Source of the DNA: an uncultured delta proteobacterium | GTDB lineage: Bacteria; Desulfobacterota; Binatia; UTPRO1 | Direction of reading: 5' to 3' | DNA length: 64,000 nucleotides | NCBI GenBank assembly: GCA_963753325.1 | Contig: CAVWBS010000001.1 | Coordinates: 1,835,945 to 1,899,944 of the forward strand | Made by a program: the position numbers and the translations under genes | Shown here: piece by piece, positions 1-64,000 of the stretch | How positions within the stretch are numbered: position 1 is the first letter of the stretch | How the letters are laid out: every line of letters starts with the position of its first letter | The notes under the pieces: generated by a model | Told to the model about the DNA's origin: nothing | What the model saw: only the letters and a program-made list of their open reading frames with translations | Database searches by the model: none

Positions 1-150
1 GGCGCGGGCGTCGAGACGTTCCGCAGCGAGCAGAGCGCCGACCCGCAATGGGCGACGATTCCGACGCTCGCCGTCCGGCCCCGATCGAACCTCGACAAGC
101 TGAGCAGCTTGCTGAAAGCGCACTGCATCAACAACCACCGCGTCGCCTGA
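1..150 (+). CDS. 3' end of an unidentified gene (partial, enters from the window start)
   Basis: Frame 1 is open from base 1 to TGA at 148-150 (...LDKLSSLLKAHCINNHRVA*). Composition is non-repetitive and no family was recognised. Confidence 0.3.
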   Translation, partial: GAGVETFRSEQSADPQWATIPTLAVRPRSNLDKLSSLLKAHCINNHRVA

Positions 151-262
151 TCGCGTCCGCGCGGGCGCCGCATGCTCCGCGCTCCGGCTTGCACGGCCCG
201 CGATCGGCGAGCCATAACCGACCAGGTTCCGCCCCGTAGCGCGGGGAGCGAGGAGGTCGTCG

Positions 263-715
263 ATGGCCGCGGTCCACCACTACGAAGCGCAGGTGCAATG
301 GCGGAAGGGCGATGCCGCCAATCCGATGAACCATCGGCTCACGTTCGAGGGCCGACCGGCCGTCGAGGCCTCGGGCGCGCCGCAGTACAAAGGCGATCCG
401 GGCAGGCTGAATCCCGAGGAGCTCTTCGTCGCCGCGCTCGTCTCCTGCCAGATGCTGTCCTACGTGGCGCTCGCCGGCCGCGCCGGCCTCGAGGTGCTCG
501 CGTACGAGGATGCGGGCCGCGGCACGATGACGATCGCGGACAAGCGGATGCGCTTCACCGAGGTCGACCTGCGCCCCCGTATCACCATCGCGGCCGGCGG
601 CGACCGGGAGAAAGCGCACGCCCTCGTCGAGACGGCCCACCAGGCGTGCTTCATCGCCAACTCCGTCTCGTGCGCCGTGCGCGTCGAGGCCGAGATCGTC
701 GTCGGCGGCGCCTGA
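263..715 (+). CDS. OsmC/Ohr family peroxiredoxin-like protein
   Basis: 150-aa ORF with the two Cys contexts typical of OsmC (LVSCQMLSY and HQACFIANS) and typical length. Confidence 0.85.
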   Translation: MAAVHHYEAQVQWRKGDAANPMNHRLTFEGRPAVEASGAPQYKGDPGRLNPEELFVAALVSCQMLSYVALAGRAGLEVLAYEDAGRGTMTIADKRMRFTEVDLRPRITIAAGGDREKAHALVETAHQACFIANSVSCAVRVEAEIVVGGA

Positions 716-739
716 GCCGCGCCGCCGGTCGTCGCCGCC

Positions 740-1837
740 ATGGGTCGCAGCCGCGCGATCGTCCAGGAGGGGCCGCGGGCGCTCGTCGAGCGCACGCTGG
801 CGCTCCCCGACATCGACGACGACAGCGCGCTCCTGCAGGTCGAGGCATGCGGCATCTGCGGCAGCGACGCCGAGCAGTACGCCGGGCTCCTGCCGGTGCC
901 GTTCCCGGTGATCCCGGGCCACGAGCCGCTCGGCACGATCGCGCGCATCGGCGATCGCGCCGCCGCGCGCTGGGGCGTCGACGTCGGCGACCGCGTCGCC
1001 GTCGAGGCCCCCATCCCGTGCGGTCGCTGCCGGGTGTGCCTCGCCGGGCGCTATCCGATGTGTCGCGCGCGTGGCAGGTTCTTCGCCCACGGCTACGTAC
1101 CGCTCGCGCAACCGCCGGGCCTGTGGGGCGGCTATGCCGAGTATCTCTACCTCGATCCGTGCTCGCTCGTGCACCGCGTACGCGCCGACGTGCCCGCGGC
1201 GGTCGCGGTGATGTTCAACCCGCTCGGCGCCGGCTTCCGCTGGGCGGTCGACATCCCCGACACCGGCCCCGGCGACACGGTGCTCGTGCTCGGTCCCGGT
1301 CAGCGCGGCATCGCCTGCGTCATCGCGGCGCGCGCCGCGGGCGCCGACACGATCATCGTCACCGGCCTCACGCGCGACGCCGCGAAGCTCGCGCTCGCAC
1401 GCCGCTTCGGCGCCGATCACGTCATCGACGTCGAGCAGGAGGACGTCCGCCGTCGCGTCAAGGAGCTGACCGACGGACGCGGGGCCGACGTCGTCATCGA
1501 GGTGTCGGCGAACGCGCCCGAGCCGGTCGCCGAGGCGCTGCACTACGTGGCGCCCGGCGGACGCATCGTCCTCGCGGGCGTGAAGGGCTTCCGCAGCGTG
1601 CCCGGCTTCGTGAGCGACCTGATCGTGATGAAGGAGGCGCGCATCCTCGGAGCGTTCGGGGTCACCAGCCCTGCGTATGCGTCCGCCATCCGTCTCATCG
1701 AGTCGGGCCGCCTGCCGCTCGCCGACCTCCACACGCACGACTTCCCGCTCGCCGAGACCGAGCGCGCCATCCAGATCCTCGCCGGCGAAGTCGCCGGGGA
1801 AACATGCGTCCACGCGTGCATCTTTCCGCAACGCTGA
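740..1837 (+). CDS. Zinc-dependent alcohol dehydrogenase (MDR superfamily)
   Basis: 365-aa ORF with catalytic-zinc motifs GICGSD and GHEPLG, a structural-zinc Cys cluster CGRCRVCLAG, and a nucleotide-binding VLGPGQRG. Confidence 0.85.
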   Translation: MGRSRAIVQEGPRALVERTLALPDIDDDSALLQVEACGICGSDAEQYAGLLPVPFPVIPGHEPLGTIARIGDRAAARWGVDVGDRVAVEAPIPCGRCRVCLAGRYPMCRARGRFFAHGYVPLAQPPGLWGGYAEYLYLDPCSLVHRVRADVPAAVAVMFNPLGAGFRWAVDIPDTGPGDTVLVLGPGQRGIACVIAARAAGADTIIVTGLTRDAAKLALARRFGADHVIDVEQEDVRRRVKELTDGRGADVVIEVSANAPEPVAEALHYVAPGGRIVLAGVKGFRSVPGFVSDLIVMKEARILGAFGVTSPAYASAIRLIESGRLPLADLHTHDFPLAETERAIQILAGEVAGETCVHACIFPQR

Positions 1838-1887
1838 TGCGCGGCGGCCCGCCGGCGCGCACGCGCTAGTCCGACCTGTCGGCGATC

Positions 1888-4800
1888 TTGACTCACCGCC
1901 GCGACGAGACGAAGGTCGTCGTCGTGCACTGCGTCACCTGTCAGGAGACGTTGATCCCCGGGAAGCCGTTCTGCGCCAACTGCGGCAGCGCCGTGGCGCC
2001 CGCCTGCCCCAACTGCGGCGCCGCCCTCGACGCGCGCTTCCGCTTCTGTCCGAGTTGCGGCACGCCGCTCGCGGCCGACGAGCGCCTGCAACGCCTGGCG
2101 CAGCACATCCCGGACGATCTCGCACGGAAGCTGCGCGCCGCACCTCCGCCCGCCCTGGAGGAGCGCAAGCTCGTGACCATCCTCTTCTGCGATCTCGTCG
2201 GCTCGACGGCGATCGCCGAGGGCCTCGATCCCGAGGAGTATCGCGACCTCATCGAGGAATACATGGCCCTGGCGTTCCGCGAGATCTACGCGCTGGAAGG
2301 CGTCGTGAACACGCTGGCCGGCGACGGGCTGATGGCGCTGTTCGGCGCGCCGATCGCGCACGAGGACGCTCCGCACCGCGCGGTGCGTGCCGCCCTCGCG
2401 ATCCGCGACGCCCTGGCGGCGTTCAACGCCGGGCGGCGGCCGGGCTCGCTCGAGCTGCAGGTGCGGATCGGCATCCACACCGGCCCGGTGGTCGTCGGCA
2501 CCGTCGGGAACGACCTGAAGATGGACTACACGGCAATCGGCGACACCACCAATCTCGCCGCGCGCCTGCAGACCGCGGCGCGGCCCGGCGCGATCCTCGT
2601 CAGCCACGCCACGCACCGGCTGGTGCGCGACGCGTTCGTCAGCGAGGTCGCCGGAACGTTCGAGGTGAAGGGGCGGCGCGAGGCGGTCGTCGCCTACGAG
2701 ATCCGCGCCGCCAGCCACGACGCGACGCCCATGGCGATCGCGGAGGCCCGCGGCCTGACGCCGTTCGTCGGCCGAGGCCGCGAGCTCGCTACGCTCGCGG
2801 CCTGCTGGCAGGAGGTGCTGAACGGGCGTCCGCAGATGATCGCGATCGCCGGCCCCGCGGGGAGCGGGAAATCGCGCCTCATCTACGAGCTGAAGCAACG
2901 GATGGGAACCGAGCGCATCGCCTATTTCGAGGCGCGCTGCGCCGCGCTCACCCAGGGCATCCCCTACGCGCCCATGACGAACATGTTGCGCCAGTACTTC
3001 GGCCTCGTCACCGGCGAGCCCATGGAACACGCCTGCCACAAGATCGTCGCGCAGCTCTCCGAGCTCGCCGACGCGCCGGCGACCTTGCATCAGCACCTCT
3101 GTCGCCTCCTCTCCGTCCACGACGATCCGACCGGCGACAGCGTGCCGCCGGAGGAGCAGCGCCAGCAGACCTACGAGGCGGTCGCCAAGCTGGTGCGGCT
3201 CACCAGCCAGCGCCGGCCCGTGATGATGATCCTCGAGGATCTGCACTGGATGGACGACGCCTCGCGCGAGATGGTCGCGCTCGCGGCGGCGAACATCCAC
3301 GACGAGCGCCTCGCGTTGGTCGTGAGCCACCGGCCCGACTTCGAGCCGACCTGGCGCAACAGCCCTGCCCTCACCCGCGTACGCCTCGGCACGCTCGGCG
3401 ACGACGACGTGCAGGCCATCATGCGCGCCGTCGCCGGCGGTCGGCTGCCGCACGCGCTCGAGGAGCGCATCCTCGGGCGCGCGGAAGGCAACCCGTTCTT
3501 CGCCGAGGAGATCACGCGCGCGCTGGTCGACGACGGCTACCTGCTGCGCGGTGACGGCCACATCCGGCTCACGCGCCCCGTCGCCGAGATCGGCATCCCC
3601 GATACCGTGCAGGAGCTGATCGGCGCGCGGCTCGACCGCCTCGGCCCCCACGCCAAGCGGGTGGCGCAGGTGGCGGCGGTCCTCGGGCGGCAGTTCCATC
3701 GCGGCCAGCTCGCGCAGCTGCTCGCCAGCGAAGGCATCGACGTCGGCCGCGAGCTCGAACGTCTCGAGCGCCGCGGGATCGTGCACCGGAAACAGGTGCG
3801 CACACCCGACGAGTACCGCTTCGGGGAGAGCCTGGTGCAAGAGGTCGCGTACGAGGCGCTGCTCCTCAAGGAGCGACGGCAGCTGCACGAACGCATCGGT
3901 CTGCTGCTCGAGCGCGACGGCGCCGACCGCGATCCGGAGCGCGTCGCGCTGCTGGCGCATCATTTTGCGCGCAGCGACAACCGCCGGAAGGCGATCGAGG
4001 CGCTCCTCCGCGCGGCGCATCGCGCCGAGGCGCTGCCCTCGTATGCCGCGGCCGCAGCCTTCTATCGCCAGGCCTGGGAGCTGGCCGATGCCGCCCTCGC
4101 GGAGAGCAACGGCACCGATACCGAGCTGAAGCACGCGGTCGTGAGCGCCACATTCGGCCTGGTGCGCATCACGGTCCTCTACGGGCCGTCGCACACCGAC
4201 GAAGCCGAGCGCGCGGCGCAACGCGGGCGGGCCCTCGCCGAGGAGATCAGCAACGTCGAGACGCTCGCCGGGCTCTATACGTTTCACGGCCTGGCGCTCA
4301 CCGGCGACGATCGCGAACGGTTTGCGCAGGGGCTGGCGCTCGTCGAGGAAGGCCTCGTCCTGGCGCAGCGCGCGGGCCTGGAGCTCGCGGCGACCAGCAT
4401 CTCGCGCGGGCTCGCCTGGACCTATGCCCTCGATGGGCAGCTCGAGCTCGCGCGCCGCACCATCGACTGGGTGGTGCAGGATCTCGACGTCCGCGGCGAG
4501 CGGGCGCGCGCGACCGACGTGTACTTCGGCGCCCGCTGGGTCCGCGAGGGCATCCTCTACATCAGCGACGATCTGGCGACGGCGGCGGCGAGCGCGCGCG
4601 AGACCCACGAGCTCGCGCTGCACGCGCCCAACCGGACGGCGCAGAGCAGCACGGCGGCGACGCTGGCGCAGGTCTTTTTCGAGCAGACCGACTACGCCGA
4701 GGCCAAGCGCTGGGCGGATCGCAGCCTCGAGATCGCGCAGTCGATCGGCAGCCTCGCCGGCATCCGCATCGCCTCGGCCGTCGCCCTCGCGGCACGCCTC

Positions 4801-5289
4801 GAGCTCGGCGAGCCGACCAACGTCGGGGCGTACGTCGAGGCCATCGAGGAAGGCCTCGCGCAGAGCGGCAGCCTGCCCCTCAACAGCCGTCTCGTCATCG
4901 AATCGCTGCTGATGGCCGGCGAGGTCGCCCGGGCGCGCCGCGTCGCCGAGCTGACGCACGGACGCGGGGGCGGCCGCCTGCGCGAGGTGATCCGCTCCGT
5001 GGCGCGGGGCGACGTGCTGCTGCGCCTCGGCACGGCCCACTGGGTCGAGGCCGAGCGCTGGTACGGGCCAGCGCTGGCGCAGGCGCAGGTGCTCGGCGCC
5101 GCCTCGACCGAGGCCGCGGCGCTCCTCGGTCTGGCCGAGATCGCGCTCCGGCGCGGCGAGCGCGATACGGCGGCCCGTCAGCTCGATCTCGCGCTCGCGC
5201 GCTGCCGCGACCGCGACCTGCGGCGCACGCAGCGGCGCGCCGAGCGTCTGCTGGCCGAGGTCAGCGCCGAGACGAAGCGTCTCGCGTGA
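1888..5289 (+). CDS. Multidomain signalling protein: double zinc ribbon + class III adenylate/guanylate cyclase + AAA/STAND ATPase + TPR-like helical repeats
   Basis: Intact 1133-aa ORF (TTG start from the ORF track; exact start uncertain). It has N-terminal CxxC pairs (CVTCQ..CANCG..CPNCG..CPSCG), cyclase motifs LFCDLVGST and GIHTGPVVVGTVG, Walker A GPAGSGKS, and a long Ala/Leu-rich helical C-terminus. Confidence 0.85.
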   Translation: MTHRRDETKVVVVHCVTCQETLIPGKPFCANCGSAVAPACPNCGAALDARFRFCPSCGTPLAADERLQRLAQHIPDDLARKLRAAPPPALEERKLVTILFCDLVGSTAIAEGLDPEEYRDLIEEYMALAFREIYALEGVVNTLAGDGLMALFGAPIAHEDAPHRAVRAALAIRDALAAFNAGRRPGSLELQVRIGIHTGPVVVGTVGNDLKMDYTAIGDTTNLAARLQTAARPGAILVSHATHRLVRDAFVSEVAGTFEVKGRREAVVAYEIRAASHDATPMAIAEARGLTPFVGRGRELATLAACWQEVLNGRPQMIAIAGPAGSGKSRLIYELKQRMGTERIAYFEARCAALTQGIPYAPMTNMLRQYFGLVTGEPMEHACHKIVAQLSELADAPATLHQHLCRLLSVHDDPTGDSVPPEEQRQQTYEAVAKLVRLTSQRRPVMMILEDLHWMDDASREMVALAAANIHDERLALVVSHRPDFEPTWRNSPALTRVRLGTLGDDDVQAIMRAVAGGRLPHALEERILGRAEGNPFFAEEITRALVDDGYLLRGDGHIRLTRPVAEIGIPDTVQELIGARLDRLGPHAKRVAQVAAVLGRQFHRGQLAQLLASEGIDVGRELERLERRGIVHRKQVRTPDEYRFGESLVQEVAYEALLLKERRQLHERIGLLLERDGADRDPERVALLAHHFARSDNRRKAIEALLRAAHRAEALPSYAAAAAFYRQAWELADAALAESNGTDTELKHAVVSATFGLVRITVLYGPSHTDEAERAAQRGRALAEEISNVETLAGLYTFHGLALTGDDRERFAQGLALVEEGLVLAQRAGLELAATSISRGLAWTYALDGQLELARRTIDWVVQDLDVRGERARATDVYFGARWVREGILYISDDLATAAASARETHELALHAPNRTAQSSTAATLAQVFFEQTDYAEAKRWADRSLEIAQSIGSLAGIRIASAVALAARLELGEPTNVGAYVEAIEEGLAQSGSLPLNSRLVIESLLMAGEVARARRVAELTHGRGGGRLREVIRSVARGDVLLRLGTAHWVEAERWYGPALAQAQVLGAASTEAAALLGLAEIALRRGERDTAARQLDLALARCRDRDLRRTQRRAERLLAEVSAETKRLA

Positions 5290-5381
5290 GCGGGTGACGC
5301 GGCCGCACGCGGGCAGCACCGCGGCCCTGTTGCAGCACCGCGGCCCTTGATCCGCCCACGCCTCTCCAGCTAGGGCGAGCC

Positions 5382-7979
5382 ATGCCGTTCGACCCGGCGT
5401 CGGGAGCCTACGTCGACATGCGGGTGGCCCGCGGCTTTCCCCTCGGCGGCATGGGGAGCGGCGGGATCGCCCTCAACACCGACGGGAGCTTCGGCGAGCT
5501 GCGCCTGAACAACAACTGGATGTGCCCGATCCGCGGCCCCGCCGGGAGCTTCCACGCGTGCTTCGCTGAGCGCGATGGGGCGCCGAGCGAGACCGTGCTG
5601 CTGCGCATGGCCCCGGGCGCGGACGTCCCCGGCGCACCGGCCTGGCGCGAGTACGAGGGCGTCCGCCACGTGCGCTCGACCACGTTCGTCGGCACGCTCC
5701 CGACGTTCCGTCTGCGCTACGACGATACGCTGCCCGTCGAGCGTCACGCTCGACGGGTTCACCCCGCACGTCCCCCACGACGTCCGCGCCTCGACGCTGC
5801 CGGCCGCCGTCTTTCGCTTCCGTCTCGAGAATCCCGGCGACGATCCGGTCGATGCGGCGCTGCTCTTTTCGTTCGAGAACGTCCTCGGACGCGGCGGCAC
5901 CGGCCATCTCGGCGTCGAGCTCGGTGCCGACGACGTGCTCCGCGCCGTGCGCGCACCGCGCGTGTACGACGACATCGGCGGCAACCACCAGCTGAGGGTC
6001 GAGACCGCGGGCCGCCGCGGCGTCCGCTTCCGCACCGCTCAGCACCATGGCCCGCGCTCGCACCGCGCCGGCGTGACGGGTGAATACCTGATGCTCGTCG
6101 AGCCCGACGCCGACCTCGAGGTGACCGTCTGCGAGGAGTGGGATGCCGCCGCCCCGCGGGCGAGCGTCCTCGACGAGTTCGCGCGCGACGGACGCGTCCG
6201 CTCGCATCCGACCGGCGGCGCGGCCGGCGGCTCCCCGTCGCCCCGCCGCGGCGATCGCGGCCCGCATGACGCTCGCGCCGGGCGCCGACGCGTGAGATCG
6301 TCTTCGTGCTGGCCTGGTGGACGGCCGACCACGTGACCGGGCCGGCACCCGTGGGCCCGCAACCGACGGGATCCGCCGTCGACCGACGCCGGGCCGCGCG
6401 AGGGCACGTGGCGTCGGCCACGTCTACGCCACGTATTTCGCGACCTCGACGCGCTGCGGCGTACGTGCTCGACGAGCGCCGGCAGCTCGAGGAGCGACTC
6501 GACCGAGGTGGTCGCGGCTGCTGCGACGCCTCGATCGCTGCCGCCCTGGCTGGTGCGCGCGCTCGCGAACTCGATCGACGCGGTGCTGTGCAACTCGGTC
6601 GTCCCGGCGAGCGGCCGGCTGTACACGATCGAGGGCGTCGACTGGCGCTGGCCGATGGGCGGCCTCACCGGCACGAACGACCAACGGCTCGCCGCGCACC
6701 CTATCTGGCGACGTTCTTCACCGAGCTGAACCTCACCGAGCTCGACGAGTTCCGCCGCCTGCGGCGACGAGCGCGGCGCGATCCCGCACGGCAACGGCAA
6801 CTGCGACCTCGGCCTCGGCACGACCGACGTGCCCTACGGCTGGCCGATCGTCCATCAAGGGACTTCCTGCCGGCGAAGGAATGGACCGATCTCACGATGT
6901 CGCTGGTCGCTGCAGGTCTGCAAGCTGTGGCGCCGTACCGGCCGCCAGGACGTGCTCGAGCGCTTCTGGCCGGACGCTGTGCGCGGCATGGAGTACCTGC
7001 GCGCGATCGCGCCGCGCGGCGTTCCCGAGGGCGGCACCACCTTCGACGTCTGGGAGCTTGCCGGGCGTGTTCGCCTACACGCGCGACGCTCTACCTCGCG
7101 AGCCTGCGCGATGATGGCCGACATGGCCGGGCGATCGAGCCCGCGAGCGCGCCGCAGCCTATCAATCGCGCTCGCCACCTGCGCCGGCGCGCTCGAGGAC
7201 GAGCTGTGGGACGAGCGCGGCTTCTATCGCACCAGCCGCCGACGCACGACACGATGTTCACCGCGCGCTCGCCGGCGACTGGCTCGCGCGCTACGCCGGG
7301 GCGGACCCGGTGCCGATCCGGTCCGGGCCGCGAGCCATCTGCGCCACCCGCGCACCAGCGCGCGTCGCTGGTGACGCGGCGGTCGCGGCGCGCAGGGCCG
7401 CTACCGCGCGCTGCCGCGCGCCGAGGCGCACTTCGACGGCACCGAGGTGCGTGAACCGGCGATGGGGCCGGGCTGCCGCCGGCGAGGAGATGACCTACGT
7501 CTGGCAGGTGCTATCCCTACCAGGCCAGCGCTGCAGATCCAGGTCGGGCAGGTCGACGCAGGCGCTGCGCACGCATGCAGTTGATCTACGATCGTCTGTG
7601 GCGCGATGGCAACGCGTGGAGCGGCGGGCCTGCGCGGCAACGACGAGTCCATCTACATGACGCATCCGGCGGTGTGGGCGGTGCTGCAGCGCGTTCACCG
7701 GAGCCGCGCTCGACGTGCCCGCGCGGACGCTCGTCGTCTGGCCACGCTCGGCGGGCGAGATCGCGCGGCTGCGCTGCCCGTTCTTCTTTCCCCGCTGTGG
7801 GCGATGCTCGACTACGATCCCGGCAACGGCACGATCGCAGATCGAGGTCGTCCGTCACGTTCGGCACGCCGGTGACGATCGACCACGTCGCGCTGCGCGG
7901 CGCCTCGGGAGCGCTGCGCCGCATCACCATCCCGGAGACGGAGCTGGCCGAGGGCTGGAGCCTCGAGCTGACGCTCTGA
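5382..7979 (+). pseudogene. GH116-type beta-glucosidase (GBA2/glucosylceramidase-like), interrupted by many frameshifts
   Basis: The N-terminal GFPLGGMGSGGIALNTDGSFGELRLNNN matches the GH116 N-domain. Later family-like segments continue in different frames, in ORFs 5575.., 6306.., 6317.., 6508.. (LPPWLVRALANSIDAVLCNS...YTIEGVDWRWPMGGLTG), 6829.. and 7575..7979. Confidence 0.7.
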
Positions 7980-8055
7980 GCGGCGGTCCGCGTGGGCGAC
8001 GCCCGCGCGGGACCAACGCCTTGCTCAGGCTCATCGCGCATGGAAAGTTGCTCGG

Positions 8056-9929
8056 GTGGACGAGCCTGACCGCGCCTCCAGCGCGGATCGCCTGCCGGTA
8101 GCGCCCTCGCTCGGCCCGACGCTCGCGGCGGCGAACCTGCCGCAGCCCTCGGCGCTGGTCGACCGGCGTGTGGTGCTCGTCAGCGGCCTCGCCGTAGCGC
8201 TCGCCGCCGGCGCCACGGTGATCGCCCGCGCGCTCACGGCGCTCATCGGTCTCGTCACCAATCTCGCCTTCTACGGCCGCGTCTCGATCGCGTTCGTCTC
8301 GCCCGCGGACCACCACCTCGGGCTCGCGAGCCTCGCGGTGCCCGTCGCCGGCGGCCTCGTCGTGGGCGTCATGGCGCGCTACGGCTCGCAGGCGATCCGC
8401 GGCCACGGCATCCCCGAGGCGATGGAGCAGGTGCTCCTCAACGAGAGCCGCATCCCGCCGCGCATGACGTTCCTCAAGCCGCTCTCCGCGGCGATCGCGA
8501 TCGGCACCGGCGGGCCGTTCGGCGCCGAGGGACCGATCATCGCCACCGGCGGCGCGCTCGGCTCGCTGCTCGGGCAGCTGCTCGCGATGACGGCCGACGA
8601 GCGCAAGACGCTGCTCGCCGCCGGCGCCGCCGCCGGCATGGCGGCCACCTTCGGCAGCCCGGTCGTCGGCGGTGCTGCTGGCGATCGAGCTGCTGCTCTT
8701 CGAGCTGCCGGCCGCGCTCGCATCATCCCGGTCGCGCTGGCCAGTGCGACCGCCGCCGGACTGCGGGTGGCGCTCGTCGGCGCCGCGCCGATGTTCCCGC
8801 TCGCCGGCATTGCGCCGCCGACGGTGCCGGCGCTCGTCGCTCTACATCGCCATCGGCGCGCTCGTCGGCGTCGCCGCGGTCGACGTGACGCGGCTCGTGT
8901 ACGCCATCGAGGACGCCTTCGAGAAGCTGCCGATCCACTGGATGTGGTGGCCGGCGCTCGGCGGGCTCGTCGTCGGCGTGGTCGGGCTACTCGCACCGCG
9001 CACGCTGGGCGTCGGCTACGACAACATCAGCGGAATCGTCGCCGGCGATCTCGCCGGCCGCGCCGTGCTCCTGCTGTGCGCCCTGAAGCTCGTCTCGTGG
9101 GCGATCGCGCTCGGCAGCGGCACGTCCGGCGGCACGCTGGCGCCGCTCTTCACCATCGGCGGCGGGCTCGGCGCCGCGCTCGGCGCCATGGCGCATGACG
9201 CTCCTCCCGCACGCGGGGCTCGACCCGCGCATCGCCGCGCTGGTCGGCATGGCGGCGATCTTCGCCGGCGCCTCGCGCGCGCTGCTCACCTCGGTCGTCT
9301 TCGCCTTCGAGACGACGCTGCAGCCGCTCGGCCTGCTGCCGCTGCTCGGCGGCTGCACGGCGGCCTATCTCATGTCCTGCCTGATGATGCGCACCACCAT
9401 CATGACCGAGAAGATCGTGCGCCGCGGCGTGCGCGTGCCGGCGGAGTACGTCGCCGACTTCCTCGATCAGGTCCTGGTGCGCGACACGGCCTCACACGAC
9501 GTCGTCGCGCTCCGCGCCGGCGACAGCCTGGCGGCCGTCCGCGCCTGGCTCGGCTCGGGCGCGCACGGCACACAGCATCAGGGCTTCCCGGTTCTCGACG
9601 GACGCGATCGGCTGGTCGGCGTGCTCACCCGCCGCGATCTGATCGGCGCCGCGGACGCCGACACGTCGCGCCGGATCGAGCAGCTCGTCACCCGCGCGCC
9701 GCTGGTCGTGTACGACGACTGCTCGCTGCGCGAAGCGGCCGACCACATGGCCGATCACGACGTCGGCCGCTTGCCGGTCGTGACGCGCGCCACGCCCCAC
9801 CGGGTCGTCGCCATGCTGACTCGCAGCGATCTCCTGGGTGCGCACCGGCCGCGCCTCGCCGAGCAGCGGCACGCGGGCCCCGTGCTGCAGGTCGGTCGGC
9901 GACGCGGCCTACGCTCAGCGCCCGCATGA
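8056..9929 (+). pseudogene. ClC-family chloride channel/transporter with C-terminal CBS pair, at least 4 frameshifts
   Basis: ClC motifs GHGIPE, GGPFGAEGP and GGTLAPLFTIGG, plus two CBS-like repeats (GFPVLDGRDRLVGVLTRRDL, VGRLPVV...VAMLTRSDL). Consecutive segments lie in ORFs 8056..9198, 8672..10012 and 9195..9929. Confidence 0.75.
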
Positions 9930-10868
9930 GCCGAGCGCGCGGCGGACGCCGTCGGCCAGCACGCCGCCGACGTCGATCGCGTTCGAGCGATGGCGGATCG
10001 TGTTGCAGGTGACGACACGGGCGGCACCGGCGCGCCGCAGCCCGGCATAGGCCCCGTCGGCGAAGACCGCGTGCACCCCGACGCACACCGGCGCCGCGAG
10101 ACCGGCGCGGCGCAGCAGGCGCACGGTGGCGATCATCGTGCCGGCGGTGGAGATGATGTCGTCGACGACCACCGGGGTGTGACCGCGCCAGCTCCGCACC
10201 CCGGGAACGGAGATCTCCACTTCGCGGTCGCCGCGCCGGACCTTGGCCAGCACCATCGACGGCAGACCGCCCGCCGCCGCGACCGCCTCGACCCATTGCG
10301 CGCTCTCGCCGTCGGGCCCGACGACGACCGGCTGCCGCACGTGCGCGCCGATCCACGCCGCGATGCTCGGCGCCGCCGTCAACGCCAGCGCCGGAACCGT
10401 ATAGACGGCATCGAGCGACCGGTAGCGATGGAGATGGGGGTCGACCGTCACCAGCCAATCGACGTGCGCCGACAGCAGCCGCCCGTAGTAGACCGAGGTG
10501 ATTCCCTCGCCCGGCGCGAACCGCGCGTCCTGGCGCATGTAGGCGAGATACGGTGCCACGAGTCCGACGGTGCGCGCGCCGAGGTCGCGCAGCGTGGCGG
10601 CCGTGAGCAGCGCCGGCAGGGTGCGCTCGTCGGGACGGTCGAGGCCGCACAGCAGCACCACATCGTGGCCCCGCACCGGCGTCGTCACGCGCACGTGGGT
10701 CTCCCCGTCGGGGAACGCGCGGGTCGGGTCCTTGCCGCGCGTCGCGCCGAGCCGGCGCGCCAGGGTGCCGCCCAGATGCTCGCATCCCTGCAGGGCGAGG
10801 ACGATGGGCCGGCGTCGGCGCGGACGCGCCGCGGTGCGCCCTGGCGCGCCTGAGCGGCGTCCCGTCAC
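9915..10868 (-). CDS. Ribose-phosphate diphosphokinase (PRPP synthetase) family protein
   Basis: PRPP-binding loop VVVDDIISTAGT and TCNTI near the C-terminus, with overall Prs-like layout. The start is placed at GTG 10868; upstream residues of the 394-aa ORF are Arg/Pro-rich and look non-coding. Start is uncertain. Confidence 0.7.
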   Translation of the reverse strand: MTGRRSGAPGRTAARPRRRRPIVLALQGCEHLGGTLARRLGATRGKDPTRAFPDGETHVRVTTPVRGHDVVLLCGLDRPDERTLPALLTAATLRDLGARTVGLVAPYLAYMRQDARFAPGEGITSVYYGRLLSAHVDWLVTVDPHLHRYRSLDAVYTVPALALTAAPSIAAWIGAHVRQPVVVGPDGESAQWVEAVAAAGGLPSMVLAKVRRGDREVEISVPGVRSWRGHTPVVVDDIISTAGTMIATVRLLRRAGLAAPVCVGVHAVFADGAYAGLRRAGAARVVTCNTIRHRSNAIDVGGVLADGVRRALGSCGR

Positions 10869-11158
10869 CGGGCGGGCGCAGATCGGGGGGCGAGGGCGGG
10901 GATACGCATGGCGATCGGTGTCCTCCTCGATCTCTGCCGGCCCCCGACGAATCGTGCAACCACGGGATTGCGGTCGGCGCGAAAGTGCTGCATTATGTGA
11001 CTCTAGTAACCGCCGTGCCCGTCCCGGGGCCGCGCTGGCGTCGCAGGATGCCGCATCAAGCTCCGGTGATCGACGGGCGTGGCCGCAGCGCCGCCGCATA
11101 GCTCGGACACACCTCGCGGGCCGGCCTGCGCAATCGTGGGAAGGTCCGGGGTGATTGA

Positions 11159-13117
<1,959 letters not shown>

Positions 13118-13127
13118 CTCGACCCTT

Positions 13128-15128
13128 TCAGCCGGGAATCGAGCGCGCCTCCGCAACCCAGGCCGCAACCGAGGCGTCGGACGGCATGCGCCAGTCGCCA
13201 CGCGGCGAGAGCGAGCCTCCGGATCCGACCTTGGGCGAATCCGGCACGCAGTCACGCTTGAACTGGCTCGCGAAGAAGCGCTCGAGGAACACGATCAGGC
13301 GCTCGCGGATCACCGCGAGCGGATAGCGGTCGCCGAAGGCGTGCACGGCGAGGCGCGCGATCCGTCGCGGGCCGAAGCCGAAGCGCAGGAAGTAATAGAG
13401 GAAGAAGTCGTTCAGCTCGTAGGGCCCGAGCAGGGCCTCCGTCTCCTGCACCGCGGCCCCCGATGCGTCGAGCGGCAGCAGCTCGGGGCTGATCGGCGTC
13501 GCCAGCACGTCCTCGAGCGTGCGGGCGGTCGCGGGCTCGTCGGCGAACACGTGGCGGGCCGCCCAGCGGATCAGGGCGGAGACGAGGGTCTTCGGCACCC
13601 CGGCGTTCACGCCGTAGTGCGACATGTGATCGGCACCGTAGGTACACCAGCCGAGCGCGAGCTCGGAGAGATCCCCGGTCCCGAGATCGATGCCACGCGT
13701 CTCGGATGCGAGCGAGAAGAGCAAGAACTTCCGCGTCCAGGCCTGGACGTTCTCGAACGTCACGTCGTGCCGCCCCGGCTCGTGGCCGATCGCGGCGAAG
13801 ACCCCGTTCGCCAGCTCCCGCACGTCGATCTCGCGCAGGGTCGCGCCGAGCGCGCGCACGAGCGCGCAGGCGTTCGTGTGCGTCCGTCCCGACGTGCCGA
13901 AGCCCGGGAGGGTCACCCCGAGGAGGGTCGCCCGCGGGAGCTCCAGCAGATCGAGCGCGCGCGCCGCCACCAGGAGCGTCAGCGTCGAGTCCTGTCCCCC
14001 GGACACCCCGAGCACGAGCGTCCGCGCATCGGCGGGCAGCGCCGTCACCCGTCGCGCCAGCGAGGTGGCCATGATGGTGAAGACCTCGGCGCAGCGTTGA
14101 TCGAGGCGCGCCGGATCGGCGGGGACGAAGGGATGCGGCGAGACGGTCCGCATCAGGTGGTGGAAGATCTCCGCGCCGCGGCGCTCCGAGCCACCGGCGA
14201 TCACGACGCTGCGCAGCGCCGTGGCATGGCGGGCGGCGTTCTGGCCGAAGGACGTCTGGCGCATGCGGTCCTCGACGAGCGCCCGCGGATCGACGTCGGC
14301 GACCGCCATCGTGCCGGTCAGCGCGAAACGCTCGGTCTCGGCGAGCACCTCGCCGCGCTCCGCGATCAGGCCGTGCCCGTCCCACGCCAGATCGGCGGTC
14401 GACTCGCCGAATCCCGCCGCGCTGTACATCTGCACGGCGAGGTTCTTCGCCGACGAGCTCCGCACCAGCTCCTCGCGGTACTCGCTCTTGGCGACCGTGA
14501 CGTTCGACGCCGAGAGGTTCGCGAGCACCGTCGCCCCCCCGAGCGCCGCCAGCGCGCCGGGCGGGATGGGCACCCACAGATCCTCGCAGACATCGCAGTG
14601 GAGCACGAACCCGGGCAGGTGCGACGGACGGATGAGGACGTCGGCGCCGAAGGGCACGCGCGAGCCGAGGAGGTCGATCATGTCGTCGCGGGCGTCGCTC
14701 GCCGGTCGGAACCAGCGGAGCTCGTAGAACTCGCGGTAGTTCGGCGGATACGCCTTCGGCGCGACGGCGATCGGCCGGCCGCCGTACAGCGTCACCGCCG
14801 CGTTGAAGAGCAGGCCCTCGTGAACGAGCGGCACCCCGACGGATACGAGCAGATTCCACCCCGCCGTGGCGCGCGCGACCTCGGCCAGCGCCGCCAGCGC
14901 GCCCGTGAGGAGCGGTTCCTGGAAGAAGAGATCGCCGCACGAGTAGCCGCTCAAGCCGAGCTCGGGACAGAGCGCGTAGTGGACGCCGGCCGCGTGCGCG
15001 CGCCCCAGGAGGCGCAGGTGCGCGTCGGCGTTGTACGCCGGATCGGCCACCCGCACCTCGGGCACGCACACGGCGACGCGCGCGAAGCCGTGCGCCCGGA
15101 CGTCGGTGAAATCGAGTATCGCGCTCAT
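13128..15128 (-). CDS. nadE: Glutamine-dependent NAD+ synthetase (long form, CN-hydrolase + synthetase domains)
   Basis: N-terminal nitrilase-like domain and a synthetase P-loop GVSGGQDS, about 666 aa from ATG 15128 (MSAILDF...). The ORF track's upstream start at 15188 is also possible. Confidence 0.9.
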   Translation of the reverse strand: MSAILDFTDVRAHGFARVAVCVPEVRVADPAYNADAHLRLLGRAHAAGVHYALCPELGLSGYSCGDLFFQEPLLTGALAALAEVARATAGWNLLVSVGVPLVHEGLLFNAAVTLYGGRPIAVAPKAYPPNYREFYELRWFRPASDARDDMIDLLGSRVPFGADVLIRPSHLPGFVLHCDVCEDLWVPIPPGALAALGGATVLANLSASNVTVAKSEYREELVRSSSAKNLAVQMYSAAGFGESTADLAWDGHGLIAERGEVLAETERFALTGTMAVADVDPRALVEDRMRQTSFGQNAARHATALRSVVIAGGSERRGAEIFHHLMRTVSPHPFVPADPARLDQRCAEVFTIMATSLARRVTALPADARTLVLGVSGGQDSTLTLLVAARALDLLELPRATLLGVTLPGFGTSGRTHTNACALVRALGATLREIDVRELANGVFAAIGHEPGRHDVTFENVQAWTRKFLLFSLASETRGIDLGTGDLSELALGWCTYGADHMSHYGVNAGVPKTLVSALIRWAARHVFADEPATARTLEDVLATPISPELLPLDASGAAVQETEALLGPYELNDFFLYYFLRFGFGPRRIARLAVHAFGDRYPLAVIRERLIVFLERFFASQFKRDCVPDSPKVGSGGSLSPRGDWRMPSDASVAAWVAEARSIPG

Positions 15129-15238
15129 GGGTTCCGCGGCGCGCGCACGGACCCGGGCCGCCGCGTCGCGTCGCAACGCCGCCAGCATATCGCTGTCGGG
15201 GCCGATTCCGAAATACGCCGATGCCGGGGGCGCCTACG

Positions 15239-15961
15239 TCACGCGCCGCCGAGATGGCGGGCGAAGAACGCAAGCATGCGGCGCCAGGAATCCTCCGCCG
15301 CCTCCGCGTTGTATTCCACGTGCATGAGCGGCCGGGTGAGCAGCGCCATCACGGGATGGCCGGCCTGGTTCATGTAGGAATGGCCCGCGTCGGGGTAGAG
15401 GCGCACGTCGTGCTCTCTGCCGAGCTCCTCGAGGGTCGCAATCAACCGTCGTCCCTGCGGCGCGAACATCCGATCGCGTCCGCCATAGCCGCCCGTCAGC
15501 GGGCAGGCGTGCGCCAGCTCGTCGCGCGAGCGCACGTCGCCGTAGAATACGCCGGCCGCGCCGACGCGCCGCCGGGTGCCGAGCAGCAGCGCGAAGCCCC
15601 CGCCCATGCAGAACCCGACCGCCCCCACCCGCGCCACGTCCGGCCGCGCCTCGAGCATGGCGATCACGGCCTCGAGCTCGTCCACCACCGGCCCGTGTCC
15701 GGCGCGCAGCGCGACGGCCGCCCGCAGGACGCAGGCGACGAAGATGCCGCCCGCCATCAAGTTCGGGACGGCGGCGACGTAGCCCTCGTCGGCGAAGCGG
15801 CGGGCGATGCGTCGGATGTCGTCGTTGAGGCCGAAGATCTCGTGGATGACGACCAGGCCCGCTCGCGGCGCCGTGCGCTCATCGGCGCGCGGACGGAAGA
15901 TCTCGACCGGGACTGCCCGTCCGGCGCGCGTGAGGGTCGTGGTCTCGTCGGCGGTCGCCAT
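15239..15961 (-). CDS. Dienelactone hydrolase family protein
   Basis: 240-aa ORF with a nucleophile elbow GFCMGG, VVIHEIFG, and a C-terminal YPDAGH motif. Confidence 0.85.
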   Translation of the reverse strand: MATADETTTLTRAGRAVPVEIFRPRADERTAPRAGLVVIHEIFGLNDDIRRIARRFADEGYVAAVPNLMAGGIFVACVLRAAVALRAGHGPVVDELEAVIAMLEARPDVARVGAVGFCMGGGFALLLGTRRRVGAAGVFYGDVRSRDELAHACPLTGGYGGRDRMFAPQGRRLIATLEELGREHDVRLYPDAGHSYMNQAGHPVMALLTRPLMHVEYNAEAAEDSWRRMLAFFARHLGGA

Positions 15962-16030
15962 CGGCAGCCCTCACTCTCGCACGAGTGCGCGCCGCGGGCC
16001 ACCGCTCGCCCGCCGGCGCGGCAGGCGGGG

Positions 16031-18661
16031 TCAGGCGGCCGACAGGCGATCGCAGGGGGGCGCCGGCGAGGTGTCGCCCTCGGCGGAATGCCGCCCGCCG
16101 GCGCGCTCGCGATCGTCGCAGCGCTCGACCGGGGGACGCTCGGGCAGGCTGACCGTGAAGCATGTCCCCCGGCCGAGCTCGCTCTCCACGCTCACCGAGC
16201 CGCCGAGAATCTCGCAGTAGCGTCGCACGATGTAGAGGCCGATGCCGCACCCGTTGTGGACACCGCCGTTCGCCGCCTGGCGGTAGAGGTCGAAGATGAA
16301 CGGCAGCTCGCTGTCCGTGATGCCGCAGCCGGTGTCGGTGACGGTGATCGTGAAACGCGCCTCGGGCGCCCGCGCGACGTGGACGCGGATGCTGCCGCCG
16401 CGCGTGAACTTGCGCGCATTGCCCACCAGATTGGTCAGGATCTGTCTCAGCTTGAGGCGGTCGGAGACGATGGGCGGGAGATCGGCGTCGACCAGCCACT
16501 CCTCGCGTACCGCGAGCTCCTTGCCGAGGAAGCGGTCGCCGGCGCGGAGCTCCTCGCAGAACGTGCCGAGTGGGATCGGCTCGAGATGCACCGCCACGCC
16601 GGCGCTCTCGAGCCGCAGAACGCTGAGCGTGTCCTCCACGAGACTGGCGAGCGTCCGCGCCGCATCGCGCATGCGCTCGAGAACGGCGCGATGCTCGTCC
16701 GGTGGCAGCGCCGCCCGCTCCCGCGCCGCATCGAGCAGCAGCTCCGTATAGCCGATGAAGATGTTGATGGGCGTCCGCAGCTCGTGCGACATCATGCCCA
16801 GGAACTCGCTCTTCTGGCGATCCGCCTGGGTGAGTCGCTCCTGCGCGACGCTGAGCGCCAGGTTCTGCGCGGACAGCTTGCGGACGAAGTCCTCACGATC
16901 CCGCGCGTACTCCTCCTCGTTGAACGCGCGTGCCAGCCGCTGCGCGTAGCTGGAGATCAGGCGCATGTCCTCCTCGCTCAGCGAGCGGCGCGCGGTATCC
17001 AGCACGACCACGACGCCCTCGACCGCACCGCCGCGGCCGAGGACGGGCACGCCGACGAACGTCTGCACCTCCTGTCCGCCCAGCAGCGGATCGCCTGGGA
17101 AGCGCGTCGCGGCGTCGGCGAAGACGCACGGCCGGCGCGTCGCGCGCACCTGATCGCACGCCGTGCCGACGAGCGGCAACCGGCCCTCGTGCAGCATGAT
17201 GCCGCGCTCGTAGCGCGCCAGGAAGACGAGCTCGTCGCCGACCAGTCGAGCCGCGGCGACGACGGGCGCGTCGAGGAGCTCGGCCAGGGTGACGGTCAGG
17301 TGATCGCCGATCTGCTCGACGCTGCCGCCGAGCGTGACCGCGAGATGATAGAGGCTCTCCAGCCGCTCGAGGGCATGGCGCAGCTCCATCTCGATGCCTT
17401 CCCGCGCGCTCATGTCGTGGAGGATCGCCTGGACGACGGTGTGCTCACCGAGCGGCACGACGCTCAACGACACGTCGACCGGGCAGCTCTCCCGGCCCTC
17501 GCGGCGCACATAGGCACCGTGCGGCCAGCGGGTCGTGCCGTCGACCGTCCCCATCGACACCGGGACGTCGGCGAACAGATCCGTGAAACGGCTGGCCTTG
17601 AGCGCCTCGGCGTCACGGCCCGTCAGCTCCTCGGCGCGCCGGTTGGCCTCGAGCACCTCGCCGCTGGTGGCATCCACGAGCAGGATCGCGTCCCCCGCGC
17701 CCTCGAACAGCGCCGCATAGCGGGCCGTGAACGTCTGCCGTGAGCGATCGACGGCGCGCGCCGCCCCGTTGAACGCACGCGCCATGTGGACCAGATGCCG
17801 ATCGATCGCCCCCGTGATGAGGCCCGCGGCGCCGTCGCGCGTGAGCGCCGTCGCCGCGCTCGCGAGATCGGCGCCGGCACGACGGATCGCCAGCGCGTGC
17901 AGCCACCCGAGCACGCCACAGACGCTCGCGCTCACCAGCACGAGCGCCGTCTGCGCCAGCCATGCGAACGGGAGGGTCGGCGTCAGCCGCAGGGCGACCG
18001 CCAGCGCGAGCACCGTGGGGGCGACGAGAACGACCACGCGCACCCAGGTATCGACCGTCGGTCCGGTGTACGGGTCGAGCCCACGCTCGAAGCCGACGCG
18101 GCGCACCCGTCGGCACGGCTCCCCGATGAGCATCTCGCACGCCGTGAACGTCGCCGCAGCGTAGAGCAACGTCGCGATCACGCCGCCGACGCAGATCGGT
18201 CCGACGTTGCGGGTTCCCCCGCCGACGCGCCACTCCAGGACCGCCATCGCCACCACGACGAGCAGGGACAAGCCGGAGCACCAGAGCGTGTGCGCGAGGG
18301 GCACGGCCGGGAGACGTGCCAGCGCCAGCGCGAGGGACCCCTCGTCCACCGGAACCTCGCGCGCGGTATCCGTCACGACGGCGTTCGTGGTGCGCACCCA
18401 GGAGAACGGCGACGGCACGCCGATCGCGTCGCCGATCCCGCCGAGCCACGCGTGCAGGGCCGTGGCCCCCAACAGCAGCGCGGCGAAGGGCCACCCGAAG
18501 ATCCAGAGCGAGCCGCTGGCGTGGAGATCGCTCGCGGCGCAGATGTAGAGCGCACCGTAGAAGGCGGCAAGCCAACCGGTCGTGCTCGAGCGCAGCGCGA
18601 GCTCGGCGAGAAGCGGCAGCCGACCCTTTGCCATCGCGGAAAACAGCAACGGCTGTGCCAT
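16031..18661 (-). CDS. Membrane sensor histidine kinase (multi-TM N-terminus, PAS, GAF, HisKA, HATPase_c)
   Basis: H-box MMSHELRTPIN and ATPase G-boxes (DTGCGI, GCGIGLYIV), with about 8 hydrophobic segments N-terminally. The start is placed at ATG 18661 (MAQPLLF...) because the first 117 residues of the 993-aa ORF are Arg-rich shadow-like. Confidence 0.85.
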   Translation of the reverse strand: MAQPLLFSAMAKGRLPLLAELALRSSTTGWLAAFYGALYICAASDLHASGSLWIFGWPFAALLLGATALHAWLGGIGDAIGVPSPFSWVRTTNAVVTDTAREVPVDEGSLALALARLPAVPLAHTLWCSGLSLLVVVAMAVLEWRVGGGTRNVGPICVGGVIATLLYAAATFTACEMLIGEPCRRVRRVGFERGLDPYTGPTVDTWVRVVVLVAPTVLALAVALRLTPTLPFAWLAQTALVLVSASVCGVLGWLHALAIRRAGADLASAATALTRDGAAGLITGAIDRHLVHMARAFNGAARAVDRSRQTFTARYAALFEGAGDAILLVDATSGEVLEANRRAEELTGRDAEALKASRFTDLFADVPVSMGTVDGTTRWPHGAYVRREGRESCPVDVSLSVVPLGEHTVVQAILHDMSAREGIEMELRHALERLESLYHLAVTLGGSVEQIGDHLTVTLAELLDAPVVAAARLVGDELVFLARYERGIMLHEGRLPLVGTACDQVRATRRPCVFADAATRFPGDPLLGGQEVQTFVGVPVLGRGGAVEGVVVVLDTARRSLSEEDMRLISSYAQRLARAFNEEEYARDREDFVRKLSAQNLALSVAQERLTQADRQKSEFLGMMSHELRTPINIFIGYTELLLDAARERAALPPDEHRAVLERMRDAARTLASLVEDTLSVLRLESAGVAVHLEPIPLGTFCEELRAGDRFLGKELAVREEWLVDADLPPIVSDRLKLRQILTNLVGNARKFTRGGSIRVHVARAPEARFTITVTDTGCGITDSELPFIFDLYRQAANGGVHNGCGIGLYIVRRYCEILGGSVSVESELGRGTCFTVSLPERPPVERCDDRERAGGRHSAEGDTSPAPPCDRLSAA

Positions 18662-18999
18662 TCGCCGCAACGCACCGACGTGCGCGCGCGACGCCGAGAG
18701 ATGGCGTGAGCGGCGCACCCGATGCCCATCGCCACATTTGCGTCGCCGACGACGGCGTCGCTCGCATCGCACGGCGGCACGCCGCGCCGTGCGCGCGCGC
18801 ACTGGGCGCATGCGACTTCGCATGCAACATTTTCCGTCGTGCGACGACGTCGCACGCCGATTCGATGCGGCGCTCGCCATGCGGACTCCTTCACCCTTTG
18901 CGGTGATTGACCCGGATGTGGCGCGCCGCTTGTGTCGACGCACTACACGCCACGGAAGGCCACCGACGCATCGGTCAGGGCACTCAAGGAGGGAACTCA

Positions 19000-21406
19000 A
19001 TGCGCGTCGCACTGCTCACCACCGCCGTTCTCGTCGCCGCGATCACCTCGGTCACGTCGCCGCGCGCCGCCAACGCACTCACGCCGCAGGAGATCGCATG
19101 CGGGGACGCGGTCCTCGAAAGCTCGCAGGATTTCGTGTCCGACAAGCTGAAGGCGCTCGTCGACTGTCACAACGGACACGGCGGGTGCAACGAGGCCAAA
19201 CGCGATCGTCAGATCACCAAGGCGACCGCGCGGCTGACGCGCGCACTGAACCGGGTCTGTCGCGGCGTGACGCTGGAGAATCTCGGGTTCCCCGGCAGTT
19301 GTCCGGCGAGTGGCGGCGCCTTCACGACCGACGAGCTCGGCGCGTGTCTCGCCACGGAGCTCGAGTCGTTCGTCGACGCGGCGATCGCTCTCGCGATTCC
19401 GGGCGACGGAACCGACCTCTCCGGCGACGACGCGCAGTGCCAGAACGTGATCGCCGGCGAGACACGGCTCTTCATCAACCGCAAGCTGCGGGCGCGCACG
19501 CGTTGCCTGGATCTGCAGCTCAAGGGCAAGCTCTCGACCGACGTCAACTGCCTCGCCGAGGTTCCTCCGGGTACGGGCAATCGCGACACCGATCAGCTCA
19601 TCGCGAAGGCGTTCAAGCTGCTCGACGACAAGCTGCGTCGCGGCTGCCGCGGCGCCGACCTGACGGCGCTCGGCTTTCCCGGCTCCTGCCCGACGCAGGA
19701 CGACAGCTTCTCCGTGGGTGATCTGCAGAACTGCCTCGGAACCTCGCTCGAGAGCGCGACCGACGCGCTCGTCGCCCTCCTCGTGCCCTTCACCAACCCG
19801 CTGCCGACGGCGACCGAGACGCCGCTGGCGACGCCGACCGCCGAGGCGACCGGCGAGCCGACACCAGAGGAAACCCCGTCGGCCGGACCGACCGGCGAGC
19901 CGACGGCGACCCCTGTCGAGACCGGTGAGCCGACGCCCATCGAGACGGCCACGGCAGGGCCCACCGGTGAGGCGACCGCCACCGCCTCGCCTCCCGAGAC
20001 CGGCGAGCCGACCCCGACCGCGTCGGCCGAGCCGACCGTCGAGCCGACAGCGACCGAGGAGCCGACCGAGGAGCCGACCCCGACCGAGACCGAGACGCCG
20101 GGACCGGTTGCCACCTCCACCCCGAGCGGGGTCGCGTGCCCCAGCCAGATCACGTTCCTCGGCAGCGGCGAGGCGGCCGATCTCGACACCGGCTGGACCG
20201 GACTGTCGCACGACAGCAAGGTCATCACGAACGGCCTGATCACCGCGGACCTGAGCGCCTGCGACAACGAGGTGGAGCCCTGCGGCGTGTGCACCCTCAC
20301 GGGCCCGGTACCGAACGCCGGCCTCACGACCGCGATGAATCCCTCGAACAACCGCCGCTGCACCGCCGACACATCGGTTCCCTGCAGCAGCGACGGCGAC
20401 TGCACCGGTCTCGGCACGTGCCAGTTCTTCTTCGGCGCGCCGCTCCCGCTGTCATCGGGCGGCGTGTCGGTGTGCGTCGTGAATCAGGTGAACGGCCCGC
20501 TCACGGGCACGGTCGACACCGCCAGCGGCGACAGCACCAGCACGACGATCCTGCTCTCGCACGTCTTCACCGGTCCCACCGTCGACCAGCCGTGCCCGGT
20601 GTGCGGCAGCGGTGGCTTCGGCACGAGCAGCACCTGTAGCAGCGGCCAGAATTCCGGGGCTCCGTGCATCGTGAACGGCACCAGCTCGCTCTTCGGCAGC
20701 ACCAGCTTCGACTGCCCGCCGCTGCCCGGCGCCAACGTCGGGAATCTCACGATCCCGCTCAGCCTCTCGACCGGGCTACAGACGCGGACGCTCTCCGCCG
20801 ACAACCCGGACTGCAGCGCCGCCGGCGCCACCAGCGCCAAGTGCTTCTGCGACACCTGCGCCGATGCGGGGGCCGAGGCATGCAGCACGAACGCGGACTG
20901 CCCCGGCGGCGCCACGTGCGGCGCGAAGCGCTGCATCACGGGCCCGAATGCCGGTACGCTCTGCACCGCCCCGAGCGAGTGCCCGATGAGCGCGTGCAGC
21001 CGGCCCGGCTTCGCCACGGCGCCGAATCAGTGCGACGACAGCACCTGCACGCCGGACGCCTCCGACACCGACTCGATCAACGAGGGCACGTGCGCCAACG
21101 GCCCGTTCGAGCTGTTCTGCGCCATCCAGACCTTCCGCGGGTGTTCCGACGACAGCGACTGCACGGCCCCGGGCGACAGCTGCACGAACGGGAAGTTCCG
21201 CGAGTGCTTCACCGACAACGGCGTCGTCGGCAACGCCGTACAGGTCCAGGGCATGCCGGAATCCGTTCGTCGGCGGCGTATCGAACGGCACCCTGGGCAC
21301 GTTCTTCTGCGTGGCGCCAACGACCGCGCCGGCCGTCAACAGCGTCGCCGGGCTGCCCGGTCTCGGCCGTCTCACGCTTCCCGGTACCGCCACTCTGCTG
21401 CCCTGA
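19000..21406 (+). CDS. Large secreted Cys-rich protein of unknown function (one frameshift near the 3' end)
   Basis: SD AAGGAGGG lies before ATG 19000, followed by signal peptide MRVALLTTAVLVAAITSVTSPRAANA. The protein has two tandem ~115-aa Cys modules, a Thr/Pro/Glu linker, and a ~430-aa Cys-rich C-domain. After about 21258 the protein-like reading (NPFVGGVSNGTLGTFFCVAPTTAPAVNSVAGLPGLGRLTLPGTATLLP*) continues in the +1 frame to TGA 21404-21406. Confidence 0.6.
19801..20130 (+). repeat. In-frame imperfect repeat encoding a Thr/Pro/Glu-rich linker (TGEPT units)
   Basis: Recurrent accggcgagccgac-type units encode ATGEPTPEE / PTGEPTATP / ETGEPTPIE / PTGEATATA / ETGEPTPTA. Confidence 0.6.
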
Positions 21407-21470
21407 CCTCCCCTTCCTCCTGCGGTGACGCGCGCTCCCGGATCGTGACGCTCCGGGAGCGTGCGCACCA

Positions 21471-22019
21471 TCACGCGAAGCTGCGCGTGAGGAGGTCGTG
21501 GATGGCGCGGCGACCGTTGTCCTGCAGGAAGCGCGTGCCGGTGCCGGTGAAGTGGGGGTGCGCGATCACCGGATCGGCGGCGCTCGCCCAGCCGTCGCCG
21601 ATCCAGCGGAACCACCCGTCCCGCTCCTGATCGAAGACGAAGAGCGGCTTGTTGCAGAGCTTCGCGAACTCCGCGCCCCAGCCCGTGCCCCCCTTCACCG
21701 TGTCGTCGGGCTGGATCGTGCCGACGACGTAGATCTCCTGGCCGTTGTTGACCTGGTGCCAGATGCTCTGCAGCACCTTCTTGAACATCGCCGTGTCGGG
21801 GTAGCGGCGGTGCATCAGCTTGGCGACGTAGGCGAGGCTGACGTCGCCGTGCTGGAGCTCCGCGTGGGTCAGCACCCGGATGCCGCGCTGGCGCGCGTCC
21901 TTGTGCCCCTCGAAGGTGAAGTTCACCTCCTCGATACCGTGGCGTTCCGCCGCCATGCCGAACTCCGCCTCCGCCCCGCCGGCGGCGCCGCTGAACAGCA
22001 CGCACTCTTCCCGGTTCAT
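21471..22019 (-). CDS. Hypothetical 182-aa protein, possibly a SLOG/Rossmann-like nucleotide-binding fold
   Basis: ATG 22019 is preceded by GAGGA. The non-repetitive sequence MNREECVLFSGAAGGAEAEFGMAAERHGI... has a Gly-rich N-terminal loop. The rest of the 740-aa ORF upstream is antisense shadow of lhr. The functional guess is weak. Confidence 0.55.
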   Translation of the reverse strand: MNREECVLFSGAAGGAEAEFGMAAERHGIEEVNFTFEGHKDARQRGIRVLTHAELQHGDVSLAYVAKLMHRRYPDTAMFKKVLQSIWHQVNNGQEIYVVGTIQPDDTVKGGTGWGAEFAKLCNKPLFVFDQERDGWFRWIGDGWASAADPVIAHPHFTGTGTRFLQDNGRRAIHDLLTRSFA

Positions 22020-22044
22020 CGAGGATCCTCCGCCCGGCCCTTCT

Positions 22045-22073
22045 CTCACATTCGCCGGGCGATGCGCTATAGT
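22045..22073 (+). promoter_or_regulatory. Candidate sigma70-type promoter giving a leaderless or near-leaderless lhr mRNA
   Basis: -35-like CTCACA (22045-22050), a 17-nt spacer, and -10 TATAGT (22068-22073). The lhr ATG is at 22080 with no convincing SD. Confidence 0.25.
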
Positions 22074-22079
22074 GAGCCG

Positions 22080-26484
<4,405 letters not shown>

Positions 26485-26491
26485 TTCCGGA

Positions 26492-27497
26492 TCACACGTG
26501 GTTGCGCAGCATCAGCTCCTTCGGATGCGGCGCCAGATACAATCTGGCCCCGGACGTACGCGATGCCGTGCCGCTCGACGTGATGGCGCAGCAACGTCAG
26601 CGGTACGACCAGCGGAACGAGCCCGTGCCGGTAGTCCTCGATGAGGGTCACGAGCTCCTGGCGCTCCCCGGCCGCGAGATGCGCGTGGCAGAATCCGGCG
26701 AGATGCTGCAGCACGTTGACGTGCCGCTTCACGGTTGCGGGGGTGGCGAGCGCCTTCATGAGGCCTTCCCCGTAGCGTCGCGCGAGCGCGAGGGCGCGCA
26801 CGCCCTTGCTGTCGCCGATCAGCCGTCCGAGCGCCCCGTAGGCGCGCGGGCTGTGCGCGAGGACGAGGAACTTGTGCGCGGTGTGGAACGCCACGACGGC
26901 GCCGCGGGTCGGCGCGGCGAGCAGCGTCCGCCAGCGTCGATAGCAGAAGATCCGCTCGATGAAGTTCTCGCGCAGCACCGGATCGTTGAGGCGACCCTCC
27001 TCCTCCACCGGCAGCAGCGGATACGCATCCATGAACGCCGCGGCGAAGATGCCGCGACCGCGGCGTCCCGGCATGCCACCGTCGCCGTAGACCCGCACCC
27101 GCTCCATGCCGCAGCTCGGCGAGTCCTTCTTGAACACGTAACCGGAGAGGTCGAGTGCCGCGAGCGCCCGCACGCGGCCGGCGGCATACCGCCGCATCGC
27201 AGCCGTGTGATCGGCGCCGCTGCGTACCCCGATCAGACGGGGCGCAGCCGGGTCGCCGACGAGCCGCACGGATTCGCGCGGCACCCCCATGCCGCTCTCC
27301 AGCTCGGGGCAGACGGGAATCCAGTCGACGTAGCGTCCGAGGACGTCGGTGAGAAATCGATCGCGCTTGTGGCCGCCGTCGAAGCGTACGCTCGCGCCGA
27401 GGAGGCAGCTGCTCACGCCCAGGCGGAGGGGCGCCTCGGCATGCGCCGACGGCGCACCGGAGTGGTCCCGCGTATCGTCGGCGTCGTGCGGCACCAT
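26492..27497 (-). CDS. DUF523 (2-thiouracil desulfurase-like) + DUF1722 (YbgA-like) fusion protein, one frameshift near 26540
   Basis: N-terminal LGVSSCLLGASVRFDGGHKRD..VCPE matches DUF523, and the C-terminal half is YbgA-like. The family-typical ending YLAPHPKELMLRNHV* is recovered only after a 1-nt shift at about 26540. Confidence 0.75.
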
Positions 27498-27611
27498 GCG
27501 TCGAGTCTAGCGAGGGCGGAGCGGCGGCGGAACCACCGCGTGCCGGAATTGCATTCCCGGGGCCGCATCGTCATAGTCGCTCGAAATCGTATCCGTGGAG
27601 GAGGAGGACCC

Positions 27612-28124
27612 ATGCATCGAATGCTCATGATCGGCGCGCTGGCGCTCGCCATCGCCGCGTGCTCGAGGGGCAACAAGACCGCGATCGCGACCTTCCAACC
27701 GAAGAGCGGCACGCAGGTCACCGGCACGGCGACCTTCAATCAAGAAGGCGACAAGGTGCAGGTCGTCGTCAACGCCAAGAGCCTGACCCCCGGGAAGCAC
27801 GGCATCCACATCCACGAGAAGGGCGACTGCAGCGCGTCGGACGCGTCCTCCGCGGGGCCGCACTTCGCGCCGCACGACGGGCACCATGCCGGGCCCACCG
27901 ACGCGGGCCGTCACGCCGGCGACCTCGGTAATCTCGAGGCCGACTCCGACGGCAACGCGACGTGGACCATCACCACCGACGCGTTGTCCATCGGCAGGGG
28001 CGACAACGACATCGTCGGGCGCTCGATCGTCATCCACGGCGACCCCGACGATCTCACCACCCAGCCGTCGGGCAACTCCGGCGGCCGGATCGCCTGCGGC
28101 GTCATCGAGCTGAAGCAGGACTGA
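27612..28124 (+). CDS. sodC: Cu/Zn superoxide dismutase, lipoprotein-type signal
   Basis: SD GGAGGAGGA lies before the ATG. The signal/lipobox is LALAIAAC. Motifs present are HGIHIHEKGDC, GDLGN and GNSGGRIACGVI. Confidence 0.9.
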   Translation: MHRMLMIGALALAIAACSRGNKTAIATFQPKSGTQVTGTATFNQEGDKVQVVVNAKSLTPGKHGIHIHEKGDCSASDASSAGPHFAPHDGHHAGPTDAGRHAGDLGNLEADSDGNATWTITTDALSIGRGDNDIVGRSIVIHGDPDDLTTQPSGNSGGRIACGVIELKQD

Positions 28125-28128
28125 GCGC

Positions 28129-29787
28129 TCACGCCGGCGGAGCCTCGGCCAGCGCCCGCACGCGGGCGAGCGTGTCGACCTCCGCCGGCGGCTTGTCGTC
28201 CCGCACCCGCACGATGCGCGGGAAGCGCAGCGCGTAGCCGGCCCCGTGCCGGCTGGACGGCTGGACGACGTCGAACGTCACCTCGAGCACCACCTCGGGG
28301 CGTACCCGATGGTACCCGCCGGCGCGTTCGAGCGTCAGCGCCTCGAACCGCGGCGTGAGCGCCGCGATCTCGGCATCGGTGAGGCCATTGTACGCCTTGC
28401 CGACGGTCAGCAGCGTCGGGTCCGTCTCGGAGGCGCGCACCGCGAACGTGTAGTCGGAGAGGACGGCGTGGCGACGCCCGTGTCCGCGCTCCGCCGCCAC
28501 CACGACGACGTCGAGCGTCGCCAGCGGACGCTTCAGCTTGATCCACGCGCCGCCGCGCCGGCCGGGCGCGTAGGCGGCGCCGCGATCCTTCGCGACGATG
28601 CCCTCGTTGCCGGCGGCGCGCGCGGCGACGAACGCCGCCTCGACGTCGTCGCCCGTCGAGGCCGGCCGCGTCGGCGCGAGCCGGATCGTCGGCCCCGACC
28701 ACGGCAGCGCCTCGAGCCGGCGGCGGCGCGTCTCGTAGGCCTCGTCGACCACCAGCACGCCGTCGGCCGCGAGCACGTCGTACGCGACGAACGCGACCGG
28801 AACGGCCGCCAGCAGCTCGGCGCTCGGGCGTTTGCGCCCGAGGCGCCGCTGCAGCGCCCGGAACGGCAGCGCGCGCGCGGGTGCGGCGGGATCGTAGGCG
28901 AGCAGCTCCCCGTCGAGGACCATACCCGTCGGCAGCGCGCCGAGCGCGGTCACGACCTCGGGATAGCCGTGCTCGATCGCGTCGAGGGTACGCGAGAAGA
29001 GCACGACCCGGCCGGCGCCGACGTGCGCCTGCGCGCGGATGCCGTCGTACTTGTTCTCCACCGCGAACGGCACCGGCAGTGCCGCCGCGACCTCGGCGGC
29101 GGTCGCGAGCGGCTGCGCCAACATGAAGCCGATCGGATGGAAGAGCGCCAGCGTGGCGGCGGCGAGCGTGCCATGGCGCGCCGCCAGCGCGACCTCGCCG
29201 ATATCCCCGCGCAGCAGGTTGGCACGGCGGATCGCCGCGATCGGCCGTACGAACGCCGCCGCCAGCGCCTCCTCGACCTGGGACTCCTTGAGGCCGATGC
29301 GCAGCTCGCCGCCGAGGAGCTTGGTCAGGTACCGCGCCTCGACGCCGCCGAGCCGCGCCAGCGTCTCGTACAGCAGGGCGAGACGCGCGTTGGTCCCGCG
29401 TGTCGCGGCGAGCGTGCGGCACACGCGCTCGATCTCGACCAACGTCGTTCCGCTCGGCGCGCGGTGGCGCAGCACGGCACCGGCGAGGTCGCCGGTGTCG
29501 CCGAAGGACACGTAGCGCTCCCCGAGGGCGGCCTCGTCCCGGCCGCTCGCCGCGGCGAGCGCCGCGAACGCCAGCGCGCCCCCGACCTTCGTCGTGCCGG
29601 CGTCGTGCCGCGGGAACACCACGCCGGAGAAGAAGCGCGCCGCGATCGCGAGCGACGCGTCGTCGAGCGGCGGGAGATACTCGACCAGCAGCGCACGCTT
29701 CTCGAGCCGGCGCGCGGTGGCGCGGATCGCGTCCGCGACCTCGCTCCAGTGCTGCAGCGTGCCGACGCCCGGCGTCGCGCCGGTCAC
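28129..29787 (-). CDS. ATP-dependent DNA ligase (three-domain LigB/Cdc9-like type)
   Basis: Adenylation motif I ENKYDGIRAQ, an N-terminal DNA-binding-domain-like region (EKRALLVEYL...FFSGVVFP), and a C-terminal OB-like region. The GTG start at 29787 overlaps the upstream gene's stop (GTGA). Confidence 0.85.
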   Translation of the reverse strand: MTGATPGVGTLQHWSEVADAIRATARRLEKRALLVEYLPPLDDASLAIAARFFSGVVFPRHDAGTTKVGGALAFAALAAASGRDEAALGERYVSFGDTGDLAGAVLRHRAPSGTTLVEIERVCRTLAATRGTNARLALLYETLARLGGVEARYLTKLLGGELRIGLKESQVEEALAAAFVRPIAAIRRANLLRGDIGEVALAARHGTLAAATLALFHPIGFMLAQPLATAAEVAAALPVPFAVENKYDGIRAQAHVGAGRVVLFSRTLDAIEHGYPEVVTALGALPTGMVLDGELLAYDPAAPARALPFRALQRRLGRKRPSAELLAAVPVAFVAYDVLAADGVLVVDEAYETRRRRLEALPWSGPTIRLAPTRPASTGDDVEAAFVAARAAGNEGIVAKDRGAAYAPGRRGGAWIKLKRPLATLDVVVVAAERGHGRRHAVLSDYTFAVRASETDPTLLTVGKAYNGLTDAEIAALTPRFEALTLERAGGYHRVRPEVVLEVTFDVVQPSSRHGAGYALRFPRIVRVRDDKPPAEVDTLARVRALAEAPPA

Positions 29788-30923
29788 GACCCGTCGCGCA
29801 GGTAGCCCTGCACCGTCGTCCGCGCGAAGCGCTCCGCGTCGGCACGATCGAGCGGCGTCCCCGCCGCGAGCCGGTCGGCATACTGGAAGAGCGGCACGAA
29901 GAGCTCGCCGCGATCGGGCGCCGCGCGCAGGGTGAACCGCCGGTGCCGCGCGATGACGTCTTCCCAGGCGCGGCGGACATCCTCCCAGAACGGCTCGGTA
30001 CGCTCCCGGTAGTGCCGCGCCGCGGAGTCGTCGAAGTTCCTGACGCGCTCGTAGCGGGCGAGCCCGTATTCCTTGGCCAGGACCGGCGCGTCGCCGGCCG
30101 GCACCCCGCGCCCGTCCAGCACGACCTTGAGGTTCTCCTCCTCCTGCACCCACCCGGTCGGCGTGATGGTCACCCGATTGGTGCCGATGAGGACGTCGTA
30201 GTCGTGGCGCACGGAGTACTCGCGGCGCGGCAACGGCCGCCACGTCCGCTCGCTCAGCCACGTCGAGACGTTGCCGAAATGCTCCCAACGGCCGGCCGCT
30301 TCGTAGCGCGGCGAGTCGTCGACCTGGAAGACGGCCTGTGTCCACGTCCCCTTGGCACGCGCCGCGGAACGGCGCTCCGTCGCCCACGTCTCATGACCGC
30401 GGTATGTCAGCACGCTGCGATCCTCGTAGCGCCACTCCTGCCGCCAGTGCTTGGTGACGAACGGTCCCTCGACGCGTCCGTCGGGCTGCTCGATGAACAT
30501 CACCAGCAGGTGCTGCAGGCTGATGCGGGTCGGCTCGTCCCGTACGACGTAGACGTACTCGGTTCCCCACGATTGGTACGGACGGTCGTGGACGAAATCG
30601 GGGCGGAAGCCCATGACCTCGAGGAAGTCGAAGGTGACGCGATACGTTCCCGCCATCGCGAGAATGGCGGCGCGGTCGTGCGCCAGCGCCGACCCGGCCG
30701 GATCGCGCAGACGCCGCCAGGCGTCGCTCGGCGTCGGGTCGAGCTCGACGGCCGGCCCGTGCGTCGTCCCACCGCGTGGCACGACCGGGTCGCGCCAGGC
30801 GAAGGTATAGCAGCGCGGTGCACCATCGGGCCGCACCGCGCCGGGCGTGCGCGTCCGCACGCAGCCGGCGGCGAGCACGAGCGCCGCGATCAGGTGAAGC
30901 GCTCGTCGGTCCACGAGGCGCAC
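29784..30923 (-). CDS. Uncharacterised lipoprotein
   Basis: GTG 30923 (or 30914) gives MRLVDRRALHLIAALVLAAGC (lipobox LAAGC), followed by a Trp/Arg/Tyr-rich globular sequence (HWRQEWRYEDR...). No family was recognised with confidence. Confidence 0.6.
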   Translation of the reverse strand: MRLVDRRALHLIAALVLAAGCVRTRTPGAVRPDGAPRCYTFAWRDPVVPRGGTTHGPAVELDPTPSDAWRRLRDPAGSALAHDRAAILAMAGTYRVTFDFLEVMGFRPDFVHDRPYQSWGTEYVYVVRDEPTRISLQHLLVMFIEQPDGRVEGPFVTKHWRQEWRYEDRSVLTYRGHETWATERRSAARAKGTWTQAVFQVDDSPRYEAAGRWEHFGNVSTWLSERTWRPLPRREYSVRHDYDVLIGTNRVTITPTGWVQEEENLKVVLDGRGVPAGDAPVLAKEYGLARYERVRNFDDSAARHYRERTEPFWEDVRRAWEDVIARHRRFTLRAAPDRGELFVPLFQYADRLAAGTPLDRADAERFARTTVQGYLRDGS

Positions 30924-30979
30924 GGCCGCATGCTGCCGGTCCGACACCCCGAGCGCAAGAACGGTGGCGCGACCGCGGG

Positions 30980-31333
30980 TTACGAGCGGGGCGGCGTGTC
31001 CCGACCGGTGAGGTAGTCGCCCAGCATGCCGCGCGTGTGCTCCGCCTCGTGGCAGTAGGCGCAGAGGTTCTCCCAGTTGCTGCCGTCGGGCGGATTGTGC
31101 TCGTGGTTGCCGTCGCGATGATGCACCGTCAACAGGTGCAGCGTGTCGGCATCGAACTCGCGCGCGCAGCGCGCGCAGATCCACCCGTGCAGCGCGAGGG
31201 AGCGCTCGCGGTAGCCGTGCGCGCGCGCGGCGCGCGCCGACTTCGCCTCGCGCACCAGCTCCTCCATCGAGGGCTTCGCGCCGGCGCCGCCCTTGGCCGG
31301 TCGCCGGGACGGACGGAAGCTGCGCGTCGCCAC
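30980..31333 (-). CDS. yajD: YajD-family HNH endonuclease
   Basis: 117 aa with HGWICARCAREF..LTVHHRDGNHEHNPPDGSNWENLCAYCHEAEH, which closely parallels E. coli YajD (PWVCGRCSREF..LTVHHIDHDHTNNPEDGSNWELLCLYCHDHEH). Confidence 0.8.
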   Translation of the reverse strand: MATRSFRPSRRPAKGGAGAKPSMEELVREAKSARAARAHGYRERSLALHGWICARCAREFDADTLHLLTVHHRDGNHEHNPPDGSNWENLCAYCHEAEHTRGMLGDYLTGRDTPPRS

Positions 31334-31340
31334 CCGGACC

Positions 31341-32153
31341 CTACAGCCGCAGCACGGCCGGCAGCTCGTCCGGGGCGAAGCGCACGCCCACGTAGAACGA
31401 TCCGAACAAGCCGTAGAGCGCGCTCGCCGCGTCGAAGCGCATCTCGTAGACCACGTCGCGGATCGCCTTCAGGTCGGCGGCGAACAACGTCACGCCCCAC
31501 TCCCAATCGTCGAGGCCGGTCGCACTGGTGATGAGCTGGGTGATGCGGCTCGCGTAGCGACGGCCCGAATCGCCGTGGCCCTGCATCAGCTTCTTCCGTT
31601 CCTCGAACGGGAGCGCGTACCAGTTCCGTCCGGCGTCGCGCGCCTTCGCCATCGGATAGAAGCACACGATCGGGAAGTTGTCCGGGAGACGGGGGTGCAT
31701 CCGCGCCTCGAGATAGTGCGCGATCCGCTTGCGGAACGCCTCCATCCGCGTGGCGAAATCGGGCGACGTCGGATCGATCTTCTGCTCCTCGATCAAGGCA
31801 CGCGACCAGTCGGCCTCGCTGGTGACGTACTCGCTCGCCTCCGAGATCGAAAGGAAGGTATAGATCGGCTCGAGGCACGCCCCGAGCGCCGTCGCGGCGA
31901 TCTCCTGACCGAGCTGCTGATGGCGGCGCAGATCGGGGTGGACCACCATCAGGCCCACGTCGCCCTTGCCGATCATCGCCAGCGGCACGAGCTGCATGCC
32001 CTCCTCGCCGAGCGCGCCGCTCAGGACACCGCGGAACCGCTCGACGGCCGCCGCACGCTCCTCGGCCGCGAGCACCCCCCAGCGTGCGCGATCGATGCGG
32101 TAGAACCAGTGCGACACCGGCCAGCCGGCCGAAGGGATGAGCGCGTCGGGCAT
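31341..32153 (-). CDS. Chlorite dismutase family protein (Cld/HemQ/ChdC-like)
   Basis: 270 aa from ATG 32153 (MPDALIPSAGW...). Cld-family features include WYALPFEERKKLMQGHG and the C-terminal region DDWEWGVTLFA. Only the C-terminal third of the 709-aa track ORF looks coding. Confidence 0.75.
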   Translation of the reverse strand: MPDALIPSAGWPVSHWFYRIDRARWGVLAAEERAAAVERFRGVLSGALGEEGMQLVPLAMIGKGDVGLMVVHPDLRRHQQLGQEIAATALGACLEPIYTFLSISEASEYVTSEADWSRALIEEQKIDPTSPDFATRMEAFRKRIAHYLEARMHPRLPDNFPIVCFYPMAKARDAGRNWYALPFEERKKLMQGHGDSGRRYASRITQLITSATGLDDWEWGVTLFAADLKAIRDVVYEMRFDAASALYGLFGSFYVGVRFAPDELPAVLRL

Positions 32154-32221
32154 GAGCGGGATTGTAGGAAGCGCCCGGGGGGCCGTCAATTGACCATGTC
32201 CCCGCGCGGCTTCGCCTGCCG

Positions 32222-32698
32222 TCAACGCATGACGGCGCCGGCGACGGCGAGGAAGAGGAGGGCCAGCACGGTGGTATTGAGCATGCTCGAGACCGCGTGC
32301 AGTCGCAGGTAGCGTTCGTCGTCGCGGCTCGGAATGGCGCGAAGACGCGGCAGGAGCACGTACTGCGACGCCAGGCTGCAGAGGAGTCCCCCCGCGACCG
32401 GCAAGGCCAGGCGCAACGCCTCCGCGACCGGCAGGCCGCCCGAGCGCGCGGCGGAGACCGCGGCCAGCGCGACGAAGCCGCAGCCGATGCCGGCGAAGTA
32501 GTAGCGTGGAAAGAGGCGCCGCAGGAGGCGGGTGGCGTCGCCGGGAGCGCTGGTGCGGTGGATGGCGGGAAGGACGACGTACGAGAAGCAGACGATCGTT
32601 CCCAGCCAGATCGCGACCGCGATCACGAACACCAGACGCAGCACGATCGCTGTTCTTCGCACGAGCGTCGCGCCCACCGCAACCACCACCGCAACCAT
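32222..32698 (-). CDS. DUF4149-like integral membrane protein
   Basis: 158 aa with four hydrophobic segments. The sequence AIWLGTIVCFSYVVLPAI...LFPRYYFAGI resembles the TMEM205/DUF4149 family. Confidence 0.55.
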   Translation of the reverse strand: MVAVVVAVGATLVRRTAIVLRLVFVIAVAIWLGTIVCFSYVVLPAIHRTSAPGDATRLLRRLFPRYYFAGIGCGFVALAAVSAARSGGLPVAEALRLALPVAGGLLCSLASQYVLLPRLRAIPSRDDERYLRLHAVSSMLNTTVLALLFLAVAGAVMR

Positions 32699-32783
32699 CG
32701 GTTGTGGGCGGATGCTCGCGGCTGCTAGTGTCTGGGTTCTGAAGTCCGTTGCCTAAGGTCACGAGGGATTTTCGGCGCCAGCC

Positions 32784-33653
32784 ATGGACCCGAGCCCGTT
32801 CTTCGCGCAGCACGAGGTGCACGTCGGCAAGGACCTCGGCGGCCGCGCGGCGGTGGTCGACGACGCGACGATCGCACGCTACGAGGCCGGCACCGGCGCC
32901 GCCGCGGCCCGGTTCGCGCTCGACGGCACGCGCGTCGCGCCCGCGACGCTGTTCCACTCCGAAGTCTACCGCAGCCTCGCATGGTACCTGCCGAACGTCT
33001 TCGGCAATCTGCATGCGCGCCAGGAATGGGAGTTCTACGCGCCGCTGATCGTCGGCACCACCGTGCGCACCCGCTCGACGGTCGTCGAGCGCTACGTCAA
33101 GCGCGATCGTGACTACGTGGTGAACGAGGTGCTGATCACCGACGAGCAGGGCCGCTGGCTGCAACGCAGCCGCACACACCAGAGCTTCCTCGCGGCCGAG
33201 CGCCACGGTACGCTCGTCGTCGACCGCGAGCGCGAGAGGCGGCCGGACCGGCGCTTCACGATCGGCGAAGGCCCCGGCGAGGAGATCCCGCCGCTCGAGC
33301 GCGTCATCACGCGCGCGATGTGCGTCGCCTTCTCGGGCCCGGAAAAGAACTACCACACCGACGAGGGCATGGCGCGCGCGCTCGGGTTCCCCGACATCGT
33401 CGTGCAGGGCATGCTCTCCGTGTGCTTCGTCGCCGACCTCATGGCGCACGCCTTCGGCCTCGGTTGGCACCTCGCGGGCAAACTCGACGTCCGGCTCGTG
33501 AACGTCGTCTGGCCGCGCGACGCGATCGTGGTGCGTGGCAAGGTGCGCGAGGAGCTTCCCGAAGGCAGTCGTCGCCGTGCGCTGCTCGATGTCTGGTGCG
33601 AGAAACCGGACGGCACGAAGACCGTCGTCGGAACCGCCAGCGCGCTGCGCTGA
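32784..33653 (+). CDS. MaoC-like (R)-hydratase, double hot-dog fold
   Basis: 289 aa. The C-terminal half carries the hydratase-type NYHTDEGMARALGFPDIVVQGM, and the N-terminal half is a degenerate hot-dog. Confidence 0.75.
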   Translation: MDPSPFFAQHEVHVGKDLGGRAAVVDDATIARYEAGTGAAAARFALDGTRVAPATLFHSEVYRSLAWYLPNVFGNLHARQEWEFYAPLIVGTTVRTRSTVVERYVKRDRDYVVNEVLITDEQGRWLQRSRTHQSFLAAERHGTLVVDRERERRPDRRFTIGEGPGEEIPPLERVITRAMCVAFSGPEKNYHTDEGMARALGFPDIVVQGMLSVCFVADLMAHAFGLGWHLAGKLDVRLVNVVWPRDAIVVRGKVREELPEGSRRRALLDVWCEKPDGTKTVVGTASALR

Positions 33654-33706
33654 TCGGCCGCGTTTTCCCTCTTCCGCGGCCTCGCCGCGGCGCGCACCAT
33701 GAGAGC

Positions 33707-34813
33707 GTGCGGCTCCGCGGACTGCTGACGCTCGCAGCGCTCGCCGCGGCGCTCGCGGCCCCGCTGCCGGCCGCCGCGTCGTCGCGGACCCTGGTCGCCC
33801 GCGCCGCGGCCGACGCCACGTTGCTGCCGCCCGTGGTGGCGATGCGCCTGCGCGACGCCGCCGGCCGCCCGCTCGCGCCGAGCGGCGACGAGGCGGCGGA
33901 TTTCCTCGGCGACCTGCCGGTGCTCGCCATCCTCGATACCGGCGCCAGCGCCCACCTGCTCTCGCACGACACCGCCGCGCGCTACGGCGTCCGCGCCGAG
34001 CCCGGCGCGCGCTGGACCGAGACCGGCATGACCGGCGACCACGCTCTCGCCGTCTCGGCGCCCTACGCCCTGGCGCTCGACGTCGGCGGCGACGGCACGA
34101 CGAGCGGACGCGGCGCCGCGTCCGCCCCGATCGTCCTACCGGCGCAGCGGCTGCTCGTGAACGATGTCGCGACGACTCCGGAGACCATGCTCGCGAATCC
34201 CGGCGCCGTCGTCGACGTCGTCGGCATGCCCGCGCTCGAGCACGTCATCGCCGACATCCGCCCCGCCGGCGGCGGGCTCGCGCCGGCCGCGGTCGTCCTC
34301 CTCGCGCCGGGCGACGACCCGCACGTGGACTGCTGGCTGCCGCTCGCGCTGGTCGATTTCAGCCGCCGCCACGACCCGCGGAATCGCGGCGCCCCGCCGA
34401 CCCTGGCGTCGAATCCGATGCTGCGCGGTGTGCGCGTCGAGCACGATGGGCGCAGCGCGCGCGGCGACTGGTTGCTCGATACCGGCTCGGCCATCACGAT
34501 CCTCTCCGCGCAGACGGCCCGCGCGCTCGGCCTCGCCGAGCCGGCGCCACTCTCGGCGCCCGTCGGCGGCATCTCCGGCGGGCAGCAGGCCATGCCCGGA
34601 TGGCATGTCGACCGCATCGAGATCCCGACCAGCGACGGCGGCGTCCTCGCCCTGACCGATGCTGCCGTGTTCATGCACGACGTCACGACAACCACTGACG
34701 ACGGCGCGCACATCACCCTCGACGGGATCCTCGGCGCCAACCAGCTCGAGGCGTTCTCCCGCGTCGTGATCGACGTGCCGCACGCCCGCCTGGGCGTCGA
34801 CCTGCGGCCGTAG
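33707..34813 (+). CDS. Secreted bilobed retropepsin-like aspartic protease
   Basis: GTG 33707 gives signal peptide MRLRGLLTLAALAAALAAPLPAAAS. There are two catalytic-type motifs, LAILDTGASAHLL and WLLDTGSAITILS, about 190 residues apart. Confidence 0.65.
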   Translation: MRLRGLLTLAALAAALAAPLPAAASSRTLVARAAADATLLPPVVAMRLRDAAGRPLAPSGDEAADFLGDLPVLAILDTGASAHLLSHDTAARYGVRAEPGARWTETGMTGDHALAVSAPYALALDVGGDGTTSGRGAASAPIVLPAQRLLVNDVATTPETMLANPGAVVDVVGMPALEHVIADIRPAGGGLAPAAVVLLAPGDDPHVDCWLPLALVDFSRRHDPRNRGAPPTLASNPMLRGVRVEHDGRSARGDWLLDTGSAITILSAQTARALGLAEPAPLSAPVGGISGGQQAMPGWHVDRIEIPTSDGGVLALTDAAVFMHDVTTTTDDGAHITLDGILGANQLEAFSRVVIDVPHARLGVDLRP

Positions 34814-34822
34814 CGACGGCCG

Positions 34823-35593
34823 TCAGAATACGCGGTAGGCGCCGTCGATGACGATCGTGTCGCCGCTGTGGTAGGCGCTCGCGTCGCTCGCGAGATAGAC
34901 GGCGATGCCGCCGAAGTCGCCGCGCTCGCCCCAACGGCGCATCGGTACGCGCGGCAGAATCTTTCGCCGCACGACGTCGCTGTCGAGCGAACGCTCGGTC
35001 ATCGCGGTATCGATCCATCCCGGCAGGATGGCGTTGGCGCGGATGCCGTGCCGGGCGAGCTCGACGGCGAGGCCGCGCATCATGGCGATGACGCCGCCCT
35101 TGGTGGCGGCGTAGTGCTCGCCGCGCGCGATGCCCTCGACCCCGGCGAGGCTGCTGGTCACCACCAGCGCGCCGCCGCCGCCGCGTGCGATCATGTGCCG
35201 CGCCGCCGCCCGCAAGGTGAAGAACACCCCGTCGAGGTTGACGCGCAGCACGCGCCGCCACTCCTCCGTCGACATGTCGACGAACGACGGCGCCGCGCCG
35301 CCCACGCCGGCGTTGGCGAAACAGGCATCGACCCGCCCGAAGGCCGCGAGGGTCTCCGCGAAGGCGCGCTCGACCGCTCCCTCGTCACCGACGTCGCAGC
35401 GCAGCGCCCGGACGCGCGCGCCGCGGCGCTCGAGGGCCTCGGCGGCTGCGCGATTCTTGCCGTCGTTCGTCCCCCAGATGCAGACGGCCGCACCGGCGTC
35501 CGCGAGCGCCTCGGCCATGCCGAGGCCGATCCCGCTGTTCCCACCCGTGATCAGGGCGACCTTGCCGGTCAGATCCAGCGCCGCGTAGGCCAT
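34823..35593 (-). CDS. SDR family oxidoreductase (FabG-like)
   Basis: 256 aa with TGGNSGIGLG, NAG, and a catalytic YAATKGG. Confidence 0.9.
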   Translation of the reverse strand: MAYAALDLTGKVALITGGNSGIGLGMAEALADAGAAVCIWGTNDGKNRAAAEALERRGARVRALRCDVGDEGAVERAFAETLAAFGRVDACFANAGVGGAAPSFVDMSTEEWRRVLRVNLDGVFFTLRAAARHMIARGGGGALVVTSSLAGVEGIARGEHYAATKGGVIAMMRGLAVELARHGIRANAILPGWIDTAMTERSLDSDVVRRKILPRVPMRRWGERGDFGGIAVYLASDASAYHSGDTIVIDGAYRVF

Positions 35594-35672
35594 GGCGTCC
35601 CTCGCCTCTCGTCACGACCGGCCGCGGCCGGCCGGCGGCGGGACGCCGCGCGTCCCACCGCCGCTCACGATC

Positions 35673-36854
35673 CTACCAGCAGGCCTCGAAGAGCCCCGCC
35701 ATGCCCATGCCGCCGCCGACGCACATCGTGACCAGGCCGTAGCGTTGCTTCCGCCGGCGCAGCTCGTTCAGGAGCTGCCCGACCATCCGCGAGCCGGTCA
35801 TGCCGTAGGGGTGGCCGATCGAGATCGAGCCGCCGAGGGGGTTGAGCTTCTCGTCCGGAATCCCGAGCTGGCGCTGGCAGTACAGCAGCTGCGAGGCGAA
35901 GGCCTCGTTGAGCTCGACGATGTCGATGTCCTTCATCGTCAAGCCGTGGCGCTTCAACAGCTTCGGAACCGCGAAGACCGGCCCGATCCCCATCTCCTCG
36001 GGCCGGCAGCCGGCGACCGCCACGCCGCGGAAGATCCCGAGCGGCTCGATGCCGAGCTCCTTGGCGCGCTCGCGCGACATCAGCACGGTGGCGGAGGCGC
36101 CGTCCGACAGTTGCGACGCGTTGCCGGCGGTCACCGTGCCGTCCTCCTTGAAGGAAGGCTTCAGCTTCTGCAGCCCCGCTAGCGTGGTGTCGGGACGGTT
36201 GCACTCGTCGTGCGTGATCTCGACCTCCTCGAAGCGGAGATTGCCCGACTCGTCCTTCACCGCCTTCTTCACCCTCATCGGGATGATCTCGGGGAAATTG
36301 CCCTCGCGCTGCGCCGCCGCGGTCCGCTGCTGGCTCAGCAGCGAATAGTTGTCCTGGTCCTGGCGCGAGATCTTGTAGCGCTCGGCGACGATCTCCGCGG
36401 TCTGCCCCATGCCCATGTAGAGACCGGGCCAGAGCTCCTGCACGGGCGAGTTCACCAGGTTGTTCATGTTCTGCTGCCCCTGCACCATCGAGATCGACTC
36501 GGTACCCGCGCCGATGGCGGCGTTCGCGCCCTCGTTGATGATCTGGTGCGCCGCCATGCCGATCGCCTGCAGCCCGGACGAGCAGAAGCGGTTCACGGTG
36601 GTCGCCGCGATGGTCTCGGGGAGGCCCGCCGCCAGCGTGGCGACGCGCGCGACGTTCATGCCGGAGGGGCCCTCGGGAAGGCCGCAGCCGCAGATGACGT
36701 CCTCGATCTCCGTCACGGCGAGCTTCGGCACCTGGGCCAAGGCGCCCTTGATCGCCGTCGCCGCCATGTCATCCGGCCGCGTAGCGTTCAGACTACCACG
36801 AAACGACTTCCCGAGCGGCGTACGAGCGCTCGCAACGATGACGGCTTCACGCAT
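35673..36854 (-). CDS. Acetyl-CoA C-acyltransferase (thiolase)
   Basis: 393 aa with active-site NRFCSSGLQA, NEAFA, GHPYGMTG, and C-terminal CVGGGMG. Confidence 0.9.
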   Translation of the reverse strand: MREAVIVASARTPLGKSFRGSLNATRPDDMAATAIKGALAQVPKLAVTEIEDVICGCGLPEGPSGMNVARVATLAAGLPETIAATTVNRFCSSGLQAIGMAAHQIINEGANAAIGAGTESISMVQGQQNMNNLVNSPVQELWPGLYMGMGQTAEIVAERYKISRQDQDNYSLLSQQRTAAAQREGNFPEIIPMRVKKAVKDESGNLRFEEVEITHDECNRPDTTLAGLQKLKPSFKEDGTVTAGNASQLSDGASATVLMSRERAKELGIEPLGIFRGVAVAGCRPEEMGIGPVFAVPKLLKRHGLTMKDIDIVELNEAFASQLLYCQRQLGIPDEKLNPLGGSISIGHPYGMTGSRMVGQLLNELRRRKQRYGLVTMCVGGGMGMAGLFEACW

Positions 36855-36996
36855 GGATTCGTCTCCTTTTCGGTGCGGTGAGCGGGGCGTCCAGAGCTTA
36901 CGGGAGCCACGTTTCTACAGGAAGCGGGTCCGTCTTGCACGTCCCCGGCGCGTACGGGCCACCCAGTCTGCTCGACGGGAGGACCATAGGGAGGGC

Positions 36997-37090
36997 GGCC
37001 GGCGTGCGGGGGTCCGGGCCCGCACCCGACGTGCGCAAGAGGGGTACGATGCGCACCACGGGTGCAGGCCCGGACCCCCGCACGCCGGCC
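36997..37090. repeat. REP-like extragenic palindrome, copy 1 (long composite hairpin)
   Basis: A perfect 24-nt inverted repeat GGCCGGCGTGCGGGGGTCCGGGCC / GGCCCGGACCCCCGCACGCCGGCC encloses a 46-nt core (37021-37066). The core is itself a hairpin: GCACCCG..TGCGCA, 12-nt loop, TGCGCA..CGGGTGC. Confidence 0.75.
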
Positions 37091-37190
37091 GCCACCATTT
37101 GGGCCTCGCTTCGCGGCGGCCGTGCGCACGACGCGCGCGCGAACCACAGCGAAGCGTGATCCCAGGATGATGCGGCGGCGGGGGGGGGGC

Positions 37191-37248
37191 GCCGTCTGCA
37201 CCCGTGGTGCGCATCGTACCCCTCCTGCGCACGTCGGGTGCAGACGGC
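37191..37248. repeat. REP-like extragenic palindrome, copy 2 (inverted orientation)
   Basis: The core TGCACCCGTGGTGCGCATCGTACCCCTCCTGCGCACGTCGGGTGCA is the reverse complement of the copy-1 core apart from about 2 substitutions. It is flanked by a different stem extension, GCCGTC/GACGGC. Confidence 0.75.
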
Positions 37249-37282
37249 GACCCCCACCCGCCGCCTCCTTGTCCGGATCGCC

Positions 37283-38764
37283 CTACTGCGGCCCGAGGTT
37301 CACCCAGACCGTCTTCGTCTGCGTGTACAGCTCGAGCGCCGCCTTTCCCATCTCGCGCCCGAACCCGCTTTGCTTGTACCCGCCGAACGGCGCCGCCGCG
37401 TCGAACATGTTGTAGCAGTTGATCCAGACGGTCCCGGCCTTCAGCCCGTCGGCGAGGCGGTGCGCCTTTTCGATGTCGCGCGTCCAGACGGCGGCGGCGA
37501 GACCGTAGCTGGTATCGTTGCCGGCGGTGAGGACCTCGTTCGGATCCTTGAACGGAATGGCGCAGACGACCGGACCGAAGATCTCCTCACGGATGATCTT
37601 CATCTCGGGCTTCACGTCGGTGAAGACCGTCGGCGCCACGAAGTAGCCCTTGTCGAACTGCTTCGGGCGACCGCCGCCGGTGGCGACCTTCGCACCCTCC
37701 CTGCGTCCGGCCTCGAGGAACCCGGTGACGCGCTGGAACTGCTCGGAGGACACCAGGGGCCCCATCTCCGACGTGGGATCCATGCCCGGGCCGATCTTGA
37801 TCTTCTCCGAGTGCTCGATCAGGCGCGGCATGAGCTTGTCGTAGACCTTCTGCTCGACGAAGAGGCGCGACCCGGCGCAGCAGCACTGGCCGTGGTTGAA
37901 GTAGATCGCGTTGGCGGCGCCCGGCGGCGGCCTGCTCGAGATCGGCGTCGGCGAAGACGATGTTCGGCGACTTGCCGCCGAGCTCGAGCGACACCCGCTT
38001 CAGGTTGCCGGCACCGGCCGCCTGCATGATCAGGTGGCCGACCTCGGTGGAGCCGGTGAACGCGACCTTGTCGACGTCGGGATGCGAGGCGAGCGCGGCG
38101 CCGGCGGTCTCGCCGTAGCCGGTGACGATGTTGACGACACCCGGCGGGAAGCCGGCCTCGTCGAGCAGCTCGCCGAGCCGCAGCGCGGAGAGCGGCGTCT
38201 GCTCGGCGGGCTTCAGCACGACCGTGTTGCCGCAGGCGAGCGCGACGCCGAGCTTCCACGCCGCCATCAGCAGCGGAAAGTTCCACGGGATGATCTGGCC
38301 GACGACGCCGACCGGCTCGCGCTTGCGTGTAGGTGAGGAACGCGCTGGCCGGGGATCGAGACCGGGATCGTCTCGCCCTCGACCTTGGTCGCCCAGCCCG
38401 CGTAGTAGCGGAAGTGGTCGACGACGAGCGGCACGTCGGCGACGCGCGCGACGCGAGCGGCTTGCCGTTGTCGAGCGTCTCGAGCTGCGCGAACTCCTCG
38501 GTGCGCGCCTCGATGAGGTCGGCGAGCTTCCAGATCGCGCGGCCGCGCTCCGACGCCGTCATGCGCTGCCAGGCCCGCTCTCGAGCGCGCGGCGCGCCGC
38601 GCTGCACGGCGCGGTCGATGTCCTCCTTGTCGCCCGCCGGAATCTCGGCGAGCGGCTCTTCGGTCGCGGGATCGTAGGTGGTGAAGCGTCTTGCCGGACG
38701 CCGCCTCGACCCACTTGCCGTCGATCAGCATCTTGCGCGTGCGGCCGCCGATGAACTGTCGCAC
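37283..38764 (-). pseudogene. NAD(P)+-dependent aldehyde dehydrogenase, about 5-6 frameshifts
   Basis: ALDH motifs [19 protein letters not shown] and EEIFGPV are present. Consecutive segments are spread over ORFs 38267..38764, 37819..38607, 37587..38267 and 37283..37831. For example, an extra nucleotide near 37918 separates ...DLEQAAAG from [13 protein letters not shown]. Confidence 0.8.
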
Positions 38765-39426
38765 CTAGGACCGACACCCGGATACGCGGACTTCATGCTG
38801 GGTTGTGCCATCGGACGTCTCCTTTTTACGTGGGTCCGCGGGCCGGATGCGGCGCACCGCGGCCGGGGCTGTGAAGATGCTAGTCAAAGTGGCCGGGCCC
38901 TGACCGTGGGAATCTCGGGTGGCATCCGCTCGACATCCCGCGTAGGAACCATGGAGGCGGACAAGACGACGTGCAGATCGAACGGGTAGCAGCTGGCCGT
39001 GGCGGACCGCAACGAGGCGCGACCGCGGCCGTTTCACCGCCTGCTCGGCGCGGAGAGCGTGGGCGAGGATGCGATCGCCCCGCTCGCCGCGCGCCGGACG
39101 GCCTCCGCCTCGGCGCGCGGAGATCGAGCTGCTGCGAGCCCGACGGCGCCGGTCGCGGTGGCCGATCATCTCTCCGCGTCGGGCGCCGGCCTTTTCGCCG
39201 GCGGCGTCGCGACCGCCGGATCACGTCTGCGGGGGCGCTAGCGCATGCGAGCTCGGTTCGCGGAAGCGGAGGGGCAGCTCTTCCTGTCGCCGGAACGCCG
39301 GCGGCCACGGCCTCGTTGCGTCCTTTCGCGCGCCGTCGGAGCGACCGGCGGCCACGCCGCGCCGCCGCTGCGCCCGCAGCGTCGTCCCTCGCCGCTACGC
39401 AGACCGTCGCGGCGCGAGCGTGCCGC

Positions 39427-39893
39427 GCGGCCAGGTCCGACCTCTACGAGGTCACGAACCTCGTCGCCGATCGGGCCGAGGCGAGCCGCGTCACTACGCC
39501 GAGACGTTCGGCCTCGAGACCGAATGCTTCTGCCCGATCGAGAGCGCGGTCTTCGGATACCGCGGCGTCCTCACGATGTTCGATCCGACAGTGCGTCTCG
39601 ACCGGATCGAGTGCGTCACCCCCTTGGACGCGGCGAAGACGATGGGCCGTTTCATGGCGCGGCGCGGTCAGTCGTCTCTACATGTGCTTCGTCGGAGGCC
39701 CCCGATCTCCGGCCGATCATCGCGCGTGCCGAGGAGTACGCGCCGCACGACTGGTCGGGCGCACCGGGCGGCGCCGCCAACGACACGCTCTTCGTCCATC
39801 CGAGGCGCTCGCCGGTCTGCTCCTCGGCGTCAGCCGCGACGAGCGTCGGCTGGCAGCTGGTCCGGCCACCCCGAGCGGGTCCGTCCGCAGTAG
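39427..39893 (+). pseudogene. Possible VOC/glyoxalase-fold protein, frameshifted
   Basis: Fragments DLYEVTNL..., [55 protein letters not shown], and [35 protein letters not shown] lie in three frames. Boundaries are approximate. Confidence 0.4.
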
Positions 39894-39975
39894 CGCGTCC
39901 GTCCACTCCGCTCGTGTGCGACGGCGCTCGCCGCGCACGATTGCGACATCGCAGACGGCTCCTCTATCTCTTTAG

Positions 39976-42149
39976 GTGCAATCCGGTCCACGTCGAGCTC
40001 GGGTCGCACTCGAGCGCCATCGTTCCGCCGCTGTTTCGTGAGCTTCGCGCGCTCGCCGCGCAACTACTGGTGGAGCTGGCAGCTCGACGGCGCCGAGCTC
40101 TTCCGCGACATCCGCCGCACGCGCTGGGACGCGAGCGGCCACAACCCGACCGCCCCCTCGAGGCCGTCCCGCTCGCGCGCCTGACCGAGCTCGACATCGA
40201 CCCGCGCTTTCGCATCCGCGCCCGCGACCTGCTCGACCGCTTCGCCGCGCGATCTGCGGACGACGCCGGCGGTGGGCGCAGACCCTCGCGCCGCGGCTCA
40301 CGCCCCGAGCGGCCGGTGGCGTACTTCTCGGCGGAGTTCGCGATCCACGAATCGCTGCCGATCTACGCCGGCGGCCTCGGCGTCCTCGCGGGCGACCACC
40401 TGAAGTCCGCCTCCGACGTCGGCGTGCCGCTCGATCGGCATCGGCCTCCTCTACCGTCAGGGGTACTTCCTCCAGGAGATGGACCGCTCGTCCTGGCAGA
40501 ACGAGCGCTACGTCGACCTCGACATCGCCGGCGCTGCCGATCGAGCGCGTGCACGGCGGCGACGGCGCAGGCGCTCGGCGTCGCGATCTCGGTCGCACGC
40601 CGCACGGTGCACGTCAGCGTCTGGTGCGTGCGCGTCGGACGCGTCGCCGCTCTACCTCCTCGACACCAACCGCGACGACAACGAGGAGCGCGACCGCTGG
40701 ATCACGGGCCACCTCTACGGCGGCAATCAGGACACGCGCATGGTGCAGGAGCTGACGCTCGGCATCGGCGGCGTGCGCGCGCTGCGCGCCCTCGGCATCC
40801 GCCGCGGTGTTCCACATGAACGAGGGCCATTCGGCGTTCCTCACGCTCGAGCTGCTGCGCGAGGAGGTCGCGCAACGGCAGGCCGCTGGCGGCGGCACGC
40901 GAGCGGGTGCGGAGCCGGTGCGTCTTCACGACGCATACCCCGGTCACGGCCGGCCACGACGTCTTCGGCGTCGAGCTCGTCGACACGCACCTCGCCGTCG
41001 TACTGGACCGAGCTCGGCATCACGCGCGACAGCTGCTGCGCTTCGGCCGCCGCCGCCCCGAGGACGCCTGGGAGCCCTTCGGCATGACGCCGCTCGCGAT
41101 CCGCTTCGCGCGCTCGACGAACGGTGTGAGCCGCCGGCACGGCGAGGTCTGCCGCGAGATGTGGCGCGACCTCTGGCCCGACCGCGGCCGACGGCGGTGC
41201 CGATCCGCCACGTCACCAACGGCATCCACGTCCCGACCTGGACGGCGCCGCGTCGCGCGCGCGCTCCTGACCCGAATACTCGGCGCGGACTGGGAGACCC
41301 GGCTCGACGATCCCGAGCTGCCGGGGCGCATCGACGCCATCCCCGACGCGGCGCTGTGGGAGATGCGCAACCAGCTCCGCCGCCATCTCGTCGCCGCCGT
41401 GCGCGCGCACGCGCACGCCCAGACGCGCGCGCAACCGGCGAGCGACCGAGACTTCATCGACGCCGCCGACGCCCTGCTCGACCCGACGTCCTGACGATCG
41501 GCTTCGCGCGCCGCATGGCGACGTACAAGCGCATGAGCCTGATCATCCATGATCCGGAGCGCATGCTGCGGCTGCTCAACCATGCCGGGCGTCCGGTCCA
41601 GTTCGTCCTCGCCGGCAAGGCGCACCCGTTCGACAGCGAGGCGAAGCGCGCCTTGCAGGAGCTGGCGCGGGTGAAGCCAACCGATGGAGCACCTCGGCCG
41701 CATCGTCTATCTCGAGAACTACGACGTCGCGCTGGCGCGCTGGCTGGTCCAGGGCTGCGACGTCTGGTTGAACCTGCCGCGCCGGCCGCTCGAAGCGAGC
41801 GGCACGAGCGGCCAGAAGGTCGTCGCCAACGGCGGCATCAACGTCAGCGTGCTCGACGGTTGGTGGGCCGAAGGCTGCGGCGCCGACAACGGCTGGGCGG
41901 TCGGCGATCGGGTCGATGGCGATCCGAAGTCACAGGACGACGCCGACGCCGAGTCGCTGTATCAGGTGCTCGAGACAGGCGGTCGCCCCGCTCTTCTACC
42001 AGCGCGACGCGCACGGCATCCCCGTGCGCTGGTTGGCGCGCGTCCGCGCCTCCATGCGGACGCTCCTGCCCGTGTTCAACACCGACCGGATGGTGCGTCA
42101 GTACGCCGCCCAGATCTACCTCGCGGACGGCGACGGCGGACCGCCCTGA
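39976..42149 (+). pseudogene. Alpha-glucan (glycogen/maltodextrin) phosphorylase, GlgP-like family, many frameshifts
   Basis: Family-typical strings are scattered over several frames: [134 protein letters not shown]. The start is approximate. Confidence 0.75.
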
Positions 42150-42394
42150 GCACGCGCGTCATCGCCATGCATCGGTGCGCGGCCTATCGTCCGGGGCGCG
42201 GATTCACGCCGGCTGAGCCGATGCACTCCAGGCCCCACCCTGGCGTGCGCTCCCCGTGTCGCCCGCCCAGAACACGATCGCGGCGTCCGGCCCGTAGGGG
42301 GATCGACCGCTCACGATTGTCGTTGCAACAACGTTGCGCGGTGGCCAGTCTACCCGCGAACGCCACGCGGGTCACCGCAACGAAGGGCGCATCC

Positions 42395-43093
42395 ATGAGC
42401 AGCCTCGTCACCTACGGCCTCGACGCGTCGGTCGCCACCATCACCATGGACGACGGCAAGGTGAACGTCCTGTCGCTGCAGATGTTCGCGGCACTGAACG
42501 CGGCGCTCGACCGCGCGGCCGCGGAAAGCGCGGCCGTGCTGCTGACCGGGCGTCCGGGAGCGTTCTCGGCCGGATTCGACCTGCGGGTGCTCATGGCGGG
42601 CGGTGCCGACGCCTATCGTCTGCTGCGCACCGGCTTCGAGCTCGGCGAGCGCCTCCTCCGGTTTCCGACGCCGACCGTGGTTGCCTGCACGGGGCACGCG
42701 CGCGCGATGGGCGTCTTCCTGCTGCTCGCCGCCGACTACCGCGTCGGGGCGGTCGGCGACTACAGGATCCAGGCGAACGAGGTGGCGATCGGCATCACGA
42801 TGCCGCATTTCGGCGTCGAGATCTCGCGCCAGCGGCTCACCCCCGCGCACTTCAACCGCGCCGTCATCAACGCCGAGAGCTACGCGCCCGCGGACGCGGT
42901 AGCGGCCGGCTTCCTCGACCGCATCGTCCCGGCAGCGGAGCTGGCCGCGAGCGCCCGGGACGCGGCTGTCGGCCTCGCAGCGCTCGACCGCCAGGCGCAC
43001 ACCGGCACCAAGCTGCGCGCCAGGGCGGCGGCGCTGCAGGCCGTGCGCGCGGCGATCGCCGCCGACGACGCCGCCTTCCGCGCGCTCGCCTGA
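42395..43093 (+). CDS. Enoyl-CoA hydratase/isomerase (crotonase) family protein
   Basis: 232 aa from ATG 42395 with [12 protein letters not shown] and GAFSAGFDL. It is intact although it sits inside the indel-rich block. Confidence 0.85.
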
Positions 43094-43100
43094 GCCGGCG

Positions 43101-45852
<2,752 letters not shown>

Positions 45853-45994
45853 GCGCTCACCCTCCGCCTCGTGCGCTTAGAGCGCGCGTCGCGCCCAGTC
45901 AAAGACGCGCGCGGATGGCGGCCGAGGACGCCTCTGCCGCGCGCGCTCGACGCGCGTTGCGGCCGGTGCCGCGACGCAGTAAGAGCGCCCACCC

Positions 45995-46879
45995 GTGACG
46001 CTGGACTCGCACCCGACCGCCGAGGCCTGCTTTCTCTGCGGCGGCACGCAAGCGCTGCGCTTCGCGCTCGGCGAGCGGCGGCTGCTCTACTGCCGACGCT
46101 GCGAGATCGGCCAGCTCGCGCCGCTGCCGAGCCCGGCCGAGCTCGCCGCGCTCTACGCCTCCGAGGCGTATTTCCGGGGCGACGACGAGGTCGGGTACGC
46201 CGACTATGCCGCGCGTGCGCCGCAACACGCCCGCTCGTTCCGCCGCCAGGCGCAGTGGCTCCTCCGGCACGGCGCGGTCGGCGAGCTGCTCGAGATCGGC
46301 TGCGGGCCGGGCCTCTTTCTCGAGGAGGCGGCGCGCCTCGGCGTCGCGCGACCCGTCGGCGTCGATCTCAATCCGTGGGCGGTGGCGGCGGCCCGGGCGC
46401 GCGGCCTCGACGTGCGACTGGGATCCGTCGACGCGATTGCCCCCACGCCCGGCTTCGACGCGGTCGCGATGCTCGACGTCCTCGAGCACGTCCCGGCGCC
46501 GCTGCCCTTCCTCGCGAGCGTTCGCCAGCGGCTGCGGCCGGGCGGACGCCTTCTCCTCATGACCCCGAACATCCGCTCGGCGCTGGCGCGCGTCTCGGGC
46601 CGGCGCTGGGTGTCCCTGAAGATCCCGGAGCACGTCCGCTACTACAGCCCGCGCGGGATCCGCGCCCTTTTGACGGCGGCGGCCTTCGAGGTGCTCGCCG
46701 TGCGGAGCGCGGGTCAGTATGTGACGGTGGCGTTCGCCCTCGAGCGTCTCCGCCGGCTCCTCCCGCCGGCGTGGCTCCTGCAGCGCGCGGCGCACGCCCT
46801 CGGCGCCGGGTCCCGCGTCATATTCTTGACCAATGGCTCCATCGACGTCGTGGCGCGGGTTGCGCCGGGCGCCGATTGA
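45995..46879 (+). CDS. Class I SAM-dependent methyltransferase with an N-terminal zinc-ribbon
   Basis: 294 aa with CFLCGG...CRRCE and the SAM motif LLEIGCGPGLF. Confidence 0.8.
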   Translation: MTLDSHPTAEACFLCGGTQALRFALGERRLLYCRRCEIGQLAPLPSPAELAALYASEAYFRGDDEVGYADYAARAPQHARSFRRQAQWLLRHGAVGELLEIGCGPGLFLEEAARLGVARPVGVDLNPWAVAAARARGLDVRLGSVDAIAPTPGFDAVAMLDVLEHVPAPLPFLASVRQRLRPGGRLLLMTPNIRSALARVSGRRWVSLKIPEHVRYYSPRGIRALLTAAAFEVLAVRSAGQYVTVAFALERLRRLLPPAWLLQRAAHALGAGSRVIFLTNGSIDVVARVAPGAD

Positions 46880-46969
46880 GATACTCCGTTGCATACGCAG
46901 AGGCCACTCGGTAGCTTTTATGGGTTGATAGGCAATGAAGTCTGCGACCGATCGGAAAGGAAGACACCA

Positions 46970-47680
46970 ATGCGGATAGGCAGGAGAGTACTGTGGACGG
47001 TGGCCGGCGCCTTCGCGCTCGCGCTGGCGACGCCTGCGGCCGGCCGCTGTGAGCATGCCTCGCTCACGCTGTACGGGGGCCTGTTCGGCAACAAGGAGTA
47101 CGTGGAGGGATGGGAGGGTGTCCAGGGCGCGATCGGCGTGCACGAGTACGTCTCGCTCCTGGCGCGCATCACCGGCGTGCACATCCTCGATTCCGATCGC
47201 TTCCACGAGGGCGACTCCGGTATCGGCGAGGGCGGCCTCGGCTTCCACGTCGCCCCGAACACGATGGTCGCCGTCCTCGGTGGCAGCTACTTCGGCGACA
47301 TCTTCGATCCGATCATCGAAGGCGACTTCAGCACCGCACAGCTCATCGGCGATCGGTGGATCTACCTGCAGGTCACCGGCGTCTACGGCTTCGACAGCAC
47401 CCGATGGCAGAACTCGATCTACCTCAGCACCCCGATCTCCGATCCGGCCAAGGACGTCGTCCTGTTCGGCGGCGTCGAGAGCTACCTCTACAACGAGGGC
47501 CAGCTTCGTCGTGACGGAGACTTCGTGCGCAATCCTGATCACGGTGACGTGAAGGTCCAGGTGGGGCCCGCCCTCAGCGTCTACAAACGCTCCTGGGACG
47601 CGGGCCTGAAGGTCGGAGTCGGCGGCGGGGACTACGGCGTGTACGGAACGATGTCGGTCTTCAAGACCTTCACCCTGTAG
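46970..47680 (+). CDS. Secreted protein, possible small outer-membrane beta-barrel
   Basis: Signal peptide MRIGRRVLWTVAGAFALALATPAAG. Gly/Tyr-rich alternating-hydrophobic strands occur throughout (VKVQVGPALSVY, AGLKVGVGGGDYGVYGTMSVFKTFTL), with an aromatic residue near the C-terminus. No family was recognised. Confidence 0.5.
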   Translation: MRIGRRVLWTVAGAFALALATPAAGRCEHASLTLYGGLFGNKEYVEGWEGVQGAIGVHEYVSLLARITGVHILDSDRFHEGDSGIGEGGLGFHVAPNTMVAVLGGSYFGDIFDPIIEGDFSTAQLIGDRWIYLQVTGVYGFDSTRWQNSIYLSTPISDPAKDVVLFGGVESYLYNEGQLRRDGDFVRNPDHGDVKVQVGPALSVYKRSWDAGLKVGVGGGDYGVYGTMSVFKTFTL

Positions 47681-47709
47681 CCGGCACACACCAGAACGAG
47701 GAGAATCGC

Positions 47710-48453
47710 ATGAAGACCGCAGCACGGATGGCAGTTCTCGGCGTGACGCTGGCCATGCTCAGCCTGCCCGCGACCGGCCACGCCTACGACCATAGCCGCT
47801 ATCGCTCGCAGAAGTTCGCCAACCTGCGCCGCCCGGTGTCCTCGACCGAGCAGTTCCTGCGCCTGCTCGACGCGCACAAGCTGAACGCGACGATCGACGA
47901 CTACGCCGAGGCGCTCTACCGGGGCGGCTGGATCGATCATCAGGATCCGCAGGAGGCGCGCCGCTTCCTCGGCACGCTGGTCGCCCGCCCGAGTCAGGAT
48001 ACGGAGGAGTACCGGACCTGGCGCATCCTGCGGGAACGCCACGGCCACGGCCACATCCTCGACAACGACTGGCACCGCCAGCTGCACGAGGGCGAGACGG
48101 GATTCTTCGACCCGCAGACGGGGCATCTGGTCGTCCTGTCCGACTGCGGCAATCCCGTCGAGGCACCGGCGAAGGTGCCTCCACCGCCACCACCCGCGAA
48201 GGAGGCGCCGCCTCCGCCGCCTGCGCCGGCGAACCCCTTCCCCGACAACGTCGGACGCGTGGTTCCATTCTTCAACGCCCCTGCGGCGCCACCGGCGCCA
48301 CCACCGCCACCGCCACCTCCGCCGCCGCCACCACCTCCGCCGCCGCCACCGCCTCCTCCTCCGCCACCGCCACCGCCTCCTCCACCGCCGCCACCGCCTC
48401 CGCCACCGCCACCGCCACCGCCGCCGCCGATGCGTCCCGGCATGATCGACTGA
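47710..48453 (+). CDS. Secreted protein with a C-terminal 44-residue polyproline tract
   Basis: SD GAGGAG lies before ATG 47710, followed by signal peptide MKTAARMAVLGVTLAMLSLPATGHA. A ~130-aa globular region is followed by Pro-rich blocks (PPPPPPAKEAPPPPPAP) and then 44 consecutive Pro codons and MRPGMID*. Two hairpins follow the stop. Confidence 0.75.
   Translation: MKTAARMAVLGVTLAMLSLPATGHAYDHSRYRSQKFANLRRPVSSTEQFLRLLDAHKLNATIDDYAEALYRGGWIDHQDPQEARRFLGTLVARPSQDTEEYRTWRILRERHGHGHILDNDWHRQLHEGETGFFDPQTGHLVVLSDCGNPVEAPAKVPPPPPPAKEAPPPPPAPANPFPDNVGRVVPFFNAPAAPPAPPPPPPPPPPPPPPPPPPPPPPPPPPPPPPPPPPPPPPPPPPPPMRPGMID
48298..48429 (+). repeat. 44 consecutive CCN codons (mixed CCA/CCG/CCT)
   Basis: Counted codon by codon in the frame of ATG 47710: 1+20+20+3 Pro codons with no interruption. 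Confidence 0.95.
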
Positions 48454-48495
48454 TCACACGACGGGGCCGTGGGAACCTCCCGCGGCCCCGTTTCC

Positions 48496-48532
48496 GGTCG
48501 TGACTCGGCAACCGAGTCGCGACCCGTTTTTT
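48496..48532 (+). terminator. Rho-independent terminator
   Basis: GGTCGTGACTCGG-caa-CCGAGTCGCGACC (13-bp stem with one G-U), followed by cgTTTTTT. A second hairpin, ACGGGGCCG/CGGCCCCGT, lies just upstream at 48461-48491. Confidence 0.7.
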
Positions 48533-48582
48533 CGTTACCGGTGGCTTCGCAAACGACGCCCCGGTAGGCTCGACGGTTTCCC

Positions 48583-49971
48583 ATGGGAGCCGCCGAACAT
48601 CGCCGCGACCACCCGGGCCGCGCCGAGCTGCGGGAGCTGATCCGCCTGGCGGCGCCGGTCGCCGCCGCCGAGCTCGGGTGGATGGCGATGTGGCTCGTCG
48701 ACATCATGCTCGTCGGACGGGTGAGCGCGGAGGCCATCGGCGCCGTCAGCGTCGGTGGCAACGTCTTCTTCACGGTCGCGATCTTCGGCATGGGCCTGCT
48801 GCTCGGCCTGGACTACGCCGTCGCCCATGCGGCCGGCGCGGGGCACCGCGACGCCGTGCACCGCACGCTCGTCGACGGCCTGCAGCTCGCCGTCGTCGCC
48901 ACGGTGGTCCTGACGGTCGTGGCGCTGGCGCTCCGGCCGCTTTTCGGATGGGCGGGTGTGCGCCCCGCCGTGGCCGCGCAGGCGGTTCCGTTCTACGAGG
49001 CGATGATCTGGAGCCTGTTCCCGCTGCTCGTCTTCTCGGCGCTGCGCCGCTATCTGCAGGCCCTCGGCCGGGTGCTGCCGGTGATGCTCGCCGTGCTGAC
49101 CGCCAACGTGGTCAACGCCGCGGCCGGGTGGATCTTCATCTTCGGGCATCTCGGCGCTCCGGCGCTCGGGGCGACGGGCGCCGGTTGGGCCACCATGGCG
49201 TCGCGATGCTACGAGGCGCTCGCGCTGGTCGCGTACGTCATCGTGGAGGAGCGGCACCACCCGACGGGTCTGTGGCGGGTCTCGCTGCGACCGCGATTGC
49301 CGCAGCTCGTGCGCCTGATCCGCCTGGGCGTTCCCGCGGCCACGCAGCTCACCCTGGAGGTGGGCGTCGTGGCGACCGCGACGACGTTGGCGGCGACGCT
49401 CGATGCCGCCGCCCTCGCCGCCCACCAGGTCGCCCTCGGCATCGTCTCCGTCAGCTTCATGATACCGCTCGGCGTCGCCTCGGCCGCCGCGGTACGCGTG
49501 GGCCGCGCGCTCGGCGAGCGCGACCTCGCGGCGGCGCGCCGCGCCGGCTGGACGGCGCTCGGCGTCGCGACGCTCGTCATGCTGGCCTCGGGCCTGACGT
49601 TCCTTGTCGCGCCGCGCCCGATCCTCCGCTTGTTCACGGACGACGCCACGGTGATCGCAACGGGCGTCGTCCTCCTGCGCGTCGCCGCCGCCTTCCAGCT
49701 CTTCGACGGCGTGCAGGTCGTCGCCACGGGCGTCCTGCGCGGCACCGGTGACACGCGGACCCCCATGCTCGCGAATCTCGCCGGGCACTGGCTCCTCGGG
49801 CTGCCCGTCGGCGCCCTCCTCTGCTTCCGCGCCGGGCTCGGGGTGATCGGCCTCTGGCTCGGCCTGAGCGTCGGCCTGATCGTGGTGGCGCTCACGCTCC
49901 TGCGGGTGTGGTCGCGCCGGCTCGTCACCGCGGCGGACCGCGGGCCGGCCGCGTCAGCCCTACCCGCCTGA
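48583..49971 (+). CDS. MATE family efflux transporter
   Basis: 462 aa with about 12 hydrophobic segments. The N-terminus ELIRLAAPVAAAELGWMAMWLVDIMLVGRVSAEAIGAVSVG is typical of MATE/NorM-like proteins. Confidence 0.85.
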   Translation: MGAAEHRRDHPGRAELRELIRLAAPVAAAELGWMAMWLVDIMLVGRVSAEAIGAVSVGGNVFFTVAIFGMGLLLGLDYAVAHAAGAGHRDAVHRTLVDGLQLAVVATVVLTVVALALRPLFGWAGVRPAVAAQAVPFYEAMIWSLFPLLVFSALRRYLQALGRVLPVMLAVLTANVVNAAAGWIFIFGHLGAPALGATGAGWATMASRCYEALALVAYVIVEERHHPTGLWRVSLRPRLPQLVRLIRLGVPAATQLTLEVGVVATATTLAATLDAAALAAHQVALGIVSVSFMIPLGVASAAAVRVGRALGERDLAAARRAGWTALGVATLVMLASGLTFLVAPRPILRLFTDDATVIATGVVLLRVAAAFQLFDGVQVVATGVLRGTGDTRTPMLANLAGHWLLGLPVGALLCFRAGLGVIGLWLGLSVGLIVVALTLLRVWSRRLVTAADRGPAASALPA

Positions 49972-50100
49972 GCACGCGGCGGCGTTGCTCGCGCGCTCTC
50001 GGCGCGCTCATCTGGGCGGCGTTCCTCCGGTCGGGGGTGCACACCACGCCGACGGGCGTCGTCCGTTGATTGTTCCGGCCGCGCGTGATTCGACGGGCCC

Positions 50101-50796
50101 GTGCGCGTGCTCGACGTCACGACGTCGCTGCTCGCCACCGCGGCGCGTCTCGGTTACGGCGAGCGGGTCGGTCAGGTGGGCAGGCAGCCGGAGAAGCTGC
50201 TCGAACTCTACGAGTTCGAGGCCTGCCCCTACTGCCGGAAGGTGCGCGAGGCGCTCACCGTTCTCGACCTCGAGGCGATGATCTATCCCTGCCCGAAAGG
50301 CAGCCCGCGGTTTCGCGACGTCGTCCGCAAGCGCGGCGGCAAGGAGCAGTTCCCGTACCTCGTGGATCCGAACACCGGCGTCGCGATGTACGAGTCGGAC
50401 GACATCAACCGGTATCTCTTCGAGCGTTACGGCAGCGGCGGGGTACCGCTGATGCTCTCCGCCGGACCGCTCACGCTCGCGGGCTCCATTGCCGCATCGG
50501 GCATGCGCTTCGGCCACGGCGAGCGGCACCGTCCCGCCCGCGCGCCCGAGCAGCCGCTCGCGCTCTACAGTTACGAGGGCTCGCCGTTTTGTCGTCTTGT
50601 CCGCGAGGTGCTCTGCGAGCTCGCGCTCCCATACCACCTCCGCAACGTCGCACGCGGAAGCTCTCGCCGTGCGGCATTCACCGCCCGCGCGGGCAAGATG
50701 ATGGTGCCGTACCTCATCGACCCGAACCGCAGCGTCGCGATGTTCGAGTCGGCGGACATCATCGCGTATCTGCGGCGTACGTACGCGATGACCTGA
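50101..50796 (+). CDS. Tandem glutaredoxin-like / GST N-terminal domain protein
   Basis: Two thioredoxin-fold repeats: LELYEFEACPYCRKVREAL...FPYLVDPN and LALYSYEGSPFCRLVREVL...VPYLIDPN. Confidence 0.7.
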   Translation: MRVLDVTTSLLATAARLGYGERVGQVGRQPEKLLELYEFEACPYCRKVREALTVLDLEAMIYPCPKGSPRFRDVVRKRGGKEQFPYLVDPNTGVAMYESDDINRYLFERYGSGGVPLMLSAGPLTLAGSIAASGMRFGHGERHRPARAPEQPLALYSYEGSPFCRLVREVLCELALPYHLRNVARGSSRRAAFTARAGKMMVPYLIDPNRSVAMFESADIIAYLRRTYAMT

Positions 50797-51095
50797 CTCC
50801 CGGCGCCGTGATGCCCTACGACCATCGGAGAAACGGGAACGACATACCGCACGCGAAGCAGGGATCCGGCCAACCAACGTCCGCGAAGTCGGGATGAGTC
50901 CTCACGACGATGTCGTCAAACGCCGCGCCTACGACTGTCCGCGAATGATTCGCCGCCAAGTACGGCGCACTCTGACGGCAGGCCTCCGAGCCCCGCGTCC
51001 ACCTCACTCCCCACCTCAGGCACCGCATATCAAGACCAGCATCGGTTCGAGCCTGGCCCAGGATGCAACGTCGTCGGGGCTCCTCGTCGACAGAA

Positions 51096-51179
51096 GGAAG
51101 CACTGACCGCCTTGTCGCCTGGTTGACGTAACCTGGCCTTGTCGGACCTCCAACCGTCTCGCCGCTCCTCTTCAATCAC
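51096..51179. repeat. Direct repeat copy A (approximately 80 nt)
   Basis: GGAAGCACTGA..TCGCCTGGTTGACGTAACCTGGC..CCGACCTCCA.CCGTCTCGCC.GCTCCTCTTCAATCAC. It matches copy B at 55504-55580 with a handful of substitutions and an 8-nt insertion. Confidence 0.75.
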
Positions 51180-51258
51180 CGAGATTTCCAACCATCGCCC
51201 CTTTCGGACGAGTCGATTGCAGGATAGCAGGATGCGCGGCGCGATGGGCGAGGACTCC

Positions 51259-51705
51259 ATGAGAAGAGCGGGTGACCTGCCGCATACTGCGATCCGAGTA
51301 CTGCTGCTGCTCGCCATCCTCTTCGTGTCCGGCTGCACGATGATCGGACCGGACTACGCGAAGCCGATGCTGCCTCTCGCAGCGGGCTGGATCCCTCGGG
51401 ACGCCGCCGGCATCGCGCCTTCGACCGAGCCCATCGGTCCGTGGTGGGAGTCATTCGGCGACCCGGTCCTGACCAACCTCATCGTCGAAGCCTACCGGCG
51501 GAATCCTTCCCTGCAGGCGGCCGGCGTGCGCGTGCTCGAGGCGCAGGCGCGGCGCGGGATCGCGATCGGGACGCTCTTCCCCCAGATGCAGAATGCCGTC
51601 GGCGGCTATCGCCGCTCGGTCGCGAGCGAGAACGTCGTCGCGGTGCCTCCAGAACGGAGCTTCAACGAGTTCCTCGCGGGCTTCGACGTCGGCTGGGAGC
51701 TCGAC
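51259..51705 (+). pseudogene. N-terminal fragment of a NodT-family outer-membrane efflux lipoprotein
   Basis: Lipobox LFVSGC, then MIGPDYAKP...WWESFGDPVLTNLIVEAYRRNPSLQAAG...GFDVGWELD. The family-like sequence stops abruptly after about 150 aa. Confidence 0.65.
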
Positions 51706-52486
51706 AAGCGCGCTGCCCGGAATAGACCTGTACGCAAGGCGGATCGCGTTGCTCGACGAGGCGTCCCCCGAGCATCAGGCACTCGAAGGGGAATCGCTCC
51801 GACCACCGCATACGGCGGATGTCGGACCCTGAGCACGCGCATGAAGCGGTGTCGAGTTCCATGCTCACCGCTGCGGAGCCGTTCAAAGGTGCATCGCCGC
51901 ATCGTCGGCGAATCCTCCTACGCGTCCACCGGGGTACCCGGCTGAGTGACGAGGTCACCTGGGCGCTGAATCATCAGGACGCGCGGCCCCTCTGCGAGCC
52001 GGTCACCCTCATCCGCCCTCGCCCAGGGATCACGCCTCTGCGCGGCGATCAATACCCTGGGCGACGATCTCAAACGCGGGCGCCGCCCGATCGACGCGAC
52101 CTGCTCAGGGACACACCACTCGCTGCCGAGCAATCGCAACCGGCGCATCGGGAATCAGACGCAAGGTCTGGGCCGTCCCTCGACAAGCTGAATCATCGCG
52201 ACAATACAGCACGGTCTGGGTGAGCGTGCCGTCCGCGAGATCGAAGTCGAACGAGAGATCCGTCGTGAAGGTGCCGAGTTCGGCCCAGGATCGCGTGCGC
52301 CCGCAACACGAGCAGCGCGCCTGCGCCCGGTTCTCTTTCCGCCAGCCACTTTTCCTCTCCATCCGCCCCACCCCCTTGATGTGGGCCATAGCATGATCGG
52401 GGGCGATATATCGAGGGAGGTCCCTCGGCACAAACCATGACCGGTTCTCGCCGCCCTGGCACAATCGCGGCCTCTCGCTCACGACG

Positions 52487-52849
52487 TTGCCCGGTGTGAT
52501 TCGGAACGGCAAATGCGGTACGAGTAGCGCCTATGTCGAACCCAGGCAGGTCAGGTACACTCCGCTCGGTAGGCGTGACGTATGTTTCCGCAAGGATCTC
52601 CAGTCCCCATCAGCCGGGCGAGCGAGCGAGCTCGAATTCCTGGTCGATACCGGCGCGATCTACAGCGTCGTTCCAGGCAGTGTGCTCGAGACACTCGGCG
52701 TGTCCCGGTTGAAGCGTCGGGAGTTCACCCTCGCGGACGGCACGCACAAGAGCTACGCGAGCTCTTGCCGATGCGCCTCGTCCTTGCCGGCCTCACGCAC
52801 CACGAGCGCGCTCAGGCGGGTTCGAACACCCTACCTTCTTGAATCGTAG
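52487..52849 (+). pseudogene. Degenerate retropepsin-like aspartyl protease fragment
   Basis: ELEFLVDTGAIYSVVPGSVLETLGV...REFTLADGT is typical of small bacterial retropepsin-like proteins. Neither the N- nor the C-terminal part stays in frame. Confidence 0.35.
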
Positions 52850-53143
52850 ACGCCGCATGGGTGCAGCAGCGGCCAACATCAACCTACGAGGGCCCCTGGC
52901 ATCGCCATTGACGCGCGGACGGCCTGATCCCTCGATTAGGTTTCTCTTGACGAGGGCAGCCTTCGTGTCGGAGCCTCCAGCTCTCGTTTGGCGGCGGACA
53001 GCGTGCCGCACGACGGACCGGTAGATCAGGAGGTAGTTCTCATGTTGCATCGGATGCTCGGAAGTTCCCTCACCGCGGTGGCGCGTCGATCGGAAGCATG
53101 GAGACGGCCGGGTGCGTGTATGCTATTCGCCGATACGAATCGC

Positions 53144-54028
53144 ATGGAACGTTGCCGCGAATATCGCTCCGCCGTCGACGACACCGCCCGCTGGAACGGC
53201 TTCACGCCACGCGCCGGCGACATCTTCGTCTGCACCCCGGCCAAATGCGGCACGACGTGGATGCAGTCGATCGTCGCGAGCCTGCTCTGGCCGGACTCGG
53301 ACCTGCCGGGGCCGGTGCTCGCGATCAGTCCCTGGATCGAGATGACGCTGATGCCGGCGGCCGAGATGCACGCCCTGCTCGAGGCGCAGGAGCATCGACG
53401 CTTCATGAAGAGCCACACGCCGGCCGACGGAATCCCATGGTTCGACGACGCGCGCTACATCTTCGTCGCGCGCGACGGGCGCGACGCGTTCATGTCGCTC
53501 TGCAACCACATGGAGCACTTCCGCGACGAGGTGCGCGAGTCGATGAACGCGGAAGCGCCCGAGGGCGTGCCGCAGCTACCCGCGTGGGACGGCGACGTGC
53601 ACGCGTTCTTCGCACGCTGGCTCGGCGAGGAGACGCCGCTCTTCTTCCCCCACGTGGCCACCTTCTGGGCGAAACGTGCGCGGCCGAACCTGCTCCTCGT
53701 CCACTACAACGACCTGAAAGCCGACCTCGCGGGCGAGATGCACCGGGTCGCCGACTTCATCGGCGCCGACGTGCCGGGCGCGTGCTGGCAGGAGGTGGTC
53801 GCGCGCTGCACGTTCGAGCGCATGCGCGAGGGCGAGGCGCGCATCGGCGCCGTCGACATGCTCTTCAAGGGCGGCTTGAAAACGTTCGTCTTCAAGGGAA
53901 TGAACGGCCGCTGGCGCGACGTGCTGACCGCCGACGAGGTCGCGGCGTACGAGCGTCACGTCGCCGAGCGGTTGACGCCCGAGTGCGCGGCGTGGTTGCA
54001 GCACGGTCGCCGCGCGCTCGTACGCTGA
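53144..54028 (+). CDS. Sulfotransferase domain protein (PAPS-dependent, aryl-sulfotransferase-like)
   Basis: 294 aa from ATG 53144, with a 5'-PSB loop TPAKCGTTWMQ and RDGRDAFMS. This is the only clearly intact enzyme gene in the fragment-rich segment. Confidence 0.8.
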   Translation: MERCREYRSAVDDTARWNGFTPRAGDIFVCTPAKCGTTWMQSIVASLLWPDSDLPGPVLAISPWIEMTLMPAAEMHALLEAQEHRRFMKSHTPADGIPWFDDARYIFVARDGRDAFMSLCNHMEHFRDEVRESMNAEAPEGVPQLPAWDGDVHAFFARWLGEETPLFFPHVATFWAKRARPNLLLVHYNDLKADLAGEMHRVADFIGADVPGACWQEVVARCTFERMREGEARIGAVDMLFKGGLKTFVFKGMNGRWRDVLTADEVAAYERHVAERLTPECAAWLQHGRRALVR

Positions 54029-54062
54029 GCGCACCCTCTCCGCCGCGCACGATCGGGGCGCG

Positions 54063-54173
54063 TCAGTTGTGGCGATCGACGACGACCACGTCGGCGTCCG
54101 CCCGCCGCAGCTGCCGCGCCACCTGCAGGCCGCCGAACCCTCCTCCGACGATGACGATCCGAGGCCGCGTCAT
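54063..54173 (-). pseudogene. 36-aa N-terminal fragment of an FAD/NAD(P)-binding oxidoreductase (type II NADH dehydrogenase-like)
   Basis: MTRPRIVIVGGGFGGLQVARQLRRADADVVVVDRHN followed directly by a stop. The same ORF is fused upstream to an unrelated fragment (VCVDKYEASVW...). Confidence 0.5.
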
Positions 54174-54942
54174 GCTGAGAACCAGTACGCCGGATGGCGC
54201 TTCGGGACGCAACGGCTCGCCGGGTCCGAGACGGGTGGATGCTCGTGTGCCAGGTTCACGCCACGCGCCGGCGACCGCCAGCTGGGTCGCACCGGCGACC
54301 GTGAAATCGCTGAACGATGCCTTTCCCTTCTGTACTCGTTTGATGAGTCCGGCGTTCGTGGGCGGGATCTGCCAGACGCTCGCCTCGTACTTGTCGACGC
54401 AGACCGGCTCCCACCCGCACCGCATCGGCGGCGTATCGCGATCATCCGCAGCACCGTCCACAGCAAGTGCATGACGGGAGCCGGCGCCCGGCAACCCGCA
54501 TATCCGCGCAGAACGGAGCGCCTACGGCTGATCCCCGCGGCGACGCAGTTTGCTCCGCTCGTTTCCTCGCCATCGAGCGTGCGCGCGTTCGCACGCATGC
54601 GCGTGAGCTCGGCGGTTATTTACCCTCGAGAGGACCATCCTTGTGGCACCCTGATGGGGGTGGCGAACGTGAACGTGTTGCTCGAGACCACGCCGGCGGT
54701 CGTCGGGCTCGCATGCCCAGCGCCGATCGCGGCGGCAGTGGACACGCTCCACCCCCGCGCCCGCGGAAGGGTGCGGATCCGATTGGACACGCGGTTTCCT
54801 CAATACAAACGGGGGGCACCCCCCAATCAGGGTGCATGAAGTTGCTCGTCGTAGCGGTTCGCCGCGATGACGTGCTGCCTGCATCGATAGAACGGCCCCA
54901 GACCGCTTGACAATCCGACCTCCCGAGACGAGGAGGGTTGGC

Positions 54943-55311
54943 GTGGATCTCGTCGAGCTGACGTCGGAGGAGCGGATCGTCTTGGTGGCGCTCCTCGAGC
55001 TGGTCGTCGGATCCGACGGCCGCGTCACCGAGCATGAGCGCGCGCAGATCGAGCGGATCGCAGCCGCCGTCGGCAACGCGGATTATCGCGCCGCGGCGTT
55101 GGAGGCCGACCGGCGCTTCCACGACGAGGAAGATCTCAAGATGTTCGTTCCCGCCGTCGCGCGGCCGGCGGCACGGGAGCTGATTCTCGAGACGCTGCTC
55201 GAGGCAGCGTTGCCTGACGCCGTCGACTCGCGTGGGGCAGCGGTCCTGAGCTGGTTGCAAGAGGCCTGGCACATGCGGGTGCGTCCCCAGCGCTCGGGCC
55301 ACCCGAGCTGA
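54943..55311 (+). CDS. Possible TerB-like small protein
   Basis: GAGGAGGG lies 5 nt before GTG 54943. LTSEERIVLVALLELVVGSDGRVTEHERAQIERIA resembles the TerB/DjlA-N helical domain. Confidence 0.45.
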   Translation: MDLVELTSEERIVLVALLELVVGSDGRVTEHERAQIERIAAAVGNADYRAAALEADRRFHDEEDLKMFVPAVARPAARELILETLLEAALPDAVDSRGAAVLSWLQEAWHMRVRPQRSGHPS

Positions 55312-55503
55312 TCACGCGCGTCGGCGAGCGTCGGCTACCGTCCGACCGACATCGAGATCGCGGCCGTCCGCGTCTCCTCGAACCGTGGCGTCATCATCTC
55401 GCCGTGCTTCTACGGCGTCGACCACGTCCCCAAGGACCGCTCCTTCCTCCTCCCTGGCAACCACACGCTGACGGGCGTCCTCGACGTTCCGCTCATGTCG
55501 ATA

Positions 55504-55580
55504 GGAAGCACTGATCGCCTGGTTGACGTAACCTGGCGCTATCCGACCTCCAGCCGTCTCGCCTGCTCCTCTTCAATCAC
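55504..55580. repeat. Direct repeat copy B
   Basis: See copy A. Both are in the same orientation, about 4.4 kb apart. Confidence 0.75.
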
Positions 55581-55992
55581 GGCCACCCAGCAATGCGGCG
55601 CTCGTGCACCTGGCCGCGCGCTGGGAATGTACACGTAGACGGCGTTGTCGACGCCGTGCTCCTCGGCGTAGTGACGCGTCCGCCTCCGATGACGAGCACC
55701 TGCGTCTCGCGGTGGTCCATATCAAGTAGAACTACCTACGCCAGCGCGCTTCTTCGAACGTGCGCTCAGCGGTAGTGGTTGGTGCGCTTTCGCGCAACGA
55801 CGGCTTGCCGATGCGATGCTTCGTATTCGGCAGATCGAACTGCTCCGTTGCGGCGCAACAAATCAGCGTACTCGTTCGCGCTCGACGATATTTTTTCTTG
55901 ATGTTGTCTCACCGACCTGCGAGACGCGGGAGAGCAGCGTATAGGCCATAGCGCATAGCAGTTCACGCAGGGTCCCGCTTTTGGAGGTCGAT

Positions 55993-58320
55993 ATGCCCAC
56001 CCATTTCACCGATCGGTGCGTCCACGTTCGTTCGCTTCGCGTCGCGGTCCTCGCGTTGGCGACGCTCTTCGTCATGCTCGCTCCCGCGCGATCCCGCGCA
56101 GCGAGCCCAACCTTCTTCCAGGGATTCGAGGTGGACACCTCGGGTTGGTTTCCCGGAGACGGCACCGCGAACCGCGAAGCGGACGGCTACGTCTCCCCGG
56201 TCCCCTACGCGAGCGGCATCACGTCGTCGGCAGGGACGCATCACGCGCGACTCCGGCGCGCGACGTGTGACACCGAGATCGCCGGCGGAGGGCCGACGGT
56301 CTTCTGCCAAGGCGCCTTCACGCGCTGGGGCGGCTACAACAAGGACTGGACGGGCGGCTACACGACGCAGGTCGACGTCTACTTCGATGTCGCGTATGCG
56401 ATCGCCCATCCGGACTCGTACGGCGGCAACATCGCCTGCCTCACGGCGGATCCGAGCGATACCTCGTGCCCCGGCACCCGCTTCGACTTCTCTTCGGCGA
56501 TCAACGACTCGACCGGCAACTTCCTGAGCGACTTCGTCTTCAATGTGGGGACCGGACCGGACGGCCCGCCGACCTGCCCCGGCGGACAGGGCTTCGTCAT
56601 GACTGCGAGCACCAACGCGTTTCGGAGCGGCGCGAATCCCTACAATCCGGGCAAGGATCCATTCTGCATCAGCACGTCCGGTTGGTACACCCTGCGACAC
56701 ACCTTCAAGGACGTCGGCGGGTTTCTGGTCGTCGACATGGACCTCATGCAGGGCAACGCCATCGTGCACCACTGGTCGATCACAACCACGAACGCCATCG
56801 CGAGCGTCGGCTGCAACCGCTACGGCTGGTTCGCCAACGAAGAGATCTGGGACCTCGCGATCGACAATAGCCAGATGACGGGCTGCGGCGTCGAGGTCAC
56901 GCAATGCAGCCTCGACGGCTGGGAGCTCGTCAACTTCGACGCTACTACGAGCGCGGACGTGGGCGATGCCACGACCACGTCGGGCACCGACGCGAACTTC
57001 GTCTCCGGCCCCGGCGCGCCGCCGCTCGGAACCGGCAGCATGCAGCAGGTCATCGGCACCAACGGCGACGACGCGACGCGCCTGCGAACCGGCAACTGCA
57101 ACGGCACCCTGCTCACCGACGTGATCAGCCTCCCCCTCACCTACTGGACGTACGTCACCACCAACATGGGCGCGCAGGCAACCTACCTCCAGCTGCGCGT
57201 CGACCAAGACGGGGACGGCACGACCGACGACCGGCTGTTCTTCGAGCCGGCCTATCAGAACGGCGGCTACGGCATGATCACCGGCCCGCCGGTCCCGGAC
57301 CAGTGCCCGCTCGATCCCGTCAATTGCGTCGTGCTCAACACCTGGCAGTTCTGGGACGCGCGAATCGGCGGCTGGTGGTCGGACAACGAGAGCGCGGGCG
57401 GTCCGCCGCTGATCACGCTGGCGGACTACGCGGCCGAGCACCCGGGCGTCAAGGTCGCCACGGATAACCCCTCCCTGCGGGTGCAGGCGGGCGGCGGCGC
57501 CGGCGCATGGGACAACTTCAATGGCGCGACCGACGATCTGACGGCCTGCGGGACGACGTACAATTTCGAGCAAGGCGTGTGCCCGACCGCGACGCCGGCC
57601 GCGACGCCGGGGCCGACGGCAACGATGACAGCGCCAATCCCGTCACCCACGTCGACGCCGGTTCCGCTCGACCACGTCCAGTGCTACCAGATGCCTCGCG
57701 AGCCCTTCACGCGGCTCTCGGGCGTGAGCCTTGCCGACCATTTCGGACCCAGCACGGTCGACGTGATCCGGCCGAAGCGCTTGTGCAATCCCGCCGACAA
57801 GAACGACGAGAATCCGAACGCACCCAACGATCCGGATCATTTGACCGGCTACATCATCAAGCAGCGTACGCCCTTCCCCCGCGCGAGCGGCGTGTCGGTG
57901 ACGAACCAGTTCGGGACGGTGACGATGGACCTGCGGCGGGCCGACTATCTGCTGGTACCCACCGCGAAGAGCCTGAGCGTAGCGCCGCCCCCACTGACGC
58001 CGCCGACGATCGATCACTTCAAGTGCTACAAGGTCGCCCGGGCGAAGGCACGGATCGCGGGAATCAAGGTCGACGACGAGTTCGGCACCGTCGTCGAGGA
58101 CATCAAGCGGCCGATGCGGCTGTGCATCCCGGCCGACAAGAATGGCGAGGGCATCCCGGATCCGACGAGCGACAGTCTGCTCTGCTACAAGATGCGTCAG
58201 ACCAGCCAGCCGTTCTTCCGCGGCGTCGATCCAATCTTTATCAACAATCAGTTCGGCGCGAGCACCATATCCGTCGATCACCTCCGCGAACTCTGCGTTC
58301 CCTCGAGCGTAGTGTACTGA
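55993..58320 (+). CDS. Large secreted protein with four C-terminal DHxxCY...FG...LCxPxxK repeats
   Basis: GGAGG lies 5 nt before ATG 55993, followed by signal peptide ...VAVLALATLFVMLAPARSRAAS. A ~520-aa N-terminal region is followed by a Pro/Thr linker (CPTATPAATPGPTATMTAPIPSPTSTPVP) and four ~45-50-aa repeats. No family was recognised. Confidence 0.7.
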   Translation: MPTHFTDRCVHVRSLRVAVLALATLFVMLAPARSRAASPTFFQGFEVDTSGWFPGDGTANREADGYVSPVPYASGITSSAGTHHARLRRATCDTEIAGGGPTVFCQGAFTRWGGYNKDWTGGYTTQVDVYFDVAYAIAHPDSYGGNIACLTADPSDTSCPGTRFDFSSAINDSTGNFLSDFVFNVGTGPDGPPTCPGGQGFVMTASTNAFRSGANPYNPGKDPFCISTSGWYTLRHTFKDVGGFLVVDMDLMQGNAIVHHWSITTTNAIASVGCNRYGWFANEEIWDLAIDNSQMTGCGVEVTQCSLDGWELVNFDATTSADVGDATTTSGTDANFVSGPGAPPLGTGSMQQVIGTNGDDATRLRTGNCNGTLLTDVISLPLTYWTYVTTNMGAQATYLQLRVDQDGDGTTDDRLFFEPAYQNGGYGMITGPPVPDQCPLDPVNCVVLNTWQFWDARIGGWWSDNESAGGPPLITLADYAAEHPGVKVATDNPSLRVQAGGGAGAWDNFNGATDDLTACGTTYNFEQGVCPTATPAATPGPTATMTAPIPSPTSTPVPLDHVQCYQMPREPFTRLSGVSLADHFGPSTVDVIRPKRLCNPADKNDENPNAPNDPDHLTGYIIKQRTPFPRASGVSVTNQFGTVTMDLRRADYLLVPTAKSLSVAPPPLTPPTIDHFKCYKVARAKARIAGIKVDDEFGTVVEDIKRPMRLCIPADKNGEGIPDPTSDSLLCYKMRQTSQPFFRGVDPIFINNQFGASTISVDHLRELCVPSSVVY

Positions 58321-58329
58321 TTTACACTT

Positions 58330-58372
58330 GCCCGTCCGTCCGCGATGGCTCACCCATCGCGGACGGACGGGC
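58330..58372 (+). terminator. Strong hairpin after the secreted-protein gene (no U-tract)
   Basis: A perfect 19-bp stem GCCCGTCCGTCCGCGATGG / CCATCGCGGACGGACGGGC with a 5-nt loop, starting 10 nt after the stop codon. Confidence 0.45.
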
Positions 58373-58514
58373 ACGGCCTCGGCTGACTCCGTCCTTCATC
58401 TCGCGAAGGGTGAACAGTTCCGATGTCTTCCGCGCGGCACCACTCGTCGGCGGCACGCGTTGACGCATGGCCCACCCAGGCTACAATCCATCGCCGCAGG
58501 CATAAGCGCGGATC

Positions 58515-60959
58515 ATGGGGAAAGACGACCCAGCCAATAGACGCGGCGTGGCATTGAGTCCTTTCGAACGCGCACGGCGACGGCTGATCGCGCGGCGGCT
58601 ACCCCTGTTCGCGCTCGGCTGGCTCTGCGCGATGGGGCTCTGGCTCGTCGTCTTTACCGTCGAGTCGCGGCTCACGTTGTTGGCCGTCCTAGTCGTATCG
58701 CTGCAGGCGGCGTTGCTCCTCGTGGTGTTCGCAGTCTGTCGTGCCAACCCCGGGGCGCCGCGTGTTCTGACGCTCGCAAACGCGACCTGCGCTCTCCTCG
58801 GAATCTCGACCACGGTGTTCTTCGCCTTGATACACGGCCAAGGCGAGCTCTCGACGTTCGTGGCGTTCACACTCTGTCTCGCGGCGGCGTTGGTCTTCTG
58901 CTGGGGGTGGCAGGCGGAGCTCGCCATGCTGGGCTCGATGCTTGTCCCATGGATCCTGACGTTGCCCGCGTTCTCTTTCTTCTTCACGCCGCTCGAGCTC
59001 GCGGCCGCGGTGACCAGCGGCTGGCTCCTCTCGCTAGCTGTCGCGGAGGGCGCCGCCCGCAGCTTTCGCGCCGAGTGGCTCCGTCGCACCAGCAACGAGG
59101 AGATGACCCGTGTGCTGGCAGAATCACGAGATGCCTACCGCGATCTCGCCGAGACTGCGCAGGATCTCATCTGGGCGGCCGACCTCGACGGCCGCCTCAC
59201 GTACGTCAACGATGCCACGGGACGTTTCTTCGGCGCGTCCCCCCGGGACCTCCTCGGTCGCCCCATGGCAGAGTTCATGACCGACGATCCGAGCAATCTC
59301 GCTCCCGGCACCGCGATCGCGCGCCTGCTCGCGGGGGAAAGTCTGCCGACGATCGAGTTGCAGGAACGGACGCCGTGCGGGCCGCGTCGGCTCGAGGTGC
59401 TCGCCTCGGCCATTCACGGTCCGGACGGGACGATCGTCGGCATGCGTGGGATCAGCCGCGATATCACCGAGCGGCGCGTCGCCGAGGAGGCGCTGCGTGC
59501 GAGCGAGGCACGGTACCGCGGCGTCATCGAGTCGGCTGTGGAAGTGGTTGCCCGCGTGGACCTCGGGAACCGCATCATCTTCGCGAACGACTCCTTCTGC
59601 CGCAGCGTCGGCTACACTCGCGAGCAGATCATCGGCCAGTCATTCCACAATCTCATACACCTCATCCACGAAGAGGACCGTGCGACGGTACTGAACGCGT
59701 TTCAAGCGGTAACCGTGCCGCCCTACCGCTGCCGCATCGAGAACCGTCAACTCACCCCGGAGGGATGGCGCTGGTTCGAGTGGGAAGGCGCGGCGATACG
59801 CGACGCGAATGGCCGAATCCTTGAGATCCAGTCGGTCGGCCGCGACGTGACGCATCGCAAGCAGGCCGAGGCCGACCTCCGGGAGAGTGAGGAACGCTTC
59901 CGCAGCGCATTCGAGGACGCCTCCATCGGCATGGCAATCGCCGCACCGGACGGCCGCGGCCTGCGGGTGAATCGAGCCTTCTGCGACATGCTCGGCTACT
60001 CCGAAGCGGAAATGCTGGGGATGACTGCCCAGGACATCACACACCCGGACGATCTCGAGGCGACGATTGCCGCCGCAGGCCGCATCCTCAACGGCGAAGC
60101 GCGTTCCTATCAACTCGAGAAGCGCTATCTCCACAAGCGCGGTCACGTGGTGTGGGTCAGCGCAACTTCTTCGCTGGTACGGGATGCGAACGGGACGCCG
60201 CTGTATTTCCTGGCGCAGATGCAGGACACGACCGAGCGAAAGGCCGGCGAGGAGGCGCTGCGCGCGTCTCTCGAGGATCTGCGCCGCAGCGAGGAGACGC
60301 TGCGGCTACTCGCCCAGCGCCAGGCAACGATCCGCGAGGAGGAACGCACGCGTCTCGGTTTCGATCTGCACGACGACGTGTGCCAGGAGCTGGTAGGCAT
60401 CGGCATCCTCGCCGCGTCGCTGCACCGCAAGATGTCGCCGATGCCACCGGAGCAGGCCGCCGAATTCAGTCGACTCGTTGCCTACGTCGCTGAGGTCGTC
60501 GAGCATCTTCGACTGCTGGCGCACGAACTGCGTCCGATGCTGCTTCACGACCTCGGTCTCGAAGGCAGCCTGTGCGCGCTAGCCGACGGCATGTCGTCGG
60601 CCGAGACCCGGGTCGTCGCGGACTTTCGCACGCCGATCCCGAGGTCCGGCGCGGAGGCAGAGGTCGCGGTATATCGCATTGCCCAGGAAGCGCTCACGAA
60701 CGCGGCCCGTCACGCTCACGCACGCTCGATCGTCGTCTCCGTCGAGGCAAGCGACGGGAGGCTCTGTCTCGAGATACAGGACGACGGCCGCGGCTTCGAT
60801 CCCGCCGCGCCGCACGCGAAGGCGCTCGGCCTGGTGGGCATGGAGGAGCGCGCGCTCGCGCTCGGCGGTCGTTTCATGTTCCGATCCGCGCCAGGCCAGG
60901 GGACGACGGTGCGCCTGGAGTGTCCGTTCATCGCCCGCGCGTCGGCGAGTGCGGCATAG
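58515..60959 (+). CDS. Membrane sensor histidine kinase (multi-TM, several PAS domains, HisKA_3, HATPase_c)
   Basis: 814 aa with about 6 N-terminal hydrophobic segments and repeated PAS-like blocks (three with the RKQAE/RRVAEEALRASE-type linkers). The HisKA_3 H-box is LGFDLHDDVCQEL, and the ATPase motifs are EALTNAARHA and DDGRGF. Confidence 0.85.
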   Translation: MGKDDPANRRGVALSPFERARRRLIARRLPLFALGWLCAMGLWLVVFTVESRLTLLAVLVVSLQAALLLVVFAVCRANPGAPRVLTLANATCALLGISTTVFFALIHGQGELSTFVAFTLCLAAALVFCWGWQAELAMLGSMLVPWILTLPAFSFFFTPLELAAAVTSGWLLSLAVAEGAARSFRAEWLRRTSNEEMTRVLAESRDAYRDLAETAQDLIWAADLDGRLTYVNDATGRFFGASPRDLLGRPMAEFMTDDPSNLAPGTAIARLLAGESLPTIELQERTPCGPRRLEVLASAIHGPDGTIVGMRGISRDITERRVAEEALRASEARYRGVIESAVEVVARVDLGNRIIFANDSFCRSVGYTREQIIGQSFHNLIHLIHEEDRATVLNAFQAVTVPPYRCRIENRQLTPEGWRWFEWEGAAIRDANGRILEIQSVGRDVTHRKQAEADLRESEERFRSAFEDASIGMAIAAPDGRGLRVNRAFCDMLGYSEAEMLGMTAQDITHPDDLEATIAAAGRILNGEARSYQLEKRYLHKRGHVVWVSATSSLVRDANGTPLYFLAQMQDTTERKAGEEALRASLEDLRRSEETLRLLAQRQATIREEERTRLGFDLHDDVCQELVGIGILAASLHRKMSPMPPEQAAEFSRLVAYVAEVVEHLRLLAHELRPMLLHDLGLEGSLCALADGMSSAETRVVADFRTPIPRSGAEAEVAVYRIAQEALTNAARHAHARSIVVSVEASDGRLCLEIQDDGRGFDPAAPHAKALGLVGMEERALALGGRFMFRSAPGQGTTVRLECPFIARASASAA

Positions 60960-60999
60960 GACGGTTCGGGGGACTTGAGATTCGGGGCCAACACAGCAA

Positions 61000-61311
61000 T
61001 GCCGCAACTCGAGATGGACCGGTCCTACGTTGGCCCCATCGCTTGCTTCCCGACGTGCGTCTGCACGACGGCGATCGCCGCCGCCGCGTCGCCGTTGCGC
61101 CGGAGATCAACGGTGCGGCGCAGCTCGTCGAGCTTGGTCGTAATCAGTGGCGCGAGGGCGGCAAGCCGTCCTTGAGACGGGAGCGATCACCGGCGCGGAA
61201 GGTCTCGGTCTGCTCGCGCAGCGCCGCGAGGCCCCCTACGAGAACGAGCAGCATCGCTGCGCCGAAGCCCACGAGGACGACGGGCGTGATGGACCAGCGG
61301 GAAGTCTTCAT
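61000..61311 (-). pseudogene. N-terminal fragment of a CHASE3-type sensor protein
   Basis: MKTSRWSITPVVLVGFGAAMLLVLVGGLAALREQTETFRAG..., then after a frame change ...LITTKLDELRRTVDLRRNGDAAAAIAVVQTHVGKQAMG. Nothing is recognisable beyond that. The fragment abuts the 3' end of the kinase gene. Confidence 0.4.
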
Positions 61312-61771
61312 GACGTCGGAGCAGAACGCTGTCTTGCGACCCGCATGCTGATGATGAGGTGGCCGTTAGCACAGACTGATCGGTGGCCACCCTGCACGTA
61401 GTTCTACGTATGGTCGGGCGCGGTCGCGCCTGGACGTGTCTGGCGGATCTCACAACTTGCGAAGGTCCCCGCGTTCGCATTCGCGAATCATAATGCACAT
61501 TCGTTCGGCGACGGGGGGAATACGGCCGCCACTCGAATGAAGAGCAAACAGTCTCCAGCGGTGAGAAATCATGGGAGATAGCACTCCCAGTGCTGAGAAT
61601 TCGAAGCTGGAAAAACACCTTGGTATGCTGTGCGTGACGAACGCCGCCCTGGCACAGCCGTTGCTTGGGTTGTCGACAAGATCAAATGAGCTCAGCTGAG
61701 TCGCGGTCTGCGTTGACCTCCCAGGTTAGCGGTCCACCGGTGACATATCGACCGGGGAGGGAGGACGAACG

Positions 61772-61945
61772 ATGAAGAGGCTCTGCTTGGTGGTTCTGAC
61801 CGCGGCTATCGGGGCTGGGTCGGCGAACGCTCACGTCAGCCGGGGACCCGTCGACGAAGGGCGAAGGCTACGAATCGAAATTGACGGGCGAGTACTTCCT
61901 CACTTTTGTGCACACCGACGACAGTGCGGAGCGGTCGCCCGCTAA
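61772..61945 (+). CDS. Possible small secreted protein (57 aa as read; may be frameshifted)
   Basis: Strong SD GGGAGGGAGGA before the ATG, and signal-like MKRLCLVVLTAAIGAGSANA. A more protein-like continuation (GYESKLTGEYFLTFVHTDDSAERSPAKKIFEQN) lies in another frame. Confidence 0.3.
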   Translation: MKRLCLVVLTAAIGAGSANAHVSRGPVDEGRRLRIEIDGRVLPHFCAHRRQCGAVAR

Positions 61946-62050
61946 AAAGATCTTCGAACAGAACAGGGCCCGAGGACATCGCGACGGCGGTGAAAAGCGC
62001 GTAAGCTAGTGCTTGCTCCGAGGCGACCACATGCGAAAGGAGAACGCTCA

Positions 62051-62119
62051 ATGTATATCGGCGGCGGCTTAGGCCTCGTCCTCCTCATTGTTGTCATTGT
62101 GCTGCTACTCCGCCGGTAG
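62051..62119 (+). CDS. Possible 22-aa hydrophobic peptide
   Basis: SD GAAAGGAGAA lies 6 nt before ATG. The peptide is MYIGGGLGLVLLIVVIVLLLRR*, a single TM segment with an Arg-Arg end. Confidence 0.3.
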   Translation: MYIGGGLGLVLLIVVIVLLLRR

Positions 62120-62662
62120 CTCCAGCGGAGACGACAACGGGCACAGGCAGCGCTATCAAGGACATGCTGCCAATAGGTGCCCGACGCCGAAAATGCTGCT
62201 GGCGGCAACGCATGTTCGAGGACGTGTGGCGCGACGCGCCAGCAAGGCCATACGCCCAGCTATATTCCCCCTCCCAGGACCGTCGGCACGTGACAACGCT
62301 CCATGGGGCCCAGGGGCGGCAGGCGGCATGATCGTTGTAACGAAGCGCAATGAGCAAGAGGAAAGGCCGGTGGTAGGCATGATGCGGGCGCACCCGTGAA
62401 CACCAAGTCTGCCGGGGGCATGATCCAAAAGAAGGAGACCACCACCACAGAGACCAAGTGAGATCGCAGCAGCGTGATCCATTCTTCACGAATCTGGAAT
62501 GTGCCTACAATGATGCCTCATCGGCAGGCACATCGTCCTCTTCCTCGTTCGTGCGGGAGGGCCGCGGACGTGGCGATCCCGCGCGAACGAGATGCGCGGA
62601 CTGCACGCGTGATAGGTAGGGCGCCTTCGATCAACGTCAGAGAGTCATAAGGAGGAAAGAGC

Positions 62663-63130
62663 ATGAAGCACTTTCGGCATCACAGTATCGTCGTCGCGGC
62701 GGTCGCCCTGGGGATGATGGCTTCCGCGAGCCCATCAGTCGCCGCGTCGGCACGCGTCATTCCCATGGCGGCCAACCCAGCGAGGTCCCCCAGGGGCGAC
62801 GACGTCGAGGCGCGGATCAAGAGCCTGCACAAGCAGCTCCACATCACGGCCGCGCAGGAGGCCGTATGGAACGAGTTCGCTCAGGCGATGCGGGAGGATG
62901 CCGCCAGCATGAAGGAGCTGCGAAGCAAAGCGAGAAACGACAAGTCGATGACTGCCGTCGATCAGCTCACCTCCTATGCATCGATCGTCGACACCCACGC
63001 GGCCGGCGTCCACAAACTCGTGCCGGCGTTCCAGAAGGTGTACGACAGTATGTCGGACGAGCAGAAGAAGACCGCCGACGCCGTCTTCCGCGAAGACGCC
63101 GGCGTCCGGTCGCGAAAGCACAAGCCATGA
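62663..63130 (+). CDS. Spy/CpxP-family (LTXXQ motif) periplasmic protein
   Basis: SD AAGGAGGAAA before the ATG, and signal peptide MKHFRHHSIVVAAVALGMMASASPSVAAS. It carries the LHITAAQEAVWNEF motif, helical Lys/Glu-rich repeats, and MSDEQKKTADAVF. Confidence 0.75.
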   Translation: MKHFRHHSIVVAAVALGMMASASPSVAASARVIPMAANPARSPRGDDVEARIKSLHKQLHITAAQEAVWNEFAQAMREDAASMKELRSKARNDKSMTAVDQLTSYASIVDTHAAGVHKLVPAFQKVYDSMSDEQKKTADAVFREDAGVRSRKHKP

Positions 63131-63414
63131 CGGCGCGCCGCATCGCGATCGCCACGGCCCTCGCCGTCGCCCTCGCCTTCCAGTGCGGCGTCGGCGTGAC
63201 GCCGGTGTGCGCCGACCACGACGACGGCCACCGGGGCGCACGGCACGAGCACTACGACCATGGCCGGCACGGCGGCGGGCACCGCCGCCACCGGCAACAC
63301 GAGTCCTACTACTACGCGCCGCCGCCCGTTTACTACTACCACGCGCCGCCGCCGGTCTACGTGCCGCCCCCGTCGATGGGCTTCACCCTGATCTTCCCGT
63401 TCAGGTTTCGTTAG
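63127..63414 (+). CDS. Small secreted His-rich, Tyr/Pro-repeat protein
   Basis: The ATG overlaps the upstream stop (ATGA). Signal peptide MTARRIAIATALAVALAFQCGVGVTPVCA is followed by DHDDGHRGARHEHYDHGRHGGGHRRHRQHE, then YYYAPPPVYYYHAPPPVYVPPP. Confidence 0.6.
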   Translation: MTARRIAIATALAVALAFQCGVGVTPVCADHDDGHRGARHEHYDHGRHGGGHRRHRQHESYYYAPPPVYYYHAPPPVYVPPPSMGFTLIFPFRFR

Positions 63415-63969
63415 CCGTGGCTTCCGGGACGCGGACGACTCCCCCGGCGGGCTTGAACCCGGACTGTGGTCGGGGGTCCTCATGCCACGTGTGGTCGCGA
63501 AGCTCCGTCGAGGGGTATCGCTTGCATGCATCGCGCAGGTCAGGACGGACTACCGGACTACAGCACTTTGTGGTCGACGACGATTCTGTCTCGGCGCGGA
63601 CTGCTGTCACACAGTGCTCCCATTCCCGAGACAACCCCCATGATCCTTCCCGGAAGCCCCGTGCCTGGCCGTATGTGATCTTGCGTTGTTTGGTCGGCAT
63701 GCTTCTCTATCGGCTGCATCTACGCGACCAGGCCGCGCTCGTACCCGGCGTCGTCGTGGAGCACGGCCCTCTCGACGGCACCGTCGCGCGGATCGCCGCC
63801 CGCCAGCCTGAGCGATACCGCGCGCCTCGCCAACTCCAAGATCACGTTCCGCGCGAAGCGAGCTGCTCGCGCGGCGCTGGACTTCTTGCGACGTTGCCGT
63901 CAGAAGACCGCCCACTCGTGGGGAGTCTGCATTGACCATTGGAGTAGGAAGCGCTCAAAGGAGGGACCC

Positions 63970-64000
63970 ATGCCGCTTGTGACTGTGGTCATCTACCTCG
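63970..64000 (+). CDS. 5' end of an unidentified gene (partial, leaves the window)
   Basis: AAAGGAGGGA lies 4 nt before ATG 63970 (MPLVTVVIYL...). Only 10 codons are visible. Confidence 0.25.
   Translation, partial: MPLVTVVIYL

What the first reader, a model, noticed from the sequence alone, without database searches (positions are those of the whole stretch)
28129..32698. Same-strand cluster DUF4149 / Cld-like / YajD HNH / lipoprotein / ATP-dependent DNA ligase with GTGA start-stop overlap
Five minus-strand genes run head to tail:
- The gap between Cld-like and yajD is 7 nt.
- The gap between yajD and the lipoprotein is about 56 nt.
- The lipoprotein stop (TGA 29786-29784) overlaps the ligase GTG start (29787-29785), the classic signature of translational coupling.

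Coupling an exported lipoprotein (lipobox LAAGC) to a cytoplasmic DNA ligase, downstream of an HNH nuclease and a haem-related Cld-family protein, is an odd combination. No pathway I know explains it. Either the operon is a fortuitous packing of unrelated genes, or the lipoprotein, HNH nuclease and ligase form an uncharacterised unit, for example oxidative-damage or envelope-stress-linked repair. Cu/Zn SOD lies immediately downstream on the other strand.
Basis: partly seen in the sequence, partly recalled or inferred. Interest (0 to 1): 0.6.

Follow-up and report, generated by a model that had tools for sequence, protein, structure and literature searches.

The report
Haem-binding lipoprotein gene abutting DNA ligase
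The five-gene cluster and its four-base start/stop overlap are real, but the lipoprotein and the DNA ligase are unrelated neighbours that came together only within one genus of uncultured soil bacteria (class Binatia); the lipoprotein belongs to the family of a recently solved haem-scavenging protein.

Summary
On the minus strand lie DUF4149, a Cld/HemQ-like gene, yajD, a DUF6607 lipoprotein gene and a three-domain ATP-dependent DNA ligase gene. The gaps are as reported, and the DUF6607 stop overlaps the ligase GTG start (GTGA, 29787-29784).

The "uncharacterised unit" reading does not hold.
- Across the family, the backbone is MaoC | DUF4149-Cld-YajD | SodC-DUF523/DUF1722-Lhr.
- In other genera the slot between yajD and sodC is empty. 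There the ligase sits among histidine-biosynthesis genes and DUF6607 elsewhere; where its neighbours were read, beside an Mla-like transporter.
- Within the window's genus the slot holds both genes (5 assemblies, overlap kept), DUF6607 alone (2 genomes, no such ligase found) or the ligase alone (2 genomes, no DUF6607 found).
- None of 80 DUF6607 loci from other lineages has a ligase, YajD or Cld within 6 kb.

The lipoprotein is a member of the RhuH haemophore family (PDB 8XJC). Its profile matches at E=2e-67, the fold at TM 0.85-0.89, and the haem-ligating His plus three of five modelled propionate contacts are invariant. In about ten proteobacterial genomes its homologue directly abuts a TonB-dependent receptor; the three tested are haem-type.

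Verdict: fortuitous, young and unstable gene packing. The useful result is the annotation DUF6607 = RhuH family.

The parts
32222..32698 (-). DUF4149 membrane protein gene (158 aa). It lies upstream of the promoter-like site, so it is probably a separate transcript or read-through.
   Evidence: PF13664, 52.1 bits. Syntenic in the genus and in G007.
32161..32189 (-). Sigma-70-like promoter TTGACG-17-TACAAT. The -10 element ends 7 nt before the Cld ATG, which is the geometry of a leaderless transcript.
   Evidence: 10 of 12 matches; 1 site found against 0.1 expected in shuffles. Function is inferred, not shown.
31341..32153 (-). Cld-family gene, HemQ/ChdC-like (coproheme decarboxylase-like), 270 aa.
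   Evidence: PF06778, 163 bits. NF008913 gives 241.8 bits, just under its cut-off of 253. Nearest solved structures are Geobacillus HemQ 1t0t and Listeria ChdC.
30980..31333 (-). YajD-family HNH nuclease gene, 117 aa. It is paired with the Cld gene in all family-level genomes examined.
   Evidence: NF008448, 107.5 bits against a cut-off of 87. Cld-YajD adjacency in 11 of 11 family genomes, but not in G031.
29784..30923 (-). DUF6607 / RhuH-family haem-binding lipoprotein gene, 379 aa. Lipobox LAAGC with Cys21. Predicted haem ligand His159, with Arg206, Tyr207 and Arg234.
   Evidence: PF20311, 217.5 bits. Profile against PDB 8xjc: E=2e-67. AF2 model pLDDT 80.6; Foldseek TM 0.85-0.89 against 8xjc. 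These residues are invariant in 97 sequences.
29784..29787 (-). GTGA start/stop overlap between the DUF6607 gene and the ligase gene.
   Evidence: Read directly from the sequence. A 4-nt overlap is kept in all 5 assemblies that carry both genes: read as GTGA in G003, and seen from gene-call coordinates on three metagenome contigs.
28129..29787 (-). Three-domain (DNA-binding, nucleotidyltransferase, OB) ATP-dependent DNA ligase gene, 552 aa. Motif I is ENKYDGIR.
   Evidence: PF04675, PF01068 and PF04679. Below the cut-offs of all NCBIfam equivalogs. Nearest solved structures are archaeal ligases 2cfm and 3rr5, E about 1e-77.
27612..28124 (+). Convergent Cu/Zn superoxide dismutase gene, which marks the far edge of the variable slot. 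It also carries a lipobox (AIAAC).
   Evidence: PF00080, 158 bits. Translation. Relatives call a 170-aa product.

Best explanation
This is a compact, co-directional string of functionally unrelated genes, probably transcribed from a promoter just upstream of the Cld-like gene.

- The stable core, kept across the family, is the Cld/HemQ-like gene plus yajD, followed by a convergent sodC.
- In the ancestor of the window's genus, two stand-alone accessory genes that sit elsewhere in sister genera came to lie in the gap between yajD and sodC. One is an exported RhuH-family haem-binding lipoprotein (DUF6607). The other is a three-domain ATP-dependent DNA ligase.
- Their reading frames were packed to a 4-nt GTGA overlap, a common arrangement in this genome.
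- The overlap probably makes ligase translation depend partly on ribosomes finishing the lipoprotein frame. It does not indicate a shared function.
- Each gene was later lost on its own in different species of the genus.

Shown: the gene identities, the overlap, the distribution of the three slot states, the absence of the adjacency elsewhere, and RhuH homology with a conserved haem ligand.

Inferred: a single transcript, translational coupling, the order of events (joint presence then differential loss), and haem binding by this particular protein.
For: (1) Slot states within the genus, all on identical flanks:
- DUF6607 plus ligase in G000, G003 and three metagenome contigs.
- DUF6607 only in G001 and G002, with no P0002-like ligase anywhere in those 92-93% complete genomes.
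- Ligase only in G004 and G005, with no DUF6607 in those 96-100% complete genomes.

(2) In sister genera (G007, G011, G013, G014, G018) the same backbone has yajD directly followed by sodC.

(3) In the sister-genus genomes that carry both genes, the ligase and DUF6607 are on different contigs or 1.4 Mb apart. In five of the six ligase loci examined outside the genus, the ligase lies on the opposite strand between hisD and hisB-hisH-hisA-hisF. In the two such DUF6607 loci whose neighbours were read, DUF6607 lies beside MlaE/ABC/MlaD/ABC_trans_aux genes.

(4) None of 80 DUF6607 loci from Proteobacteria, Verrucomicrobiota, Thermodesulfobacteriota and others has a ligase, YajD or Cld within 6 kb.

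(5) In G004 and G005 the ligase has its own upstream region, with TAGAAT 6 nt before its GTG. It therefore does not need the lipoprotein gene for expression.

(6) About 251 NTGA overlaps are available genome-wide.

(7) DUF6607 is the RhuH family (PMC11967795). About ten homologues directly abut a TonB-dependent receptor, and the three tested are over the haem-type cut-offs. Nine loci also carry an HmuTUV-like ABC importer; the one ATPase tested is over the heme ABC ATPase cut-off. This points to an envelope haem role unrelated to DNA joining.
Against: - The overlap is kept over about 15-18% protein divergence in all five assemblies that have both genes, so the packed state is not selected against. 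Co-expression could carry some benefit.
- Several neighbours share an oxidative or haem theme: an H2O2-using HemQ-like enzyme, a haem-binding lipoprotein and SodC.
The operon structure therefore rests on a consensus promoter match.
- Absence calls rest on draft genomes that are 92-100% complete.
Confidence: 0.85

Rival explanations
1. The lipoprotein, YajD HNH nuclease and ligase form a dedicated, previously undescribed repair or envelope-stress module. The GTGA overlap enforces fixed stoichiometry between lipoprotein and ligase.
For: - Same-strand arrangement with tight spacing and a 4-nt overlap, conserved in 5 assemblies.
- An Lhr helicase gene lies about 1.6 kb away.
Against: - Each gene occurs without the other at the same slot in the same genus, and the slot is empty in sister genera. 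The genes are unlinked there, and 0 of 80 loci elsewhere show the adjacency.
- The lipoprotein is exported and homologous to a haemophore, so it is in a different compartment from the ligase.
- Lhr is the long housekeeping type. It scores 431 against a cut-off of 850 for TIGR04121 and stays in place when the ligase is absent.
Confidence: 0.03
2. The genes have no joint biochemical function, but they are co-regulated. In this genus the haem-binding lipoprotein and the ligase were recruited into the HemQ-like/yajD transcript next to sodC because expression under haem, iron or oxidative stress is useful for both: haem handling for one, and sealing of oxidative nicks for the other.
For: - A single promoter-like site lies upstream of Cld, and no convincing terminator was found before the ligase stop.
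- The neighbours share a theme: a HemQ-like enzyme that uses H2O2, a RhuH-like haem binder and Cu/Zn SOD.
- The overlap is retained in the sub-clade.
Against: - The arrangement is confined to one genus, and half of its sampled species lost one of the two genes.
- In G004 and G005 the ligase carries its own promoter-like element.
- No expression data are available.
Confidence: 0.1
3. The overlap, or one of the gene boundaries, is an artefact of indel errors in this long-contig assembly.
For: Genome completeness is only 76% although the assembly has just 3 contigs.
Against: - All five genes are intact.
- Four independent assemblies give the same gene lengths and the same 4-nt overlap.
Confidence: 0.01

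Closest known systems
RhuH haemophore of Riemerella anatipestifer (PDB 8XJC; Wang et al., Adv Sci 2025, PMC11967795); Pfam DUF6607 (PF20311)
   Same: - Same Pfam family: the RhuH segment scores 302 bits and the window protein 217.5 bits.
- Same fold: a beta-barrel-like domain followed by C-terminal helices, TM 0.85-0.89 at 31-32% identity.
- The haem-iron ligand His96 corresponds to His159.
- Arg143, Tyr144 and Arg170 correspond to Arg206, Tyr207 and Arg234, and all are invariant.
- Both proteins are exported.
   Different: - The window protein carries a lipobox Cys, so it should be lipid-anchored. The RhuH authors describe a signal peptide without a membrane anchor and release in outer-membrane vesicles.
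- RhuH Arg183 and Gln198 are replaced by Gly and Glu here.
- No haem-type TonB-dependent receptor lies nearby, or scores over the cut-off anywhere in the genome.
- The host is a free-living soil bacterium, so haemoglobin is unlikely to be the haem source.
- The paper places homologues mainly in Flavobacteriales, whereas at least 589 loci were found in other phyla.
Three-domain ATP-dependent DNA ligases of bacteria and archaea (mycobacterial LigB type; archaeal Lig such as Pyrococcus furiosus 2CFM)
   Same: - Domain order is DNA_ligase_A_N, _M, _C, and the KxDG adenylation motif is present.
- Full-length matches to 2cfm, 3rr5 and 3gde at E between 1e-72 and 1e-78.
- A stand-alone accessory gene, as LigB is in mycobacteria (general knowledge).
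   Different: - Below every NCBIfam equivalog cut-off: PRK09247 346.8 against 543, TIGR04120 325.4 against 400, PRK03180 324 against 641.
- Its start codon overlaps the stop of an unrelated exported-protein gene.
Ligase-associated DNA damage response cluster (TIGR04120 ligase, TIGR04121 Lhr-Core-like DEXH helicase, exonuclease, PdeM phosphoesterase; Pseudomonas putida type)
   Same: An ATP-dependent ligase and an Lhr-family helicase lie within 2 kb of each other.
   Different: - The ligase and the helicase both score below the family cut-offs (325.4 against 400; 431 against 850).
- The helicase is the long Lhr (about 1470 aa in relatives). It is convergent and separated from the ligase by sodC and a DUF523/DUF1722 gene.
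- The helicase stays in place where the ligase is absent, and the ligase lies elsewhere in sister genera.
- No exonuclease or PdeM genes are seen in the cluster.
Translationally coupled ATGA/GTGA gene pairs in bacterial operons
   Same: The 4-nt start/stop overlap has no evident Shine-Dalgarno sequence before the ligase GTG, judged by eye on the sequence. Termination-reinitiation is therefore a plausible way to start ligase translation.
   Different: Classical coupled pairs encode subunits or pathway partners and keep their adjacency widely. This adjacency is genus-limited, and either gene can be lost.

Membership tests
RhuH haemophore family / Pfam DUF6607 | Sequence match to the family model above the curated cut-off | tested here: met
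   - PF20311 scores 217.5 bits against a cut-off of 27 over residues 75-375.
- The RhuH segment itself scores 302 bits on the same model.
- The profile of 16 homologues hits 8xjc at E=2e-67.
RhuH haemophore family / Pfam DUF6607 | [quoted passage not shown] | tested here: met
   - AF2 model with pLDDT 80.6 and pTM 0.79.
- Foldseek against 8xjc_A and 8xjc_B gives E about 4e-26 and target-normalised TM 0.85-0.89. The next hit is at E=1e-4.
RhuH haemophore family / Pfam DUF6607 | Haem-iron ligand His96. In RhuH the H96A mutant loses about 10^6-fold in affinity (PMC11967795). | tested here: met
   It aligns with His159 in the KHWRQ(D/E)W motif. His is present in 97 of 97 aligned family members.
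RhuH haemophore family / Pfam DUF6607 | Residues contacting the haem propionates in the AlphaFold3 model of RhuH: Arg143, Tyr144, Arg170, Arg183, Gln198 | tested here: inconclusive
   - Arg206, Tyr207 and Arg234 are conserved in 97 of 97 sequences.
- Arg183 is replaced by Gly (94 of 97), and Gln198 by Glu (76) or kept as Gln (21).
- These contacts are themselves a model in the source paper.
RhuH haemophore family / Pfam DUF6607 | Exported from the cytoplasm | tested here: met
   - N-terminal basic, then hydrophobic, then LAAGC lipobox; the Cys is invariant in 16 homologues.
- Most proteobacterial homologues instead have an ordinary signal peptide.
- No dedicated signal-peptide predictor was available.
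RhuH haemophore family / Pfam DUF6607 | Binds haem, extracts it from a haemoprotein and hands it to a TonB-dependent receptor | not testable with these tools
   - This needs biochemistry.
- Context support comes from other genomes only. About 10 of 80 loci directly abut a TonB-dependent receptor; the three tested are over the TIGR01785/TIGR01786 cut-offs. Nine loci carry HmuTUV-like genes.
- No receptor over the cut-off was found in this genome or its relatives.
Ligase-associated DNA damage response cluster (TIGR04120-04123) | Ligase reaches the TIGR04120 equivalog cut-off | tested here: not met
   325.4 bits against a cut-off of 400.
Ligase-associated DNA damage response cluster (TIGR04120-04123) | Adjacent DEXH helicase of the TIGR04121 type, with exonuclease and PdeM genes in one cluster | tested here: not met
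   - The Lhr N-terminal part scores 431 against a cut-off of 850 for TIGR04121.
- Its best matches are the long Lhr models PRK13767 and PRK09751.
- Neither partner gene is among the window's neighbours.
Functionally coupled operon pair (lipoprotein-ligase unit) | Adjacency conserved across divergent genomes | tested here: not met
   - Present only in one sub-clade of one genus.
- Each gene occurs alone at the same slot.
- The genes are unlinked in 6 family genomes that carry both.
- 0 of 80 loci elsewhere show it.
YajD family HNH nuclease | NCBIfam equivalog NF008448 above its cut-off, with an HNH motif | tested here: met
   NF008448 scores 107.5 bits against a cut-off of 87, and PF01844 scores 34.9 bits.
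Coproheme decarboxylase ChdC/HemQ | NCBIfam equivalog NF008913 above its cut-off | tested here: inconclusive
   - 241.8 bits against a cut-off of 253, aligned over the full length.
- Nearest solved structures are HemQ/ChdC.
- Catalytic residues and the rest of the coproporphyrin pathway were not checked.

The most novel reading that the evidence does not exclude
In this Binatia genus a RhuH-type haem-binding lipoprotein was drawn into the transcript of the HemQ-like haem synthase. The cell's only ATP-dependent ligase is then translated by re-initiation from the lipoprotein's stop codon. Nick-sealing capacity would thereby be tied to a haem or oxidative-stress programme. More broadly, DUF6607/RhuH proteins of free-living bacteria would be general envelope haem carriers rather than host-haemoglobin scavengers.
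Probability: 0.08. Interest if true: 0.5.

Novelty: new member of a known kind. Interest (0 to 1): 0.22.

Why it matters
For the question asked, the result is a clean negative. A tight overlap between an exported-protein gene and a DNA-repair gene turns out to be recent, unstable packing, not a new repair system. It also shows why a 4-nt overlap alone should not be read as functional linkage in a compact, high-GC genome.

The useful by-product concerns annotation. Pfam DUF6607 finds more than 5000 proteins in the large protein search and at least 589 loci in reference genomes. It is the family of the experimentally characterised haemophore RhuH.
- The haem-ligating histidine is invariant across the family.
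- The family is widespread well beyond Flavobacteriales, in Proteobacteria, Verrucomicrobiota, Thermodesulfobacteriota and Binatia.
- In about ten of the 80 loci examined the gene directly abuts a TonB-dependent receptor. The three receptors tested are haem-type, and nine loci also carry an HmuTUV-like importer.

This gives a testable function to a large "unknown" family in environmental bacteria.

Tried and rejected
- **Literature search for 'DUF6607'.** It returned 0 papers. The link to RhuH came from the fold and PDB sequence searches.
- **RhuA as the PDB 8xjc protein.** I first suspected this and rejected it. RhuA is described as a distant HmuY homologue, and 8XJC is RhuH.
- **A haem-type TonB-dependent receptor in this genome and its relatives, as a partner for DUF6607.**
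  - Only generic receptor matches were found, far below the cut-off.
  - An HmuV-like ABC ATPase just under its cut-off (242-251 bits against 261) is present in all eight genomes searched, whether or not they have DUF6607. It is therefore uninformative.
- **Ligase as part of the Lhr-linked 'ligase-associated DNA damage response' cluster.** Rejected on model scores and synteny.
- **Scars of the deletions.** I aligned the yajD-to-next-gene spacers of six genomes. No clear shared junction was found, and the similarity of the MSD... N-termini is too weak to use.
- **Terminator-like hit at 29659-29636, inside the ligase gene.** Treated as chance: 3 were found against 1.3 expected.
- **First ORF-file parse.** It read only 16 of the 80 loci and was repeated correctly.


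Full report
**1. What is there**

The window is part of a 4.9-Mb, 3-contig genome. Its closest protein relatives are labelled Candidatus Binatia.

On the minus strand, ORF listing, translation and Pfam/NCBIfam scans give five genes:
- DUF4149, 32222-32698.
- A Cld-family, HemQ/ChdC-like gene, 31341-32153. NF008913 scores 241.8 bits, just under its cut-off of 253.
- yajD, 30980-31333. NF008448 scores 107.5 bits, above its cut-off of 87.
- A DUF6607 protein, 29784-30923. PF20311 scores 217.5 bits.
- A three-domain ATP-dependent DNA ligase, 28129-29787, with DNA_ligase_A_N, _M and _C domains and motif I ENKYDGIR.

- 7 nt between the Cld gene and yajD.
- 56 nt between yajD and DUF6607.
- A GTGA overlap in which the DUF6607 TGA (29786-29784) shares three bases with the ligase GTG (29787-29785).
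- sodC (27612-28124, + strand) converges on the ligase, with 4 nt between the stop codons.

**2. Are the gene boundaries right?**

- The DUF6607 N-terminus (MRLVDRRALHLIAALVLAAGC) has a basic stretch, a hydrophobic stretch and a lipobox. The Cys is invariant in an alignment of 16 homologues.
- Ligase orthologues start 8-10 residues before a conserved TL(Q/H/E)xW motif, and so does the GTG at 29787.
- Independent gene calls on three metagenome contigs from close relatives give DUF6607 at 379 aa and the ligase at 551/552 aa. Their coordinates overlap by 4 nt.
- G003 shows the same GTGA.
- The assembly does contain indel errors elsewhere. lhr changes frame between about 24710 and 25021, and the DUF523/DUF1722 ORF is 464 aa against 319-336 aa in relatives. 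The five genes of the finding are intact and are corroborated by other assemblies.

**3. Is the overlap special?**

A rough scan of the whole genome, using open frames with GC3 of at least 0.85, gives these counts:
- 3139 same-strand neighbour pairs.
- 808 pairs whose downstream frame reaches back over the upstream stop.
- 251 pairs with an NTGA start/stop overlap available.

So the arrangement is commonplace here. It is only modestly above what base composition would give, which I estimate at about 22% of the 808 pairs against 31% observed.

**4. Is the lipoprotein-ligase adjacency conserved?**

No.

Searches of 61 related genomes for DUF6607 and of 20 for the ligase, followed by tblastn of all window proteins on the fetched loci, show one syntenic backbone in the window's genus. 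It reads MaoC | DUF4149-Cld-YajD-[slot]-sodC(convergent)-DUF523/DUF1722-Lhr.

The slot has three states:

| State of the slot | Where found | Status of the other gene |
|---|---|---|
| DUF6607 plus ligase | G000, G003 and three metagenome contigs | Both present |
| DUF6607 only | G001, G002 | No P0002-like ligase at E<=1e-20 anywhere in these 92-93% complete genomes |
| Ligase only | G004, G005 | No DUF6607 in these 96-100% complete genomes |

In G004 and G005 the ligase has its own 45-70-nt upstream region. A TAGAAT lies 6 nt before its GTG.

In sister genera of the same family (G007, G011, G013, G014, G018) the backbone is present, but yajD is followed directly by sodC. The slot is empty.

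In those genera the two genes are unlinked:
- In the six sister-genus genomes that carry both genes, they lie on different contigs or 1.4 Mb apart.
- In five of the six ligase loci examined outside the genus, the ligase lies on the opposite strand between hisD and hisB-hisH-hisA-hisF.
- In the two such DUF6607 loci whose neighbours were read, DUF6607 lies next to an MlaE/ABC/MlaD/ABC_trans_aux cluster.

A scan of one genome per species across GTDB returned at least 589 DUF6607 loci. In the best 80 of these, none has a ligase, YajD or Cld homologue within 6 kb at tblastn E<=1e-5. These 80 come from Burkholderiales, many Gammaproteobacteria, SAR86, Verrucomicrobiota, Thermodesulfobacteriota and others.

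The only conserved pair is Cld-YajD. It is adjacent in 11 of 11 genomes of the family, but not in G031 from another family.

**5. Reading of the history (inferred)**

The missing gene is absent from the whole genome in G001/G002 and in G004/G005. It has not simply remained at its sister-genus location. The simplest history is therefore that the ancestor of the genus had both genes in the slot, and each was later deleted on its own.

Whichever order is correct, each gene functions, or is dispensable, without the other.

**6. What the lipoprotein is**

- An AlphaFold2 model built on the 16-sequence alignment has mean pLDDT 80.6 and pTM 0.79. It shows an all-beta core followed by helices.
- Foldseek against the PDB gives one outstanding match, 8xjc chains A and B, "a novel haemophore of Riemerella anatipestifer". 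E is about 4e-26, target-normalised TM is 0.85-0.89 and identity is 31-32%. The next hit is at E=1e-4.
- The alignment profile hits the same chain by sequence at E=2e-67, 231 bits.
- The aligned RhuH segment scores 302 bits on PF20311. DUF6607 is therefore the RhuH family.

The source paper (PMC11967795) reports the following for RhuH:
- It binds haem with a Kd of 3.4e-11 M.
- It extracts haem from duck haemoglobin.
- It is released in outer-membrane vesicles.
- It ligates the haem iron through His96, and H96A lowers affinity about 10^6-fold.
- In an AlphaFold3 model, Arg143, Tyr144, Arg170, Arg183 and Gln198 contact the propionates.

In an alignment of 97 family members:
- His96, Arg143, Tyr144 and Arg170 are invariant. 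In the window protein they are His159, Arg206, Tyr207 and Arg234.
- Arg183 is replaced by Gly or Ala.
- Gln198 is Glu or Gln.

**7. Genomic context of the family**

Clustering the ORFs of the 80 loci gives these counts:
- A TonB-dependent receptor in 18 loci.
- The receptor directly adjacent, with a gap of 151 nt or less, in about 10 loci.
- An ABC importer (binding protein, FecCD permease, ATPase) in 9 loci.

The three receptors tested exceed the cut-offs of TIGR01786 and TIGR01785, the haem/haemoglobin receptor families. The ATPase tested exceeds the cut-off of the haem ABC ATPase model NF010068. This matches the experimental role of RhuH.

The export signal varies by lineage. Binatia and a few other lineages carry a lipobox, while most proteobacterial members have an ordinary signal peptide.

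In the window's genome and seven relatives no receptor reaches the haem-type cut-off. An HmuV-like ATPase just under its cut-off is present whether or not DUF6607 is. The partner of the Binatia protein therefore remains unknown.

**8. The ligase and Lhr**

- The ligase is closest to archaeal-type three-domain ligases such as 2cfm and 3rr5, at E about 1e-77.
- It stays under every NCBIfam equivalog cut-off, including TIGR04120, the "cisplatin damage response" ligase (325.4 against 400).
- The nearby Lhr is the long form. Its best matches are PRK13767 and PRK09751, and it scores 431 against 850 for TIGR04121.
- Lhr is convergent and separated from the ligase by two genes. It stays in place when the ligase is absent.
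- This is therefore not the known ligase-associated damage-response cluster.

**9. Likely expression (inferred)**

- The only strong sigma-70-like site in 27400-33000 is TTGACG-17-TACAAT at 32189-32161. It matches 10 of 12 positions, against 0.1 sites expected, and ends 7 nt before the Cld ATG. This is the geometry of a leaderless transcript.
- The same geometry appears before the ligase in G004 and G005.
I did not test that.
- No credible terminator precedes the ligase stop.
- Cld, yajD, DUF6607 and the ligase are thus probably one transcript. With no evident Shine-Dalgarno sequence before its GTG (judged by eye on the sequence), the ligase is probably translated by re-initiation.

**10. Verdict**

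- The finding is ordinary as an operon.
- Its by-product, that DUF6607 is the RhuH haem-binding family and is widespread outside Flavobacteriales, including lipid-anchored forms in Binatia, is a useful and testable annotation. It is a new member of a known kind, not a new kind of system.

Noticed in passing
window 24710-25021 (lhr) and 26103-26540 (3' part of the DUF523/DUF1722 ORF): lhr changes reading frame between its N- and C-terminal parts. The DUF523/DUF1722 ORF runs to 464 aa, against 319-336 aa in relatives. Both are probably single-base indel errors of a long-read assembly, which would fit 76% completeness in only 3 contigs.
   Followed up: partly
L004 about 7680-7720 and L005 about 8130-8170 (G005, G004): Where DUF6607 is absent, the ligase GTG is preceded by a conserved TAGAAT 6 nt upstream. 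The Cld ATG in the window has TACAAT 7 nt upstream. Leaderless transcripts may be common in this lineage.
   Followed up: partly
L007, L009, L012, L013, L014 (sister-genus genomes): The orthologous ATP-dependent ligase sits on the opposite strand inside the histidine-biosynthesis cluster, between hisD and hisB-hisH-hisA-hisF. That is an odd but conserved location in that genus.
   Followed up: partly
L015 3098-9179 and L016 4097-9161: In sister-genus Binatia, DUF6607 lies just downstream of an MlaE / ABC ATPase / MlaD / ABC_trans_aux (lipid-transport-like) cluster. A small gene on the opposite strand lies between them.
   Followed up: no
window 30980-32153 and family genomes: The pairing of the HemQ-like Cld gene with yajD, at a gap of 7-20 nt, is conserved in all 11 genomes of the family that were checked. 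It is absent in a genome of another family of the class. No reason for linking a haem enzyme to a small HNH protein is known to me.
   Followed up: partly
L075 74-2590 and 5893-7032 (Lysobacteraceae MAG): One of the 80 DUF6607 loci has an Lhr homologue (54% identity) 3.3 kb from DUF6607. As a single case, it is probably chance.
   Followed up: no
window 27612-28124: The Cu/Zn superoxide dismutase also begins with a lipobox (MHRMLMIGALALAIAAC). The slot is therefore flanked by a second predicted lipoprotein gene.
   Followed up: no
L019-L098: The RhuH paper places homologues mainly in Flavobacteriales. The genome scan found at least 589 loci elsewhere: Burkholderiales, Methylophilaceae, Halieaceae, SAR86, Steroidobacteraceae, Verrucomicrobiota and Thermodesulfobacteriota. 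Most of these have plain signal peptides rather than lipoboxes.
   Followed up: partly

Follow-up and report, generated by a model that had tools for sequence, protein, structure and literature searches.

A conserved gene pair of a predicted outer-membrane barrel and an exported polyproline-rod protein in Binatia

We analyzed a 64,000-nucleotide stretch of DNA (hereafter, the window) from an uncultured soil bacterium of the class Binatia. It contains two genes in different reading frames. Each is preceded by a Shine-Dalgarno sequence of its own and encodes a signal peptide. As an earlier note on this DNA had described, the genes are 29 nt apart, and the second is followed by tandem hairpins, the last of which ends in a T6 tract. 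The features are as follows.

46889 to 46917, + strand: promoter-like element TTGCAT-17 nt-TAGCTT, just past the upstream methyltransferase gene's stop codon
46954 to 46963, + strand: Shine-Dalgarno sequence of gene 1, GGAAAGGAAG, read from the sequence
46970 to 47680, + strand: gene 1 (ATG 46970, TAG 47680), 236 aa, signal peptide and predicted 12-stranded outer-membrane beta-barrel
47698 to 47703, + strand: Shine-Dalgarno sequence of gene 2, GAGGAG, inside the 29-nt spacer, read from the sequence
47710 to 48453, + strand: gene 2, predicted Sec-exported protein of 247 aa, starting 29 nt past the gene 1 stop codon
47710 to 47784, + strand: signal peptide of gene 2, aa 1-25, with cleavage predicted between GHA and YD, read from the sequence
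47785 to 48168, + strand: head domain of gene 2, aa 26-153, delimited from alignments and low-confidence AlphaFold2 (AF2) secondary structure
48169 to 48231, + strand: first Pro-rich linker of gene 2, aa 154-174, varying in sequence and length between lineages
48232 to 48273, + strand: aromatic/Arg motif NPFPDNVGRVVPFF, aa 175-188, found in 9/9 complete lineages
48298 to 48429, + strand: polyproline rod, 44 consecutive Pro, aa 197-240, ~136 Å long as a polyproline II (PPII) helix
48430 to 48453, + strand: tail MRPGMID and stop codon of gene 2, short and not conserved
48461 to 48491, + strand: terminator hairpin 1, 14-bp stem, homologous to the L005/L010 hairpin with T8
48496 to 48532, + strand: terminator hairpin 2, 13-bp stem at 48496-48524 and T6 at 48527-48532

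The promoter-like block was kept in the upstream alignment of the window, L004, L005, L010, and L001. A strict sigma-70 scan gave no match, with TTGCAT-17 nt-TAGCTT scoring below its threshold, and we regard the element as a putative promoter. In the same upstream alignment, GGAAAGGA at the Shine-Dalgarno sequence of gene 1 was kept in 9/9 aligned loci. The spacer between the genes is 32 nt in L012 and L015, where it contains GGAGA. Taken together, the two hairpins had a folding energy of −58.7 kcal/mol (z = −6.5), and 0/200 shuffled sequences folded as well. An Rfam search of positions 46500-48700 returned sub-threshold noise only.

The pairing of the barrel gene with its partner, whose conservation the earlier note had named as a test, was found in every related locus examined. 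Both genes were present in 13/13 distinct Binatia loci with enough downstream sequence (the window, L001/L006, L002/L008, L003-L005, L007, L009, L010, L012-L015, L022-L024, and the P0031 locus), among which barrel identity falls to 54%. In every locus with downstream sequence, the partner gene began 14-32 nt past the barrel gene, and no barrel homologue without a partner was found among these loci. Two kinds of neighborhood were observed: FtsH, nitroreductase, and methyltransferase genes on one side and MatE on the other, or MetH on one side and a TP_0789-like gene on the other. The pair therefore moves as a unit. Genes past the terminators differ between lineages, and no further secretion components were conserved near the pair in the neighborhoods examined. 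We also observed many frame changes in the FtsH gene of the window assembly.

Gene 1 was then analyzed by sequence and structure prediction. The signal peptide spans ~aa 1-26; the protein starts with MRIGRRVLWTVAGAFALALATPAAG, where a basic n-region precedes a hydrophobic h-region; the same pattern was kept in an alignment of 24 homologues. The AF2 model has 12 strands (pLDDT 86.7, pTM 0.77), with V17, L12, and I6 as the outward-facing residues and G15, Y9, S8, and T6 as the inward-facing ones. This is a hydrophobic-out and G/Y/S/T-in alternation with few charges in the lumen. The loops are very short, and the periplasmic turns (2-7 residues) are not especially conserved; some homologues carry a T/E/S-rich periplasmic N-terminal extension. 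C-termini of the 24 aligned homologues were ...WKTFSF or a close variant in eight, ...F/W-G-S in four, and Leu in the remaining twelve, including that of the window (...GTMSVFKTFTL). The last strand alternates and has a hydrophobic end, with a final residue that is not always aromatic. At E ≤ 1e-3, Foldseek returned 40 matches in the PDB; nearly all were outer-membrane barrels, most of them at probability 1.0. Gene 1 is therefore, as a high-confidence prediction, a 12-stranded outer-membrane beta-barrel, in line with the small barrel that the earlier note had suggested.

The structural matches were less specific about function. FapF gave the top TM-scores (TMq up to 0.62) and the COG4313 channel 4rl8 the best E-value; Tsx and PcoB were also matched, as were the EspP/Hbp/EstA beta-domains and intimin 4e1s. 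FapF, these beta-domains, and intimin belong to the 12-stranded barrels matched at probability 1.0 and carry a polypeptide in the pore, but the matches to COG4313, Tsx, and PcoB were of similar strength, such that the fold does not single out polypeptide-conducting barrels. Entropy of lumen-facing and lipid-facing positions was 0.72 and 0.82, respectively, which is not a significant difference (p = 0.31). At the sequence level, gene 1 matched no Pfam family at E ≤ 1, no NCBIfam family, and no PDB sequence profile at E ≤ 10, and a Pfam domain was found in none of its 42 homologues. A lipoprotein was rejected because AGRC is no lipobox. A disulfide between barrel Cys27 and partner Cys146 was likewise rejected as a general mechanism, since about half of the barrel homologues lack that Cys.

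In the signal peptide of gene 2, too, a hydrophobic h-region comes after a basic n-region, and an AxA-type cleavage site was kept across the alignment; position +1 is not Cys, and thus there is no lipobox. The head was modeled as mainly helical with one beta-hairpin, at a pLDDT of 45-60, and it closes with an invariant D-C-[GA]-N-P-V. After the variable linker, the 14-residue pattern NPFPxxxGRxVPFF is conserved; it is a candidate docking or trans-lumen segment. Gene 2 matched nothing in Pfam or NCBIfam, and specifically no peptidoglycan-binding or inner-membrane anchor domain, TonB_C, or OmpA_C; OmpA_C was also absent from gene 1 in these databases. PDB sequence profiles gave only chance-level matches to the head, and Foldseek returned nothing below E = 4 for the gene 2 model, as expected at the pLDDT of the head. 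A stretch resembling the Pin1 WW domain (E = 1.6) was considered as a polyproline-binding module in the head and rejected, because of its two Trp the first is not conserved and the second is missing, and because AF2 predicts a helix at this site. The tails (MRPGMID, NPGTC, RRLPFD, and similar) lack the hydrophobic helix of a PEP-CTERM protein.

The Pro run in the window is uninterrupted and exactly 44 residues long, as the earlier note had counted, and no other run of >6 Pro occurs in any frame of the window. AF2 gave it a pLDDT of ~88. The same note had expected a tract of variable length. However, the length was not freely variable: it was 46.1 ± 3.8 residues over nine lineages (range 40-51), corresponding to about 12-16 nm (124-158 Å) as a PPII helix. 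The near end of the rod carries the conserved motif in all nine, and the far end carries only a short non-conserved tail. One possible exception was observed in L022 and L023, which represent one lineage in two assemblies and have only 10 Pro past the motif, followed by their own stop codon and terminator. This lineage may carry a 10-Pro allele, which, if genuine, would make the long rod dispensable.

The DNA encoding the rod was analyzed next. Among tract positions of the nine lineages, 412/415 are Pro, whereas third codon positions vary. The tract uses CCA, CCG, CCT, and CCC at 32%, 51%, 16%, and 1.5%, compared with 8%, 56%, 3%, and 32% for Pro codons in the barrel and head (chi-square p = 2e-29). 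These codon statistics demonstrate, at the level of sequence, codon-level selection on the Pro tract. CCC in polyproline contexts has been reported to be slow and prone to frameshifting (PMC12856214), so the bias fits CCC avoidance. Because third positions vary while Pro is kept, the data also argue against a slippage microsatellite. A contingency locus working by slippage was rejected as well, as the DNA repeat is imperfect (74-78% matches) and the lineages have tracts of similar length. Ribosomes stall at consecutive prolines, and constructs with 20 Pro are already hard to translate (PMC12856214). Triple proline makes up 91% of polyproline motifs in E. coli (PMC4218817), and B. subtilis has Pro runs of at most four residues (PMC12856214). 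Uninterrupted runs of 40-51 Pro are far outside anything described for bacteria.

Distant relatives of the head were then collected. An exhaustive HMMER search yielded nine proteins; a word-indexed protein search found only 4-5, even with a diverse profile, and a metagenome scan with a narrower head alignment found one short locus. Homology to relatives in exopolysaccharide (EPS) loci was supported by E-values of 5.6e-15 and 1.5e-8. Three relatives (P0048, P0049, and L011) lie 20-30 nt upstream of EpsL/BBP2_2 outer-membrane barrel genes in EPS-export loci, and carry a [FY]..LP.PPP element related to NPFPxxxGRxVPFF. As in the window, a homologous head with a Pro-rich tail and an aromatic motif is encoded close to an outer-membrane barrel. 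In contrast to the window, the head gene comes first, the tails are short with no long Pro run, and the barrel is an unrelated EpsL/BBP2_2-type protein of 410-416 aa. The EPS loci also contain Poly_export, Wzz/GNVR, tyrosine kinase, and Wzy_C genes, all of which are absent around the window pair. Homology between gene 1 and the BBP2_2 (PF10082)/EpsL barrels was rejected, with no Pfam match and an hhalign probability of 0.2 (A1 versus A8). Other distant relatives occur in surface-protein loci with a sortase and a giant CLIPPER/DUF11 protein. The C-terminal domain of P0050/P0051 was rejected as a fused barrel, being ~150 aa long, charged, and with two Cys, and rather like a soluble beta-domain. 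Overall, the head family recurrently adjoins outer-membrane barrels, and these are of two different barrel families. These EPS loci encode a composite short-OPX/beta-barrel translocon (PMC9601211, PMC9603273, PMC12819527). In term searches, proline was mentioned in neither PMC9601211 nor PMC12819527, and the latter contained neither "accessory" nor "unknown function".

From these results, we tentatively propose (probability roughly 0.35) that the two proteins interlock as a complex in the outer membrane. The barrel would hold, and probably thread, the Pro-rich half of its partner, and a rigid projection of defined length would result. In this mechanism, gene 1 would form a BAM-type barrel with a G/Y/S/T-lined lumen in the outer membrane, and gene 2 would be exported by Sec with removal of its signal peptide. 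The ~125-aa head would stay in the periplasm, because it is too large to enter a 12-stranded barrel, and the Pro-rich C-terminal half would be captured by the barrel, with the NPFPxxxGRxVPFF segment in the lumen or at its periplasmic mouth. The free-ended run of 40-51 Pro would then extend outward as a rigid PPII rod of ~12-16 nm. The product would be a bristle or spacer, and the count of Pro codons would fix its length. Contact between barrel and partner, threading, the outward orientation of the rod, and its biological purpose are what we infer here. A putative role of the rod as a spacer or projection, held in the barrel or running through it, gains indirect support from the distant head relatives, which likewise sit beside outer-membrane barrels. 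The lack of excess conservation in the lumen (p = 0.31) and the possible 10-Pro allele of L022/L023 count against a threaded rod.

Alternatively, the rod could be a periplasmic strut, with the barrel as an outer-membrane anchor only and the partner docking from the periplasm through its NPFP...VPFF motif or its head; we consider this rather unlikely. Sterically, such a strut would correspond to Lpp or to the Pro-rich spacers of TonB and OmpA, a role that we likewise think rather improbable. Pairing and rod length fit it as they fit the threaded model. At 124-158 Å, the rod is on the scale of periplasmic distances. The far end of a strut would need no binding module, in agreement with the non-conserved tail, and both ends of a 12-stranded barrel are periplasmic, with the T/E/S-rich extension added in some homologues. 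However, the periplasmic turns, which are short and not especially conserved, offer little docking surface, the anchor and peptidoglycan-binding domains searched for in Pfam and NCBIfam were not found, and the possible 10-Pro allele would abolish spacer function. The comparison with TonB and OmpA, which the earlier note had drawn, holds physically: the TonB spacer and the OmpA hinge are also extended, stiff PPII-type segments bridging defined envelope distances. It fails for their defining domains and for a conserved module at the far end of the rod. In TonB, an inner-membrane anchor is combined with mixed Glu-Pro/Lys-Pro repeats and a C-terminal TonB_C, whereas gene 2 has neither anchor nor TonB_C, a cleavable AxA signal peptide, and 3-8 non-conserved residues past the rod. 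OmpA carries the peptidoglycan-binding OmpA_C, which both genes lack, and the rod differs from both spacers in being pure Pro over 40-51 residues with a free end.

The two proteins could also be independent neighbors, the barrel serving as a small-solute channel and the partner as a periplasmic Pro-tailed protein of unrelated role, merely co-transcribed. The best E-value to COG4313 4rl8, the matches to Tsx and PcoB, and the absence of excess conservation at lumen-facing positions are in line with this. Nevertheless, it is unlikely in view of the 100% co-occurrence at >12 loci with barrel identity down to 54%, in two neighborhoods and with a fixed short spacer. No barrel homologue without a partner was found, and the head family adjoins barrels of another family too, in the opposite gene order.

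A secretion pair of the FapF-FapC or CsgG-CsgA kind, in which the barrel exports the whole unfolded partner for release to the surface or matrix, seems quite unlikely. We regard as similarly improbable the structural or adhesive role that the polyproline tail would then have, for example in binding polyphenols or aromatic-rich surfaces. FapF (5o65/5o68) and the COG4313 channel (4rl8) are the best structural matches of gene 1 (TMq 0.5-0.62, E down to 1e-5), and all three are 12-stranded barrels; FapF gave the highest TM-scores, and its substrate is encoded in the same operon, just as gene 2 lies beside the barrel gene. Distant head relatives in EPS-matrix and sortase/CLIPPER/DUF11 loci also agree with secretion. 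In contrast, identity to FapF and COG4313 is 7-9% without an HMM match, and the 236-aa gene 1 product has no N-terminal coiled-coil and plug extension. The head looks folded and helical (AF2, low confidence), unlike an amyloid or a disordered substrate, and no further secretion components are conserved nearby. Neither fap genes nor an aromatic-degradation context was found near the pair, whose neighbors are FtsH, nitroreductase, methyltransferase, and MatE.

That the tract is a translational device, an EF-P-dependent throttle or a sensor of EF-P or proline status in which rod mechanics are irrelevant, is very improbable. Ribosome stalling on consecutive Pro, the difficulty of translating even 20 of them (PMC12856214), and a codon choice that appears tuned for translation agree with it. 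However, strong terminators follow directly and downstream genes vary, leaving nothing downstream to regulate; a few Pro are enough to stall, so that the conserved length of 40-51 is unexplained, as are the export signal and the barrel pairing. Lastly, the Pro run might be an artifact, either a GC-rich repeat that is not coding or a misassembly, attached to a real gene that is shorter. The FtsH frame changes in the window and the short-read contigs that break or turn chimeric at the tract might suggest this, but it is almost certainly wrong. Eight independent assemblies (long-read and short-read) have an open frame across the tract, with a stop codon 3-8 codons beyond it. The homologous tails past the rod in the window (MRPGMID), L005 (MHPGILD), and L010 (HPGVLE) indicate that the reading frame is kept, and codon positions 1-2 are fixed as CC, whereas position 3 varies.

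Returning to the threaded complex, parts of it have parallels in known systems. Autotransporters (type Va EspP, Hbp, and EstA; type Ve intimin/invasin) share the 12-stranded outer-membrane barrel, and a segment of polypeptide occupies their pore. Type Ve proteins combine an N-terminal domain in the periplasm with a C-terminal part that projects from the surface, an order that matches head, linker, and rod. However, barrel and passenger form one polypeptide in autotransporters and are two genes here, and gene 1 has no Pfam match to autotransporter families; their passenger consists of Ig-like domains or a beta-helix, in contrast to a bare polyproline rod for which threading is only proposed. 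In RcsF-OMP complexes, a separate protein is threaded through the lumen, a disordered segment passing the barrel with one end at the surface and the folded domain in the periplasm (PMC4942254), as we propose for this pair. RcsF is a lipoprotein that uses the general porins OmpA/C/F, which are not encoded beside it, whereas gene 2 has no lipobox, a dedicated adjacent barrel, and a long, rigid rod.

Searches of Pfam, NCBIfam, PHROGs, and PADLOC returned nothing for either protein, and no described system composed of a barrel and polyproline was found in the literature, PDB sequence profiles, or family databases searched, which agrees with the view of the earlier note. The pair thus matches no described protein family and is probably a new kind of cell-envelope fixture. 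A bolder proposal is a new envelope appendage, a minimal barrel permanently threaded by a ~14-nm Pro rod as a codon-set ruler or bristle, with the head marking a wider barrel-plugging family that includes the barrels of OPX/beta-barrel translocons; we find this doubtful. Through its link with EpsL-type barrels, the head family also suggests that a widespread machine for polysaccharide export has a component that was overlooked.

Judged from sequence, a Pro run that is conserved and specially encoded appears to be exported by a Sec signal and tied to its own outer-membrane barrel. This barrel-polyproline family is nearly invisible in protein databases, since the tract is where assemblies break and the large collection searched does not contain the product. 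If the barrel holds or threads the rod, the pair would be a simple two-gene system for the insertion of separate polypeptides into barrels, a natural nanoscale spacer of fixed length, and an extreme natural substrate of EF-P.

The elements of the two-gene unit, which encodes an outer-membrane barrel candidate and a polyproline-bearing partner, were located in the window as follows.

46889-46917, + strand: promoter-like block TTGCAT-17 nt-TAGCTT, conserved 5′ of gene 1 in several lineages
46970-47680, + strand: gene 1 (barrel), ATG 46970 to TAG 47680, 236 aa
47710-48453, + strand: gene 2 (partner), ATG 47710 to TGA 48453, 247 aa

The genes are 29 nt apart in different reading frames, and a purine-rich Shine-Dalgarno sequence precedes each. 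The promoter-like block lies 53-81 nt 5′ of gene 1 and begins 10 nt past the stop codon of a methyltransferase gene. Two strong hairpins follow the gene 2 stop codon, the second with a T6 tract; they fold jointly at -58.7 kcal/mol (z = -6.5), and the first is homologous to a hairpin with T8 in two related loci (L005 and L010). Therefore, the gene layout, the hairpins and the conserved upstream block confirmed the discrete bicistronic unit proposed in the earlier note.

Gene 1 had no match in Pfam, NCBIfam, PHROGs, PADLOC or PDB sequences. Protein search yielded 42 homologues (56-100% identity), all unnamed or "hypothetical", whose named sources were Candidatus Binatia or "Deltaproteobacteria" MAGs. 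An AlphaFold2 model based on a 24-sequence alignment showed twelve long strands (pLDDT 86.7, pTM 0.77), and Foldseek of this model against the PDB returned essentially outer-membrane barrels alone. The best matches included a COG4313 channel (E = 1e-5), FapF (TMq up to 0.62), the autotransporter β-domains of EspP, Hbp and EstA, the intimin β-domain, PcoB, Tsx and a designed 12-stranded transmembrane barrel. One face of the strands was rich in V/L/I; the other, which has few charged residues, carried mainly Gly (15), Tyr (9), Ser (8) and Thr (6). The loops measured 2-7 residues each, with one exception. The classic C-terminal ending ...WKTFSF was present in 8 of the 24 aligned homologues; the window copy ends in ...FKTFTL. 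Gene 1 is confidently predicted to encode a 12-stranded outer-membrane barrel, well known as a structure and new as a sequence family. Lumen-facing positions showed no significant excess of conservation compared to lipid-facing ones, and conservation itself is therefore no argument for a lumen ligand. A 20-30-aa low-complexity insert rich in Thr, Glu and Ser (alignment columns 78-109) was observed between the signal peptide and the first barrel strand in the homologues P0026, P0029, P0031 and P0033-P0035; the window copy does not contain it.

An alignment of twelve gene 2 copies, together with a parsed table of complete 3′ ends, defined the following parts, from the N-terminus.

Part 1: signal peptide with an AxA|(Y/F)D site
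Part 2: charged head of ~125 aa, with the invariant D-C-[GA]-N-P-V as its C-terminal border
Part 3: variable Pro-rich linker, 20-31 aa
Part 4: conserved motif NPFPxxxGRxVPF[FY]
Part 5: long Pro run
Part 6: tail of 3-8 non-conserved residues

Across the aligned copies, this architecture is fixed. With five sequences as input, AlphaFold2 gave a poor model of the head (pLDDT 45-60, six helices and a hairpin) and a confident one of the Pro run as an extended segment (pLDDT about 88). No relative of the head was found by Foldseek or profile searches, and the partner protein and the head family are undescribed so far. The invariant Cys at the head/linker border (aa 146, nt 48145-48147) is the sole Cys of the mature window protein and is also kept in the distant relatives P0048-P0050; a conserved Cys partner for it was looked for in the barrel, and none was found.

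The partner gene lies directly downstream of the barrel gene in all seven barrel-encoding GTDB species representatives, and the same pairing was observed in the metagenomic loci L003, L012-L015 and L022-L024 and at the P0031 locus, with barrel identity among paired loci as low as 54%. The pairing is strict. At least two neighbourhood forms were distinguished, one with FtsH, nitroreductase and methyltransferase genes upstream and MatE or other genes downstream, the other with MetH upstream and a TP_0789/LolA-like gene downstream, indicating that the pair moves as a unit; no third gene travelled with it in the neighbourhoods compared. Elsewhere in the window (51139-51945, + strand), an ORF breaks off early and may be truncated or frameshifted. 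It gave no Pfam hit at 1e-3, and its start (...LFVSGCTMIGPDYAKP) resembles that of a NodT-type outer-membrane efflux lipoprotein.

The rod of the window copy consists of 44 uninterrupted Pro residues (aa 197-240) followed by MRPGMID; elsewhere in the 64-kb window, in any frame, Pro runs do not exceed six. Among the nine lineages whose 3′ end is complete, the Pro segments measured 44, 48, 51, 44, 41, 48, 50, 49 and 40 residues (mean 46.1, sd 3.8), with non-Pro residues at only 3 of 415 positions. A polyproline II helix rises 3.1 Å per residue, which gives rods of 124-158 Å. Third codon positions vary freely, the DNA being a 74-78% imperfect repeat, and Pro codon use differs from that of the remainder of both genes (p = 2e-29).

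Table. Proline codon use in the tract and in barrel plus head.
CCA: tract 32%; barrel plus head 8%
CCG: tract 51%; barrel plus head 56%
CCT: tract 16%; barrel plus head 3%
CCC: tract 1.5%; barrel plus head 32%

In polyproline contexts, a recent review reports slow translation and a tendency to frameshift for CCC and CCU, with CCG and CCA favoured (PMC12856214). Across bacterial low-complexity regions at large, CCG predominates, a bias interpreted as slippage (PMC6821194). Judged by codon use, free third positions and the imperfect repeat, the tract thus resembles a feature maintained at the protein level, translatable and stable in the genome, rather than a microsatellite, and the rod is under selection.

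The FtsH gene of the window (43197-45124, - strand) matches its L001 orthologue only as at least seven pieces in three reading frames, reflecting either an indel-rich assembly or a decayed gene, so 44 Pro may be a miscount by whole codons; reading frame and tail nevertheless agree with L005 and L010. Only ten Pro follow the NPFP...VPFY motif in L022 (4797-5438) and L023 (1239-1880). These two assemblies share 91% head identity with the window copy, and their gene has a different tail (APERGL) and its own hairpin with T5. In L004, to which they are closest, the contig ends after at least 26 Pro. The ten-Pro tract may be genuine, as a short-rod allele, or may result from collapse of the repeat. 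A 15-billion-protein collection contains gene 1 from the 2.9-Mb contig of the window but not the exact gene 2 product; L003, L004, L013 and L014, all short contigs, stop within the tract, and L024 is a clear chimera there. Therefore, the partner family is systematically under-sampled in databases. A mirror artefact arises on the - strand (47994-48791), where the Pro tract, read in reverse complement, produces a 265-aa ORF with an extended poly-Gly stretch, which gene-calling software could choose by mistake. The L009 ORF (6624-8576) meets no stop codon after the tract and continues for 650 aa into the LolA/TP_0789-like next gene, the probable cause being an indel in the tract.

An exhaustive HMMER search for the head across 1.84 billion representative proteins gave nine hits only. 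P0048, P0049 and the metagenomic locus L011 carry, after the head, a Pro-rich tail that is shorter and includes an aromatic motif. At L017 (75-2029), L018 (6001-8084), L019 (89-2172) and L011 (264-1299), a head relative lies 20-30 nt upstream of a 410-416-aa outer-membrane barrel of BBP2_2/EpsL/TIGR03016 type (sub-threshold NCBIfam hits) and is the first gene of an exopolysaccharide export locus. Downstream of that barrel come a short Poly_export protein (195-199 aa), Wzz/GNVR and a tyrosine kinase, and the loci also carry a deacetylase, an acetyltransferase and Wzy_C. By gene content, these loci correspond to the composite short-OPX/β-barrel translocon of Myxococcus (PMC9601211, PMC9603273, PMC12819527); a term search of PMC9601211 and PMC12819527 gave no occurrence of proline. 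The distant head relatives may be an unrecognised component of such translocons. P0050 and P0051 combine the head with a Pro/Ala linker and an extra β-rich domain, and their gene sits between a sortase gene and that of a giant CLIPPER/DUF11 surface protein. At L016 (4036-10593) and L020 (5103-11006), this separate branch of the head family has a membrane segment, head, Pro/Ala linker and β-rich domain with two Cys, and the surface protein there measures 1300-1400 aa. In P0047, on a 1.26-kb ENA contig, a DUF6918 N-terminus is joined to a head-domain fragment, probably through a chimeric contig and not by true fusion. The head family is an envelope or surface family. It recurs beside outer-membrane barrels of two unrelated families, in both gene orders, with no detectable relatedness between the BBP2_2 barrels and gene 1; this recurrence is the strongest indirect argument for barrel and partner working physically together.

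We tentatively favour, at roughly one chance in three, an interlocked complex, because of the head size, the near-end motif and the far end without a conserved module. The analysis itself shows the barrel fold, export signals, strict pairing, near-constant rod length, codon-level selection and barrel adjacency in relatives; the arrangement described here is inferred. A folded ~125-aa head could presumably not pass a 12-stranded barrel, whereas an extended Pro-rich chain could; the head would thus remain in the periplasm. The sole conserved element in the C-terminal half of gene 2 is the 14-residue aromatic/Arg motif at the near end of the rod, which, if extended, would be long enough to span the barrel and would occupy the lumen or periplasmic mouth of the Gly/Tyr-lined barrel. 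The rod would then stand out from the cell as a bristle about 14 nm long. Such a complex would resemble a split inverse autotransporter, or an RcsF-OMP complex (PMC4942254) provided with a dedicated barrel.

The main rival keeps the complex and turns the near-constant rod inward, as a steric strut setting envelope spacing, and we regard it as doubtful. That the two are independent neighbours and the barrel a solute channel, a kind of protein found among the fold matches, is unlikely next to the recurrent adjacency of heads and barrels. Export of the whole partner through the barrel, as by FapF, is less likely still. An EF-P-dependent translational throttle is very improbable, and an artefactual tract is scarcely credible.

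No counterpart to a dedicated small barrel with a conserved 40-51-residue homopolymeric Pro rod was found in family libraries, solved structures or the searchable literature. A more radical reading, possible but speculative, makes the rod a genetically encoded ruler of polyproline that threads the barrel encoded with it. The interlocked complex remains our preferred reading, and the pair would represent a two-protein barrel and partner module whose function we infer.

Follow-up and report, generated by a model that had tools for sequence, protein, structure and literature searches.

A long proline homopolymer conserved next to a predicted outer-membrane β-barrel in uncultured Binatia, a candidate envelope spacer

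In TonB and in domain II of TolA, a proline-rich polyproline-II (PPII) segment allows a globular domain to reach an outer-membrane barrel partner (PMC12204202). The proline-rich region of TonB is extended PPII and long enough for spanning the periplasm, according to Kohler et al. 2010 as cited in that paper. In type V autotransporters, the passenger and the barrel are in one polypeptide. With respect to translation, ribosomes stall on consecutive prolines, the incorporation of which needs EF-P (Ude 2013 and Doerfel 2013, as cited in PMC12992588; PMC12856214), a factor required for the efficient synthesis of CadC, EnvZ and ValRS (PMC8129111; PMC12856214). Triplets represent 91% of the polyproline motifs of Escherichia coli (PMC4218817), the longest natural proline run in Bacillus subtilis has 4 residues, and a 20-proline tract in a reporter is termed artificially long in a recent review (PMC12856214). 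The choice of proline codons in polyproline motifs is under selection, and CCU-C is avoided in E. coli (PMC8129111).

We analysed a 64-kb window, i.e. the whole stretch of DNA under study, from a soil-dwelling member of the uncultured phylum Binatota, for which we know of no cultured representatives. The initial annotation of this window had reported 44 uninterrupted proline codons at 48298-48429, composed of CCA, CCG and CCT only and placed in frame by a good Shine-Dalgarno sequence, an ATG and a signal peptide. Direct translation gave exactly that run, and the GAGGAG located 6 nt from the start of a 247-aa ORF bears out the frame. The features of the locus are as follows.

46970..47680, + strand: partner gene for a 236-aa protein, a predicted 12-stranded outer-membrane β-barrel that carries a signal peptide and ends in ...FKTFTL
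47698..47703, + strand: Shine-Dalgarno-like GAGGAG read from the sequence, 6 nt before the ATG, within the 29-nt spacer between the barrel and polyproline genes
47710..48453, + strand: polyproline protein gene, 247 aa plus stop (ORF list and translation); orthologues of 226-253 aa share its architecture
47710..47784, + strand: putative signal peptide, residues 1-25, MKTAARMAVLGVTLAMLSLPATGHA, from sequence features, with probable cleavage before YDH
47785..48153, + strand: globular N-terminal domain (N-domain), residues ~26-148, with 3 predicted helices and a predicted five-stranded sheet (AlphaFold2 core pLDDT ~87-97)
48154..48297, + strand: proline-rich linker, residues 149-196, from a ten-orthologue alignment (AlphaFold2 pLDDT ~46-57, low confidence)
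48298..48429, + strand: 44-codon proline tract, residues 197-240, an uninterrupted CCG/CCA/CCT mosaic without CCC
48430..48453, + strand: C-terminal tail MRPGMID (seven residues) and stop codon, from translation and orthologue comparison
48460..48534, + strand: tandem pair of perfect hairpins, of 15 and 13 bp, with a T-run after the second (terminator scan and RNA fold)

Judged from its sequence, the N-terminus MKTAARMAVLGVTLAMLSLPATGHA|YD has the features of a Sec signal peptide, including an AXA-type site, and the A|YD or A|FD junction at the putative cleavage site is kept among orthologues. As the initial annotation had indicated, blocks of six (residues 157-162), five (167-171) and two (194-195) prolines precede the main tract, and seven residues follow it. 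The first two blocks belong to the linker, together with the motifs NPFP (175-178) and GRxVPFF (182-188), which are conserved in the ten-orthologue alignment. In the tract itself, we counted 22 CCG, 14 CCA, 8 CCT and 0 CCC codons. The part of the ORF upstream of the proline-rich region has GC contents of 0.70, 0.44 and 0.90 at the three codon positions, which is the coding signature of the window (70.8% GC). The only homopolymer amino-acid runs of at least 10 residues found in the six frames of the window are the tract and its antisense poly-Gly reading. With its 44 consecutive prolines, the protein is above the three or more that characterize the EF-P-dependent class, and its synthesis would presumably be assisted by this factor. 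A tblastn search with an approximate E. coli EF-P sequence gave no significant match to efp in the 64-kb window.

Searches of protein databases with the N-domain yielded short or truncated orthologues only. For full-length tracts we turned to the DNA loci, which were located by means of the adjacent barrel gene and of tblastn-based scans, and this gave ten complete orthologues from independent assemblies, both Candidatus Binatia genomes and unbinned metagenome contigs, some of them of 0.26-1.07 Mb. In the comparison of homologues suggested in the initial annotation, all ten orthologues have an in-frame tract at the same position, with 31-51 prolines and, in eight of them, 41-51. Of 394 tract positions, a single one departs from proline, in a family whose N-domains are down to 46% identical and whose four-fold sites differ by up to 0.67. 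The tails of close orthologues follow the pattern M-x-P-G-x-[IL]-[DE], such as MPPGHID or (M)HPG..., and more distant ones read RRLPFD, NPGTC, ICT or MCI. One variant (L001/L002) has only 10 prolines followed by an unrelated 3' end; we did not uphold its interpretation as a contraction, as no homology to the other loci is left 3' of the tract, which makes it ambiguous. Two other loci (L003 and L004) are visibly chimeric just past the tract, and five short-read contigs (L005, L012, L013, L021 and L022) terminate within it. On the basis of the sequences collected, the family appears so far to be confined to Binatia-type genomes.

The codons of the tract are not those of the surrounding genes. 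CCC makes up 31% of the proline codons in the window genes, whereas none of the 44 tract codons is CCC (chance 7e-8), and it amounts to 8 of 393 codons (2%) in the tracts of nine orthologues. The share of CCA and CCT rises from a background of ~5.5% to 49% in the tracts. Runs of C in the window tract do not exceed 3 nt, versus a longest run of ~11 expected at background codon usage. The description of the tract as a mosaic of 6- and 9-nt units in the initial annotation was a fair one, given that TRF detected a 6-nt period (74% matches) and a 21-nt period (78%), but these are imperfect, and the longest run of a same codon is 4 in the window tract and at most 5 across orthologous tracts. Codon order agrees at 0.67 between the tracts of the window and of locus L008, with a shuffled null of 0.54±0.06, and 84% of their flanking four-fold sites are identical; at locus L010 the tract is largely (CCG CCA)n. 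Codon order is thus nearly shuffled while proline identity and length persist, which argues for selection on the protein rather than on the DNA sequence. Taken together, the lack of long perfect repeats, the near absence of CCC, the preserved frame and the narrow length range of eight of the ten tracts point to stabilising selection that maintains proline identity and approximate length, rather than to contingency variation. With its scrambled synonymous codons and almost no CCC, the tract stays clear of extended C/G homopolymers, of pure (CCG)n repeats and of the frameshift-prone CCC-C; its DNA could thereby be copied and its message translated in frame, presumably assisted by EF-P. Nevertheless, CCT is enriched in the tract, contrary to the avoidance of CCU-C in E. 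coli (PMC8129111), and frameshift avoidance alone therefore cannot explain the codon pattern. CCC avoidance combined with codon scrambling might represent a natural design rule for stable repetitive genes.

The barrel gene directly precedes the polyproline gene at every locus recovered, with a gap of ~30 nt (29 in the window). The genes downstream vary and code for a MATE protein, a Na/H exchanger, a TP_0789-like protein or, on the opposite strand, a B12-binding protein. The AlphaFold2 model of the partner protein, built with 33 homologues, is a 12-stranded barrel (pLDDT 84.3, pTM 0.74), and distant homologues end in ...WKTFSF versus ...FKTFTL in the window. Foldseek comparisons of this model with the PDB gave matches to FapF, the β-domains of the autotransporters EspP, Hbp and EstA, the invasin β-domain, a COG4313 channel, PcoB, OmpG and Tsx. 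The query-normalised TM scores were about 0.45-0.6; for the EspP, Hbp, EstA and invasin barrels, the probability was 1.0 and the query-normalised TM 0.42-0.51. A conserved disulphide bond involving the N-terminal Cys of the barrel was considered and rejected, this residue being missing from distant barrel homologues. After the stop codon of the polyproline gene, the terminator scan detected 48496-48524, then CGTTTTTTCG. The double hairpin has a predicted RNA folding energy of -56.7 kcal/mol (z = -6.7), and its first hairpin is kept in loci L008 and L010. These hairpins are, by prediction, the intrinsic terminator that closes a two-gene unit made of the barrel and polyproline genes. No promoter-like site, tRNA or Rfam family was found in the 64-kb window. 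The partner barrel gene, the family-wide conservation and the codon bias had not figured in the initial annotation.

Within the N-domain, Cys146 and Asn148 (in DCGNPV) are invariant among the aligned family members. Profile searches of the PDB with its sequence gave no significant match, nor did a Foldseek comparison of its model with the PDB (best E 0.57); functions can therefore not be transferred to it. Pfam and NCBIfam scans of the polyproline protein, the partner barrel and 17 family members returned no family match. Based on these searches, the N-domain and the 236-aa barrel are two uncharacterized protein families, neither of which appears to match a described one. We also identified a sister family in Binatia (P0047, P0050, P0052-P0061) that shares the N-domain (33-37% identity, profile E down to 1e-56). 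Like the polyproline proteins, its members have a signal peptide or an N-terminal hydrophobic segment and a proline-rich C-terminal extension, but their tails are a mixture of Pro, Ala, Glu and Val without homopolymer and have a conserved ...EPVSRSxP end. Sister-family genes are located in Wza/Wzz/Wzy polysaccharide-export loci, directly upstream of an EpsL/BBP2_2-type barrel gene, whereas the polyproline gene is downstream of its barrel gene. The EpsL-like barrel, of 410 aa, is unrelated to that of 236 aa (hhalign probability 0.07%), and the latter has no Pfam or NCBIfam match to EpsL/BBP2_2 (PF10082, TIGR03014). Since the sister family also adjoins an outer-membrane barrel gene, the N-domain has repeatedly been paired with such barrels. 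The locus thus brings to light three protein families, namely the N-domain family, the 236-aa barrel and the related sister family of polysaccharide-export loci.

The resemblance of the polyproline protein to TonB is one of architecture. If they adopt the PPII conformation, the 44 prolines and the 48-residue linker are enough to span part of the periplasm. However, TonB has an inner-membrane N-terminal helix as an anchor and functions with ExbBD, while the polyproline protein has a cleavable signal peptide, as read from its sequence. TonB contains Pro-X repeats (EP/KP) and a C-terminal TonB_C domain, while the polyproline protein has pure proline at its end and an unrelated N-terminal globular domain. 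The TonB models PF03544 and PF16031 do not match the polyproline protein (Pfam scan, E<=0.1; NCBIfam also none), and no exbBD genes are present in the conserved neighbourhood of the polyproline loci. The similarity with type V systems resides in the predicted 12-stranded barrel, whose best matches include EspP, Hbp, EstA, invasin and FapF. Yet the partner barrel shares just 8-14% identity with them, matches no Pfam autotransporter model and has no pore-spanning helix and no POTRA, LysM or periplasmic domain; moreover, barrel and polyproline protein are encoded by two ORFs separated by the 29-nt spacer. As for the EF-P-dependent proteins CadC, EnvZ and ValRS, their motifs consist of 2-5 prolines versus 44 here and 31-51 in the family, which exceeds even the artificially long 20-proline tract of PMC12856214.

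Our preferred reading, to which we assign a probability of roughly 50%, is that the tract forms a polyproline-II rod of ~13.6 nm that functions as a fixed-length spacer or tether coupled to the outer-membrane barrel. The polyproline protein would be exported by the Sec machinery and produced from a two-gene unit together with the small 12-stranded barrel. The rod of 13-14 nm put forward in the initial annotation is the most natural view of the structure: with a rise of 0.31 nm for each residue, 44 prolines in a stiff PPII conformation would extend over 13.6 nm, and the tracts of the family over 9.6-15.8 nm. Rod and 48-residue proline-rich linker would set the distance between the globular N-domain and the barrel in the cell envelope. 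The resemblance of the partner barrel to autotransporter and invasin β-domains and to FapF, whose pores accommodate or conduct a polypeptide, counts in favour of this spacer or tether. We envisage two topologies, in which the rod would either be a strut beneath the outer membrane or be threaded through the barrel pore so as to display the N-domain outside. Outer-membrane barrels are about 3-4 nm high. As a 13.6-nm rod is much longer than that, threading alone does not explain its length. A strict ruler is at odds with tract lengths that are not fixed, from 31 to 51 with one variant at 10. Furthermore, long polyproline is only semi-rigid, with occasional cis bonds that introduce kinks. A more specific proposal, which we regard as unlikely, is that of a split type V-like device for display or tethering, with the PPII rod, in place of an α-helix or extended linker, in the pore of a minimal 12-stranded barrel and the globular domain projected or retained at a genetically set distance of ~10-16 nm. 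If this is true, Binatota would have an unusually capable EF-P or auxiliary machinery that can polymerise more than 50 prolines.

The spacer has to be weighed against rival explanations. Mis-assembly, a possibility raised in the initial annotation, or a product translated from another frame such as the antisense poly-glycine ORF (47994-48791, minus strand) are extremely improbable. Low-complexity DNA is hard to assemble, and L003 and L004 are chimeric right after the tract; nevertheless, ten independent complete orthologues have the same architecture, with in-frame tracts and conserved flanks, which makes mis-assembly unlikely; the source contig itself appears to extend over 2.9 Mb. The antisense frame is open over 265 aa in the window and shares the high-GC third positions with the + frame. 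A GC3 test against it was dropped as uninformative for that reason, and ORF-boundary conservation was used instead. The poly-Gly strand, which the initial annotation had envisaged as possibly the expressed one, was excluded in this manner: its stop-to-stop length varies between 65 and 295 aa among orthologues, which do not share its ends, and it overlaps the MATE gene in antisense in the window, while the + frame has a Shine-Dalgarno sequence, a signal peptide and a conserved domain that is predicted with confidence. The polyproline tract is genuinely a coding sequence on the + strand. It is also quite improbable that this is a hypermutable locus, where a slippage-prone repeat of variable length within populations would diversify a surface-exposed protein and the present length would have no particular meaning. 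The spread of lengths among orthologues and the 10-proline variant could be viewed in this manner, as could the codon order of close relatives, which is scrambled faster than flanking synonymous sites change, the (CCG CCA)n pattern of L010, suggestive of recent 6-nt slippage, and the many short-read contigs that break within the tract. However, contig breaks are expected in any low-complexity stretch, and the 10-proline variant, having lost all 3' homology, may be a chimera or a rearrangement. The imperfect mosaic, with 74-78% repeat matches and short same-codon runs, is the opposite of slippage-favouring DNA, most complete tracts remain at 41-51 prolines despite deep divergence, and length changes in 3-nt units keep the frame, precluding on/off switching. 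Thus, the length variation by slippage anticipated in the initial annotation agrees with the differences between relatives and the fast turnover of codon order, but the tract is not a free-running hypervariable element.

Two other explanations assign a different function to the prolines. That the run acts as a translational brake or sensor is, in our opinion, rather unlikely. By stalling ribosomes, it would make the output of the polyproline protein or of a neighbouring gene report on EF-P activity, prolyl-tRNA supply or the pulling force of the Sec translocon, on the model of the tuning of CadC or of the signal-peptide-bearing arrest peptides SecM, VemP and ApdA. Besides the known effect of consecutive prolines on ribosomes, the combination of a signal peptide with a stall element at the extreme C-terminus is as in ApdA/ApdP (PMC12992588), and the window tail has R-P-G. 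In contrast, the essential Arg of RAPP/RAGP-type motifs (PMC12992588) is not conserved, orthologues having H, P or N, or no such tail. The double-hairpin terminator follows the stop codon and the downstream gene differs between loci, whereas arrest peptides have a co-transcribed regulated gene. In addition, a few prolines suffice for stalling, so that the retention of 31-51 over deep divergence is hard to account for, and the removal of the frameshift-prone CCC suggests that the cell wants the full product. We give little credence to the idea that the run is a ligand which docks a PPII-recognising partner, be it a bacterial SH3-like domain, a profilin-, EVH1- or WW-like domain of a eukaryotic host or prey organism, or a polysaccharide. 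PPII-binding domains classically have polyproline as their ligand, as in formin FH1 and ActA, the sister family is found in exopolysaccharide export loci, and the conserved aromatic-proline motifs NPFP and VPFF precede the tract. Nevertheless, no conserved gene for a PPII-binding domain was found near the polyproline loci, usual ligand motifs have 6-12 residues versus 40-50 here, and Binatia, known from environmental metagenomes only, have no known host.

If made as encoded, the tract is among the longest conserved natural polyproline runs in a bacterial family within the literature that we searched, and the family would provide a ready natural substrate to explore the limits of EF-P and its helper factors, and perhaps to learn which choices of codons keep such a gene stable. 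In structural terms, the cell envelope would have a natural polyproline ruler, with a minimal outer-membrane barrel as its partner. The initial annotation had called tracts of this length exceptional in bacteria, which is right in comparison with model organisms such as B. subtilis and E. coli but has to be tempered by the presence of long (CCN) tracts in viral contigs. A scan of IMG/VR for mosaic (CCN)30 gave at least 119 stretches, a number that gives no bacterial frequency. For many of the DNA matches in high-GC contigs, the frame or strand that is translated is probably a different one. Among the matches listed, some are real polyproline ORFs of P40-P69, almost without CCC. Their flanking proteins look different from those described here, none is paired with a barrel, and several are on low-GC or giant-virus contigs. 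The occurrence of tracts of at least 30 (CCN) units in over 100 viral contigs indicates that long polyproline is rare but not unique in sequence space.

Direct translation reproduced exactly the 44 uninterrupted proline codons, drawn from CCA, CCG and CCT only, of the initial annotation. The tract lies in a gene 29 nt downstream of an ORF coding for a predicted outer-membrane β-barrel.

46970-47680, +, barrel gene, 236 aa
47710-48453, +, polyproline ORF, 247 aa by direct translation
48298-48429, +, proline tract, residues 197-240, 44 consecutive prolines

The tract (CCG 22, CCA 14, CCT 8, CCC 0) is preceded by P6, P5 and PP blocks and followed directly by the seven-residue tail MRPGMID and a stop codon, as had been read before. 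The frame proposed from a Shine-Dalgarno sequence and ATG also held: GAGGAG is found 6 nt upstream of the ATG, and GC by codon position ahead of the proline-rich region (0.70/0.44/0.90) follows the coding pattern of the window, whose GC is 70.8%. The N-terminus looks like a putative Sec signal peptide. The proposed mosaic of short repeat units was borne out in part, TRF detecting periods of 6 and 21 that are imperfect (74 and 78% matches, respectively). Apart from the antisense poly-Gly of the tract DNA, no amino-acid homopolymer of ≥10 residues occurs in any frame of the window. The window also has stretches of 8-9 Arg in various frames (13046, 15770 (-), 34201, 50930 (-) and 29778 (-)), which probably arise from reading GC-rich coding DNA out of frame.

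To limit low-complexity matches, the N-terminal 156 residues of the polyproline protein were used as the query. They matched 4 proteins among 5.8 billion and 6 among 1.84 billion cluster representatives; the family is thus rare. DNA-level searches yielded three MAG loci, two named Candidatus Binatia and one with the older 'Deltaproteobacteria' label, and nine metagenome loci; more orthologues were reached via the neighbouring gene. Protein searches returned only short, truncated or chimeric versions of the family and none of the full-length long-tract orthologues, although their genes are called on the contigs (e.g. locus L017, 4804-5565). Surveys of such collections may therefore under-count proteins with extreme homopolymers.

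Longest proline run in the window and in orthologous loci (L-numbers)
Window: 44
L006: 48
L007: 29, then Q, then 14
L008: 42
L010: 41
L011: 45
L017: 51
L019: 48
L020: 31
L145: 49

The comparison of tract length among homologues suggested at the outset thus gave 31-51 prolines where the run is uninterrupted, with that of L007 split into 29 + 14.

Mis-assembly had been raised as a possibility. The tract is clearly difficult for assemblers: five short-read contigs end within it (L005, L012, L013, L021 and L022), and two (L003 and L004) are chimeric just past it. The complete versions nonetheless agree with each other, as the architecture and the position of the C-terminal proline run are common to 10 complete orthologues, window included, three of them on contigs of 1.07 Mb, 344 kb and 260 kb. 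Expression of the opposite, poly-Gly strand had also been envisaged. GC3 cannot separate the two frames, because the antisense frame has the third codon positions of the + frame. However, the antisense frame is open for 65-295 aa depending on the orthologue, its ends are unconserved, and in the window it overruns a MATE gene in antisense, which discards it as the expressed frame. An artefact or a wrong frame is a most improbable origin for the tract; we conclude that it is real, conserved and under selection.

Several loci depart from this pattern. In L001 (5380-5532) and L002 (1840-1975), the run of an orthologue with 91% identity stops after 10 prolines; APERGL, a stop codon and a terminator-like hairpin of its own come next, and nothing 3' of the run is related to the other loci. 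Either the allele is genuine but truncated or rearranged, or a chimera was joined at the low-complexity tract. In L016 (906-4097), residues 1-60 of a polyproline-family protein lead in frame into a 1063-aa ORF resembling, by eye, a TonB-dependent receptor; the contig is probably chimeric, possibly a real fusion. In L006 (3958-4634; MAG VBKW01, DP_19), tblastn matched the barrel gene in two overlapping parts (residues 1-123 and 126-236), which suggests a frameshift through assembly error or a pseudogene.

N-domain identity between the window and orthologues ranges from 91% down to 46% and four-fold sites differ by up to 0.67, yet a single position of 394 within orthologous tracts is not proline. 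The aligned tracts of the window and L008 share 67% of codons (shuffled-order null 54±6%), compared with 84% identity at flanking four-fold sites; in the remaining pairs, codon order is at the shuffled null. Tract DNA is thus reshuffled quickly, probably via small slippage or indel events, and the L010 tract resembles (CCG CCA)n. That the tracts nevertheless remain proline, with most lengths at 41-51 residues, reads as a signature of selection on the protein. We consider it unlikely that the tract serves as a length-variable contingency repeat.

Codon choice in the tracts is also biased. In window ORFs that are confidently coding, proline is written as CCG (63%), CCC (31%), CCA (4%) and CCT (1.4%); against this background, the chance of zero CCC in 44 codons is 7e-8. 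Pooled tracts of nine complete orthologues contain CCG 193, CCA 112, CCT 80 and CCC 8, and the tenth, L145, has the same bias. This CCC-poor usage results in short C homopolymers (at most 3 nt in the window tract, vs ~11 expected) and short identical-codon runs (longest 2-5 across tracts, vs ~7 expected). The depletion of CCC agrees with published selection against frameshift-prone CCC-C (PMC8129111; PMC12856214), whereas the enrichment of CCT does not. We infer that keeping C/G homopolymers and pure (CCG)n out of the DNA matters at least as much.

The 236-aa barrel ORF directly precedes the polyproline gene in every locus recovered. Genes farther upstream vary (nitroreductase, methyltransferase, FtsH or MetH), as does the downstream gene, and two perfect hairpins, the second with a T-run behind it, immediately follow the polyproline stop codon. 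The two genes therefore look like a two-gene unit. The barrel protein had no Pfam or NCBIfam match. AlphaFold2 with 33 homologues predicted a signal peptide and a 12-stranded β-barrel (pLDDT 84), and the C-terminus of distant homologues is of the OMP type (...WKTFSF). The best PDB matches of the model were FapF, the EspP/Hbp/EstA autotransporter and invasin β-domains, the COG4313 channel, PcoB, OmpG and Tsx, at query-normalised TM of about 0.45-0.6. In the homologue alignment A3, 20 of the 42 invariant positions are glycine, with a GGGDYGVYG motif close to the C-terminus; such positions might provide a wide or unobstructed lumen.

The N-domain is predicted to comprise three helices and a five-stranded sheet (core pLDDT about 87-97). 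It had no significant PDB match by fold or sequence, and none of 17 family members matched Pfam. A profile search retrieved a sister family at 33-37% identity, one member being NCBI-annotated as Candidatus Binatia, also without a Pfam or NCBIfam model. Its tails are proline-rich without a homopolymer and end in ...EPVSRSxP. At two independent loci (L023:5001-10678; L024:5001-10822), the sister gene heads an exopolysaccharide export cluster. The gene directly downstream codes for an EpsL/BBP2_2-type outer-membrane barrel of 410 aa, which has no sequence relationship to the 236-aa barrel; Wza-like Poly_export, Wzz/GNVR, tyrosine-kinase-like ATPase and Wzy_C genes follow. Pairing of the N-domain with outer-membrane barrels thus recurs, and the homopolymer is a specialization of one branch of its family.

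The tract is part of a previously undescribed envelope module of two genes, seen so far in Binatota only, whose function we infer. We propose, with a probability of about 0.5, that in the exported polyproline protein a polyproline-II (PPII) rod serves as a spacer of fixed length, separating the globular domain from the barrel expressed with it. At 0.31 nm per residue, the rod would measure ~13.6 nm, or 9.6-15.8 nm across family members, behind a 48-residue extended linker, and would set the distance between N-domain and barrel, as a periplasmic-side strut or a thread through the barrel pore. In function, the nearest analogue is the PPII region of TonB (PMC12204202); for threading, type V secretion comes nearest in structure. 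The tests run placed the proteins in neither group. A tract that stalls ribosomes as a sensor is an unlikely alternative to the spacer, and a docking ligand slightly less probable again. Among proline-rich envelope spacers, such a rod would be a homopolymeric extreme.

The tract had been called exceptional for bacteria. It is highly unusual beside model species: natural proline runs in Bacillus subtilis reach 4 at most, a 20-proline reporter was termed artificially long (PMC12856214), and triplets make up 91% of Escherichia coli polyproline motifs (PMC4218817). It is not unique in nature, however, given polyproline ORFs on viral contigs. Scanning IMG/VR for (CCN)30 gave at least 119 stretches (L026-L144). 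Among those listed, 113 are mosaic with similarly little CCC. The mosaic tracts span 30-89 (CCN) units on >100 viral-classified contigs (examples: L115:4377, L112:7568, L050:288, L065 and L031) and are almost CCC-free; some lie in genuine ORFs as runs of P40-P69, including P69 within a 2132-aa ORF. On high-GC contigs, the flanks suggest that the genuine frame or strand is a different one.

Elsewhere in the window, a 779-aa protein (55981-58320) has a DUF7450 repeat as its only match, and a 1133-aa protein (1888-5289) combines zinc-ribbon, adenylate/guanylate cyclase and AAA_16 domains. The MATE transporter gene (48583-49971) is followed by a gene (50101-50796) for a 231-aa protein with two tandem glutaredoxin/GST_N-type domains.
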